A DNA stretch of 64,000 nt from Macrostomum lignano (lineage: Eukaryota): contig NIVC01003175.1 of the NCBI GenBank assembly GCA_002269645.1, positions 50,151 to 114,150 of the forward strand. Reading direction: 5' to 3'. Position 1 is the first letter of the stretch. The number at the start of each line of letters is the position of its first letter. Positions 1 through 64,000 of the stretch are shown here, piece by piece. Under the pieces are notes generated by a model. That model saw only the letters and a list, made by a program, of their open reading frames with translations, had not been told where the DNA came from and searched no databases. The position numbers were made by a program, and so were the translations under genes.

Positions 1-421
1 TAAAATAAAGTTAGGGCCGCTGTACACTCCTGTGTGAGTGTGTGCCTGCGTACGTATCCGCGCGCTTGTATGCCTGCTCAGGGGAGTCGGCGGAATGGGC
101 AGCAATGCCTCTCGCCGGTTGTGTGACAATGTCGCTTAAAGTGCGCCAGGGTGCACATGCTGCAGCCCCCCGCCTCTAACTAAAAAACTAACTCCGGTAA
201 ACGCAAAAAAGCACTGATTTCAAGTTTGCAAAACAGACAGAATGAGACAGGAAAAATCAGACAGAGCAAGCAGTTTCCGAGTTTCACAAATGGAGCATCA
301 AAACGTAAACGGGAAAAAACATAAAAGGTTGCAAAGTCGTTACAGACATCTGTGTTCTTGGTTCGCTTTCCGGAGCAGCACAAGGGCGCATGGAGACCTT
401 GCTCAGCTCCAGGGCAGCAGC

Positions 422-1183
422 TCAGTCAAACGGCGACACGCACTGGCAGTAGCCTCCACCTGAGTACACATAGTTGTCAGTGGGCAGGTCAAGCAAGAGT
501 CCGTTAAGGTAGACCCCAGCTCTATCTTCCACACCTTCATGGTTGTTCGGCTCTCCGCTGCTCCACAGTGCAGCCGAGATGTTGAGACCGCAGCTGGCCC
601 ACTGCCAGCCTTCTGACGGCTCCGAGCTGCCCGGCAGCTGCCAGCCTCCCACGTAAACTGTGTTGACGGCCGCCACGCCAGCCAGTTGCTCGGCCGCCAG
701 CTTTCCGACTTTGTCTCGCGCCGCTGCATCACTCAGCTCGGCCATGATGACGAGTCCAGCCTCCGCGTCGCACATCTCCTTGCACCTGGTCCAGTTTCCC
801 GCACAGCTCATGAACTTGTACTTGGTGCCGCACAGGTCGTCAGCGTAGCCAGCAGGACACAGGGCTCCCATCGGCAGTCCCGGCTGCTGCCTCACAAACA
901 GCTGTGCTGTGCGATTGCAGCTGCAGTCTCTCACGTTCTTGCTGCACCTGTGAAACACGAACAGCTGGCACGGACCGTCGGACATGCTGAACGCCTGGCA
1001 GTGCGCGACATTGGCGCAGAGCATCGAGCACGTCTTGAGGGTGGTGACCTCCGGGTGAGTTCGCACGAACTCGCTTTTCACACAGTTGAGAGCCGTGACA
1101 GCATGGAACTGAACTCTGCATTTGCTGCTGCAGATCAGAGGAGTCTGCGACAGAGCGACAATCAGGAAGCTGAGCAGCTTCAT
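422..1183 (-). CDS. Secreted PAN/apple-like + C-type lectin domain protein, copy 1 (intronless, 253 aa)
   Basis: Hydrophobic N-terminal signal (MKLLSFLIVALS). PAN-like CSMLCANVAHCQAF...CQL. CTLD hallmarks CPAGY...WTRCKEMC...YVGG...WQW...WSSGEPNN. Near-identical copy at 61240-61998. Confidence 0.85.
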   Translation of the reverse strand: MKLLSFLIVALSQTPLICSSKCRVQFHAVTALNCVKSEFVRTHPEVTTLKTCSMLCANVAHCQAFSMSDGPCQLFVFHRCSKNVRDCSCNRTAQLFVRQQPGLPMGALCPAGYADDLCGTKYKFMSCAGNWTRCKEMCDAEAGLVIMAELSDAAARDKVGKLAAEQLAGVAAVNTVYVGGWQLPGSSEPSEGWQWASCGLNISAALWSSGEPNNHEGVEDRAGVYLNGLLLDLPTDNYVYSGGGYCQCVSPFD

Positions 1184-2138
1184 CCTATTCGTGAAATAAC
1201 TTAGAATCTTGACTACAGGTTTTTTGTAGCGTTTGTGAAAGTTTCACCAGATATTGTAGCTGCCTAGACAATATCGACCAATCATGACGCTGGTGCACTA
1301 TGCAGCCTCAGGATGCGGCTAATTTGTTGGGCATGGTTTCAAACAATTAAGGAGGATATATAATTTTAATGAAGATGAGAAAATTTTCATAGCCGAGGCA
1401 ACAGTGGCTACTGTGCAGGAAAAGTAGAGTGGAGTGTATTTTATGAAAAAAAGCGTTCAGACTGCGTTCAAGGGATATTTAAACATTGATTGATTTATAG
1501 TTTTAAACTCCCTACCTTTCTTCCCCCACCCTCTCCAGCGTGCAGGATTTATTTTGCCTATGGTTGAACGTCATGGTCTATGATTAAAATAGAATCAGTC
1601 TAAGACTTATGAACATTCAAAAATCGTTACATTACTTGCAGTGAGTCCATTTAATTATTTTGCTGTGCGACGTACTTTGTAATGTAAATTTGAAAGATGG
1701 ATTTACATTCTCTGTCTTCACATTGAAGTACATAGCAAAAGTTTTGCTTTTTTAGTTTGTTGTCATTACCAATAAATAACGCTGCAGATTTCGTTCTTTT
1801 AACACGAGACAAGTTGCTGCTATTAGTAACTGACCCTCAAGTCACTGATGGTGGTTCGACCCACTTAGCTCCTGACCAGCTTGACCCACTCAGCCTAATC
1901 AAACAAAATTAAACCTTTTAAAAGGAATATTTGAATCACTTTTGGACAATTTCTGGAACAAAAGCGAAAACGATGTTCAACTTCAAGCTACGTGAAAATT
2001 TATGTGCCTTCTTTCTCCTTTATTTCTAGCCACTGTGACGAATATTGCTGTTCATAGGAATAAATAAATACTAACACAGACTGGGATGTTGCTACTGTTT
2101 GAAACAAACCTATTTTATCCTTCACTGTCCAAAGTCTC

Positions 2139-5100
2139 TCATTGAATGAGCTTCTTCTTGAGCTCCAGAGCGGAGAAGAACATGCCGACAGCGCCGCTCA
2201 GAGCGCCGAACAAGATGATGCAGACGCGAACAAAAACGCCGAATGCGTTGAGCTGCTTCCGTTTGAGCACCAGGTGAAACCACGCCGGAAAGATGAAGCA
2301 GAGGCAGGTGCCAGTGAAGGAGCCGACCAGGCCCATCAGGAGGGCAAAGTGGGGTACCAGCATCGACAGGAATAGGCCAGCGGTCATGATGAGGGACCGG
2401 GTGAGCAGGATCCACAGCCAGTGCAAGCTGCCGTTGCGGTGGAAGGTCGGGTGGAAGGCGCCAAGGAAGGTCGCATCGAATCGCTCGATAACCACGAAGA
2501 TGACGAGCGGCATGCTGGAGCGGTTCGGGCGCGGGGTGTGCTGCTGGTTTATTTGTTGAGGACGATAGAAACGCTGGAGACAATGAGTATGAGCTAGCAA
2601 TCAGTGGCTGCTCAACTTTTACATCTTCAATAAGCGGTTTCCTGTCGGGACTCTAATCAGCTATAACAGTGCCCCTTCAAGACACACTGATCAGCTATAA
2701 CAATGCCCCTTCAAGACACACTGATCAGCTATAACAATGCCATTCAAGACACACTGATCAGCTATAACAATGCCCCTTCAAGACACATTAATGAGCTATA
2801 ACAATGCCATTCAAGACACACTGAACAGCTATAACAATGCCCCTTCAAGACACACTCATCAGCTATAACAATGCCCCTTCAAGACACACTGATCAGCTAT
2901 AACAATGCCCCTTCAAGACACACTGAACAGCTATAACAATGCCCTTCAACACACACTGATCAGCTACAACAATGCCCCTTCAAGACACACTGATCAGCTA
3001 TAACAATGCCCCTTCAAGACACACTGATCAGCTATAACAATGCCATTCAAGACACACTGATCAGCTATAACAATGCCCCTTCGAGACACACTGATCAGCT
3101 ATAACAATGCCCCTTCAAGACACTGATCAGCTATAACAATGCCCCTTCAACACACACTGATCAGCTATAACAATGCCCCTTCAAGACACACTCATCAGCT
3201 ATAACAATGCCCCTTCAAGACACACTGATCAGCTATAACAATGCCCCTTCAAGACACACTGATCAGCTATAACAATGCCATTCAAGACACACTGATCAGC
3301 TATAACAATGCCCCTTCAAGACACATTAATGAGCTATAACAATGCCATTCAAGACACACTGATCAGCTATAACAATGCCCCTTCAAGACACACTGATCAG
3401 CTATAACAATGCCCCTTCAAGACACACTGATCAGCTATAACAATGCCCCTTCAAGACACACTGATCAGCTATAACAATGCCCCTTCAAGACACACTGAAC
3501 AGCTATAACAATGCCCCTTCAAGACACACTGATCAGCTATAACAATGCCATTCAAGACACACTGATCAGTTATAACAATGCCCCTATCAAGACACACTGA
3601 TCAGCTATAACAATGCTCCTTCAACACACACTGATCAGCTATAACAATGCCCCTTCAACACACACTGATCTGCTATAACAATGCCCCTTCAAGACACACT
3701 CATCAGCTATAACAATGCCATTCAAGACACACTGATCAGTTATAACAATGCCCCTATCAAGACACACTGATCAGCTATAACAATGCTCCTTCAACACACA
3801 CTGATCAGCTATAACAATGCCCCTTCAAGACACACTGATCAGCTATAACAATGCCATTCAAGACACACTGATCAGCTATAACAATGCCCCTTCAAGACAC
3901 ACTGATCAGCTATAACAATGCCTTCTGATCCACAGTTTAATCCATAGCAATTCTCCTCGAGACAACTGGGACTCAACCAATCGACAGTCAAAGGACGCTG
4001 GGTGCATATTCAATTACCAAAGGTATATATAGAGCTCATGACTAACCTGAAGAATACGTTGACAAAGATGAGCGAATTCGAGATGAAGCTAAAATCGGCG
4101 TCAACCTCCAGATTGCGGCCGAACTCCTGCTCAGTGGCCATGCCGAATATGAGCACAGCCATGACGCCCATGACGGTCTTGACAATGGCGGCCACCCCGA
4201 ACGACACGGTGAGCATGGCCGGGTAGCTGTTTGGCCGGCGCATGCACTCCTCGATGCCGGGGAACACGGCGTGGGCGCAGTAGGAGAACACGATGATGCC
4301 GAAGCTAACGGGGAAGCTGGTTGGATCGAAGCCGGGCATGTTGGTCAGCGCCAGCTGGTCGAAGTGCATGAAGCAGAAGACCAGCACGGACACGATGCTA
4401 GACATCAGGCTGGCCACCGCCAGCATGCTGAACCAGGAGATGAAGGACATTCGCGTGATGAACGTGAGCGGCAGGGTGGCGTAGGTGCTGATGCAGCTCC
4501 AGTGATAGATGTTCAGCGATGGCACTCGCTCCTTCATCAGCGAGGAGCTGGTGCTGGCCAGCAGGATGATGTACAGGCACATCCCGCCGAACATCTCCAC
4601 CACGGAGACGATTGTGACGGCGCGCCGGCCGAACCGGGGCCAGACCATGGCGCCGACATCCGGGTAGGATTTCAGGTAGCGGACTCGGCGCCCGGTGCGC
4701 GGACAACCGGTGTAGAGACAGTCGACTAGCAGACAGCCGGTGTAGCAGCACAGGGCGGCGACCAGACAGATGACCCCGATGGAGGCCCAGCTGCCGCGGC
4801 TGACCGCGTAGGGCACGCCCATGATGCCGATGCCCTGCACCAGATTGGTCACGTTGAATCCGGCCGCGAAGGCCGAGTTGTTCCGGTCCTCGCACGGCAC
4901 CTCGTGGATTGACTGCTGAGTGTAGCTGCGAATCTTGTGCACGCTGGACATGAACCGGTTGGACATTGTCCTCGTGCGCGGCCGAAGTCCGCTGCCGACT
5001 GACGATTGCGCCCGTTGGTGCCTGGACCCGGTGACGCCGCTGGCGCTGAACTGCTCGCTAGAGACCTCCATCAGCTCCTCATCCTCGCGCACCGTGGTCA

Positions 5101-5248
5101 GGTAGGGACCAGTGCCCGCGCGGCCTCGGCCGCCGGAGCTGCTGGCGCCGGGGTCATTGATAACAAAAGAGCTCTCGTCCGTCTGCGTGTAGCTGACGCA
5201 GGTGCTCGGACCCACGATTGGCACCTTCTCGTCGCCGTGGTCGGACAT
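2139..5248 (-). CDS. SLC32/VIAAT-like amino-acid transporter (Aa_trans family), 2 exons
   Basis: Exon 1 5248-4047 ends TTCTTCAG|GTTAGT. Exon 2 2514-2139 starts ctccag|CATGCCG. The join reads FVNVFFSMPLVIF in frame. Motifs FNVTNLVQGIGIMGVPYA, CCYTG.LL..CLY, FSYCAHAVFP and GLVGSFTGTCLCFIFP match the VIAAT-like family. Many transmembrane segments. Confidence 0.85.
2655..3925. repeat. 34-bp minisatellite (TGATCAGCTATAACAATGCCCCTTCAAGACACAC)n filling the transporter intron
   Basis: Units recur at 2658, 2692, 2726 and onward; about 37 copies with minor variants. Confidence 0.95.
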
Positions 5249-5973
5249 CGGGCCAGAAGTAGCGATCGTAGAAGGAAGTGCGAACTAAACTGGTCCCGCT
5301 AGAGGCAGCTCGGGAGATTCAGAGAAGTAGTAAAGACACCTACATGTAATTGGGTTGTAAAGCGAGCAACCTGTTAGACATTTCTTATCGAGTCAAATAC
5401 TCGGCATTATCAAACTGTGCAATCGGAAGCGCGTGACAGTCTCTTTGACCTGGGGAGCGCCGCGTTGCTTATCTACCTGCCTAGAGGGGGGGGGGCGGAA
5501 CACGCGCAAGGCTGGTGATCAGAAATAATCGATTGACTCGGGGCATTTTAAACTGCTCACTGCGCAGCAGGTGCCTACCTTATCTCTGCTGGCCCTATCT
5601 CTCAATGAAACACGCATGCGCACACACCCAAAGGTGCGCCTTGGTTTTACTACTTTGAGAGATATGGGAAAAGTTTATAGTAAATTTTTGTGCCGATTCA
5701 AACCCGCTGGGCCAATGTTGAGGCACCCTGCTATCTTACTGCTGCATGGAGTCGACTTTCGAGAGATTTGGCTGGTCTCTTCTGGGGTCAAGCCGGCTCA
5801 AACAAACTATTACAATAGGCATTGTAAAACTGGACTCTAACCTTACTGTCTGATTTTTACTTACCAAATCTTACAATGAAGATTGACGCCCGATCGGTCT
5901 AAGCCACTCGGTTGCTTGAGAGCGCGCTAGAGTTGTTTTCAACTTTATATCATAAATCAATCCTGCACACCTG

Positions 5974-6233
5974 GGGCCTTTTCATATTACCAGTTCCAGA
6001 ACCAGAATCGGTTCGGAATTCCAAGAAAAACAGCAGTATAACTATTAAACTCTGTTAATATTTGACTGCCTTAACAACCTAACTTAGCACAATTATTTAC
6101 TTTCTTCTTGGCCATTGTCATTCAATAATAAAAACTTTATAGTACGTATCTCCGTCTAGTTATGGAGACAAAAAGTTATACTTCACAAATTGGTTCTGGT
6201 TCTGGAACCAGAGCAAGCAATATGAAAAGGCCC
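5974..6233. mobile_element. PIF/Harbinger-type MITE, 260 bp
   Basis: Terminal inverted repeats GGGCCTTTTCATATT (5974) and AATATGAAAAGGCCC (ends 6233). 3-bp CTG duplication at 5971-5973 and 6234-6236. Internal inverted GTTCCAGAACCAGAA / TTCTGGTTCTGGAAC. Superfamily inferred from the 3-bp CWG duplication and GGGCC ends. Confidence 0.7.
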
Positions 6234-6489
6234 CTGGTTGCCATGTACAAAATATGCAATGAACGAGCAAGCGTACATCTGCACAATCAACTTCTCCTAA
6301 CTGTTTATTAGTTACACTACCGTAGATTGAGCACGTTGGCTCTCGGTTAGAGTTTATTCAGGTGCCCTGCTAAGGTTAGCGACTTACTATATGCCGTATA
6401 GAGTAGACTCATCTTGTACAGTACAGTACTCGGAGCCAGTGCGATTGAGTCTGTTGTTGTTCTGTCTGCCTGTCTGTCTATCTTATCTA

Positions 6490-7401
<912 letters not shown>

Positions 7402-7489
7402 CTACTAGATAGATGTATCTAGTAGTAGAGACAGTAGTAGTCCTACTCCTACTACTCTAGTAGTAGAGTAGTAGGAGTCTATCTATCTA

Positions 7490-7550
7490 CGAATAAATAA
7501 ACCCTGACGAAGGCCCAGTCCAGGCCGAAACATCGGTTTCTGAATATTCG
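7490..7550 (+). ncRNA. Type I hammerhead ribozyme-like motif, copy 1
   Basis: Core CUGACGA (7504-7510), extra A, helix II GGCC/GGCC with loop CAGUCCA, GAAA (7527-7530), then CAUC. Helix I is AAACC/GGUUU plus CGAAUA/UAUUCG across an internal loop. Helix III is vestigial. Confidence 0.55.
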
Positions 7551-8331
7551 ACAACTAACGTTCTTCAATATTTCCGTGTGTGTGGTTTGCAGTTTGAAGC
7601 TGCCTTTTGCATATCTATTACCCAGGATTGGATTATTGAGGCTCGCCATGTTTGTCAACAAAAAGTCTATGTATATTTTCCGCTAAAAATCTACTCGGGA
7701 TAAGCAAGAGTACTATTTCTGCAGCTGCAAATATTAAATGTACGACTACTACTACTCTACTACTACTACTTCTACTACTACTACAACAACAACTACTACT
7801 ACTACTACTGCAACTACTATAGTGCTACTACTACTGACAATCTAGCTTCAACTGATCGGCAGTGCCCAGTCGCCTGTGACCAGGGGCTGTGCAGGCGGCG
7901 ATCTGTGACCAGACGCCGCCAACTGCGTCTCGCGTGGCCTGTCTGGCTACCCAATTAATTACTGTATATGAATTCAATAGTTACATCTAATTATTTACAC
8001 TTATTTATGCAAAGTTCTCAGTGCTCTGTATTAATTTAATATTTGTTTTTTTTTCTACGGGCGTAATTAACTTATTTGTTGAACTTTTCAAGATGCTTAG
8101 TCATACACTTCTACGCTTTAAATCTGGTTTTCTATAGCACCTAACATCTTTATTTTTGTGCAAGGCTTTAGCTGCAAGACTTTAACCAATCAGCGTGCTT
8201 CAACTCACGTTTTTAACTAATTATACGTACACATCTTTACTCAACACTGCTCAGTGCACCCCCAAAAGTCGCATATATATATTGAAATTATGTTAAAATA
8301 ACTTCACAGCCAATTTATTTGTTTTTAAACC

Positions 8332-8396
8332 CGAATAAATAAATAAACCCTGACGAAGGCCCAGTCCAGGCCGAAACATCGGTTTCTGAATATTCG
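8332..8396 (+). ncRNA. Type I hammerhead ribozyme-like motif, copy 2
   Basis: Core and helices identical to 7490-7550. Confidence 0.55.
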
Positions 8397-8457
8397 ACAA
8401 CTAACGTTCTTCAATATTTCCGTGTGTGTGGTTTGCAGTTTGAAGCTGCCTTTTGCA

Positions 8458-8460
<3 letters not shown>

Positions 8461-8552
<92 letters not shown>
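8461..8552. repeat. (ATCT)n microsatellite
   Basis: Directly visible. Confidence 0.95.
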
Positions 8553-8553
8553 A

Positions 8554-8860
8554 GGAGTTGTAGCCTATGGTGGTTAGAGCGTCGGACTCACGACTGAAAC
8601 GTCGGGATTCGATTCCCGATCCCATTGGAACAATTTGTGTCCTTGAGCAAGACACTTAACTCCGCATTGCTTCAGTTCACCCAGCTGTAAAATGGGTGCC
8701 AGCATTAGCTGGGGTAATTGAGGTTGTGTGTGGCGACCCCCCCCCCCCCAGTCCTTGGACTGAACAGCCGTACGCAGCCTTCAGATACGCCGTGCAATAG
8801 CTGCGGCTGAGCTGTCGGTTGCTCATCTGGCCATCAGGGCAGCTGCAGTAAATAATAATA
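8554..8860 (+). mobile_element. tRNA-derived CORE-SINE
   Basis: A-box-like TAGCCTATGGTGG and B-box-like GGGATTCGATTCCC. Central GTGTCCTTGAGCAAGACACTTAAC...CAGCTGTAAAATGGG resembles the MIR/CORE domain (GTGACCTTGGGCAAGTCACTTAAC...CATCTGTAAAATGGG). (AAT)n tail. Confidence 0.75.
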
Positions 8861-9055
8861 TGATTATTGAAATGAAAATAATTGCAACATACCAACGGCA
8901 AATACTCTAGGCTTTCTTGTTTTAGAGTCATAGTCAAACAGCGAAAAATGCACATTACAAATTTAATTACACGCAATATTTAATGCACAGGTACGCATAG
9001 CACAGGTATTAATAATGTAACAGAATACGGATACATAGCTGCTATGGCCGGCATA

Positions 9056-10486
9056 TCAAGGCTTGAGCAGCGGAATGCCCAGCTCAGCCCGCAGCTTGTT
9101 TGCCTCTCTGATCTCTTCCTCCTCGCGGTCGCGGTTCCGCTGTTGCCGATCCCGATCCCGGTCCCGTCGATCGCCTGAGTCCCGCCTCGGCCTCTTCCGT
9201 TCGCCGCGGTCTTTATCCTTGTCTTTGTCCTTGTCTCGCCTGTCTTTATCCTTATTATGGTGCCGGTCTTTGTCCTTGGCCGATGATTTGCCGTCCTTGC
9301 CGCCGCCGCTGCTGTCTTTTTTGTCCTTCTTGCGCTTCTTCTTCGAATCACCGCCGCCGCCGTTGTCGACAGTTTTGCGGCGTCGTTCGGCTGGCGACCT
9401 TGACCTCGATTTGGACTTTGACCTTGACCTGGACCTGCAATGTACACGCATGCATGCATAAATATAATTTGACTACTAGTATAATTTCAAGGCGCAGAGT
9501 TTACATGTATACGGCTTTCAATTAGAAAGTCAGGGCTGCTGTACACCCCGTGTGAGCGTGTTCGTGCTCAGAGGTCAGCGATATTGGCATGACTGCTGGC
9601 TGCGGGTTGCCTGCCCACTTTGATTAGCGCCACTGCTTAAAGCCCCTTAATAACAAGCGCATTAAGGCCCACACAGGTAACAAGTAGATAGAATTGCGCA
9701 CCTTGATCGGGACCGTCGCCTCTGTCGATGGTGCTGCTGACTGTGACGATGGTGCTGTTGCCTGTGCGGCGGCGGCGATGGCCGCTTTGGCGGCGGCGAG
9801 ACGTTGTCGCGGCGTCGCGGACTTGGCGAAGCTGACGACCTTCTATCGCTGCCGTCTCGACTGGCGTCCTCTCCGTCGTCATCCTCATCGGCGGCCAAGG
9901 CATCCTCCAGGCGGACATCCTGAAGCTCCTCGTCGAGCAGCGAGACCCTGGGATCAAGTTCGTTTTCCTCTTCTAGCACCTGTCGCTTCTGCAGCCGCGG
10001 CAAGATGACATCGCAGGAGCGCTCCTCGCGCAACAGTTCGTCAACGAATTCGTCCATATGGATGATGGAGAAGGCGCCCTGCCGGTCGATGCGCTTGAGC
10101 TTGCGATAGTCATTATAAAGCGGCTCCAAGTAGCGATAGCACTCAAGCGAATCTTGAGTCAGCCGCAGGTAGAACATGCCGAGAGCGCGAGCATATTTAT
10201 GATCTTTCTGGCGAATGAACTCGATAATGATGTCCTTGGCTGGCTGGATCTGCAGCATCTTCAATGTCAGGCAGAGAAACGGAGTCGGTTTAATGTTGCC
10301 GCCGTGTACTCCGCCGATGTACTTGAGAGCGACGGCCCGTTCAACAAGCAGCTCCTCGTTGACGGCGAAGCACTCCTCCTTCCAGTATCGGCACTCGTAG
10401 ATTCGGGAGCGAATGATTTTTTCTATCAAATACTGCGGATTGGTGCCGTGCACCGTGTGCGCGTCCTTCACAGTGCGATTGGCCAT
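9056..10486 (-). CDS. PRPF38A: Pre-mRNA splicing factor 38A, 2 exons, with RS/RD-rich tail and a C-terminal HIND-like motif
   Basis: MANRTVKDAHTVHGTNPQYLIEKIIRSRIY...KPTPFLCLTLKMLQIQP is the PRP38 signature. Exon 1 10486-9702 (AAG|GTGCGC), exon 2 9434-9056 (ttgcag|G). The join reads RSRSRSRS in frame. Confidence 0.95.
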
Positions 10487-10689
10487 GCGGACAGCAATGC
10501 GGTGTTTTTGATGCTAATACTACTCACAGTAGCGCTGGGATAGTGGAGTTTCAAATTAGACTAAACTAAGCTTTGGAATTAACTATACCTTTAGCATTTT
10601 GGTCTGGGAATACTCGTAAAAATCAAACTTACACCAAACCCCAGACAGACTAATTGGGGAGGGAGTTGCTAAGATATTAAGGCTCCTGG

Positions 10690-12175
10690 GAATTTTCTGA
10701 GATGTCAAGCCTCGGGGGAATTGCTGAAATGTCAAGGCTTACGGGGGAATTGGTTGAGAAGTCAAGGCTTACGGGGGAATTGGTTGAGAAGTCAAGGCTT
10801 ACGGGGGAATTGGTTGAGATGTCAAGGCTTACGGGGGAATTGGTTGAGATGTCAAGGCTTACGGGGGAATTGGTTGAGATGTCAAGGCTTACGGGGGGAA
10901 TGACTGAGAAGTCAAGGCTTACGGGGGAATTGGTTGAGATGTCAAGGCTTACGGGAGAATTGGTTGAGATGTCAAGGCTTACGGGGGAGTTGGTTGAGAT
11001 GTCAAGGCTTACGGGGGAGTTGGTTGAGATGTCAAGGCTTACGGGGGGAATGGTTGAGATTTCAAGGCTTAGGGGGGGAATGACTGAGATGTCAAGGCTT
11101 ACGGGGAGGAATGACTGAGATGTCAAGGCTTAGGGGGGGGGAATGACTGAGATGTCAAGGCTTAGGGGGGGGGAATGACTGAGATGTCAAGGCTTAAGGG
11201 GGAATTGGTTGAGATGTCAAGGCTTAAGGGGGAATTGGTTGAGATGTCAAGGCTTAGGGGGGGGATGACTGAGATGTCAAGGCTTAAGGGGGAATTGGTT
11301 GAGATGTCAAGGCTTAAGGGGGAATTGGTTGAGATGTCAAGGCTTAGGGGGGGGGGAATGACTGAGATGTCAAGGCTTAGGGGGGGAATGACTGAGATGT
11401 CAAGGCTTAGGGGGGGAATGACTGAGATGTCAAGGCTTAGGGGGGGGGAATGACTGAGATGTCAAGGCTTAGGGGGGGGGAAATGACTGAGATGTCAAGG
11501 CTTAAGGGGGAATTGGTTGAGATGTCAAGGCTTAAGGGGGAATTGGTTGAGATGTCAAGGCTTAGGGGGGGGATGACTGAGATGTCAAGGCTTAAGGGGG
11601 AATTGGTTGAGATGTCAAGGCTTAAGGGGGAATTGGTTGAGATGTCAAGGCTTAAGGGGGAATTGGTTGAGATGTCAAGGCTTAGGGGGGGGGGAATGAC
11701 TGAGATGTCAAGGCTTAGGGGGGAATGACTGAGATGTCAAGGCTTAGGGGGGGAATGACTGAGATGTCAAGGCTTAGGGGGGGGAATGACTGAGATGTCA
11801 AGGCTTAGGGGGGGGAATGACTGAGATGTCAAGGCTTAGGGGGGGAATGACTGAGATGTCAAGGCTTAGGGGGGAATGACTGAGATGTCAAGGCTTGGGG
11901 GGGAATGACTGAGATGTCAAGGCTTAGGGGGGGGGGGAAATGACTGAGATGTTAAGGCTTAGGGGGTTGGGGGAATGACTGAGATGTCAAGGCTTAAGGG
12001 GGAATTGGTTGAGATGTCAAGGCTTACGGGAGGAATGACTGAGATGTCAAGGCTTAGGGGAGGAATGACTGAGATGTCAAGGCTTAAGGGGGAATTGGTT
12101 GAGATGTCAAGGCTTACGGGAGGAATGACTGAGATGTCAAGGCTTAGGGGAGGGGGGATGATTGAGATGTCATGG
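10690..12175. repeat. About 30-bp minisatellite (GAGATGTCAAGGCTTA...GGGGGAATTGGTT)n with variable G-runs
   Basis: 30-bp period visible at 10741-11040. Related degenerate units at 40100-40730. Confidence 0.95.
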
Positions 12176-13097
12176 CTGCGAGGTCAGAAGCATCATATAT
12201 AGTTAATTAAAAAATCATTCCAACATTTGTTGCCTCTCCAACAGGGGGGGGGGGGCTGATTGCTAGTCCTACAACTAAAACAGAGCCCTAGTAAAAATTC
12301 AAAGTGGAAAAATGAAACAGAGAACACAGAATTTCTCTGGGATGAGAAAACCGTGAGGTTATTGCAGAATGCGATTTCTTACCATTTTTATTACGGAGAA
12401 CACAAAAATGAATCATTAATTATTAGTTCGCAGACGACATGGCACGGTCGCTTGAAAACTTGTGACAGATTTTCTTGTATCAAATTCGAGACCAGGATAA
12501 AAAAAGACAGGGACCACAGGTTTGATCTGGGTTGCAAAAAATTCCAGTAAGAGTAAGTTTTTTTGTTCAATCTTTTTCCGACAGGTTTGAGCTTTGAGAT
12601 TTTGCGTGACAATTTGATGGGGGGGTCAGTCTGTTTGTGAAGCGAGGAAACTAGGTCGCAGTTATTATCATAGTCTGGATTAGAAACTACACACATCTGG
12701 CAGCGCACTGGTACAGGGTACGGAAGCGGATCTTATTGTGGAAGACGAAACAACTAATGCAAACATGTGGCGGTACCTCGGTGAGCAGTTTTGTTTTTTT
12801 GAGTCATTTTTTTTTCATAACAAAAGTAGGCTTAAGATGGAAAACGAAGAATGAAAGCAAATGTTGAGAAAAAGTTGAATTAAATTCAGACGGAAAGACT
12901 TGTGAAAACTTCAAATAAAAGCATTGCTAAAAGAGAACTCATCAAAGATAAAATGAAAGAATAGAAAACTTAAATATAGAAAAGCCTGGGCTGTAAATGC
13001 AGAAACAGCACAAAAAACTGTTTTACTGAAAGCGCTTGATAAATTCAAAATAAAATAAACACAGCCGCTCTCCGAGAGAAAGTCAATCGTATCGAGC

Positions 13098-16000
13098 TCA
13101 GGCCTGGCTCGAATTACTCAAGATGTCGGAGAGGCTGCGCTGATTGCGCAACGACTGGGCGGTGACGCGAAAAGCTCGCTGAATCTGGGCGAACACTTCG
13201 TCGCTGTGGACGGATCTGGCAGCGTTGGTCAGGGAGAACGGCTCCTCCACGTAGATCTTGTAGCTGTTGGCGGTGAGCAGCTGTTCGTGAGCTGGAATCA
13301 GCTTCAGTGCCAGCTGGATTGGCAGCGGCTTGCCCAGCCTCACGCTCACGCTGAAGCCGCGCCAGTCGAATTCCGAATAGTACTGCACGAATCCGGAAAA
13401 CAGTTGGCCCAAATTCTGGCAGTTCTGTGACCTCAACTCCTCCCATGGCAACTGCACTCGCATGTCAATCTCTGTGTACGGCCTGTTGTAGTCGAACACC
13501 TGAGGATACAAGGACTGCAGACTGTACAGCACAGGGGGACTGCAGCCAGCCTGCAGGTACTGCACTGTCATCAGTGCCAGACTGTAGCTTGACAGCCGGC
13601 CCTGACTGGCGTCCTGCACCCCCAGCGACTGCGCCCACAGCTTCACGAACATCACAAGGGGCCGGACGCGCCAGTCGCATTTGGCGTATGCGGCCATGAG
13701 GTGCGTGTTGTAAATACCGATGGGATTGTTGATGTTCAGGTCGCAGTCTAGACCGGTCTTTGTGTCGTGAAACTTCAAAATAGAGACCTGAGGATTTTTG
13801 TTTTTTTGGGATGTAGACTGCAGTTGCAAGCTCTTGATCTTAATAGTTTTATTAAGGCATTAGACTGTGACAGGTTAAAGATAAGCACCGAACCTCATTA
13901 ACCTATGACCAGTTGCTAAACTTGTTGTTAACCCATTAACCAGGTGCTGAACATAGAACTGAATGTAATTAGCAGGTGCTGAGCATATAACTGAACCTAA
14001 TTAGCAGGTGCTGAGCATAGAACTGAATGTAATTAGCAGGTGCTGAGCATAGAACTGAATGTAATTAGCAGGTGCTGAGCATAGAACTGAATGTAATTAG
14101 CAGGTGCTGAGCATAGAACTGAATGTAATTAGCAGGTGCTGAGCATAGAACTAAACCTAATTAGCAGGTGCTGACAATAGAACTAAACCTAATTAGCAGG
14201 TGCTGACCATATAGCAAAACCCAATGACCAGATGCTGAACATAGAACTAAACTTGATAAAAAAGGGTCTCCATATCAGACAGCGATTTAATTGACGCACC
14301 TTAGCTCGAATCAGCTCAATATTAGTGATGAAGCGGCACTGGCACAGTGGCCGTTTCAAATGATTCAACACTTGGTCCCGCTTCTGGTCCAGCTCGCGGT
14401 CATTGATGGTCAGGCACAGGTCCAAGTCGGCCCAATCGGTGCCAAATCCATTCATAGACGAGCCCACAATAAACAGGCCGGCCGAGTGAAACGAAGCGGA
14501 CACAACTGACAGCAGGGCGTCTCTGAGCATCAGCTTCCTCTCGTAGGTGGCGTCGGTTTGGCGTTTCTCAACAAATAGCTGCCAGATTCGGCCAGAGTTC
14601 CATTCGGCATAGGCCGCCATCGAATCCGCTGGCGAGGATGATAGGGTAGCTGGCGGCGGCAGCTGGGGCGCCTGGGGAGGCAACTGCGGTGGGTCAAATA
14701 GAGTCGACGGTGGGTTAATGAACTCAATTTTGGATCAAAGTGTCGGTGGCGGGTCAAAGTGTCGGTGGTGGATCAAAGTGTCGGTGGCGGGTCAAAGCAT
14801 CGGTGGTGGGTCAAAGTATCGGCGGCGGGTCAAAGAGAGTCGGTGGCAGGTCAAAGTGTCGGTGGCGGGTCAAAGTGTCGGTGGTGGATCAAAGTGTCGG
14901 TGGCGGGTCAAAGAGAGTCAGCGGTGGGTCAAAGTATCAGCGGCGGGTCAAAGAGAGTCGGTGGCAGGTCAAAGTGTCGGTGGCGGGTCAAAGTGTCGGT
15001 GGCGGGTCAAAGTGTCGGTGGTGGATCAAAGTGTCGGTGGTGGATCAAAGTGTCGGTGGCGGGTCAAAGAGAGTCAGCGGTGGGTCAAAGTATCAGCGGC
15101 GGGTCAAAGAGAGTCGGTGGCAGGTCAAAGTGTCGGTGGCGGGTCAAAGTGTCGGTGGCGGGTCAAAGTGTCGGTGGTGGATCAAAGTGTCGGTGGCGGG
15201 TCAAAGAGAGTCAGCGGTGGGTCAAAGTATCAGCGGCGGGTCAAAGAGAGTCGGTGGCAGGTCAAAGTGTCGGTGGCGGGTCAAAGTGTCGGTGGTGGAT
15301 CAAAGTGTCGGTGGCGGGTCAAAGTGTCGGTGGTGGATCAAAGTGTCGGTGGCGGGTCAAAGTGTCGGTGGTGGATCAAAGTATCGGTGGCGGGTCAAAG
15401 AGAGTCAGCGGTGGGTCAAAGTATCGGTGGCGGGTCAAAGAGAGTCAGTGGCAGGTCAAAGTGTCGGTGGTGGATCAAAGTGCTGGTGGTGGATCAAAGG
15501 ATCAAAGTGTCGGTGGCGGGTCAAAGCATCGGTGGTGGGTCAAAGTATCGGCGGCGGGTCAAAGAGAGTCGGTGGCAGGTCAAAGTGTCGGTGGCGGGTC
15601 AAAGTGTCGGTGGTGGATCAAAGTGTCGGTGGCGGGTCAAAGAGAGTCAGCGGTGGGTCAAAGTATCAGCGGCGGGTCAAAGAGAGTCGGTGGCAGGTCA
15701 AAGTGTCGGTGGCGGGTCAAAGTGTCGGTGGCGGGTCAAAGTGTCGGTGGTGGATCAAAGTGTCGGTGGTGGATCAAAGTGTCGGTGGCGGGTCAAAGAG
15801 AGTCAGCGGTGGGTCAAAGTATCAGCGGCGGGTCAAAGAGAGTCGGTGGCAGGTCAAAGTGTCGGTGGCGGGTCAAAGTGTCGGTGGTGGATCAAAGTGT
15901 CGGTGGTGGATCAAAGTGTCGGTGGCGGGTCAAAGAGAGTCAGCGGTGGGTCAAAGTATCAGCGGCGGGTCAAAGAGAGTCGGTGGCAGGTCAAAGTGTC

Positions 16001-18783
16001 GGTGGCGGGTCAAAGTGTCGGTGGTGGATCAAAGTGTCGGTGGCGGGTCAAAGTGTCGGTGGTGGATCAAAGTGTCGGTGGCGGGTCAAAGCATCGGTGG
16101 TGGATCAAAGTATCGGTGGCGGGTCAAAGAGAGTCAGCGGTGGGTCAAAGTATCGGTGGCGGGTCAAAGAGAGTCAGTGGCAGGTCAAAGTGTCGGTGGT
16201 GGATCAAAGTGCTGGTGGTGGATCAAAGGATCAAAGTGTCGGTGGCGGGTCAAAGCATCGGTGGTGGGTCAAAGTATCGGCGGCGGGTCAAAGAGAGTCG
16301 GTGGCAGGTCAAAGTGTCGGTGGCGGGTCAAAGTGTCGGTGGTGGATCAAAGTGTCGGTGGCGGGTCAAAGAGAGTCAGCGGTGGGTCAAAGTATCAGCG
16401 GCGGGTCAAAGAGAGTCGGTGGCAGGTCAAAGTGTCGGTGGCGGGTCAAAGTGTCGGTGGTGGATCAAAGTGTCGGTGGCGGGTCAAAGAGAGTCAGCGG
16501 TGGGTCAAAGTATCAGCGGCGGGTCAAAGAGAGTCGGTGGCAGGTCAAAGTGTCGGTGGCGGGTCAAAGTGTCGGTGGCGGGTCAAAGTGTCGGTGGTGG
16601 ATCAAAGTGTCGGTGGTGGATCAAAGTGTCGGTGGCGGGTCAAAGAGAGTCAGCGGTGGGTCAAAGTATCAGCGGCGGGTCAAAGAGAGTCGGTGGCAGG
16701 TCAAAGTGTCGGTGGCGGGTCAAAGTGTCGGTGGCGGGTCAAAGTGTCGGTGGTGGATCAAAGTATCGGTGGCGGGTCAAAGAGAGTCAGCGGTGGGTCA
16801 AAGTATCGGTGGCGGGTCAAAGAGAGTCAGTGGCAGGTCAAAGTGTCGGTGGTGGATCAAAGTGCTGGTGGTGGATCAAAGGATCAAAGTGTCGGTGGCG
16901 GGTCAAAGAGAGTCAGCGGTGGGTCAAAGTATCGGCGGCGGGTCAAAGAGAGTCGGTGACAGGTCAAAGTGTCGGTGGCGGGTCAAAGTGTCGGTGGCGG
17001 GTCAAAGAGAGTCGGTGGCAGGTCAAAGTGTCGGTGGCGGGTCAAAGTGTTGGTGGCGGGTCAAAGTGTCGGTGGCGGGTCAAAGAGAGTCAGCGGTGGG
17101 TTAAGGAACTCAATTGTGGATCAAAGTGTCGGCGATGGGTCAAAGTGTCGGTGGCGGGTCAAAGTGTCGGTGGCGGGTCAAAGCATCGGTGGTGGGTCAA
17201 AGTGTCGGTGGCGAGTCAAAGCATCGGTGGCGGGTCAAAGTGTCGGTGACGAGTCAAAGTGTCGGTGGCGGGTCAAAGTGTCGGTGGCGGGTCAAAGCAT
17301 CGGTGGTGGGTCAAAGTGTCGGTGGCGGGTCAAAGAGAGTCGGTGTTGGGTCAAAGTGTCGGTGGCGGGTCTAAGTGTTGGTGGCGGGTCAAAGAGTCGG
17401 TGGCGGGTCAAAGTGTCGGTGGCGGGTCAAAGCATCGGTGGTGGGTCAAAGTGTCGGTGGTGGGTCAAAGTATCGGCGGCAGGTCAAAGAGAGTCAGCTG
17501 TGGGTTAAGGAGCTCAATTGTGGATCAAAGTGTCGGCGATGGGTCAAAGTGTCGGCGGTGGGTCAAAGTGTCGGTGATGGGTCAAAGAACTCAATGGTGG
17601 GTCCAAGTAACGGTGATGGGTCAAAGAACTCAATGGTGGGTCCAAATGTCGGTGATGGGTCAAAGTGTCGGCGGTGGGTCAAAGAGAGTCAGTGGTGGGT
17701 CAAAGTATCGGCGGTGGGTCAAAGAGAGTCGGTGGCGGGTCAAAGTGTCGGTGGCGGGTCAAAGCATCAGTGGCGGGTCAAAGTGTCGGCAATGGGTCAA
17801 AGAGAGTCGGCGGTGGGTCAAAGTATCGGCGGCGGGTCAAAGTGTCGGTGACGGGTCAAAGCATCGGTGGTGGGTCAAAGTGTCGGTGGCGGGTCAAAGC
17901 ATCGGTGGCGGGTCAAAGCATCGGTGGCGGGTCAAAGTGTCGGTGACGAGTCAAAGTGTCGGTGGCGGGTCAAAGCATCGGTGGTGGGTCAAAGAGAGTC
18001 GGTGGCAGGTCAAAGTGTCGGTGGCGGGTCAAAGAGATTCGGTGGCGGGTCAAAGTGTCGGCGGTGGGTCAAAGACCTCAGTGGCGAGTCAGAAACCGTC
18101 GGCGGTGGGTCAAAGTGTCGGCAATGGGTCAAAGTGTCGGCGGTGGGTCAAAGTGTCGGCGGTGGGTCAAAGTGTCGGCGGTGGGTCAAAGTGTCGGCGG
18201 TGGGTCAAAGACCTCAGTGGTGAGTCAGAAACCGTCGGTGGTGGGTCAAAGACCGTAAATGGTGGGTCAAAGACCTTGGTCGTAGGTTAAAGACGGTCGG
18301 TGGATGAAATAAAGGTCAATGGTGGTCTCGTGGGTCAAATAGGCTGGCGAAAAAGCATAAAAACGATCGACTATGGGATCCAGCTATGCCTGCCGCCACA
18401 CTCACCCCGTTGGGTTGCTGCTGAGGCGGTGGTGGTGGCGGCGGCGGCGGCGGTATTTCCATAGACTGTCTCGCGCCGCCTCCGCCGGCGCTGTGGAATC
18501 GCAAAGAACTGCCGCCGGGCCTGCCGCTGCCAAAGCCGGGCCCGAAGCCGCCGCGTTTCGGCCCGCCGCCGCCGTAGAACCGGCCAAACGATGCCCCCCG
18601 GCCCGGCCGCTGGCGGTTGCCGCCGCCAAAGCCGCCGAATCCGGCGCCGCCGCTGCCAGGAGCTCCGCCGGCGCCGCCGCCGCTACCAGCTGTGGTGATG
18701 GTCGGCTGCCGGCCCAGCAGGTCAGCCAAGGAGTTCCAAGCGTAGTAATGGCTAAGCGCCAGCGTCTGCTCGTAGCCCTGCAT
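13098..18783 (-). CDS. TENT2: GLD-2/TENT2-like non-canonical poly(A) polymerase, copy A (at least 3 exons; start uncertain)
   Basis: Exons 18783-18406 (GGG|GTGAGT), 14683-14300 (ccgcag|TTG ... AAG|GTGCGT) and 13787-13098 (cag|GTC) all join in phase 0. Catalytic GSSMNGFGTDWADLDLCL and DCDLNINN. RVRPLV..VK.WA...DAS.G.LSSYSL and VEEPF match TENT2. The N-terminal exon is Gly/Arg/Phe-rich; a further upstream exon is possible. Confidence 0.8.
13945..14250. repeat. 32-bp intronic minisatellite (GCATAGAACTGAATGTAATTAGCAGGTGCTGA)n
   Basis: TGCTGAG recurs at 14041 and 14073; about 9 copies in intron 13788-14299. Confidence 0.9.
14690..18290. repeat. 19-22-bp satellite (GGTCAAAGTGTCGGTGGCG and variants), 3.6 kb, filling a TENT2-A intron
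   Basis: Directly visible, with a higher-order pattern of variant units. Confidence 0.95.
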
Positions 18784-18979
18784 CTGGTGGCCAGCTGGCT
18801 GGCTGCAATGCGGTGCACAAACTGGGTAAAATTTACTCCATGTAAAGAACTGTGTTGATTTTCAACTCGCTTGTACGCGTGAATAGTTTTGCTTATAAGC
18901 ACTAGGGGCCATTGGTATCTTTGAGACCAAAAAGCAATAAAGTTAATAATGACAGCAGTGCACACCTAAAATTAACAAC

Positions 18980-20042
18980 AGTAAGCATCTGAGAGTCACA
19001 GCAGTAAGCATCTGAGAGTCACAGCAGTAATCATCTGAGAGTCACAGCAGTAAGCATCTGAGTCACAGGTCACAACAGTAAGCATCTGAGAGTCACAGCA
19101 GTAAGCATCTGAGAGTCACAACAGTAAGCATCTGAGAGATCAAAGATGAGAGTCACAGCAGTAAGCATCTGAGAGTCACAGCAGTAATAATCTGAGAGTC
19201 ACAACAGTAATAATCTGAGAGTCACAACAGTAATAATCTGAGAGTCACAACAGTAAGCATCTGAGAGTCACAACAGTAATCATCTGAGAGTCACAGCAGT
19301 AAGCATCTGAGAGTCACAGCAGTAAGCATCTGAGAGTCACAGGTCACAACAGTAAGCATCTGAGAGTCACAGCAGTAAGCATCTAAGAGTCACAACAGTA
19401 AGCATCTGAGAGTCACAGGTCACAACAGTAAGCATCTGAGAGTCACAGCAGTAAGCATCTGAGAGTCACAGCAGTAAGCATCTGAGAGTCACAGCAGTAA
19501 GCATCTGAGAGTCACAGCAGTAATAATCTGAGAGTCACAGCAGTAAGCATCTGAGAGTCACAGCAGTAATAATCTGAGAGTCACAACAGTAATAATCTGA
19601 GAGTCACAACAGTAATAATCTGAGAGTCACAGCAGTAATAATCTGAGAGTCACAGCAGTAATAATCTGAGAGTCACAGCAGTAAGAATCTGAGAGTCACA
19701 GCAGTAATAATCTGAGAGTCACAACAGTAATAATCTGAGAGTCACAACAGTAATAATCTGAGAGTCACAGCAGTAATAATCTGAGAGTCACAGCAGTAAT
19801 AATCTGAGAGTCACAGCAGTAAGAATCTGAGAGTCACAGCAGTAATAATCTGAGAGTCACAGCAGTAAGAATCTGAGAGTCACAGCAGTAATAATCTGAG
19901 AGTCACAGCAGTAAGAATCTGAGAGTCACAGCAGTAATAATCTGAGAGTCACAGCAGTAAGAATCTGAGAGTCACAGCAGTAATAATCTGAGAGTCACAG
20001 CAGTAAGCATCTGAGAGTCACAGCAGTAATAATCTGAGAGTC
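18980..20042. repeat. 23-bp minisatellite (ACAGCAGTAAGCATCTGAGAGTC)n
   Basis: Directly visible, between the two TENT2 copies. Confidence 0.95.
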
Positions 20043-20351
20043 ATTACTACAGAGAACACGGACGAGCTTCACAGGTTCAATACACTTGTGCACTGCTCAT
20101 AATGTTCTATTTGCAAATGGCTACATAATTTATAAAAAAAATTAGCTGGTATACGAGCGTTGTAACAAGTAACTGCGTCATGTACTAGTAAAAAGCCATA
20201 AATTCAAGACTCAAGAAAAAACGAAGGCTTCGAAAATAAGTCAATGCAGGGTATCCATTTATTCACAAAGTAATTAAAAGAATTTACACAATAAAATGCA
20301 TCTGATCAATTATCCCAACTGGTACGTATTTGTTACACTGGACTTCACAAT

Positions 20352-23300
20352 TCACACTGGATTATTCAAGATGTCGGAGAGGCTGCGCTGATTGCGCAAC
20401 GACTGGGCGGTGACGCGAAACGCTCGCTGAATCTGGGCGAACACTTCGTCGCTGTGGACGGATCTGGCAGCGTTGGTCAGGGAGAACGGCTCCTCCACGT
20501 AGATCTTGTAGCTGTTGGCGGTGAGCAGCTGCTCATGAGCTGGAATCAGCTTTAGTGCCAGCTGGATTGGCAGCGGCTTGCCCAGCCTCACGCTCACGCT
20601 GAAGCCGCGCCAGTCGAATTCCGAATAGTACTGCACGAATCCGGCAAACAGTTGGCCCAAATTCTGGCAGTTCTGCGACCTCAACTCCTCCCATGGCAAC
20701 TGCACTCGCATGTCAATCTCTGTGTACGGCCTGTTGTAGTCGAACACCTGAGGATACAAGGACTGCAGACTGTACAGCACAGGGGGACTGCAGCCAGCCT
20801 GCAGGTACTGCACTGTCATCAGTGCCAGACTGTAGCTTGACAGCCGGCCCTGACTGGCGTCCTGCACCCCCAGCGACTGCGCCCACAGCTTCACGAACAT
20901 CACAAGGGGCCGGACGCGCCAGTCGCATTTGGCGTATGCGGCCATGAGGTGCGTGTTGTAAATACCGATGGGATTGTTGATGTTCAGGTCGCAGTCTAGT
21001 TGACTGACAGTGTCGCGAAACTTAATAATTGGCACCTGAAGTCAGGGAAAGTGCGTTAACAGAATGCTGATTAGTATCATAATTACTATGAGTAGTATTG
21101 AAAACAGCAAGATATCCACGTATTTTATAATCTAGGTTTCAGTTCTTTCTTTTTTTTCTTTTTTTTAATCTAGGTTTCGAAGCTTTCAGTTCTTTTGTTG
21201 ATTCTGTATTGTATTGACACTGTGTGTGAAAATTTACTACTGGAAGTATTAGCGTATCGAAATTATAAGCATTTCAGTTTACGTGGACTTTTTACATAGT
21301 CTATGTAAATTACGTGGCTGAGGTCCACTTAACCCGAAGACATATAAAAATAGACATACAAAGCGTATGTTTAACAGACACTTTGTAAGTCAAATAAAGT
21401 TTTATTAATTTTTTTTGTGATATAGTGCTTTGGAAATAGAACGTGGGAAAAGTATTTTTATGCTATAGAACCAATATAGATCAATGGAACTGCAGAATTT
21501 ATGTATAGTTTAGAAATATGTGTTGCTGTTAGCCATGCTGGCGTCAAATAGGGGATTAGCATTAATTGTTGCTACTGGACGGGATGCCTCCATTCGTAGC
21601 TTATTTCTGATTATTCCTGATTTGAATGGTGTCCTTCAAAAACTTCAATTATCTATTCAAATAAGAGAACGGAAACTAAGCTTGTGGATAAGTCACTCCG
21701 TATCCTGTCTACGAGATACGTATATTGATGTATACATGCTATATATATATATGAGTATATATCTATATAGAGCAACATGACTGAGGGTTTGTGTTAAAAC
21801 CTAACTCTCCACTCCATCGAACCGACCCCTAACACTTCCCCAAATGATTTTACTGGTTCTTAAGGTTCAATAAAGTTAGGTTCCAGCTAAACCACATACA
21901 CTCATGGCGAGCAAATCGAAACTAAAGAGTGGAAGATGTACGGGCTAAGGCCAGGCCCTTACCTTATGTGCAGTCCCCCATTCACCCACACCATCCCGAG
22001 CGAATCCTATTGGTCCAGGAGAAAGATAAGGCAGAATTAATTCGGGGTCCAGATAAACCATCTTATAAATAGAGCCAGAAAAACAATACAATTTTCCCAA
22101 TGCTTCCTTGGCATCGGCTTCGTGTTGATACTTCTTATTATATCCAATATACGCTTGGATTACAAAAGCTGCTACATAGACTGAGTATATCCTATTGTTG
22201 TACGTAGGTACATCATTGTACAGCGTATGCTCCAAACTACGCAATGCCGAACAGCAATTTAAAAATTCACGCCAATACGGCTAAAGCGTACTATGTGGAG
22301 CGCATTGTGAAGTGCACCGCAAAGAAGGTCTTTGTAAAGTGGAAGAGATATTCAAGGTAAGTTTCGAGACGCATCACTATTCTGCTATTGCAAGTGTATT
22401 TCATAAGTCAGTTTTAAGTAAAAAATCACAGCTAGTATTTAATATTCTAGCATGAGCAATACTTGGGAACCGAAAAGAGACATACCCCCGGCAGTACTGC
22501 AATCTAAGCACTCGACTTGTGGTGAGTTCTGTTTCACATTTAAAGGATCTATAAGCTAAAGATATTTATAAAATCGCTCACAAAACCTACCCTTATTAAC
22601 TTTACAGAAAAATGCTTTAAAAAATGCTGCAAAGGAAAAAACGAGAAAAAGGTAGGAAAATGCGAATTTCTAGCAGCTAAGCCCTCTCTACACTGTCAGG
22701 AATATGTTAGCAGACAAGTCTAACTGGGTTTAGAAAAGTGTTGGGTGGGTCCGAACCCACAGACAGACAGACAGACAGACATGTAAACCCTGTCTACACT
22801 ATCAGGAGTTTATGTTGGCTGATAAATGAAACTGGGTTTAGAAAAGTGTTGGGTGGGTCCAGCTAAACCCTGTATACACTGTCAGGAGTGTATGTTGGCT
22901 GATAAATGAAACTGGGTTTAGAAAAGTGTTGGGTGGGTCCAGCTAAACCCTGTATACACTGTCAGGAGTGTATGTTGGCTGATAAATGAAAATGGGTTCA
23001 GAAAAGTGTTGGGGTGGGTCCAGCTAAACCCTCTCTACAGTAAAGAGTCTATGTTGACTGATAAGTCCAACTGGGTATTGGGGTGAGTCCAGCAAAACCC
23101 TCTCTACACTGTCAAGGAGTGTATGTTGTCTAATGAGTCTAAATGGGTAGAGAAAGTGTTAGGGTGGGTCCACCTAAACCCTTCCGAAGCTGCCAGCAAT
23201 GTATGTACGCGTTCACGTTCTGACTGACAACCCTGACAAACTGTACTTTCTCCATAGATGACAAGCGACGTCACGGTCCCGATGGTAGCAGCGGCCTCTT

Positions 23301-26300
23301 CGGATCTCCAAGACGATGCTGAGGCTGAGCCGAAGACTGCCATTTCGATCAGTAAAAAACGTGAGCAAGGCCGAAGCGCTCAAAGCCATTAATCTACGAA
23401 CTAGTGAAGAGAAATTTATGAAGAAAGCGTCCGGTATGCTTGCCTCCAAACATCTTTCTGACAAACGGCGACCGACTAAGATCGGCGCTGATAGCCAGAG
23501 ACCGACTAAGAGCGGCTCTGATAGCCAGAGACCGACTAAGATCGGCTCTGATAGTTAGAGACCGACTAAGAGCGGCTCTGATAGCCAGAAACCGACTAAG
23601 ATCGGCTCTGATAGCCAGAGACCGACTAAGAGCGGCTCTGATAGCCAGAGACCGACTAGGAGCGGCGCTGATAGTTAGAGACCGACTAAGAGCGGCTCTG
23701 ATAGCCAGAGACCGACTAAGAGCGGCTCTGATAGCCAGAGACCGACTAGGAGCGGCGCTGATAGCCAGAGACCGACTAAGATCGGCTCTGATAGTTAGAG
23801 ACCGACTAAGAGCGGCTCTGATAGCCAGAGACCGACTAAGATCGGCTCTGATAGCCAGAGACCGACTAAGATCGGCTCTGATAGCCAGAGACCGACTAAG
23901 AGCGGCGTTGATGACCAAAGACCGACTTAGAAATTCGTTGCTAATTGTGGAAATGCCGCATCATATTCCCGTCGAAGTCCGCCCATTTCTGCTAGATGTG
24001 CGCCATCTCGTCCTTGTTGCAGTAGTTGAACGCAGAAGGTTGATTTGGATGCGACGGACGAAGATGATAGTGATACCGAGGCATTTTTTAATTGCAGAAT
24101 TTCAGAAAAATGTATGGACGGATACTTCACGGCTGAATGTAGCGTAGCTGACGTCTCAGAGGCTGAGAGTATTATTGATTTATTTAGTGATATCGAGCTT
24201 CATCCATTGTCTTACTTCGATAGTGATTTGCATCCTTCGCTAAAAGATTTTGTTTATGCTTGCAGTAATGAAGAGTATCCGGCTGCTATGAAGCCAGTAG
24301 TTCGCTCTTTCGAGAAGAAGCGCCATAACTGCTTTTTTCTGCAACCAGTTGTTGTCGAAAATCCGTCGGCATACTACTCATGTTCATGGCTCTGAACTAG
24401 ATGTACAGCGAGCTCTTTCACATGTAGCAAATTCTGAAGGTAACCCTCTGGTAAATAAACCAGATAACACCACAAGATAACATTCGCTCAAACAAGATAA
24501 CATGCTCTATTCCGGTTATGCAAAATGTTTATCTTGTATGAATCCTGTTTGCGAGACGAAATCTTACGTTTCCTTGCTTCAAACAAGATTCAAATAGGAT
24601 TCACTGATCAGGTAACAGTCAGGTAATTCATGCGAATCCTGCAGGGAAACATCATGTTATCCTGTTTGTTATCTTGTTTGTTATCCTAGGTCTGACAAAC
24701 AAGATTCACTGACCAGGTAACAGTCGGGTAATTCATGCGAATCCTGCAGGGAAACATCGTGTTATCCTGTTTGTTATCTTGTTTGTTTTCCTGTCTGACA
24801 AACAAGATTCACTGACCAGGTAACAGTCGCGTAATTCATGCTCTTAAGACTCGTTGTGTTTTCTATATAGATAAACTAAACGTCTTTTTAGCTGCTATAG
24901 TTCTCTTAAATTCCGATGTATATATGATTATGCTTTTGTATTAAATTACGCATATTTTCTCGAAAGTAAATGCTCGTAAATTTCAACTTTAAGGGGTTAA
25001 AATATTCACTGGAAATACGAGTACAAGAAGTGACTATCTTCCTCCTTTCCTAATCCTGTCAATCCATACACCTCCTTATTACAGGTTACAACATGGCAAT
25101 GGACAGACTGCGTCTTCTTGGTGACTTTGCTCACAACATTGCCGTACTCAAGAAGGAGAAGGATGGAGGAATCATTGTCTGCCGGGAAAGAACCGATGGT
25201 CGCAGACCTGAAGACTCGAATGACTACATTCCGAGCATACACTGCTTCGGATTTTTTGACGGACGAGAGATCAGCCGACACTGGAGCCGCTGCCGATACA
25301 AACCAGTGTCTGAAGCTACGTGTCGGTCAGATCCAGCCTCACAAGGTCGCTGCTTACTACTTTCTTTTTGTCTTCCATCGCAATATCCTAAAGACTATCA
25401 AGATTTATTAACCAAGATGAAAAAATGGTTCGAAAGCTACACAGCAGGAAAGACAGACTGATAAATAGTAACAACCAAAATGAGGGAGCTTGCTCGTTTA
25501 TTAATTGCTCACAGAAAACGTGTGAGTCAGCCGTCAATTAATCTGGAGAATATTTTAACTGCTGCAAACTTCGATGATCTTGTTGTCGCGACAAAGCAAG
25601 TAGCAGGTTTTTTTAGAAAGCAGACAGATGCAACTTCATATAGCTTGACGTTCCATCCATAGCTTTGAAAATAGGCTTTCATTTAAAAACTGCTGCAGAA
25701 ATTTCGTTAGTCTCCGCTTTAAAGGCTGATCTTCCCACTAAAGTCGAGGAAAGACGTAACTTTATAACTATCTGTCTTTGAAAGCATTTGGAAGCGAAAG
25801 GTATCCACCATTGCACTTTTAACACTGAAGGAGAGAAAGTCGGACAAATATGACACTTTGCCTCTGACGGAAGATATCAAGACTATTACATACTTTCTCA
25901 AGCACTCGTTAAGTGAGCAGAGAATTCAAGATTTGGCTGAGCCTGCATTACGGAAAAAGGCAGCTGAACTTATTGCAGTTCGACTCATGAGTTTTAATAG
26001 AAGACGAGCTTCTGAAACTTTTCGATTGATTTTACATAACTGGGAAGCCGCAAAAAAGGTCAAACAAAATGAAAATGACGACACGACACAAACTGTTCTC
26101 GGTGATCTTGAGTTTCAAATAAAAGACCGAATGTTACTTCCACGGGTTCGTGGAAAGCGAGCGGAAAATCCTGTGCCTCTACTCGTGCCTACAGAAGTCG
26201 GTCTGCTAATTGATGGTCTTATCAGCGCTCGTCCTTGTCCCGAAAAAAACGAATACGTCTTTAGTCAGCTGAATGGCCTGCGGTACATGTCTCCTTTTGA

Positions 26301-27568
26301 AGCCATTCAAAACGTTGTCTCATTCTGCCAAGAGCTAAGGCATCCTGAGCGACTAACTTCGACAAAGTTACGAAAGTATGTTGCAACTGCGTCCCAAGTG
26401 CTGGAGCTGAATGAGAATGAATTAGGCTGGCTTTCGAGGCACCTGGACCATAGCATCAAGGTGCATCACACTTTTTATCGTATACATGAAGATCGATCGA
26501 GGTGGGCAAACTCATGTTGGCGATCGAGGCAGGAAAGCTGGGGCAACTGAAAGGCAAAATGCTGGAAGAAATAGAGATTAACGACATTGATGCCGACTTA
26601 AAAGAATGGGAGGACAATCGGAAGGAAATCGAGAAGACGCACAAAGCACTAGAGAATTCTTGAGGAGGAAGACAACGGTCCTACACCTAGGAAAGTTGTT
26701 ACTCACTGGATTTCGACGAGAACGAGACTGGTCAGATCAAAAGGACCTTGTTGAGAAAGACTGTAAGCGTCAACGGCGCAAGCAGCAGCGATCAGAATCC
26801 CAAGTCGAAAAGAACGAAAATCCAGTGCAACAATCCGATGAGCTTGCATTAAAGGCTTAAGCGCACCTCTATCACTTAAAGCCTACTGATTCTGAAAGTG
26901 AGGACTTTCTTTATAAGCCTCCTGCTGAAATAAAAAGAAGTGGCAACTCTGTGAAGAAAGTGAAGCAGTTGCATGTTAACTGGTTAGCAGAAGAGGAGGC
27001 AGCATTCAGACGCGCTTTTCCCAGGATGCTCGAAGAATCAGGAGGCAAGGTGCCAGGTCTGCAAGCCTTGCAGCAACTTAAGCAAGCGGGATGAGCCGGC
27101 TCTGAAAGACTGGCCAGTTCTGAAGCTGAAGAGCAAATTCTTCAATGAAGTACAGAAGCTCCGAAAGCAGTGATTGGTTCAAATGGCTCATAAAACTGTT
27201 AAATCTTGACAAATTCTCTGTACTCCAATTTTTGTCAATTTTTTAAAATACGATTAGTGTTGGCTATAGCTTCAAGTTATTTCCGAATTCAGCTAGAAAA
27301 CCTCTTTAGTAGTGTCAAGTAAAACGAATGTATCTTAACATTTATGCGTTCTTATACATTTTTCTGTGCCAGATTGGGTGATTTTTTACTTAAAATATCG
27401 ATTGACTAGCTGAAAACCTCAAACCTGTAAATGAGCCAAATGAGTATAGCTGTTCAGCTTTGTAATGTAGAGGCCTTGAGATTAACTAGCTTCACTTCGG
27501 CGAACATCTTTCATTTTCAACTATAAATAATTCCATGTATAATTAATGCTGCTTATTTGCTTAACTTC

Positions 27569-27640
<72 letters not shown>

Positions 27641-28624
27641 GTCTGTCTGTCTGCCTGTTCGCTATGGACTCCCAAACCGCTCAGCCAAATGACTCCAAAT
27701 TTTCCTCCCACCCTAAACTCACTACAATTTTTTAGGCTAATTAAAAGTTACAAAACTCAAGCAGGATACCTAAAAGTACAAAGAACTGCCAAAAAGGTGC
27801 AATTTTTTACTAGATCTTCGAAAGCGTTGCTGCAATTTTACAAATCCGATTCAAATTCGACACACAAACAGTCAAACTGTTTTGACACAATCCTGTAAAA
27901 TTTCGAGTTTGTGCACTTTAAACGATGTGCTTACCTTAGCGTGAATCAGCTGGACACTGTTGAGAAATCTGCACTGCCTTAGCGGCTTAAGCATCATTGT
28001 GAGCACAGCCGCAGCCTCCCGTTTCTGATGCAGCTCCTGACTGGTAAGCATCAAGCAGAGATCCAGATCCGTGCTATTCGTGCCGAATCCGTTCAGCGAC
28101 GAACCGACAATGAAAATGCCAGCCGACTGAAATGTCGGCGACACAATCGACTGCAGAGTGTCTCTCAGCAGCAGCTTCTTGGCGTAGGTGGCGTCGGTCT
28201 GACGTTTCTCAACGAACAGCTGCCAGATTCGATTGGAGTTAAAATCTGCGTATGCCGCAGCCGCAGTCTCCGCCTGCGTTGGATTTGAAGCTGCTCGGTT
28301 GCCATGGAAACTACTGCTGCTGGTGGGGTTGGCACTGGAGCCGAGCTGTTGCAGAAAGCTTCGCTTGTCCTGGTCAGAATTTGGCAATGAAATTCTGCCA
28401 CCTCGGTTGCCATGGTAACGAGAAACAAAGCCTCCGTTGCCATGATATCCACTGACACCGCCTCTGTTGCCATAGTAACGATTACCGCCACCTTTGTTAC
28501 CATGGTAACGACTGACGCCAGCTACGTTGCCATGGTAGTTACTGACGCCGTCTCTGTTGCCCTGGTTGCTATGGTAACTAGCAGAGTTGCGACCAGGCCC
28601 AGCACTCTGATGATTGCCGCGCAT
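20352..28624 (-). CDS. TENT2: GLD-2/TENT2-like non-canonical poly(A) polymerase, copy B (2 coding exons, 6.9-kb intron)
   Basis: Exon 28624-27935 (GCTAAG|GTAAGC) carries GSSLNGFGTNSTDLDLCL. Exon 21035-20352 (ttcag|GTG CCA ATT) follows. The join reads LIHAKVPIIKFRD, matching the TENT2 LIRAKVPIVKFRD motif. N-terminal YHGN repeats. Confidence 0.88.
22244..22521 (+). CDS. Spliced chromodomain-encoding exons, probably the 5' part of the Crypton-like element
   Basis: Exon 22244-22356 MPNSNLKIHANTAKAYYVERIVKCTAKKVFVKWKRYS(AG|GTAAGT). Exon 22451-22521 (ttctag|C)MSNTWEPKRDIP...TC(G|GTGAGT). The join reads YYVERIV...FVKWKRYSSMSNTWEP, the chromodomain consensus. Confidence 0.75.
22680..23180. repeat. 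80-bp tandem repeat, about 6 copies
   Basis: GATAAATGAA recurs at 22821, 22901 and 22981. It lies in the intron after the chromodomain exons. Confidence 0.9.
23465..23905. repeat. 30-bp tandem repeat (ATAGCCAGAGACCGACTAAGAGCGGCTCTG)n, 10-aa unit SQRPTKSGSD in the element frame
   Basis: Directly visible. Some units carry TAG in the + reading frame. Confidence 0.95.
24590..24840. repeat. About 102-bp tandem repeat (2.5 copies) with ACAAGATAAC / GTTATCTTGT motifs
   Basis: GATTCACTGA(C/T)CAGGTAACAGTC...GTAATTCATGC recurs three times about 100 bp apart. Confidence 0.8.
25858..26550 (+). pseudogene. Tyrosine recombinase catalytic domain fragment
   Basis: Longest intact frame of the element: FNRRRASE, RGKR, TSTKLRK, DHSIKVHHTFY. 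Frame shifts near 26490. Confidence 0.7.
27575..27655. repeat. (CTGT)n microsatellite
   Basis: Directly visible. Confidence 0.95.
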
Positions 28625-29027
28625 AAATTAACTGGAACATGAGAAATATGACGAATAAAAAAATTATAGCACAAAATCCAACTTAGAAATATCTTAATTC
28701 ACATCCCGATCGGCTCTACTGAAACCCGACTCGATTTTTACTCTTATTTTTATATTATACTTAAAAAAAGATTTTTGGAAAAAATAAATAAAAATTGGCT
28801 GGATTATTATAGAACCTCGAAATTCAAATTTATTAATAGCGATATTTTTATTTATTTTATACCCAAGTATTAAAAAATTCTTTAAAAACTAATTAATCCA
28901 CGATATGGCATGCGACTTTGATTCCACACGCACTTCAAACAAAATAAAAGAACTATGTAGTAACAAAAATATCGCGGCGCTTATATAAATAAGCAAGGTA
29001 ATTAAATAATAAATAAATAGTCTAAAC

Positions 29028-29628
29028 TGCAACCAATCTAGGCCAACTTTGCAAGGGGAAACTACTGTAAGTAGGCATTATCCTGATATGTAAAACAGCT
29101 GAATGCAACCAATCTAGGCCAACTTTGCAAGGGGAAACTACAGTAAGTAGGCATTATCCTGATATGTAAAACAGCTGAATGCAACCAATCTAGGCCAACT
29201 TTGCAAGGGGAAACTACAGTAAGTAGGCATTATCCTGATATGTAAAACAGCTGAATGCAACCAATCTAGGCCAACTTTGCAAGGGGAAACTACTGTAAGT
29301 AGGCATTATCCTGATATGTAAAACAGCTGAATGCAACCAATCTAGGCCAACTTTGCAAGGGGAAACTACTGTAAGTAGGCATTATCCTGATATGTAAAAC
29401 AGCTGAATGCAACCAATCTAGGCCAACTTTGCAAGGGGAAACTACTGTAAGTAGGCATTATCCTGATATGTAAAACAGCTGAATGCAACCAATCTAGGCC
29501 AACTTTGCAAGGGGAAACTACAGTAAGTAGGCATTATCCTGATATGTAAAACAGCTGAATGCAACCAATCTAGGCCAACTTTGCAAGGGGAAACTACTGT
29601 AAGTAGGCATTATCCTGATATGTAAAAC
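29028..29628. repeat. 76-bp tandem repeat, 8 near-identical copies
   Basis: TGCAACCAATC at 29028, 29104, 29180 and onward. Units differ only at one A/T position. Confidence 0.95.
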
Positions 29629-30074
29629 AAAAATGGACAAATTAGCACAGCAACTCAATTACAAAGACAATAATAATAAATAGACTAGCAAAAAGGTGTA
29701 TAAAAAACTGCGTTTGTAGTCAGGTAGAAAACGGTAGGGAGCATAGTAGTGCCTAGTGCGTTAGTAACAGCCGTCGCTAAGGCAATTAAACAGAGGGTAG
29801 AAATGCAAAATAAGAACAAGCGCACCTGGTCTTACAGCAGAGACTGAACTAGATAACAAGTACAGACGTGGTAGAAGTAAAAAAAGCACTCCTTAATATA
29901 CAATACCAACTTCAGACAATGTGATAAAAATATGAATAATGAATCAATACAGGCATAAAAATTCCTGATTGTTATCAATTTAAATTGTAATATATATTCT
30001 GTTAACTAAATATATTGCAACATGGTTGATTGAGTAAAGTAAAACAGCTTTTCAGACAAAATATTCTCCGTGTA

Positions 30075-35277
<5,203 letters not shown>

Positions 35278-35409
35278 TCATTCATGCACGAGAATGGAAA
35301 AGCAAGCGCTGACTAGATGCAATCATTTTGATGCAATCATTTTGACTTCACTGGTCTTTACTGGACTCGTTAAATGCGTAATGGGATTCGCAGGTTTAGG
35401 TGCGATCGG

Positions 35410-36420
35410 TGTAGCGGATGGGACTGGGAGAGTGATCTTCTGACTGAATGGGGACTGGGAGCGGGAGGGTGATCCTCTGACTGAATGGGGACTGGGAGAG
35501 TGCTCCTCTGACTGAATGGGGACTGGGAGAGTGATCCTCTGACTGAATGGGGACTGGGAGCGGGAGGGTGATCCTCTGACTGAATGGGGACTGGGAGAGT
35601 GCTCCTCTGACTGAATGGGGACTGGGAGAGTGCTCCTCTGACTGAATGGGGACTGGGAGAGTGCTCCTCTGACTGAATGGGGACTGGGAGAGTGCTCCTC
35701 TGACTGAATGGGGACTGGGAGCGGGAGGGTGATCCTCTGACTGAATGGGGACTGGGAGAGTGATCCTCTGGCTGAATGGGGACTGGGAGAGTGCTCCTCT
35801 GACTGAATCCGGGACTGGGAGAGTGATCCTCTGACTGAATCGGGGACTGGGAGAGTGATCCTCTGGCTGAATGGGGACTGGGAGAGTGCTCCTCTGACTG
35901 AATGGGGACTGGGAGAGTGCTCCTCTGACTGAATCGGGGACTGGGAGAGTGCTCCTCTGGCTGAATGGGGACTGGGAGAGTGATCCTCTGGCTGAATGGG
36001 GACTGGGAGAGTGATCCTCTGACTGAATCGGGGACTGGGAGAGTGCTCCTCTGACTGAATTGGGACTGAGAGAGTGATCCTCTGATTGAATAGGGACTGG
36101 GAGAGTGCTCTTCTGACTGAATTGGGACTGGGAGAGTGATCCTCTGACTGAATCGGGGACTGGGAGAGTGCTCCTCTGACTGAATTGGGACTGAGAGAGT
36201 GATCCTCTGATTGAATAGGGACTGGGAGAGTGCTCTTCTGACTGAATAGGGACTGGGAGAGTGCTCTTCTGACTGAATTGGGACTGAGAGAGTGATCCTC
36301 TGATTGAATTGGGACTGAGAGAGTGATCCTCTGATTGAATAGGGACTGGGAGAGTGATCCTCTGACTGAATAGGGACTGGGAGAGTGCTCTTCTGACTGA
36401 ATAGGGACTGGGAGAGTGCT
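35410..36420. repeat. About 31-bp minisatellite (GGGACTGGGAGAGTGATCCTCTGACTGAATG)n
   Basis: TGAATG recurs at 35581 and 35612. Confidence 0.95.
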
Positions 36421-37090
36421 CTGATCCGAAGTCAAAAAGCAAAATAAGTTAAATTGCTCAATAACAAAGAGCAAATGCTGCTCATTAAGCGATGCGCCAC
36501 TGTTATTGATATTAAGAGCGCTAGGCTAAATATTATTATTTTAATAAACGATTGCTTCATATTAAGCAATTCGTATAATAGTTAATAATTTTAGTTTTTT
36601 AAAACACAGAACAAGAGACAAAAAATAATTTTGCACGTATTACTTAAATAGAGAATAGTAAGTAGTATTGACTTTACTAAGATGCCGACTGACCAATATA
36701 AACAAATGGTCATAAAAACTGTTGTTAAAACTTAACGAAAGATGAAATAGTCGTTTTTAGCATAGCTATTTGCCTAAGAGGCCTACGTGTTGCAAAAAAA
36801 GCATTAGAATTTTAACGGCACAACAACAACAACAAAGAAACAGACGAGCGAGTAAAAACGGTAGCAGCAACGAACCTGTTGAACAGCGAAATACAACAAA
36901 TGCTACAAAGCTTCCCCACATAATTACTGTTACGTCTATGAAATTATTATAATTGAACTAATTGTATTATCCCATATTCCAGTTTAAAAGCCGCCGTTTA
37001 TTATAGTTCACCGGACGCAGGCCTAATTAAAGTAACAAGGTAATAAATTAATGAGTCCGTTCGATGCAGTATTCTTATTTTAAAAGATAA

Positions 37091-39527
37091 TTAAGGTCGT
37101 CGGCCGCCACCCCGAGGCCTTCCGCCGCGCCCGCCGCCGCCTCCGCCGCCGTTCCTATCGCCGGCAGCGTCGGGTCCGCGCCTACGCGACTCCGAGAAGG
37201 TGAGCTTCAGCATGCAGGTCCGGCCGCCGACCGTGATTTCGGCATGGTTAGCCAGGCAGATGGCGTCAAGCGCGTCGCGAACGTTATCGAACATCATGAG
37301 GCCGCTGCGGATGCCTTGGTTATTAAAAAATGACACATCGTGCGGCCTGGGCGCGTCCAGATTCTCCAGCACATTGCACAAGTCCTGCTCGTTACTGTCC
37401 GGCGGCACGCCCCAAAAGTACACGGTGGTGCAGGGCTCCATGGGGTGATTCTTGCGAGCCTTTTCCGGCGTTAGAAACCTATTTAACGAGCGCTCCCTAG
37501 CGAAGAAGTCTTTGACGCTGGGCGTACCATCCGGCAGGTTAGTGAGATTCTCCGTGTTCTTGAGAAAGTCCTGACGCGCATAGTCCACCACAATGCGACG
37601 GCCCAGCACTGTGCGATTGTGCAGAAAGCGAACGCACATATCAGCGGAGGCCCTGTTGGTAGTTTGGTAGTTGGGAATTGATTGCGCTTTTAATAGTAAA
37701 ATAATATACATTTGCTGGAGCATACACCCGGCCGAGGGGCCCAGCCAAGGTAAGCCGCAAAAATGCCCATCCAAAGTACAGACGTAATGCTAATTGTATC
37801 ACGAGGCATTTTTCGTTAATAATACAGTCATAGTTACTCCTACTGTTTACCAAAAACTACGTAAATTTTTCTCAGGATTTTTTGTAGGTAGGTCGCATTT
37901 TTTGGTCAAAAAGCGACATCTACGCCGATTCTACCGATTTTACATCGCTTTTAATTTAAATCGCCTCTGCCTGATTTTACATCAGGTATAAATTCTTACC
38001 TATCAGACATCTCCACCATGGCCTGGTTGGTGTTGCTAGCAAAGAACTTGACCAGGCGCACGTTGCCGTACATGCACAGCAGATTGAAGAGCCTGTCGCA
38101 GTTCATCCGGTCGCTCAGGCCGCATAGAAACAGAATGCAGCCAGATGAGGATCCCGACTGCTGACGGCCGCCGCCGCCGCTACTGCTGGCGCGATGATAG
38201 TCGCCGGCCCGATCCCGACTGCGCGACCGGCGCCCGCTGCGACTGTCGCCGCCTCCGCCCTGATGCTCCGAGACAGCGGCAGCTGCGGCGGCGGCCTGCA
38301 GGTACTGCATGATGCCTCTGGTGTCCAGGCCGGGCACCCGGATGTCCGACAGCTGGCTGGCCAGGCCGATCAAATTCGACACCACGTCGCGACTGCCGCT
38401 GCCGCCGCCGCCGCCGCCGCCGCCACTGCTAGGAATCGGCGATCGAGAGCGTCGGGGCCGTCGGGACGGAGCTGGCCCGTAGCGATCCCGGGAGCGCGAT
38501 CGGGACCGGTCACGTGACCTGTGAGCCGCCGCGCCGCCCGGCGTTGGCAACGGCAGCTCGCGTTGCTGATTTCGAACCGGCCATTCGTCCAGAACCGAGC
38601 GCGGATCTCTGCCATAGAAAAATTTATAGTAATAAGCATTTATAACTAAAATAATTAACCAATTATTTAACTGACATATGAGGTCAGTTAGTAATTACAG
38701 TAGAATTGATAATAGATAATCTTTTTCAGTTTAATGAAAACAAAAATAGGAAGAAGCGAACAAGAGAACGGAGGAACATCGCTAAAGTTATGGAGATGCT
38801 TTCGGAGTTATCAAACCAACCGCTGGCAAAAAGTGTGCGTGCGTGTAAGTATGGACAAAGCCATTATTAAACAACACGCAACTAATACTCTCGATGACAA
38901 GGCAGCATTTAAGAAAGAAGAGGTGGCAAACCTAGCAAGCACATCGTAGGCCATCTCGGTGACATATTCAACTCGGAGCGTATTGCAATTCTCGTAGATG
39001 TCCGCCCCGTTAAGATTCGGCTTGGCCTCGGCGGCCTCTTCAACTCGACTGAATTCCACAATAGCCTGCGTGTCAATGCCGTTTTTAGTTAGGCAGACTC
39101 GCATGAGGCGACCGTAGCGGCCGCAGATTTGTCTGAACGTTTCGCAATCAATCTGCACCTCAATATGGAACAGGGTGAACAGTAGAATGCGAGTCGGATC
39201 GTGCGACAGGTAGAGTTTGTTCGGATCGGTGATGCGGGCCTGCTTGGAGAATCCGATGCCAACTGGCTGATCCCGGATGTGCACAAGTTCGCCGGATTCC
39301 GCTCGGCGAATCAATTGTTCAGCCTCGGATAGGGTGGCAAATTCCACCAGTGCCTGGTGCTGCTTGGGTATGAGGAATACGCACTTCACGTCGCCATACT
39401 GTTCAAATACTCGCTGAACCTCGCGCTCGCTAGTATTGGATAGAATGCCGCGAACGAATACAACCTTGGAAGGCTCAACGGAATGGGGCGAGCCGCCCCG
39501 CCTGGCTCGTTTGATGTCGTTTCTCAT
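37091..39527 (-). CDS. HNRNPL: Heterogeneous nuclear ribonucleoprotein L-like, 4 RRMs, 3 exons
   Basis: RRM2 ILLFTL...QAIVEF...LNGADIYENCNTLRVEY and RRM3 MNCDRLFNLLCMYGNV..VKF...AMVEM match hnRNP L. Exons 39527-38932 (AG|GTTTGC, weak donor), 38608-38000 (AG|GTAAGA) and 37652-37091, with phase-2 joins consistent. Confidence 0.85.
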
Positions 39528-40099
39528 ATTTGCAGATTTTATTCCGAAGAATGCCGGAGTGCTGAGCACTGTGCACTGGTCTGAGAAGAAATGAACAGGA
39601 CAATAAAAGTTTGCACAATGTTGGGTGCAATTGAATTACTTGGAATTGCAAGAACAGGTGCACACAAGTGGGTTGGATGACTGTAAAGTTCAATTGGCTG
39701 AGACAAGTAAGTGCCTGACCAAAAGGAAATTACCTAGCTTTAAAGTACAGATGTACTTTTTACTGGAATAGATGCTATTGATATAAAAAGTATATATTGA
39801 TAGCTATGATATTGTATTACAACATACATATATAATAGCAAGGAATGTCAACAAAAAACTTCTAAGTGAATATATTTCTATTGGCAGCTCTATTTGTAAT
39901 TGGAGCTTTGATTTGGACTTGGTTAGCAATGGTATAGCATTAGGATCTGTACCAGTTGAATCATACATGTGCAACACCTAGCCAATCTGGCTGGCTGGCA
40001 AGGGGCCTAGCCAAGGTAAGTTGCAAAAATAGACCTAAATGTAGACCTAAAAGAAGTGTCATGTAAAGCATAAAAGAATTTTCATGTAGTCATAGGGAA

Positions 40100-40860
40100 A
40101 ATTGCTAAGGTGCCAAGGCTTATAGGGGGAATTGCTAAGAGGTCAAGGCTTATGGGGCATGGCTGAGATGTCAAGGCTTATGGTGGGAATTCTAAAATGT
40201 CAAGGCTTATGGTGGGAATTGCTAAAATGTCAAAGCTTATGGTGGGAATTGCTAAAATGTCAATGCTTATGGGGCAAAATTGCTAAGATATAAAGGCTGA
40301 GGTCAGAAGCTAAATGTAGTTTTTTTTCAAAAATTTGTATTACATTCTTTGTTGGCTTTCCAATGGGGTGGCACTAATAGAAGAATTGTCATATAAAATG
40401 TGTCAATTCAAAAAGAAAGAAGAGTAATATAAAATAGAAAAGAAGCATTATGTCAAATATAAAAATGTGTCATGTTGAACATAGAATATTCATTTGGGAA
40501 TTGCTACAATGTCAAGGCTTGGAATAAATTGCTATAATGCTATGAGTTATGACTCTTAGAGAGAATTACTGAAATATCAAGGTTTATTGAGGAAGAATTG
40601 CTGAGATGTCAGGGATTTAGGGTTAGATTAGGGTATTGCTAAGATTTCTAGGCTGGCAGGTGATTTTTTGAGATTTCAAGGCTTATGAAGGGCATTGCTA
40701 AGATGTCAAGGCTCATAAGGGATTGTTGAGATGTCAATTTTAATAAGAAAAATTGCTGACATTATTGCAAGGAAAAGCTATGTATAGTTTTTTCAAAAAA
40801 ATTGTACTCTATTCATTGTTGGTTCCATAATATAAAGGTGCTAATTGCTAATAAAGGTTA
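40100..40860. repeat. Degenerate relatives of the 10690-12260 repeat unit and its flank
   Basis: GCTAAAATGTCAAGGCTTATGG...GAATT units followed by GGTCAGAAGC, as at 12181. Confidence 0.6.
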
Positions 40861-43449
40861 AAGATAAGAGATTTTCCATGGTATATGCACATTATATAAT
40901 TGGAATAATAATGACTAAAGTAAGGATAAATGTAGCAAGGGCATAGGGAGAGGGGATAGGGAGATGTATCCTATAAAAATGAGCAACTGCTAGGCCTAGC
41001 TAACTTGGCTAATCTAGTTATTATATAACAAACTAAGTTAAAGGTTCAAAGTTAATTATTTAAAAAATCTTTTCTTTTGACAAAATCTGATAACAAATAG
41101 ATTTTTGTTTTAGACAAGTTAAAAAACTAAGAAACATTTCAGTCAAAACTAAGTTGCATAGCTAATATAATTTTAGGAGCAGGTGAGGTAGGCATAGTAC
41201 CATTAATACCCCTTTCCCACTTTAAAAATTGGGGGCCATGGCCCCTTAAGCCCAGATTACAATTGTTTTAATAATAAAACATTTTGGTAACAATCATTTT
41301 AGTCACAAGCAAAAGTCATTTTGGTGACAAGAAAAAGATCTTTTTGATGATAGCCATTATTGTTGCAAGCAAAAAAATATCTTATTTATTATAACTGATC
41401 TATGATACCCAAATTTTAGATGTTTCCAAAATTAAAAAAAATTTTATTTAATTTTGTTTCTTTATTGTTACAGAGTTGGAATGTTTTGAATTTGTATATT
41501 TTCAAAATCCAAGGTGTATTTTCTCTATTAGTCATGTCTAAGCTTTTCTCAAGGTCAGCATTTTATGATGAGGATCCTTGAATATGTTTGTATTATATTT
41601 GAATATTCTAAGAAAATTTAAAATTAATATATACAAAAAGAAAACTATAATTTTTGTTTTAAATATCTTAAACAAAAAACAAACAAAAATATTAAAGCTT
41701 TTGACAGATTTTGTTAAAAATATAAATAAAACAAATCTTAACAAAAAACTACAAACTAATATTTATAAAATGCCTCTTGTCATTAAAATTACTATAGTCA
41801 TTGAATCTTATTTTTTTACAAAAGGTTAAGTATGTCTTATCATAAAAGAAACTTGTCATTGAAATGACTAGGCGCACCATCCTGCGCATCGCACAGCATT
41901 GTCACTAAACAGTTGAATTGGCAGGGGCCATTTGCCTATTTGTCACTGAAATGTCTTATCACTGAAATGACTTGTCACCGAAATGGCTGGCACCCCCTAG
42001 GCCCTCCCTATTGACACTTATGTATGATGATCATTAGTTATCTATTATTATAATCAATTAATTGCTGATCTAACAGATCTGACCTGATCTAATTTAGTCT
42101 CTACCCTCTACCTTTCATACATAAGATAGGCCCCTAAATAAAATCAGCAAATAATTTATTGGATTGAATTTAAAAAATTAAACAACTTTAACACTATTTG
42201 GAGTAAAATAAACCAAAAGCTGCTAAAAATTGGTTGACTAGGCACCATTAATGGCCCTCCATTCCGATTCCAACGCCTATGACATGACTTGGCCTAGGCC
42301 TAGGCCCTAAAAATTACAGATTTACAAATTTAATTAATTTTTTGAAAATTATGGCATATTATACTTTTTAGAAAAATTTGACAGCAACCTAAGGGTTTTT
42401 GTTGTTTTTGGATAAGATGCATGCATTTGATGTATCTGTGTGGGTGGGTGGTGGGTGGTCAATGGGCATGAGCGGCATGTGTTCTCTTTTTATTTTGTAA
42501 TAGGCCTAGACCCTATCACTAACAGTTTGTAACTAGCCTATATTTTGTTACTAGATATCTAAGAATATTCATATGACATAAAGTGTTGCAAAAAATACGC
42601 TCGTAGTCGTACATCACAGCAACACACAGCACACACAGCTACACGCATATGCTTGCCTGCTGTTGCTGATGACGAATAAAATTATACACCGATGAGAAGT
42701 TGAAATAAACTGTTCTGCACTATATTCTTAAATAAAACCTCTGCTGTTTTCTTCAAATGTGTTATTCAAAAAGAAGTTTTATAGTAAAACTGGCAACAAG
42801 ATGGTTTTATTATTTATATCTTACCAAATTTTGTTTAACTATAACAAAATGTTACGTTTATAGATTTACGGAAAAGCCTATGGTAGCTGCTAATATTATT
42901 TAACTTCTTCAATTTCTAGTGCATGTGCACTGGTGGGCAGGGGCGTAGGGAGGGGGGATAGGGGGGTGTATCCTAGGGGGCGAAATGTCCATGGCCGTAA
43001 CGGTACTGGAGAGCGTGATCTCTCAGAAGTCAATTATGGTGTTGATTCAGTGTGCATGTAATGTGTTAAAAAGCTTTGCAGACAGCGCTAACTGTAGTGA
43101 GATATTTTCTGATTCTGCTGTTATTTGCTTGCGTATCAAAAGTCTGTAGAAATTATCTTAAAAGCTAAGTTTGTCAGACCCGCAGATTTTTTATGCCTTT
43201 TGTAATGAGCACGCGGTTAAGTAGTGCGAGCTGATTTAGTTTCCGAAATCATTTTTGTACAAAACTGATTTTTTCTATGATTTTTTAGGAATGCATACTC
43301 ACTTTTACTCTTAATAGGATTGTCAGGTGCTTTTTTGAAGATGATTGAGTTCTTGTAATGAATTCTATGATGGTTGTCTTTTGCCTTCTCACGTCTTCTC
43401 GGTCGTGTTATTTGCGTATTTTTTATTTAAGAGGCTAGTTTTTTGTTTT

Positions 43450-44402
43450 TCTTACATGTACTTGTGTCTAGTGATCCCATGTACTTGTGTCTTGTGATAC
43501 CCTTGTGTCTGGTGATACCATGTACTAGTGTCTGGTTGCAGTGATACCATGTACTTGTGTCTGGTGATACCATGTACTTGTGTCTGGTGCAGTGATACCA
43601 TGTACTTGTGTCTGGTGCAGCTAGTGATACCATGTACTTGTGTCTGGTGCAGCTAGTGATACCATGTACTTGTGTCTGGTGATACCATGTACTTGTGTCT
43701 GGTGATTCCATGTACTTGTGTCTGGTGCAGTGATACCATGTACTTGTGTCTGGTGTAGTGATACCATGTACATGTGTCTGGTGATCCCATGTACTTGTGT
43801 CTGGTGCAGTGATACCATGTACTTGTGTCTGGTGCAGTGATACCATGTACTTGTGTCTGGTGATCCCATGTACTTGTGTCTGGTGCAGCTAGTGATATGA
43901 TACCATGTACTTGTGTCTGGTGATACCATGTACTTGTGTCTGGTGATTCCATGTACTTGTGTCTGGTGCAGTGATACCATGTACTTGTGTCTGGTGTAGT
44001 GATACCATGTACTTGTGTCTGGTGATCCCATGTACTTGTGTCTGGTGCAGTGATACCATGTACTTGTGTCTGGTGTAGTGATACCATGTACTTGTGTCTG
44101 GTGATCCCATGTACTTGTGTCTGGTGCAGTGATACCATGTACTTGTGTCTGGTGATCCCATGTACTTGTGTCTGGTGCAGCTAGTGATACCATGTACTTG
44201 TGTCTGGTGATACCATGTACTTGTGTCTGGTGATTCCATGTACTTGTGTCTGGTGCAGTGATACCATGTACTTGTGTCTGGTGTAGTGATACCATGTACT
44301 TGTGTCTGGTGATCCCATGTACTTGTGTCTGGTGCAGTGATACCATGTACTTGTGTCTGGTGCAGTGATACCATGTACTTGTGTCTGGTGATACCATGTA
44401 CA
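43450..44402. repeat. 23/28-bp minisatellite (GTGATACCATGTACTTGTGTCTG[GTGCA])n
   Basis: Directly visible. Confidence 0.95.
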
Positions 44403-44619
44403 TGTAATCTAGGTGAAACCCTTTAAGTTTCTTTGCAAAATTTTTCCTATGATTTCTGTTGCAAGCATTGTTTTTAAAGAATTCCAATTCCATTTAGTTA
44501 TAACTAGCAATCTTCGCCCCCCGATGGGGGACATCTGGATAGAATCTTTGTTCTTTACAAGTAACAAATAGACAGCGAAAAAAAACAACAGACATTCTCT
44601 CTAAAAACAAAACATCCCA

Positions 44620-45330
44620 AGACAGCAAACATCCCCAGACAGCATTCAATCATCGATCCGCAAATAACAAGCATCCCCCAGACTGCAGGCATCCCCCAGA
44701 TGGCAAGCATCCCCCAGATAGAAGCATCCCCCAGATAGCAAGCAAACCCCAGATAGCAAGCATCCCCCAGATAGCAAGCATCCCCCAGACTGCAAGCATC
44801 CCCCAGATTGCAAGCATCCCCCAGATAGCAAGCATCCCCCAGATAGCAAGCATCCCCCAGACTGCAAGCATCCCCCAGATTGCAAGCATCCCCCAGATAG
44901 CAAGCAAACCCCAGATAGCAAGCAAACCCCAGATAGCAAGCAAACCCCAGATAGCAAGCAAACCCCAGATAGCAAGCAAACCCCAGATAGCAAGCAAACC
45001 CCAGATAGCAAGCAAACCCCAGATAGCAAGCATCCCCCAGATAGCAAGCAAACCCCAGATAGCAAGCAAACCCCAGATAGCAAGCAAACCCCAGATAGCA
45101 AGCATCCCCCAGATAGCAAGCAAACCCCAGATAGCAAGCAAACCCCAGATAGCAAGCAAACCCCAGATAGCAAGCATCCCCCAGATAGCAAGCAAACCCC
45201 AGATAGCAAGCAAACCCCAGATAGCAAGCAAACCCCAGATAGCAAGCATCCCCCAGATAGCAAGCAAACCCCAGATAGCAAGCAAACCCCAGATAGCAAG
45301 CAAACCCCAGATAGCAAGCATCCCCCAGAT
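44620..45330. repeat. 18-bp minisatellite (GATAGCAAGCAAACCCCA)n
   Basis: Directly visible. Confidence 0.95.
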
Positions 45331-45770
45331 GTACAGATCATGTACAGGTGATGTATGATCTGTGGTTCCACATTCAGTTAGTTCTACATAAGCTGATATA
45401 GGGTGATATTGAAAGGAATTCGTTGGATAAAATTTTTGTTTGTCAGACAATGTCAACAATGAAAAATTATATGAATGTTCCGGCATAAAATGTTTCTCCC
45501 TGTAATTGCAGTAGAATATTTTTTTCAATTTTTCAATTTTTCACTGACTTCCAAGTTACCGTTAAATAAAGCCTTCGAAAGCAAAAATTTCACAGACTTT
45601 GCTCATTTTGTTATTGTTTCCGAATGTTGGATTAAAAAACTTGGTCTATTTCAAAGTTTTAAAGCGGGCAATCGGGCTTGCAGACCTTCTAATCACTATC
45701 AAAAGTTTTATAAGCATTGCTTCGATCGTGAACGCAAACTATGGCATTCGCCACATCACTACCCAATTAG

Positions 45771-46130
45771 TTATTTATAGCAGAAGCAGGGACAACGTTC
45801 GGCCAAGACCGTGGTGGCATGGTTGCGGACGCAGCGCCGGGAGTATCGGCCGCCCAGTATCCTGCAGTAAAGGTTGCAGACGAATGTCCAGCTGTCTGAA
45901 AGCATAAGCAAGGAGAGAGAGAGTGTTGAATTCACTTGATTTTTCTGAACTGAATCTTCGGCTTTAGTACGGCTCGGCTTACAAGTGACTCTGTTGGCCA
46001 GTCGCTTGATAGCCAGGTGATCCGCCTTGGCAACCGGCTGCACTAGAGGACGGTTCCTGCTAATAGCTGAGGCGCTAGTCGCAGCAAAGACCAACAGACA
46101 GATGGTGGTAGCAACCAATAGAATCTTCAT
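45771..46130 (-). CDS. Small secreted cysteine-rich, defensin-like prepropeptide (about 90 aa after removing an 87-nt intron)
   Basis: Signal peptide MKILLVATTICLLVFAATSASA and propeptide ending in KR. Probable intron 45982-45896 (T|GTAAGC ... ctttcag|AC, with a pyrimidine tract). Mature region has C-x3-C-x10-C-x12-C-x-C-x-C. Confidence 0.7.
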   Translation of the reverse strand: MKILLVATTICLLVFAATSASAISRNRPLVQPVAKADHLAIKRLANRVTCKPSRTKAEDSVQKNQVNSTLSLSLLMLSDSWTFVCNLYCRILGGRYSRRCVRNHATTVLAERCPCFCYK

Positions 46131-46628
46131 GTTAGCTGTAGTTGCGACAGTGAGGCATTAAATTCGCAGTCCCGAAGCCGGTCCACTGCTCCGCTTAAAT
46201 GCAGTCAGAATTCACGCGCCTGCCGAGTGATTCGTAGGCAGCGGCCAATCATCGCTGCCCGAGTCGAATTCAATGCGGATTCCGGCATGGAACTGAGACT
46301 TGAGACTCACCCTTCTTCTCGGATGATATTCGGCATTATTCTGCTATCCTGTCAAGGTAAACATTAATTATAAGCAATCAAAACCGCCTACCTAAATGCA
46401 TCCGGCCAGCTGTGCTCGGAGAAGCAGATGTTGCTGCTAAATTTGGCTGCAATTTTACTCGTAAACAGCTGAAACTGGAGCGTCGCCAGGGATTTCATGA
46501 TTGTTTAGGGGGTACAATTCCAGGAATCAAAAACAAAAAGTCCCTATATTACAGTATTTTGGGTACAGGTGTTTGTCAGTACTGTACTGATTTTTGCTAC
46601 ATCTAAGACTCATTTTGGCGCCCTAAAT

Positions 46629-46680
46629 CAGGGGGTCGGCAAACATTGGTCCGCGGGCCACATGTGCTTCTCTATCCTTT
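46629..46680 (+). mobile_element. hAT-type MITE left end (truncated)
   Basis: CAGGGGGTCGGCAAAC...GGTCCGCGGGCCACATGTG resembles the ends at 50186 and 50728. No matching right end seen. Confidence 0.55.
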
Positions 46681-46707
46681 CTTTTCTCTCCTGTTCTCTT
46701 TTCTCCC

Positions 46708-46738
<31 letters not shown>

Positions 46739-46739
46739 G

Positions 46740-46771
<32 letters not shown>

Positions 46772-47715
46772 GTCTCCCCTCTCTTCTCTCCTCTCCCCTC
46801 TCTTCTCTCCTCTCCTTTCTCTTCTCTCCTCTCCTTTCTCTCCTCTCCTCTCCCCTCTCTTCTCCTCCTCTCCCTTTTCTTCTCTCCTCTCCCCTCTCTT
46901 CTCTCCTCTCCTTTCTCTTCTCTCCTCTCCCCTCTCTTCTCTCCTCTCCCCTCTCTTCTCTCCTCTCCCCTCTCTCTTCTCCCCTCTCCCCTCTCTCTTC
47001 TCTCCTCTCCCCTCTCTCTTCTCTCCTCTCCCCTCTCTCTCCTCTCCTCTCCCCTCTCTCTCCTCTCCTCTCCCCTCTCTTCTCTCCTCTCCCTTGTTTT
47101 CTCTCCACTCCCCTCTCTTCTCTCCTCTCCCCTCTCTTTTCTCCTCTCCCCTCTCTTCTCTCCTCTCCCCTCTCTTCTCTCCTCTCCCCTCTCTCTTCTC
47201 CCCTCTCCCCTCTCTCTTCTCCCCTCTCCCCTCTCTCTTCTCTCCTCTCCCCTCTCTCTTCTCTCCTCTCCCCTCTCTCTCCTCTCCTCTCCCCTCTCTC
47301 TCCTCTCCTCTCCCCTCTCTTCTCTCCTCTCCCTTGTTTTCTCTCCACTCCCCTCTCTTCTCTCCTCTCCCCTCTCTTTTCTCCTCTCCCCTCTCTTTTC
47401 TCCTCTCCCCTCTCTTCTCTCCTCTCCCCTCTCTTCTCTCCTCTCCCCTCTCTCCTCTCCTCTCCCCTCTCTCCTCTCCTCTCCCCTCTCTCTTCTCTCC
47501 TCTCCCCTCTCTTTTCTCCTCTCCCCTCTCTTCTCTCCTCTCCCCTCTCTTCTCTCCTCTCCCCTCTCTCCTCTCCTCTCCCCTCTCTCCTCTCCTCTCC
47601 CCTCTCTCTTCTCTCCTCTCCCTTGTTTTCTCTCCACTCCCCTCTCTTTTTTCCTCTCCCCTCTCTTCTCCTCTCCCCTCTATTATTCTCTTCTCCTCTC
47701 CTCTCCTTTCTGTCC
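46680..47715. repeat. Pure C/T (polypyrimidine) low-complexity satellite, about 1 kb
   Basis: CTCTCCCCTCTCTTCTCTC-type units. Confidence 0.95.
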
Positions 47716-49872
47716 TCTCTAGCAACGTGGAAGTCAATCTACTGGCGAAGGTAGGCATTGGAGTTTGTGACTATGATATAAGATTGTGGTGCTCTTTGCC
47801 TAGTTGAGAACTGCTCATTGCTAGCACACCAAATGCTGGAAGCAAGAACGGCGCTAATATATCAAAGATGAGGTCGTACAAGGATGCACGCAGAAATTCC
47901 AGAACTCGAGCTGACTTTCTGTTGCGCACCTTCTCAAAGAAGAACCAAGTCGCCAACCCTCCGGACCGTTGAGATATTCAACGATTGTGCCAGAAGGTCG
48001 GATTTTTTCCATAAGTGCAAGTGTATTCAATGCAACCCTTGTTCGCCAATCAGTACTGCAACCTTTGTGCAGCCTTGCCAAGCCTCTCTTCATCAGCACA
48101 TCGACCACAAGTGTTTGCATCAGCTCTGCCTTCGTTGGTCACCTATGTAATAATTTTTTTACCTATATTAATTAAATAAAACTAATGAATCAAAGAAATC
48201 TAGACTTTCTTCAATACGCTCGTAGTTATGAAAGGACGGCATGACCAAGTCCAAAGATTCTTTGACTCAACTGAGTTCTTGGCTTTACAAACCCAATACT
48301 ACAATGCGGTGCTAGTCTCCGCTGCGGGGTGCAGAAAATTTCAGTGTTGAGTAAAAAAACTTGACGAAGGCTTGATAGCTCTCTACCTAGCTGTGTAAAA
48401 TTCTCAGCTACTTGACTTCTTCTTTTCTAATGGCTCAACGAAGTTTAGTGCTTCATCTAAGGAATAAAAACACACAATACTGGGTCTAACAGTCAGTGGC
48501 ATATTGACACAGGAAAAATTTGCGCTAAATATTGACAGCTGTAGAAAATGGTTTTGGGTTGTATGGGGTCACGCATACTTAAACAAGCCTCAGTGTGACT
48601 CTCCGTTCTCGAACAAGCTCTTTTATTTCAACACTCCACGGCTGTGTACCGCTCCGATTTCTCCGATTTCTCTTCGAAGATAATTCCAAAGGATCCAAAC
48701 TTTGTAAGCCTTTCAATTTTTTTCATTTCCTTCTTAACCTTCTTAACATCGATCTACTTTCTACGGGTATTCCGAACTCCAGAGCTTGCCTAGCATAGTG
48801 ACTGCTGCACTTTTAGAGAGGGCTTAAAATCTGAGATCGCGGTTTACTCAGTGTAATCAACTTGCAGCACAAATTGATACAAAGATTTAACTTGCCAGGA
48901 TGGCTGAGACAGCTCTTTCGGTTGCCACGCTCCTTGGGGTTGGTCACCTGCGGTCCAGGCATTCGTCGTGCTCATTAATATTTTCCGCCTGGCTGCCTTC
49001 GCGTGTCAACCGCCTTGCTTAACTCGCCGCCTTGCTTTTATCTTAATCTGGAATGGATAGGGGCTTCTATATTCTTGTTATTCGTCGCTGTGACCTACAT
49101 TGTTGTGCTTGCTTTCTGGCTTCTATTGTCTGACTTGCCTCAAGCCTTTTTGATCATTTTAATTGGATCCGTCTTGCCTATCTGATCTCTTTGCTTTGCC
49201 TGTTTTAGGCTGTCTATTCTGCCGAATTTCCGAGCTCTATAGGCTTTTCTGTATAGATAGATGTATTGAGCCAACTGACTCGGGCAATACAGAGTTAGCT
49301 TGCATTTCAATTAAAGCTTTTATTTAAGCAAATTCGTTAACTAGCCTCATAACCTTCATAATTCTCGGGTTTCAGTCGGGTTCAGATTTTGTGCTTTAGC
49401 TCTGTTCGTTTAGTTTGCATCCGGTATGCATATCAACGCCTTCTGTCAGAAATCGGAAGTAAGACCAGAACCCACCAGCTCCTAAGCTTTAATGTATTTT
49501 TTCATCAAGAAAATAGAACTTTACACATCCAAAGAAAAATGCGATGCTAGTTTTCGTATTTAAAACCGTATTTTGCTAACTTGCAGAAAAAAAAATTTGC
49601 AAGGCTGAACAGTAGGTATTACTGATAGTAGCAATGGAAAGTTGTCGCAGTTATAACGGGAGAAACACGCTCTAGACGCTCTCTTATTGTGAAGCAACAC
49701 TCGAAAAATTTATGAGATGGGTCCATTGGTCTAGATCAACTGACCAATTGGAGTGCATCAGTACTAACATCAGTCCGATATAATATTGAGCGCAAAGCAA
49801 ACAAATTCAATGCTCAAGAAGGAACATATAACCCCTTAGCCACAGAACTTCCGGCACCCGTTCCTGGTCGCG

Positions 49873-52800
49873 ATGGCCAGCCACCGGGTACTAGTTGCCA
49901 TTTCCCTATGCTGCTGGTGGGCGCTGCTCGCTGCCAGCTCCGAGACCGACCGCTACCGGCTGCCTCGCGTGCTGGCCGACGGTCCAAGGCGGCCAATCGA
50001 GGTCGCGCAGGGCAGGCGCACCAATCTGAGTCGCTTCAGCCATCTAATGGTTAATGAGGCTGCCCGTGACGGCGTTTGCAAAGTTGAGGTCGACGGATCC
50101 GACTGTCTCAGTCAGACTGTCGGTCAGGTGAAACCCAAGGTTAGTTATACGCATGCGTTACTATTTATTAACCGAAAATTTAAAGCAGGGGTCAGCAAAC
50201 TCCTGCCACATACGGCCCGCAAAGCCTCTCTATCCGGCTCTTTGAATCTTCCCAAAAGCAATCCGGCCCGCTCAAGGCTTGTGTCTCTTCTTAGCTCCCT
50301 TGTCTCTACTCTCTTCTCTTCTTTATTCCTTCACCTTATCTCCATTCGCCTATCTTTCTTCTCTTTTCCTTCATCTCTCCCCCTCCTCTGGCCCACAATC
50401 TGCGCTGGGTTCTCTATTTGGCCCTTGAGGTAAAAAAGTTTGCCGATCCCTGACCTAGAGAATGAGTGCGGGCCGGTGGGGAGAGAGGAGAATGAATAGA
50501 GAAGGGAGAGATACGCGAGAGAATAAATAGAGAAGAGAGGAGATGAGAGGAGAGAAGAGGAGAAGAGAAGAAATTATAGATTAGAAAGAAGAGCGCTGGG
50601 AAGAGATATAAACATTGAGCAGGCCGGATTGCTACGAGCGCATTGTGAAATTTTAAAGGTCCCATAGGCCGGATAGAGAGGCTTCGCGGGACGCATGTGG
50701 CCCGCGGGCAGGAGCTCGCCGACCCCTGATTTAAAGCAATCCTGTGTCTCAAATTCAAAATGCGGCATAACTTTCAGGTATTCGACTGCTTCTTCGGAGA
50801 CGGTGATGTCTATTACGAGCACGAAGGATCACCGTTCAGCGTCCGTGACTCTGTGCGCCTACAAGTGCAGTATTTCTTTGGAAAGAACAACACAATAGTA
50901 TTGCCACTGAGGCTGGAGGTTCGAGTAAATCTCTCTAAAAGTGCATCTGAAGGTCGTAGACTCGTGCTGGCTGGGCCTGAGCCCCTCGCCGTTCACGGCT
51001 CCAGAGGCCGCACACAGCCGATCAGTTCTAATGCGATCAGATTTGCCTACGATCCCCAGACTGAGAGGTGTACAATTGAGCATCGACGGGAATGGCGCAC
51101 CTTCAGGCATTGGCCACTGGCTGGTCGGCTGCTGAATGATCGCGAACAAGTGATGCAGGAGTTCCGGCTTGACTGTCACCTGTTCCTACTGTCGGCGTAC
51201 AAATATGAAAGGATCGGCACCAAAGTAGGACTTGAGTTCGACTATCTGCCGGTATCTGTGAAAGTGCTGCGGTTCGGTGCCAGCGCATCGGAGACGCTGT
51301 ATGAAAACATCTATCTGAGCATCCGTTTGACACCAACCAGGGATGCGGCTTCGCTGCCTTTACCGACTTTGCGCTCCCCACACCGGTATTTTGATATTTC
51401 GTACTCAGGCGGTCTGCCAGCCACTCTGCCGAAAAATTTAGTTTTAGCTAACGTCACTAATCTAGTTGTGCAGCTACTGGAGTTCACAGTCGTTGCATCT
51501 ACAGGTCTTAACGTTACCCTCGTTGATATCAGAGAGCCCGGATCCATCCCTCTGGATGGCTTCGAGCTGGCAGACCTCCGCTCTGGCCATATCGCTCTTC
51601 AAGTACTTGGCGTCACTTCAGCTGACAGGATTCAATTTCATCTTCGACTCAGACCTATTGACACCCTGTTGCGAGTGGGTCCTGAAGTAACACTGCAGCT
51701 GGTCAGCAGAGTGCAGCACAGGCGCCTGCAGCTGTTCACGAGCCCCATGCGAGTCTGTACAGGCGGAACTGCTTTGCTCCGACCGCACAATCTGCAAAGC
51801 GCCAGCTGGTCCGAAACTGTACGTTTTCGTGTTAAACGCGATCCCTACAGCGGTCGTCTTACAATAAACGGCGCGCCACTGCGTTCTTTTAACTCTAGAA
51901 GGCTGGCTCGCTTCTGGAAGTTTCGCATCGCCTATATACACAACGGCAACTTGCCAAGACACGATAGCATCGGATTGCGCGCCGTCTTTCGAGGCATCCG
52001 TGTCTCCTTTCAGTTTCCAATCCGTGTTGTTCGAAACTGGGACGCTGCGTCTTCACTAAAATCTCGAATAAGATACCGGTTGACGCCATCTGGAACGCTT
52101 TGCATTGGAGAGGAAGCAATTAATGAGAGTGTCCTAAAATATCTATTGGCAGATGGGGTGCAGCTGCAGTACAGAGTTACACAACAGCCAGTCGCAGGTG
52201 GTCTTATCATGTCTGAGCTAACAACCAAGTCAACACCATCGGGAAGAGTTGGTTCTGTCGAGCAGTTCACACTTGCAGATTTGTTCACCAGAACAATTTG
52301 CTACGTTAATCATGGAGATTCAATAACTAAATGGATTCATTGAAAATCCGCCAGATCGGTCAATCCGATTTAACTGAATTAGTGATACAAATCGTTATTC
52401 AGCCCAAGGCCACCTTGGAAAATAAGTCTATTCGTCATCGTGTGATTCTTTCCCTGCCAGAAACGCAACGAGAGGGTCTTCGAATCAATAGAAGCATTCT
52501 CAACTATGAGACAGTCGGCTTGTCGCCAAGTCAAATCGGATACGAGGTGCTGCTCCAGCCGCATTTCACTACTATCGGAGCCAACCTTAGCCTAGATGCC
52601 GGACGTCTGATTGATGCTCGACGATTGTCTTCGTCCTCGACAAAGATTCAGGAGATCGCAACACTGACTTGGTTCAGCCAGGAAGACATTAACAATGGCT
52701 ATGTGAGGTATGTACCACCGTTAGAAGACGTTGGTTCTTCGGGCAGGCCTGTTGAAATGTTGCTACAGCCGCTCGACTTCAATCGGAATCGCGCACTGCC

Positions 52801-55800
52801 GCACAAGCTGTCGTTTTTTGTTCGAGCGGTCGATGATATGAAGCCGAGACTTCGAATCTGTAGCAACAGCAGCGCCTTTGGTGCGGTTGCCTCCGTAACA
52901 CGAAACAGTCATACTTCATTAGATGGGCATCAGTTGATTGCGACGGACAGTGATGCTGGGCCGGAGCGACTCGAACTGATACTGGTCAGAGGCCCTCGCT
53001 ATGGCCAACTAGTTCAAGAGGGGACGGTGTTGAAAGTCGGACAACGCTTCAATGTTAGCCGTGTTCGACAACGCAGCATCCAGTAAGTACTGTGCATGGT
53101 TGAAAACAAATTTAATGGTAGTTTGATCATTTTTAATAAAAGACCAAGACATGGAATTGAGTCATTGCTTAATTCGAAACAAACGCACCATGCTAATTCA
53201 AGCGAGACCGTTATGCCGAAACAACAGCATAGAATTAAAAACTCATCGTCTCCTAGTTTCCCAGCAATTCTGCAAGCCTTTGCGTGCGCTTTCCTTTCAC
53301 TGCTTGCCAAGTAGCTGAATTTCATTAGCTTGAATATTTCTTTCGCTATTCTCCAGTTGCCTCTCGGATTGCCCGCCCCAAAAATGAAGTATTCGAGGTA
53401 AGACGAGTGGCAGAAGAGATCACCTGCTGTCATGAGCCAAGTACGTCTCCTCAAGCCTCATGAGGCTTGTAGACAGTGGGAAAGAAAATATGAAAGCGGT
53501 CGCTATAGACCACTTGAGTAGGGACCACTTGAGCCAGGCACACTCAATGGTGCGCAAACACACTCAGAATTACTCAAGCTCAATCTGGTATGGCTCAAAT
53601 AATATCGTGGGAGGGGCGTGGACTGCTGGCAGACTTAAGTCTAAGCGAAGCTGACCCTGTTTGCCCAGTTGGGTCAGCTACTGTCGAGCAACTAAATTAT
53701 GAGGAAGGCAAAAAACGATTCACAGCAGAAATAGCATGTGCGCCTTGCTAAGGAGCAAACCTAAGAATTTGATGCCAAGCAGCGATAAAAATACTCAAAC
53801 CTTATTGAGTGGTTGCGTAACTATGTGATGCTAAATTAGGATCCACTGCACCAAGTGCTTGCTCTTCTGTTTTCTTTCGACCATAAAAATCCAGAAATAA
53901 TTAGCAGTCTGCTTCTTGTCCGTCAGATGCCGGTCTCAATAATAAAATCTAAGCAAAACTCTTAAGCAGCACTCAACTTGTCATTGCTTCAATCTCAGGT
54001 ATCGACATAACGGTTCAACTGTGAGTCAAGATTCCTTCTCCGTGCAAGCAACTGATGGCAAAAATTTCGGTCCAAACTGTACTATTAGCATCAACGTCAG
54101 CGAGCCACTGGAGCCAATGCCAGTACAAAATGCCCCATCTCAGCATCAACGAGAACAGGAGCAGCCGCAACTGGAGGAGACCAGCGAAACTGTGGCCGGG
54201 TTCGTCAACAACACGGTGCTCGTACCGGAAGGTGGTCAAGTTCGCTTGTCGCCTGAAATGCTGCCAAGGGCTATACAAGGTCGCGTCAGCGTCGGATCAA
54301 CAGCTTACCTGGTTGGGACACATCCAACCCGCGGTGAAATTGCCCTGGCTGGGGGCACCATTTCGACTAGCAGCGTCAGTCAGTTTAGTCACGAAGATCT
54401 CAGCTCTGGCCGGGTTATCTACCAACACACAGGCGGGGAAATCGGTCCCGATTCGGTGACGGACACTTGTCAACTGTACATATATAACAACGGCGAATGG
54501 CTAACGCACAGCTTGAACATATCGATTCTGCCTGTGGACAACAAGGGACCCATGGTGTCCGAGGGCATTCACCTGCTGGTACCGGAGGGCGGCCGCTCGG
54601 TACTTACTGGCAACCTGATCCGAGCGACTGATCCAGACACGCCGGCGGAAGATCTGCAGCTATCTGTGTCGCAGCCACCCCGATACGGGGAAATCCGATT
54701 GAAGCAGCCGTAAGATTAACTTTATCTCGTATTCCTTTCTTTCATATTGATCAATGGTTCTTAATTTGCGCTCTAAAATAATTTACAGCCATAGCGGGAG
54801 CGAGACTACGGTGCTCGAGTTCACCAAACGGCAGCTAACAGACGGCCACGTTTTCTTCGTTCATACGCAGCATTGCGGCGTTGAGCACACCAATGACACA
54901 TTTGGAATTCGCGCATCTGATGGTCGCCGAGACTCTACTTCTGTGCCCGTCAGGGTTGTTATCTACCCCGTGACAGATGAGCCACCGTGTCTTTTCCTGT
55001 CTGATTTCTCAATTCAAAAAGGTGAAACACGCATCCTCGACACTTTGATTCTGTCTGTGAGCGACGCCGACAAACCCGAAGAAGATATTAAACTGAAGAT
55101 CGTCGACCTGCCGGAAATTGGCACGCTGTACCGTCATTGGCTGAGCACAGAAACCGCTGAGCAGGTGACTTTGAATGCAAATCGTGACTTCACCATGAGC
55201 GAACTTGCAGGAAACATGAGCCTGGTTTATAAGCAGGATCAGGACGTGACCTCACTTTCTGATAGCTTTGTTATCGAGGCCAGGGACCCAGTGTATCGTG
55301 TAGTCCGAAAATGCCGCATCTCCATCATTACAACCAACGATTTACCGCCTAGGCTAGTAGAGCCAACAGACAGACTGCAACTAAGACCAGGAGAGACAGT
55401 GCCCGTAACCGAGCGCCACTTGCTAATTAGAGATCGAGATACGCCAAAGGATAACTTGACACTATCGCTTGTACAGCTTCCTAGCAGAGCTCAACTGCTT
55501 GTGGCTTCGACATTGCTGAGTTGGTCGCGGCACACCCGCTTGAATTTGACACCGCTTAGGCTCGGCGAGAAAATCACGCAACGGGATGTGCAACTCAACC
55601 GACTGTTTGTCCATGTGCCACCTCTCACTGGCAACTTAGAGGAAGGTAACTCAGGAGTTTCTGTTGAGCAAGCTCAGTTCGTCCCAGAAGATGGAAAATT
55701 CTCGGCTTCGTTGGCTCGCTTGGAAATTCAAGTTCTGCCTAGTTCTTCAAGTCCACATTCTCCGCTTCAGTTGATAACGAACCCGACTGAATTAGAGGTT

Positions 55801-58800
55801 GGATCAACTGTCAGCATAGCGGAGACTGATGTCAAGGTTCGCGTATTTGGTACGCAGCCTCCTTCAGCCAGTCTTCAGGCGATTCGTCCGAATGGCAGTT
55901 GCTGGAAGCTCTGTAAGAAAGGCGAACAAAATTCGTCGGCTGTGGCGACGGAGTTGCTAGCATCAGACATAGCGACTGGGCTTATAGTGTTTAATGCTAG
56001 TTGCTGTAGCGAACCGGTTGACATTTTGATACAACTCAATGCTGCTTGGGACAACCAAGTAGCTTCCAGCAGCTGGTTCGTTCGACTTCTACCCCTGTCT
56101 CCATCTGTGCCACCTCCTCGGCTTCTGAAATCGGTTCCATTGTCTCTCGCGGCTCATTCGGCGGCCAACATAGGACCAGAAAATTTATTGATGACGACCG
56201 GGCGCAGTGCTGTTACCACCCGTCCAGAACCGCACTACCGTTTGATTTCTTTGCCCAAGCATGGCATATTGGTGCACTCCAGATCCGTCGGCCTCAGACC
56301 TGACGACACCTTCAGCCAAACCGATTTGAATTCCAGCATGGTGGAATATCGAAGCACCAATGTTTCACCAAGCGGTCGAGATAGTTTCCTATTTGTAATC
56401 GACGACCCGGCAGTAATGCGACAGGCGACCGATCGAACCCATACGTTTAGCATCGTTGTTAGATCGCCTTCCAACAGTGGTGACGACAGTAATGTGACAA
56501 TTCTGCGCGCGGCATGTCCCAGCGAGTTGGCAGGATTCAGCGCCAGCGGAGCCGGCTTCCGGTTTGACAACCGGTCAATCCTGGCTGTGCCACAAACGGC
56601 GGTGTTCCGCGTCGCCGCCCAGCCAGCCCTCGGGCATCTTTGGCTGGGAGATTCGCCTGGTGCTGTTGGGTTCGCACAGACTGACATTAACTCCGGTCGT
56701 CTGACATACCGTTTCAATAATCCCCGTCGCAGTTCAGATGAGATCGAAGACGCATTCGAAATTGTTGCTAGCAACGGTCGAGATGGCCGACAAGTGTCAG
56801 ACAGAAAGCGAGTCCACCTGACCTGGTCAGTAGTGGGGTTCGAACAGCGTCGATATCGGATCCGCTGTCTCAGCTCGGGCACCCTCAAGCTAGACGTCTT
56901 TCGCAAAGGAGCCCTGAATCGGCCTGCTTTCGTACGCTTTGAAACGTCACCTGGCAGCCCAGACGACCGAGCCCACTTCTCCTTAATCTCCGGCAGCATA
57001 CTCAACTTCAATCCGGGTTAGTTTCTGCATGATGTAAAGATGCTGGAAAGTGAAACGAAAGTACTCAAAAAACAAATATTTAGAATTAATTTTAGTTGGA
57101 ACTAGCTCGTAATTATACGAATTATACGCAAACGATTTTATTAATGTATCAAAATTACGAGACTTTTAGAATTTTCTGCTGTTTCCCAACGAAAGACCTA
57201 ATATGTATGCATGATCCTGCGCAACAAAGTGAAGAGAGGACAGACTTACAATTCACACTCGGAATCAGATTCGCTTTAAATGAGTCGTGACCGGGACCGA
57301 AAAACTGTCCTTAAGAGAAGCAACTCTCTAGGCATGACGTAGGTCTGCGCAAGAGAAGTCTAACAAACACACACATCTCCATTTTTCATTCGGAACGCAT
57401 AGGCGAGAGAGCAGCTCAGATCAAAATCCATATTGCCCAACGACGCAACGACACCAAGCGCGCCAAGCTGCGCATCAGCCTCGTGTCGCCGGGCAACTGT
57501 CTAGTCGGCAGAAACTCCAGCACCGTTGTGGTTCTGCTGAATCCCAACAGCCGAAGGCGCAAAAGAATGGATGACGGCTGCGGCATCTCTAGCGATCGTT
57601 TTGAGCCGTCAAGATCAAATGATATGGCGCTGTTCAGACACTACCTGCAGTACTTTGCCAGGAACAGACAGGTGGGCGTTGACTTACCAAAAATGATTCC
57701 CAAAAATGTGTTCTTTTAAACCTTAACATAAACCACAGAGAGTTAATTATTTTAACAGCTCAGCGATCAGCCACAGGAGCCGCTCGGTCAGCCGCGGCCG
57801 CCCAAACCAGTCAAGCCGCTTCCAGTTAAACGACCAGTGGTGCCGACGGTGGCTGCGAACGGTGGCTCACTGGAAAGGTCGGAAGTTCTCGTGCCATCGG
57901 GTGAAGAGCTGAAACGGTTACACGAAGAGGAACTTCGAGGCAACCACAAAGATAGCAGAGGGGTAAGTCTATTTTAGTCTTCATGTAAACTTGGATGACT
58001 TACTAAAGCACCATCGTATTGGTAAACCTTGCACATGCAGTTTCCACGCTGCACAATCTACCTGAGCGGCGAGCAGCGATCGGATCCCGGCAGTGGGAGA
58101 AAGTACATCTGCAACGGAGCTCTATGGGTCACGCTTGAGAGTGTGCTAGCGAGTCAGACTGGCGGCAGTCCGGAGGTCCAGCAGCGGTATAGAGACAAGC
58201 CGATCTCTTGTCCGGCTGGTAAGGCTCTCTCCACCAATCAACCTTTCTTAATTAAACTTCTTCCGAACTTCGCTTCATAGCTTGGCATGTCCGCGTCTGG
58301 CGATAGCTTGATGTGCGATAAGTAAACAAAAATTTGTGTAGAAAGTAACTATGCTTGAATTGGCATTTCATCTCGTAAAATAAACAGCATCGACATGAAT
58401 GGGGAGCTTGCCTTGCAGTGTGGAACTGCATTGGCACGAGGCGCGCTATATCAGGGGGGGGGGGGGGGGCAAGTGCGACTAACTAACTGAAAAAGCAAGA
58501 AGCCTGTCTTCGGCTTCATTTTTCGGCATTCAATTCTTCAGTTTTGGTTCAAATTGCATCGTTAAAAAGCAACGACACTCAATTCATCGGCATAGCCTGC
58601 GGGAAGGGCAGAAGAGAGCGACAGACTTACAAAGCAAATAGCACGCAATTAGCCGCACGCTGAGGGGTTGGCGGTGGTGGCTCCCCCTGCTTTATGCGTT
58701 TCTCACTTTTTCTTTATAGGGCTTAATTACAAAACTAATAAGGTAGAGAGTGCCAGTGTTTTGTTGGTACCTGGCCAGTTCGTTTCAATAAAATACATCG

Positions 58801-60250
58801 TCTGCCGATTGTAAAAAATACTGTAAATATACTGCAAATTGTAAATACTGTAGCGCTGGGTTGCAGCTGAGAGCAGTAGAGTGTACCGGCCGCTTGTTTA
58901 TTATATTGCGACTGGGAGAACCCATAAACTGGGAGGCTGGCAAGCTTATTGTTGAGGGCTCTCAATAAATAATAATTCGTTGAATGGTTGTGAGCACTTT
59001 GGCGCAACACCTTTTGCACGTGGCATCGTCCCATCCCACTTGCCCCTGAGCAAATACAAGCGCGCCATGTACTGTACTAAGGCACGCACTGACTTTCAGG
59101 CAATGTACACTCTCTGTTCCCTGGAGGTTGGCCGCCCGTATGGATGTAAATCCCACGAAAGCTAACTAGGAGTCATGGCACGAGAGCCCCATAAACTACC
59201 CCCCCACACGACAGTTTTGATAAGCAGAGCAAAAGCTCCTCTTTTCTTCCTCTAATCTTCCCAACAGGCTGGACGGCAATGTCAGGCGTCTCCTGCGTGA
59301 AGTATTTCCGTAACCGCCTAACCGGAAGCGAGGCCAGGACCGAGTGCTCAAAATTTGGCGCCAGACTGGCCGAAATCCGAAGCTACAAAGAGCTGCGCTG
59401 GATCAAACAGCATCTGCGCAGTCGGAAGCGCTATTGGATTGGTGAGGCCTGTGCTTGAATGTCTGAAGTATTTAAATAGCACAGTACCAAGGACCACTGC
59501 AGTATAACGGAACGTAAAACTCAAAGATCGTGTAACTTTTGGAGGCCAATTTCCGAGTAAAAAATAAACTGCGTGGATAGGAAAAAATCGTTTAAGCAAT
59601 CGTTTAAGTTAGCATACAGAGAAATTTCGGTACGAAAACTGGGAAAACTTGCCAATGTCATTTATGATTGTTGCGAGTTTTGAATTTACGGTTTGTAATT
59701 TTTACAATCAATTTTTGGCAAAATTCTATTGAAAACTGACAAATATAATAGTTGAAAAATATTATAATTTGGAAAGTAGCATATAAAGTAAGTGATAAAC
59801 AAAATATAAGAAAACGAAGATGGTTTCAACTAACAAAATTTATCCGTAGTTCTTAAAAACTATTTTTACTTCTATTAAAAAATTCTTTGTTAACGATAGT
59901 TCGGTAACAGTAAATTCCATGAATCGGTTTTTCAATTGATCTCAGGGCTACACCGAGCCAGCAGCGGAGCCTGGCTTCAGCCCAGTGGTCAGCCGGCGGC
60001 CTACCAGCCCTGGTGGCCGAGATCCAGAAAAGCCGGCAACTGCGCTTTTGTCTTCCGCAATCGCTGGTTCAAGCCGGCCAACTGCCATCAAACTGCCAGC
60101 AGGCGTGGTCGACGCGGTCGACGCGGCCGTCGGCATTCGGGCGGACATCACTATCTGTGCCAGCTGCTCGTCCGTCTGAGAGGCACCCTGGCCGACCGAG
60201 GAGACTACTATAATTACTATATTAGAAACAGGCGGCGGGGAAAGGCTTAA
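49873..60250 (+). CDS. FREM1: FRAS1-related extracellular matrix protein 1-like (signal, NV-like region, CSPG/cadherin-like repeats, Calx-beta, C-terminal C-type lectin)
   Basis: Exons 49873-50139, 50778-53082 (one frameshift near 52330), 53999-54709, 54789-57016, 57403-57671, 57759-57961, about 58041-58218, 59268-59441 and 59946-60250. CKVEV...Q.VG...PK|VFDC.F...V.Y.H.G matches the FREM N-terminus. Repeated F(T/S)Q.D(I/L)..G.V.Y.H CSPG motifs. CPAGW...C...LAEI...YWIGL CTLD. All junctions are phase-consistent except 57961/58041. Confidence 0.8.
50186..50728. mobile_element. hAT-type foldback MITE in FREM1-like intron 1
   Basis: Ends CAGGGGTCAGCAAAC and CTCGCCGACCCCTG. Perfect 8-bp target duplication ATTTAAAG at 50178-50185 and 50729-50736. 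Long imperfect inverted arms, plus an extra internal right end GTTTGCCGATCCCTG at about 50438-50452. Confidence 0.85.
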
Positions 60251-61239
60251 TGCAGAGCTAAGCTATTCTTTTTGTATAGTACCGATCATGAGATTGGAAG
60301 ATCTCAAATATTCGTACGCTACTCATCCTACTCACAGTAAGCCATCGCATCTGCCTACACGTAGAGTAGCTAATAGTTCTAGATTACTGAACTGCTGAAA
60401 AACCATCTCAATGCACACAGGTGTGCATCCTTTTGCTCACAGTGTCAACTTTTTGTAGTAAATATCGCAAAACTCTATCATTATAAATGTACCTGTACAT
60501 TTAGACATGTAAAAGTACACAAGCCACGCTACCTCGAAACGTCATTAAGGAGTTATAGTACTTTTTTGCACTGCATAAATGTTTCCGCGTCAATGCCTTG
60601 CGTTCTTACTCCAGATTTGTAAAATGCTTAACTGTTTTACCAATGAACCTATCTAGGTGATTACTGATTACCCAAACCTTGAACTGTCTAGGTAAGTACC
60701 CAAACCTCTAAACACAAGAACCACTAGAAGTTACCGTTGTGTTTCTAGTGGTCCTTGCTTAAACCAGTATACTGTAGATATTCAACAGCACAATACTTGA
60801 CGCAAGACAACAGAGACTTAGAGAATAATACATTACAAGTAGCCTCGTAAACGTAGCAAGCCTTGTCCATGTCGGAGCGACACGTAAAATCTCCCCTATA
60901 CACAGAATGCAAAATTTTATCACTAAAACGCTCAATCCGCTTGTGCAGAGTTTAGTATCGGGCTTGCCTTTTCTATTGCAACATGGCCATGAAAAATTTA
61001 CAACTTTATTCAAGGCTTTATTATTCTCAAAATTTAAACTCCACCAGCATAGATGATGCCTCTTGACTAGGCAAGAAGATAAAAAAAGTTTATGACATCG
61101 GGGTGCTGTTGTTGTATGGCAGGCTCAGAAACTGCTACCGCAATTGACAATAAACAATATCGAAAAAATATTCGACGAAAAATAAGAATTATTATCATAA
61201 GCAAGCAATATTTTTCGCTGTTTTGCCATGTTTTGCGAC

Positions 61240-61998
61240 TCAGTCAAACGGTGACACGCACTGGCAGTAGCCTCCGCCTGAGTACTCATAGTTTGTAGGC
61301 AGGTCAAGCAAGCCTCCGTTAAGGTAGACCCCAGCTCTATCTTCCACACCTTCATGGTTGTTCGGCTCTCCGCTGCTCCACAGTGCAGCCGAGATGTTGA
61401 GACCGCAGCTGGCCCACTGCCAGCCTCCTGACGGCTCCGAGCTGCCCAGCAGCTGCCAGCCTCCCACGTAAACTGTGTTGACGGCCGCCACGCCAGCCAG
61501 TTGCTCGGCCGCCAGCTTTCCGACTTTGTCTCGCGCCGCTGCATCACTCAGCTCGGCCATGATGACGAGTCCAGCCTCCGCGTCGCACATCTCCTTGCAC
61601 CTGGTCCAGTTTCCCGCACAGCTCATGAACTTGTACTTGGTGCCGCACAGGTCGTCAGCGTAGCCAGCAGGACACAGGGCTCCCATCGGCAGTCCCGGCT
61701 GCTGCCTCACAAACAGCTGCGCTGTGCGATTGCAGCTGCAGTCTCTCACGTTCTTGCTGCACCTGTGAAACACGAACAGCTGGCACGGACCGTCGGACAT
61801 GCTGAACGCCTGGCAGTGCGCGACATTGGCGCAGAGCATCGAGCACGCCTTGAGGGTGGTGACCTCCGGGTGAGTTCGCACGAACTCGCTTCTCACACAG
61901 TTGAGAGCCGTGACAGCATGGAACTGAACTCTGCATTTGCTGCTGCAGATCAGAGGAGTCTGCGACAGAGCGACAATCAGGAAGCTGAGCAGCTTCAT
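61240..61998 (-). CDS. Secreted PAN/apple-like + C-type lectin domain protein, copy 2 (252 aa)
   Basis: Nearly identical to 422-1183; intact ORF. Confidence 0.85.
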   Translation of the reverse strand: MKLLSFLIVALSQTPLICSSKCRVQFHAVTALNCVRSEFVRTHPEVTTLKACSMLCANVAHCQAFSMSDGPCQLFVFHRCSKNVRDCSCNRTAQLFVRQQPGLPMGALCPAGYADDLCGTKYKFMSCAGNWTRCKEMCDAEAGLVIMAELSDAAARDKVGKLAAEQLAGVAAVNTVYVGGWQLLGSSEPSGGWQWASCGLNISAALWSSGEPNNHEGVEDRAGVYLNGGLLDLPTNYEYSGGGYCQCVSPFD

Positions 61999-62784
61999 CT
62001 TATCAGCTGATTAACTGAGTAGGGACCACAAACGTTCTGGGCTTGGGTAGCTTGGTTTGAGTGAGTTATCATCGCTTTATAGACGCCAGTCGACTGAGTA
62101 ACCAACCAATGGAATCAAGTCTCGACTCTGATACTACATGCAAGACTGATTTCTTCTAAATTTCAATTCATGCATCGAAACTGTCTACTTGTTTTGCTAG
62201 ATAGTAGTATGTAAAATGCTTGAAAAGTCTGGAATCTTAGTTTTCTTTATAAAAAACTTTGTCATGTGAGGCAGCTAGCAAAAATCATGGAACGTTCTTT
62301 CTTCTCTCGGAATGAGACGGAGCACAATGGTGTAACAAGCTGCTTCCATTAGCGTCAGTTACTCGTATCAGCACCACCCGCAGAGCTGATCAATATTCTC
62401 CTCTTGCTGTTGACTGACTGATGAGACAAAATGGATTACTGCGAGTGAAAAAATGTATAGGATCAGACTAAGCCTATAAAAAGACCATAAAAGCTGTTGT
62501 ACTAATGACAATTCTTACTGACTGTGGGTTAAAAATGGTAGCGCTTAATTAGGTAATGAGAATTTCGCTCACATTGGCCAGGAAGCTATAATAAATGATT
62601 AGTTGAGGAATTGGAAACTAAGCATTCTAGCGCGTCAACAAGACAAAGGGGAGCCGGGCCCCCTTCATAATCGCCCCCTATTAAAATTGCACTCCGCTTA
62701 AACCCAGGTAACCCAGCTCGATGAAAGACAGCAGCTCAACGTTTTTCAACTCTTGGGCGTGGCATCCACCAGACTGGAATACGG

Positions 62785-63897
62785 AGTAGGGGCGCCCACC
62801 TAAGAGACAGGGGCGCCCACCTAAGAGACAGGGGCGCCCACCTAAAAGACAGGGGCGTCCACCTAAGAGACAGGGGCGCCCACCTAAACACCTAAGAAAC
62901 AGGGGCTCCCACCTAACCACCTAAGAGACAGGGGCTCCCATCTAACCACCTAAGAGACAGGGGCTCCCATCTAACCACCTAAGAGACAGGGGCTCCCACC
63001 TAACCACCTAAGAGACAGGGGCTCCCATCTAACCACCTAAGAGACAGGGGCTCCCACCTAACCACCTAAGAGACAGGGGCTCCCATCTAACCACCTAAGA
63101 GACAGGGGCTCCCACCTAACCACCTAAGAGACAGGGGCTCCCATCTAACCACCTAAGAGACAGGGGCGCCCACCTAAGAGACAGGGGCTCCCACCTAACC
63201 ACCTAAGAGACAGGGGCTCCCATCTAACCACCTAAGAGCACCTAAGAGACAGGGGCTCACACCTAACCACCTAAGAGACAGGGGCTCCCATCTAACCACC
63301 TAAGAGACAGGGGCTCCCATCTAACCACCTAAGAGACAGGGGCGCCCACCTAAGAGACAGGGGCGCCCACCTAAGAGACAGGGGCTCCCATCTAACCACC
63401 TAAGAGACAGGGGCTCACACCTAACCACCTAAGAGACAGGGGCTCCCATCTAACCACCTAAGAGACAGGGGCTCCCATCTAACCACCTAAGAGACAGGGG
63501 CGCCCACCTAAGAGACAGGGCTCCCATCTAACCACCTAAGAGACAGGGGCTCACACCTAACCACCTAAGAGACAGGGGCTCCTATCTAACCACCTAAGAG
63601 ACAGGGGCTCCCATCTAACCACCTAAGAGACAGGGGCGCCCACCTAAGAGACAGGGGCTCCCATCTAACCACCTAAGAGACAGGGGCTCACACCTAACCA
63701 CCTAAGAGACAGGGGCTCCCATCTAACCACCTAAGAGACAGGGGCTCCCATCTAACCACCTAAGAGACAGGGGCTCACACCTAACCACCTAAGAGACAGG
63801 GGCTCCCATCTAACCACCTAAGAGACAGGGGCTCCCATCTAACCACCTAAGAGACAGGGCGCCCACCTAAGAGACAGGGGCGCCCACCTAACCACCT
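62785..63897. repeat. 20/29-bp minisatellite (CACCTAAGAGACAGGGGCTCCCATCTAAC)n
   Basis: Directly visible. Confidence 0.95.
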
Positions 63898-64000
63898 ACA
63901 TGTGAGAGGGGCTGCGTACGTCAACTCTGGTACACAGTATTCAAAGCTTGTAATTGTATAAAAGTCATAAATTGTTCAATTTACAATGCAGATATTGATT

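Follow-up and report, generated by a model that had tools for sequence, protein, structure and literature searches.

Cryptons are DNA transposons that carry a tyrosine recombinase (YR) and have neither a reverse transcriptase (RT) nor long terminal repeats (Goodwin et al. 2003; Kojima & Jurka 2011, PMC3212892); CryptonF-1_cRei is an active example (PMC9977147). A short sequence is common to the element end and the target, and the integration model in the literature proceeds through a circle (PMC3212892, PMC9977147). The animal groups CryptonA and CryptonI are reported to have no C-terminal domain, and the YR of CryptonA is of the DUF3504 type. The CryptonV families (Kapitonov & Jurka, Repbase Rep 2012), described from cnidarians, are YR-only DNA transposons that insert specifically in microsatellites, as cited in PMC8869645. 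In the fungus Podospora, Kirc, the YR captain of the Starship Enterprise, is a transposon YR fused to a zinc-finger region and a chromodomain (PMC8092012). The chromodomain of Kirc is C-terminal, its YR is of the DUF3435 type, and Starships are giant, cargo-carrying elements.

Chromatin tethering of integration enzymes is well documented for retroelements, including the chromoviruses and the LEDGF-lentivirus system, and to our knowledge has barely been explored for YR DNA transposons. The chromoviruses (Ty3/gypsy) are retrotransposons with a DDE integrase and a C-terminal chromodomain, encoded in an intronless pol ORF, that directs insertion to heterochromatin. Gao et al. (2008), a study cited in PMC12506042, reportedly showed that chromodomains direct chromovirus integration. 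Many chromoviruses are without one or more of the aromatic residues of the chromodomain cage.

In this report, we describe an element in the window, which is the whole stretch of 64,000 nucleotides analyzed. The region from 21.1/21.3 to 27.66 kb is best read as a dead copy of a Crypton-type flatworm DNA transposon in which the YR is the sole enzyme. The element is best classed as CryptonV-like within the Crypton type, CryptonV being compared by description, and as microsatellite-targeting with a selected N-terminal chromodomain. It shares with the Cryptons the YR, the absence of an RT and of long terminal repeats, and perhaps a short sequence common to the element end and the target, and the circle-integration model fits. 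It differs from the Cryptons in having a TKLR rather than an HxxR box, 13-bp terminal inverted arms, a chromodomain, and a "short repeat" that is an entire microsatellite. Like the chromoviruses, it joins a chromodomain to the integration enzyme of a mobile element. An earlier note, which knew of no well-described chromatin-reading example among the Cryptons, has to be tempered in its claim to novelty. Kirc already combines a YR with a chromodomain (PMC8092012), and therefore the fusion described here is not the first of its kind; Cryptons that insert in microsatellites have also been recorded, as cited in PMC8869645.

Architecture and Genomic Location

The gene of the element is composed of five exons. 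Exons 1 and 2 encode an HP1-like chromodomain, and the micro-exon that comes next encodes a Cys-rich segment. These are followed, in order, by a linker that is acidic and rich in repeats, a pair of zinc fingers, a domain resembling core-binding domains, the YR catalytic domain, and a small C-terminal domain of three helices. The positions of these features are collected in Table 1. The plus-strand Cys/His pieces, recombinase, and C-terminal helical region described in the earlier note were all found to be present and frameshifted.

The minus-strand ORFs at 20352-21035 and 27872-28624 were found to encode, between them, a single poly(A) polymerase palm domain of the Cid1/GLD-2 type, which is broken at profile position 104/105. 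Since the flanking ORFs are halves of a single domain, the element lies antisense in a 6.9-kb intron, as had been proposed, and the host gene is predicted to encode a GLD-2/TENT-type poly(A) polymerase. A paralogous poly(A) polymerase gene (13113-14623, with an intron of ~515 bp) was rejected as an empty site because the introns do not align; the homology of the paralogous genes ends within 4-10 bp of the exon.

Two copies of a GGTCCASCTAAAC-like motif, at 21277 and 21322, are found in the conserved 5' non-coding block. The true left end of the element in the window was not found and is bounded to 21036-21268. A 99-residue minus-strand ORF (21945-22244) that abuts the ATG has no conservation in the related locus L001 and was discarded as a chance ORF.

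Table 1. Positions of the features of the element in the window
Feature	Position	Strand	Evidence or remarks
Conserved 5' non-coding block	21268..21372	+	76% identical to L001 9081-9186, at equal distance upstream of the ATG
Exon 1, start codon and N-terminal half of the chromodomain	22244..22356	+	donor GTAAGT; intron position and phase as in L001 10001-10101
Exon 2, C-terminal half of the chromodomain (SMSNTWEPKRDIPPAVLQSKHSTC)	22451..22521	+	71 nt; acceptor TCTAG, donor GTGAGT
Exon 3, 44-nt micro-exon (EKCFKKCCKGKNEKK)	22608..22651	+	acceptor CTTTACAG, donor GTAGGA
Intron 3 tandem array, about five 80-bp units	22674..23206	+	TRF 22784-23182
Exon 4, linker, 30-bp repeats, acidic stretch, and first zinc finger	23258..24439	+	collinear with PAA76011.1 residues 72-465
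Intron 4	24440..25084	+	donor GT 24440, acceptor AG 25083-25084
Exon 5, first part, second zinc finger and N-terminal core-binding-like helical domain	25085..25857	+	
YR catalytic domain	25858..26550	+	predicted fold and conserved residues
C-terminal three-helix domain and stop codon	26957..27173	+	55-82% identical to PAA76011.1 residues 1088-1184
(GTCT)22 microsatellite, 3' boundary of the element	27569..27658	+	TRF

The Chromodomain and Its Exons

The spliced exons 1 and 2 encode MPNSNLKIHANTAKAYYVERIVKCTAKKVFVKWKRYSSMSNTWEPKRDIPPAVLQSKHSTC. This peptide matches the Pfam Chromo profile (PF00385) with 31.0 bits and an E value of 2.5e-7, where the cut-off is 25.1 bits, and it also matches the solved chromodomains of HP1, CBX5/3/1, Clr4, and CDYL. 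Residues Y16, W33, and Y36 (codons 22289-22291, 22340-22342, and 22349-22351, all in exon 1) align to Y24, W45, and Y48 of HP1, and the chromodomain with an intact cage that had been claimed for the first two exons was thus confirmed. The chromodomain of PAA76011.1, an intact M. lignano protein of 1184 residues that is ~65% identical and has the same order of parts, scores 29.2 bits and has F, W, and Y at the three cage positions. The HP1/CBX chromodomains are the best solved-structure matches, and their Y-W-Y cage and NTWEP motif are present in the element. The domain of the element differs from them in that its beta1-beta2 hairpin is four residues shorter, no chromoshadow domain is present, and it is joined to a recombinase.

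The earlier note had considered the chromodomain exons to be out of frame with the next exon. This is corrected by the 44-nt micro-exon, with ACAG at its acceptor, which had been overlooked: exons 1-3 add up to 228 nt and are in frame with the exon that starts at 23258, after the acceptor AG that ends at 23257. The counterparts in L001 are found at 10213-10283 for exon 2 (also 71 nt) and at 10406-10446 for the micro-exon (41 nt, EKCFPPNEQQKTMT), the latter in agreement with PAA76011.1. Exons 1-3 keep their phases, and their lengths of 113/71/44 nt in the window and 101/71/41 nt in the relative differ by multiples of 3. Introns 1-4 are at identical codon positions in the window and in L001/PAA76011.1.

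When the N-terminal chromodomain region was searched against a protein database, the sole match was a short M. lignano model of this element; the chromodomain may have come from a host HP1-like gene or from elsewhere. Residues 1-420 of the full-length AlphaFold model, including the chromodomain, are unfolded for want of depth in this part of the alignment, and the model is uninformative rather than negative for this region.

Linker, Zinc Fingers, and C-Terminal Domain

Each unit of the intron 3 array contains GGTCCAGCTAAAC plus a AGTGTATGTTG-like box. The motif is enriched (12 matches versus 2.3 expected) and is also found in arrays of 83-85 bp in intron 3 of L001; these tandem units may be protein-binding arrays. 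In exon 4, a 30-bp coding repeat occurs 15 times (23470-23931), and the zinc finger is C2H2-like (KKRHNCFF-CNQLLSKIRRHTTHVH). Intron 4 contains a tandem repeat of 105 bp x 2.4 (24591-24841) and interrupts the same codon position (…G|YN…) as the corresponding intron of L001 (14130-14424).

The second zinc finger, which begins at 25093, is of the CCHC type, and its first Cys is now Ser in the window copy. In the model of PAA76011.1, the region equivalent to the first part of exon 5 has a pLDDT of 73-98 per block of 10 residues, mostly >85. The C-terminal domain (VNWLAEEEAAFRRAFPRMLEESGGKVPGL… / EPALKDWPVLKLKSKFFNEVQKLRKQ) is helical over 26957-27170 and is modeled with three confident helices; one might guess that it binds DNA. 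No Pfam match was obtained for the zinc-finger and C-terminal regions of the window pieces or the intact homologues.

The Tyrosine Recombinase

The putative catalytic residues are R50 (26005-26007), K100 (26155-26157), R172 (26371-26373), H198 (26449-26451), and Y207 (26476-26478), and their equivalence to the residues of Cre and Xer was judged by order and spacing. Across 20-56 family members, these five positions show little or no variation, and the R-K-R-H-Y order that had been read from the sequence was borne out. What the earlier note gave as "DH" is the nearly invariant "GH" of the family in degenerate form. The His of the HxxR box is replaced by Thr, three residues before Arg-II, in the family consensus S-T-K-L-R-K (TKLR).

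Sequence profiles did not place 25858-26550 among the tyrosine recombinases. The Pfam profiles Phage_integrase and DUF3504 gave no YR match at E <= 1 with the window pieces and nine intact homologues, and a profile of the family alignment found no YR among the PDB sequences, its only match being a chance one to a zinc finger (E 0.43). The predicted fold did place the domain there. The AlphaFold2 model of the catalytic domain has a pLDDT of 89.9, and its top 14 Foldseek matches are XerH, XerA, and Cre (TMq 0.42-0.58, best E 4e-4), with a probability of 1.0 for the top 10 and a TMq of 0.56-0.58 at the top. The full-length model matches XerA and IntI. The assignment to the tyrosine recombinases rests on predicted fold and motifs.

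Decay of the Window Copy

The window copy is a pseudogene: its coding sequence has two in-frame stops and a 57-nt deletion, and the frame is shifted at no fewer than five places. The lesions in exon 4 are a stop at ~23390, stops and frame changes in the block of 30-bp repeats, and, at ~24337, a +1 frameshift within a run of T. Within 25085..25857 are found the 57-nt deletion (~25425), an in-frame TGA TAA (25459-25464), and frameshifts at ~25640 and ~25775. The YR and C-terminal domains have further frameshifts at ~26490 and ~27085, respectively.

Intact Relatives, Boundaries, and Mobility

The window copy is collinear with PAA76011.1 across every segment, and its own lineage was seen once. Three genomic copies of the PAA76011.1 element were found in M. 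lignano; they are 98-99% identical, have unrelated flanks, and share sharp boundaries, and these copies look recently mobile. (GTCT)n is found at all six junctions of the three copies, in the same orientation as the tract at the 3' boundary in the window, and is almost absent elsewhere in 109 kb. Directly inside are the terminal inverted repeats of 24 nt, which are 88% complementary and contain perfect arms of 13 bp that abut the (GTCT)n. The window copy has (GTCT)n at one of its two ends, the 3' end, and a search of the window for the M. lignano terminal arms found none that is recognizable. The (GTCT)n at the junctions may reflect either a target preference or ends carried by the element.

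The element is ~6-9 kb in size when unexpanded, and one M. lignano copy has grown to ~38 kb by expansion of tandem arrays. The 9-kb M. lignano unit contains one gene, in which Chromo is the only Pfam match, and no second conserved ORF, RT, RNase H, or methyltransferase was found in it. An RT, which together with RNase H accompanies the YR in DIRS, Ngaro, and PAT elements, was likewise not found in the intron in the window or in L001. Each of the four insertions lies within or next to a gene (intronic or intergenic), and none is in obvious heterochromatin.

The Chromodomain as Part of the Gene of the Element

The two lineages have mutually saturated synonymous sites, and all four copies have the chromodomain exons inside the mobile unit. 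For the chromodomain, pN is 0.26 and pS is 0.70 (window versus the M. lignano lineage); the YR catalytic and C-terminal domains have pN values of 0.20 and 0.15, respectively, with pS of 0.70-0.78. Because there are four copies in two lineages, conserved intron phases, and a pN similar to the value for the catalytic domain, the assignment of the chromodomain to the element's own gene is supported, and the substitution pattern indicates that it is retained under purifying selection. A spliced chromo-YR mRNA would be expected from the deposited gene model and the comparative constraint. The earlier proposal is upheld in part: a YR-only mobile element and a chromodomain with an intact cage are supported, and guidance by histone methylation is tentative. 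As for copies that lack the chromodomain, all three M. lignano copies have it, and none outside Macrostomum owns one.

The chromodomain exons could instead have come from a separate gene or element, the 1184-residue M. lignano protein then being a chimeric gene model. Such chimeras exist in the YR family: P0178 joins an N-terminus with an MPP8-like chromodomain and ankyrin repeats to an inserted YR copy, and it was for this reason rejected as a second independent chromo-YR fusion. The fact that the first ORF track missed the join also spoke for a chimera. However, the chromodomain exons lie ~1.1 kb inside the left boundary in all three M. lignano copies with their unrelated flanks, the divergent window copy has the same arrangement and intron phases, the reading frame runs on from the three exons into exon 4 in each lineage, and the pN relative to pS is that of a coding constraint. 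We give a chimeric origin almost no credence.

It is also very unlikely that the window copy is a dead paralogue in a domesticated host family of chromodomain-zinc finger-YR proteins, comparable to ZMYM and KIAA1958, which are derived from Cryptons. The multi-exon structure with long introns and the conserved domains under purifying selection would suit such a family, and domestication is known to have befallen Crypton YRs more than once (PMC3212892). Against this are the three nearly identical copies at unrelated loci with sharp boundaries, inverted arms, and flanking microsatellites, the intronic and intergenic insertions, the retention of every catalytic residue, and the free decay of the window copy. 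The ~16,700 clusters of the family are likewise expected for a mobile element.

Comparison with the Wider Family and Known Systems

The YR family comprises ~16,700 clusters at 50% identity. Of the 79 long members that come from other sources, 18 have a KMT5A/SET8-like lysine methyltransferase (SET) domain at the N-terminus, and a few have a BRCT domain; no family member outside Macrostomum was found to have a chromodomain of its own. DUF3504 was detected in one of the 79 members scanned, which also has a QRICH1 domain, and the family is otherwise without the DUF3504 match that would be expected of CryptonA. The metagenome contigs L004 and L007 hold distant members, one copy with (AGGGG)n and (TCCCT)n nearby and the other with no microsatellite near it.

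The likeness to CryptonV, drawn from descriptions rather than sequence, is that of YR-only DNA transposons in microsatellites, with (GTCT)n at 6 of 6 M. lignano junctions and at one of the two junctions of the window copy. The portions of the CryptonV literature available mention no chromodomain, and the present family differs further in its introns, two zinc fingers, and C-terminal domain. In contrast to Kirc, the present element is from an animal, is ~6-9 kb in size, carries no cargo, and has an N-terminal chromodomain split by an intron; DUF3435, the profile of the Starship captains, has no Pfam match in the homologues scanned.

Proposed Mechanism

The mechanism proposed here is drawn from the live M. 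lignano relatives. The recombinase would bind the 13-bp inverted arms directly inside the flanking (GTCT)n tracts. Excision of a circle would create an arm-(GTCT)n-arm junction that resembles a core site of the lox/FRT type, and if the (GTCT)n of the circle then crossed over with a (GTCT)n array in the genome, the element would be integrated with (GTCT)n at either end. The chromodomain, a predicted reader that would bind methyl-lysine, most likely tethers the recombinase to nucleosomes marked in this way, and the tether may bias the choice among microsatellites or where the element persists. As a whole, we consider this account to be quite probable: a dead Crypton-type copy, a five-exon chromo-YR gene, recombination through the arms and (GTCT)n, and a selected chromodomain tether.

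The chromatin-guidance step taken alone, in which histone methylation guides integration, is tentative and falls somewhat short of an even chance. The (GTCT)n microsatellite is the sole target feature visible in the sequence, and with four genic insertions, heterochromatin targeting is not suggested. The transposon could be as described and its chromodomain have no role in targeting, with (GTCT)n and the arms fully specifying integration; the chromodomain might then serve, for example, in self-association, in binding RNA or a methylated partner other than a histone, or in attracting or evading silencing by the host once the element has inserted. Sequence-specific boundaries do account for every junction seen, the insertions are genic, and most family members function without a chromodomain. 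However, both lineages retain the full cage (Y/F, W, Y), methyl-lysine readers give the best matches among solved structures, the integration of chromoviruses is directed by chromodomains, and sister lineages have a histone methyltransferase domain at the same position. We regard a chromodomain with no part in targeting as possible and rather unlikely, and a role as tether as the better reading.

Macrostomum lignano can be made transgenic. With this host, an intact reader, an intact recombinase in the sister lineage, defined (GTCT)n and 13-bp arms, and recent mobility, the question of whether a histone mark biases YR integration becomes an experiment. Tool builders, too, could take an interest in a site-specific recombinase that has its own chromatin tether. 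For annotation, orphan proteins labeled "Chromo domain-containing" and "KMT5A-like" are explained as transposon products. It is a speculative and doubtful extension that the family has repeatedly placed chromatin modules before its recombinase and that its elements read or write histone methylation at integration sites. If true, this would amount to chromatin-coupled site-specific transposition layered upon microsatellite recognition.

Gene Structure and Decay of the Window Copy

The two plus-strand exons proposed to encode a chromodomain were found to have canonical GT-AG borders, and their spliced product is a 61-residue peptide. This peptide matches the Pfam Chromo model (31 bits, E 2.5e-7, cut-off 25.1 bits) and the solved chromodomains of HP1, CBX5/3/1, Clr4, and CDYL. 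Alignment with HP1 places Y16, W33, and Y36 at cage residues Y24, W45, and Y48, so the aromatic cage is intact, as claimed. The earlier note held that the chromodomain is out of frame with the next exon, and this was overturned. The closest database relative is M. lignano PAA76011.1 (P0033, 1184 residues; "Chromo domain-containing protein" in UniProt), which is ~65% identical across the recombinase part and in which the chromodomain is followed by EKCFPPNEQQKTMT and MGSDVTIP…. The counterpart of this segment in the window, EKCFKKCCKGKNEKK, is encoded by a 44-nt micro-exon (acceptor ACAG, donor GTAGGA), and exons 1–3 (228 nt, micro-exon included) lead in frame to MTSDVTVP…. The codon positions and phases of introns 1–3 are identical in the window and in L001, one of three M. 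lignano loci holding genomic copies of the P0033 element, though in two exons the lengths differ, each time by a multiple of three. The entire window copy is collinear with P0033 through the chromodomain, micro-exon, linker with coding repeats, acidic stretch, fingers 1 and 2, and the helical, catalytic, and C-terminal domains.

Features of the window, with counterparts in L001
Feature	Window	L001	Remark
Satellite-like tandem array	10656-12177, 40100-40737	1841-2296	~76-78% identical
Poly(A) polymerase paralogues	13113-14623 (-), 20352-28624 (-)		tandem, GLD-2/TENT-type
Long periodic array	~14.7-18.1 kb		between the paralogues
Palm-domain ORFs	20352-21035 (-), 27872-28624 (-)		
Left end of element	within 21036-21268		
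Conserved 105-bp block	21268-21372		conserved with L001 at expected distance from ATG
Exons 1 and 2	22244-22356, 22451-22521	10001-10101, 10213-10283	plus strand
Exon 3 (micro-exon)	22608-22651	10406-10446	
Tandem-repeat hot spot	22674-23206	10548-13600	intron-3 and exon-4 region; also in L002, L003
MTSDVTVP…	23258		
Fifteen 30-bp units	23470-23931		
Fourth intron	24440-25084	14130-14424	after first zinc finger, between …G and YN…
Recombinase ORF	25858-26547		uninterrupted
(GTCT)22	27569-27658		right-hand array kept by window copy
~250-bp repeat	27606-27908	24803-25116	76% identical

The window copy is a pseudogene. Exon 4 contains a stop at ~23390 and its frames are broken across the 30-bp repeat block; finger 1 is disrupted by a +1 frameshift within a run of T at ~24337, and finger 2 has lost a zinc-ligand Cys. 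A 57-nt deletion lies at ~25425, TGA TAA occupies 25459-25464 where P0033 has Arg-Gln, further frameshifts occur at ~25640, 25775, 26490, and 27085, and a G-to-D change adjoins His-III. The chromodomain exons happen to have escaped damage.

Recombinase

The assignment to the tyrosine recombinases (YRs) was upheld by the predicted fold and the R-K-R-H-Y residues, but not by sequence profiles, since the region went undetected with Pfam models and with PDB sequence profiles. Five conserved boxes stand out in alignments of 20 and of 56 family members (N-R-R-R-x-G-E; R-G-K-R; S-T-K-L-R-K; G-H; H-x-x-(F/Y)-Y-R). Where the usual YRs have His in the HxxR box, this family has Thr. An AlphaFold2 model of the recombinase ORF (pLDDT 89.9) was compared with the PDB using Foldseek, and the best 14 matches were XerH, XerA, and Cre (probability 1.0 for the top 10; TMq ≤0.58; best E 4e-4). 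The model of full-length P0033 matches XerA and integron integrase across the core-binding-like and catalytic domains. We accept the window protein as a tyrosine recombinase with predicted catalytic residues R50, K100, R172, H198, and Y207.

Mobile Unit, Ends, and Putative Target

At least three M. lignano copies were found, on contigs NIVC01000850, NIVC01001010, and NIVC01001364 (L001-L003). They are 98-99% identical across the shared unit, and their flanks are unrelated even by sensitive blastn. The earlier note had proposed checking for co-occurrence; the chromodomain exons and the recombinase occur together in all three copies, with the exons ~1.1 kb inside the left boundary. When the window copy is compared with L001, synonymous sites have reached saturation (pS 0.70-0.78) and non-synonymous divergence is 0.26 in the chromodomain, 0.20 in the catalytic domain, and 0.15 in the C-terminal domain; the constraint on the chromodomain is therefore about as strong as that on the enzyme. 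These sequence comparisons indicate that the chromodomain belongs to the mobile unit and is under selection. The exons might otherwise form a separate gene, or P0033 might be a chimeric gene model; the presence of the exons inside three mobile copies, together with the coding constraint, argues strongly against both.

In all three copies, (GTCT)n arrays of the same orientation delimit the common unit on both sides, and arrays of at least five units are nearly absent elsewhere in the 109 kb examined. Inverted arms lie directly inside the arrays (left TAGTGTATGTGTG…, right …CACACATACACTA; 13 bp perfect, 24 nt at 88%). A search of the window copy for the left array and the arms found neither. Closing a circle through the microsatellite would yield arm-(GTCT)n-arm, a layout shared with the core sites of lox, FRT, and dif. 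These ends fit the Crypton model, in which an element end recombines with a nearly identical target (PMC3212892, PMC9977147), and the arms fit the 11-13-bp inverted repeats flanking a short spacer described for YR sites by Kojima and Jurka (PMC3212892). The borders fit the specific insertion of CryptonV families in microsatellites, as attributed to Kapitonov & Jurka 2012 in PMC8869645.

The 13-nt motif GGTCCASCTAAAC is strongly enriched in the window and L001 elements, in the 5' region and the 80-85-bp tandem arrays of intron 3 (window, 12 versus 2.3 expected, 9 inside the element; L001, 23 versus 0.9 expected, all inside). As a guess, these motifs may be binding sites of the fingers or the C-terminal domain. 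Each 80-85-bp unit of the hot-spot arrays carries GGTCCAGCTAAAC and an arm-like AGTGTATG box; the arrays have grown to 1.3-kb higher-order repeats, which has lengthened the gene of one M. lignano copy to 36 kb and duplicated its chromodomain exons. Translated, the 30-bp units would give RPTKSGSDSQ repeats in the transposase linker, where the M. lignano protein has a 130-residue repeated unit instead; the linker thus accommodates, or attracts, growing repeats.

Host Gene and Neighboring Repeats

Together, the two flanking minus-strand ORFs make up a single poly(A) polymerase palm domain of the Cid1/GLD-2 type, with the break between the halves at profile position 104/105. The element region therefore lies antisense in a 6.9-kb intron, as previously proposed; the TENT2 name given to the host gene in the earlier note is putative. 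The homologous intron of the other paralogue is ~515 bp. The C-terminal exons of the paralogues share 96.8% DNA identity and the N-terminal exons only 75%, with homology ending 4-10 bp from the splice site, which suggests gene conversion or partial duplication. The ~250-bp repeat begins directly at (GTCT)n in both the window and L001, and in the window it occupies the gap from the 3' microsatellite to the host exon. It may represent a further element associated with microsatellites, or else a retroposon whose (AGAC)n tail lies on the minus strand.

Family and Relation to Known Systems

An exhaustive profile search with the YR family returned 16,736 clusters at 50% identity (E ≤ 1e-3), 4,767 of them at E ≤ 1e-30; named members are from fish, echinoderms, molluscs, beetles, and flatworms. 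N-terminal modules were scanned in 79 members chosen for long N-termini. A SET domain was found in 18 (P0025 and 17 others), BRCT in 3, and a chromodomain in 1. P0025, from the sea cucumber Apostichopus japonicus, was the sole member compared with solved structures, and its SET domain is nearest to KMT5A/SET8, the H4K20 monomethylase. The genes of P0025-like proteins map to at least two sea-cucumber chromosomes, and the SET domain may represent a transposon-borne histone methyltransferase. BRCT stands N-terminal to the YR module in P0051 (Argopecten) and two further members of alignment A4; these could be true fusions or chimeric gene models. The single chromodomain case, P0178 (1277 residues), was rejected as a fusion: in this gene model an N-terminus with an MPP8-like chromodomain and ankyrin precedes a YR copy, which most likely inserted into a host intron that the annotation then read across. 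It is a reminder that chromodomain-YR gene models need locus-level checks. Across the scanned members, N-terminal chromatin modules look like a recurring theme of the family.

The element resembles Cryptons, especially CryptonV, in behavior. Unlike CryptonA it lacks DUF3504, unlike DIRS or Ngaro it lacks RT, and unlike Starships it lacks DUF3435 and cargo. The earlier statement that no Crypton example is well described holds in part. The literature searched contained no account of an animal Crypton-type element whose HP1-like chromodomain is N-terminal and split by an intron, and none of SET-bearing relatives, but Kirc of the Enterprise Starship is a YR transposase with a C-terminal chromodomain (PMC8092012).

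Proposed Mechanism and Chromatin Guidance

The comparisons show a single gene whose one reading frame covers the reader domain, the fingers, and the YR; the unit that holds it is multi-copy and has arms and microsatellites at its borders. Chromoviruses are a functional precedent for a chromodomain on an integration enzyme. The element would excise to a circle, crossover would take place inside (GTCT)n, and the chromodomain cage would bind methyl-lysine. Whether integration or persistence is biased toward marked chromatin is a tentative proposal, which we hold at slightly below even confidence. Simple heterochromatin targeting is counted against because all four insertions (window and L001-L003) are in or adjoining genes and because the sequence target alone accounts for the junctions. 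Although the window copy is dead, its live relatives make the idea of chromatin guidance testable.
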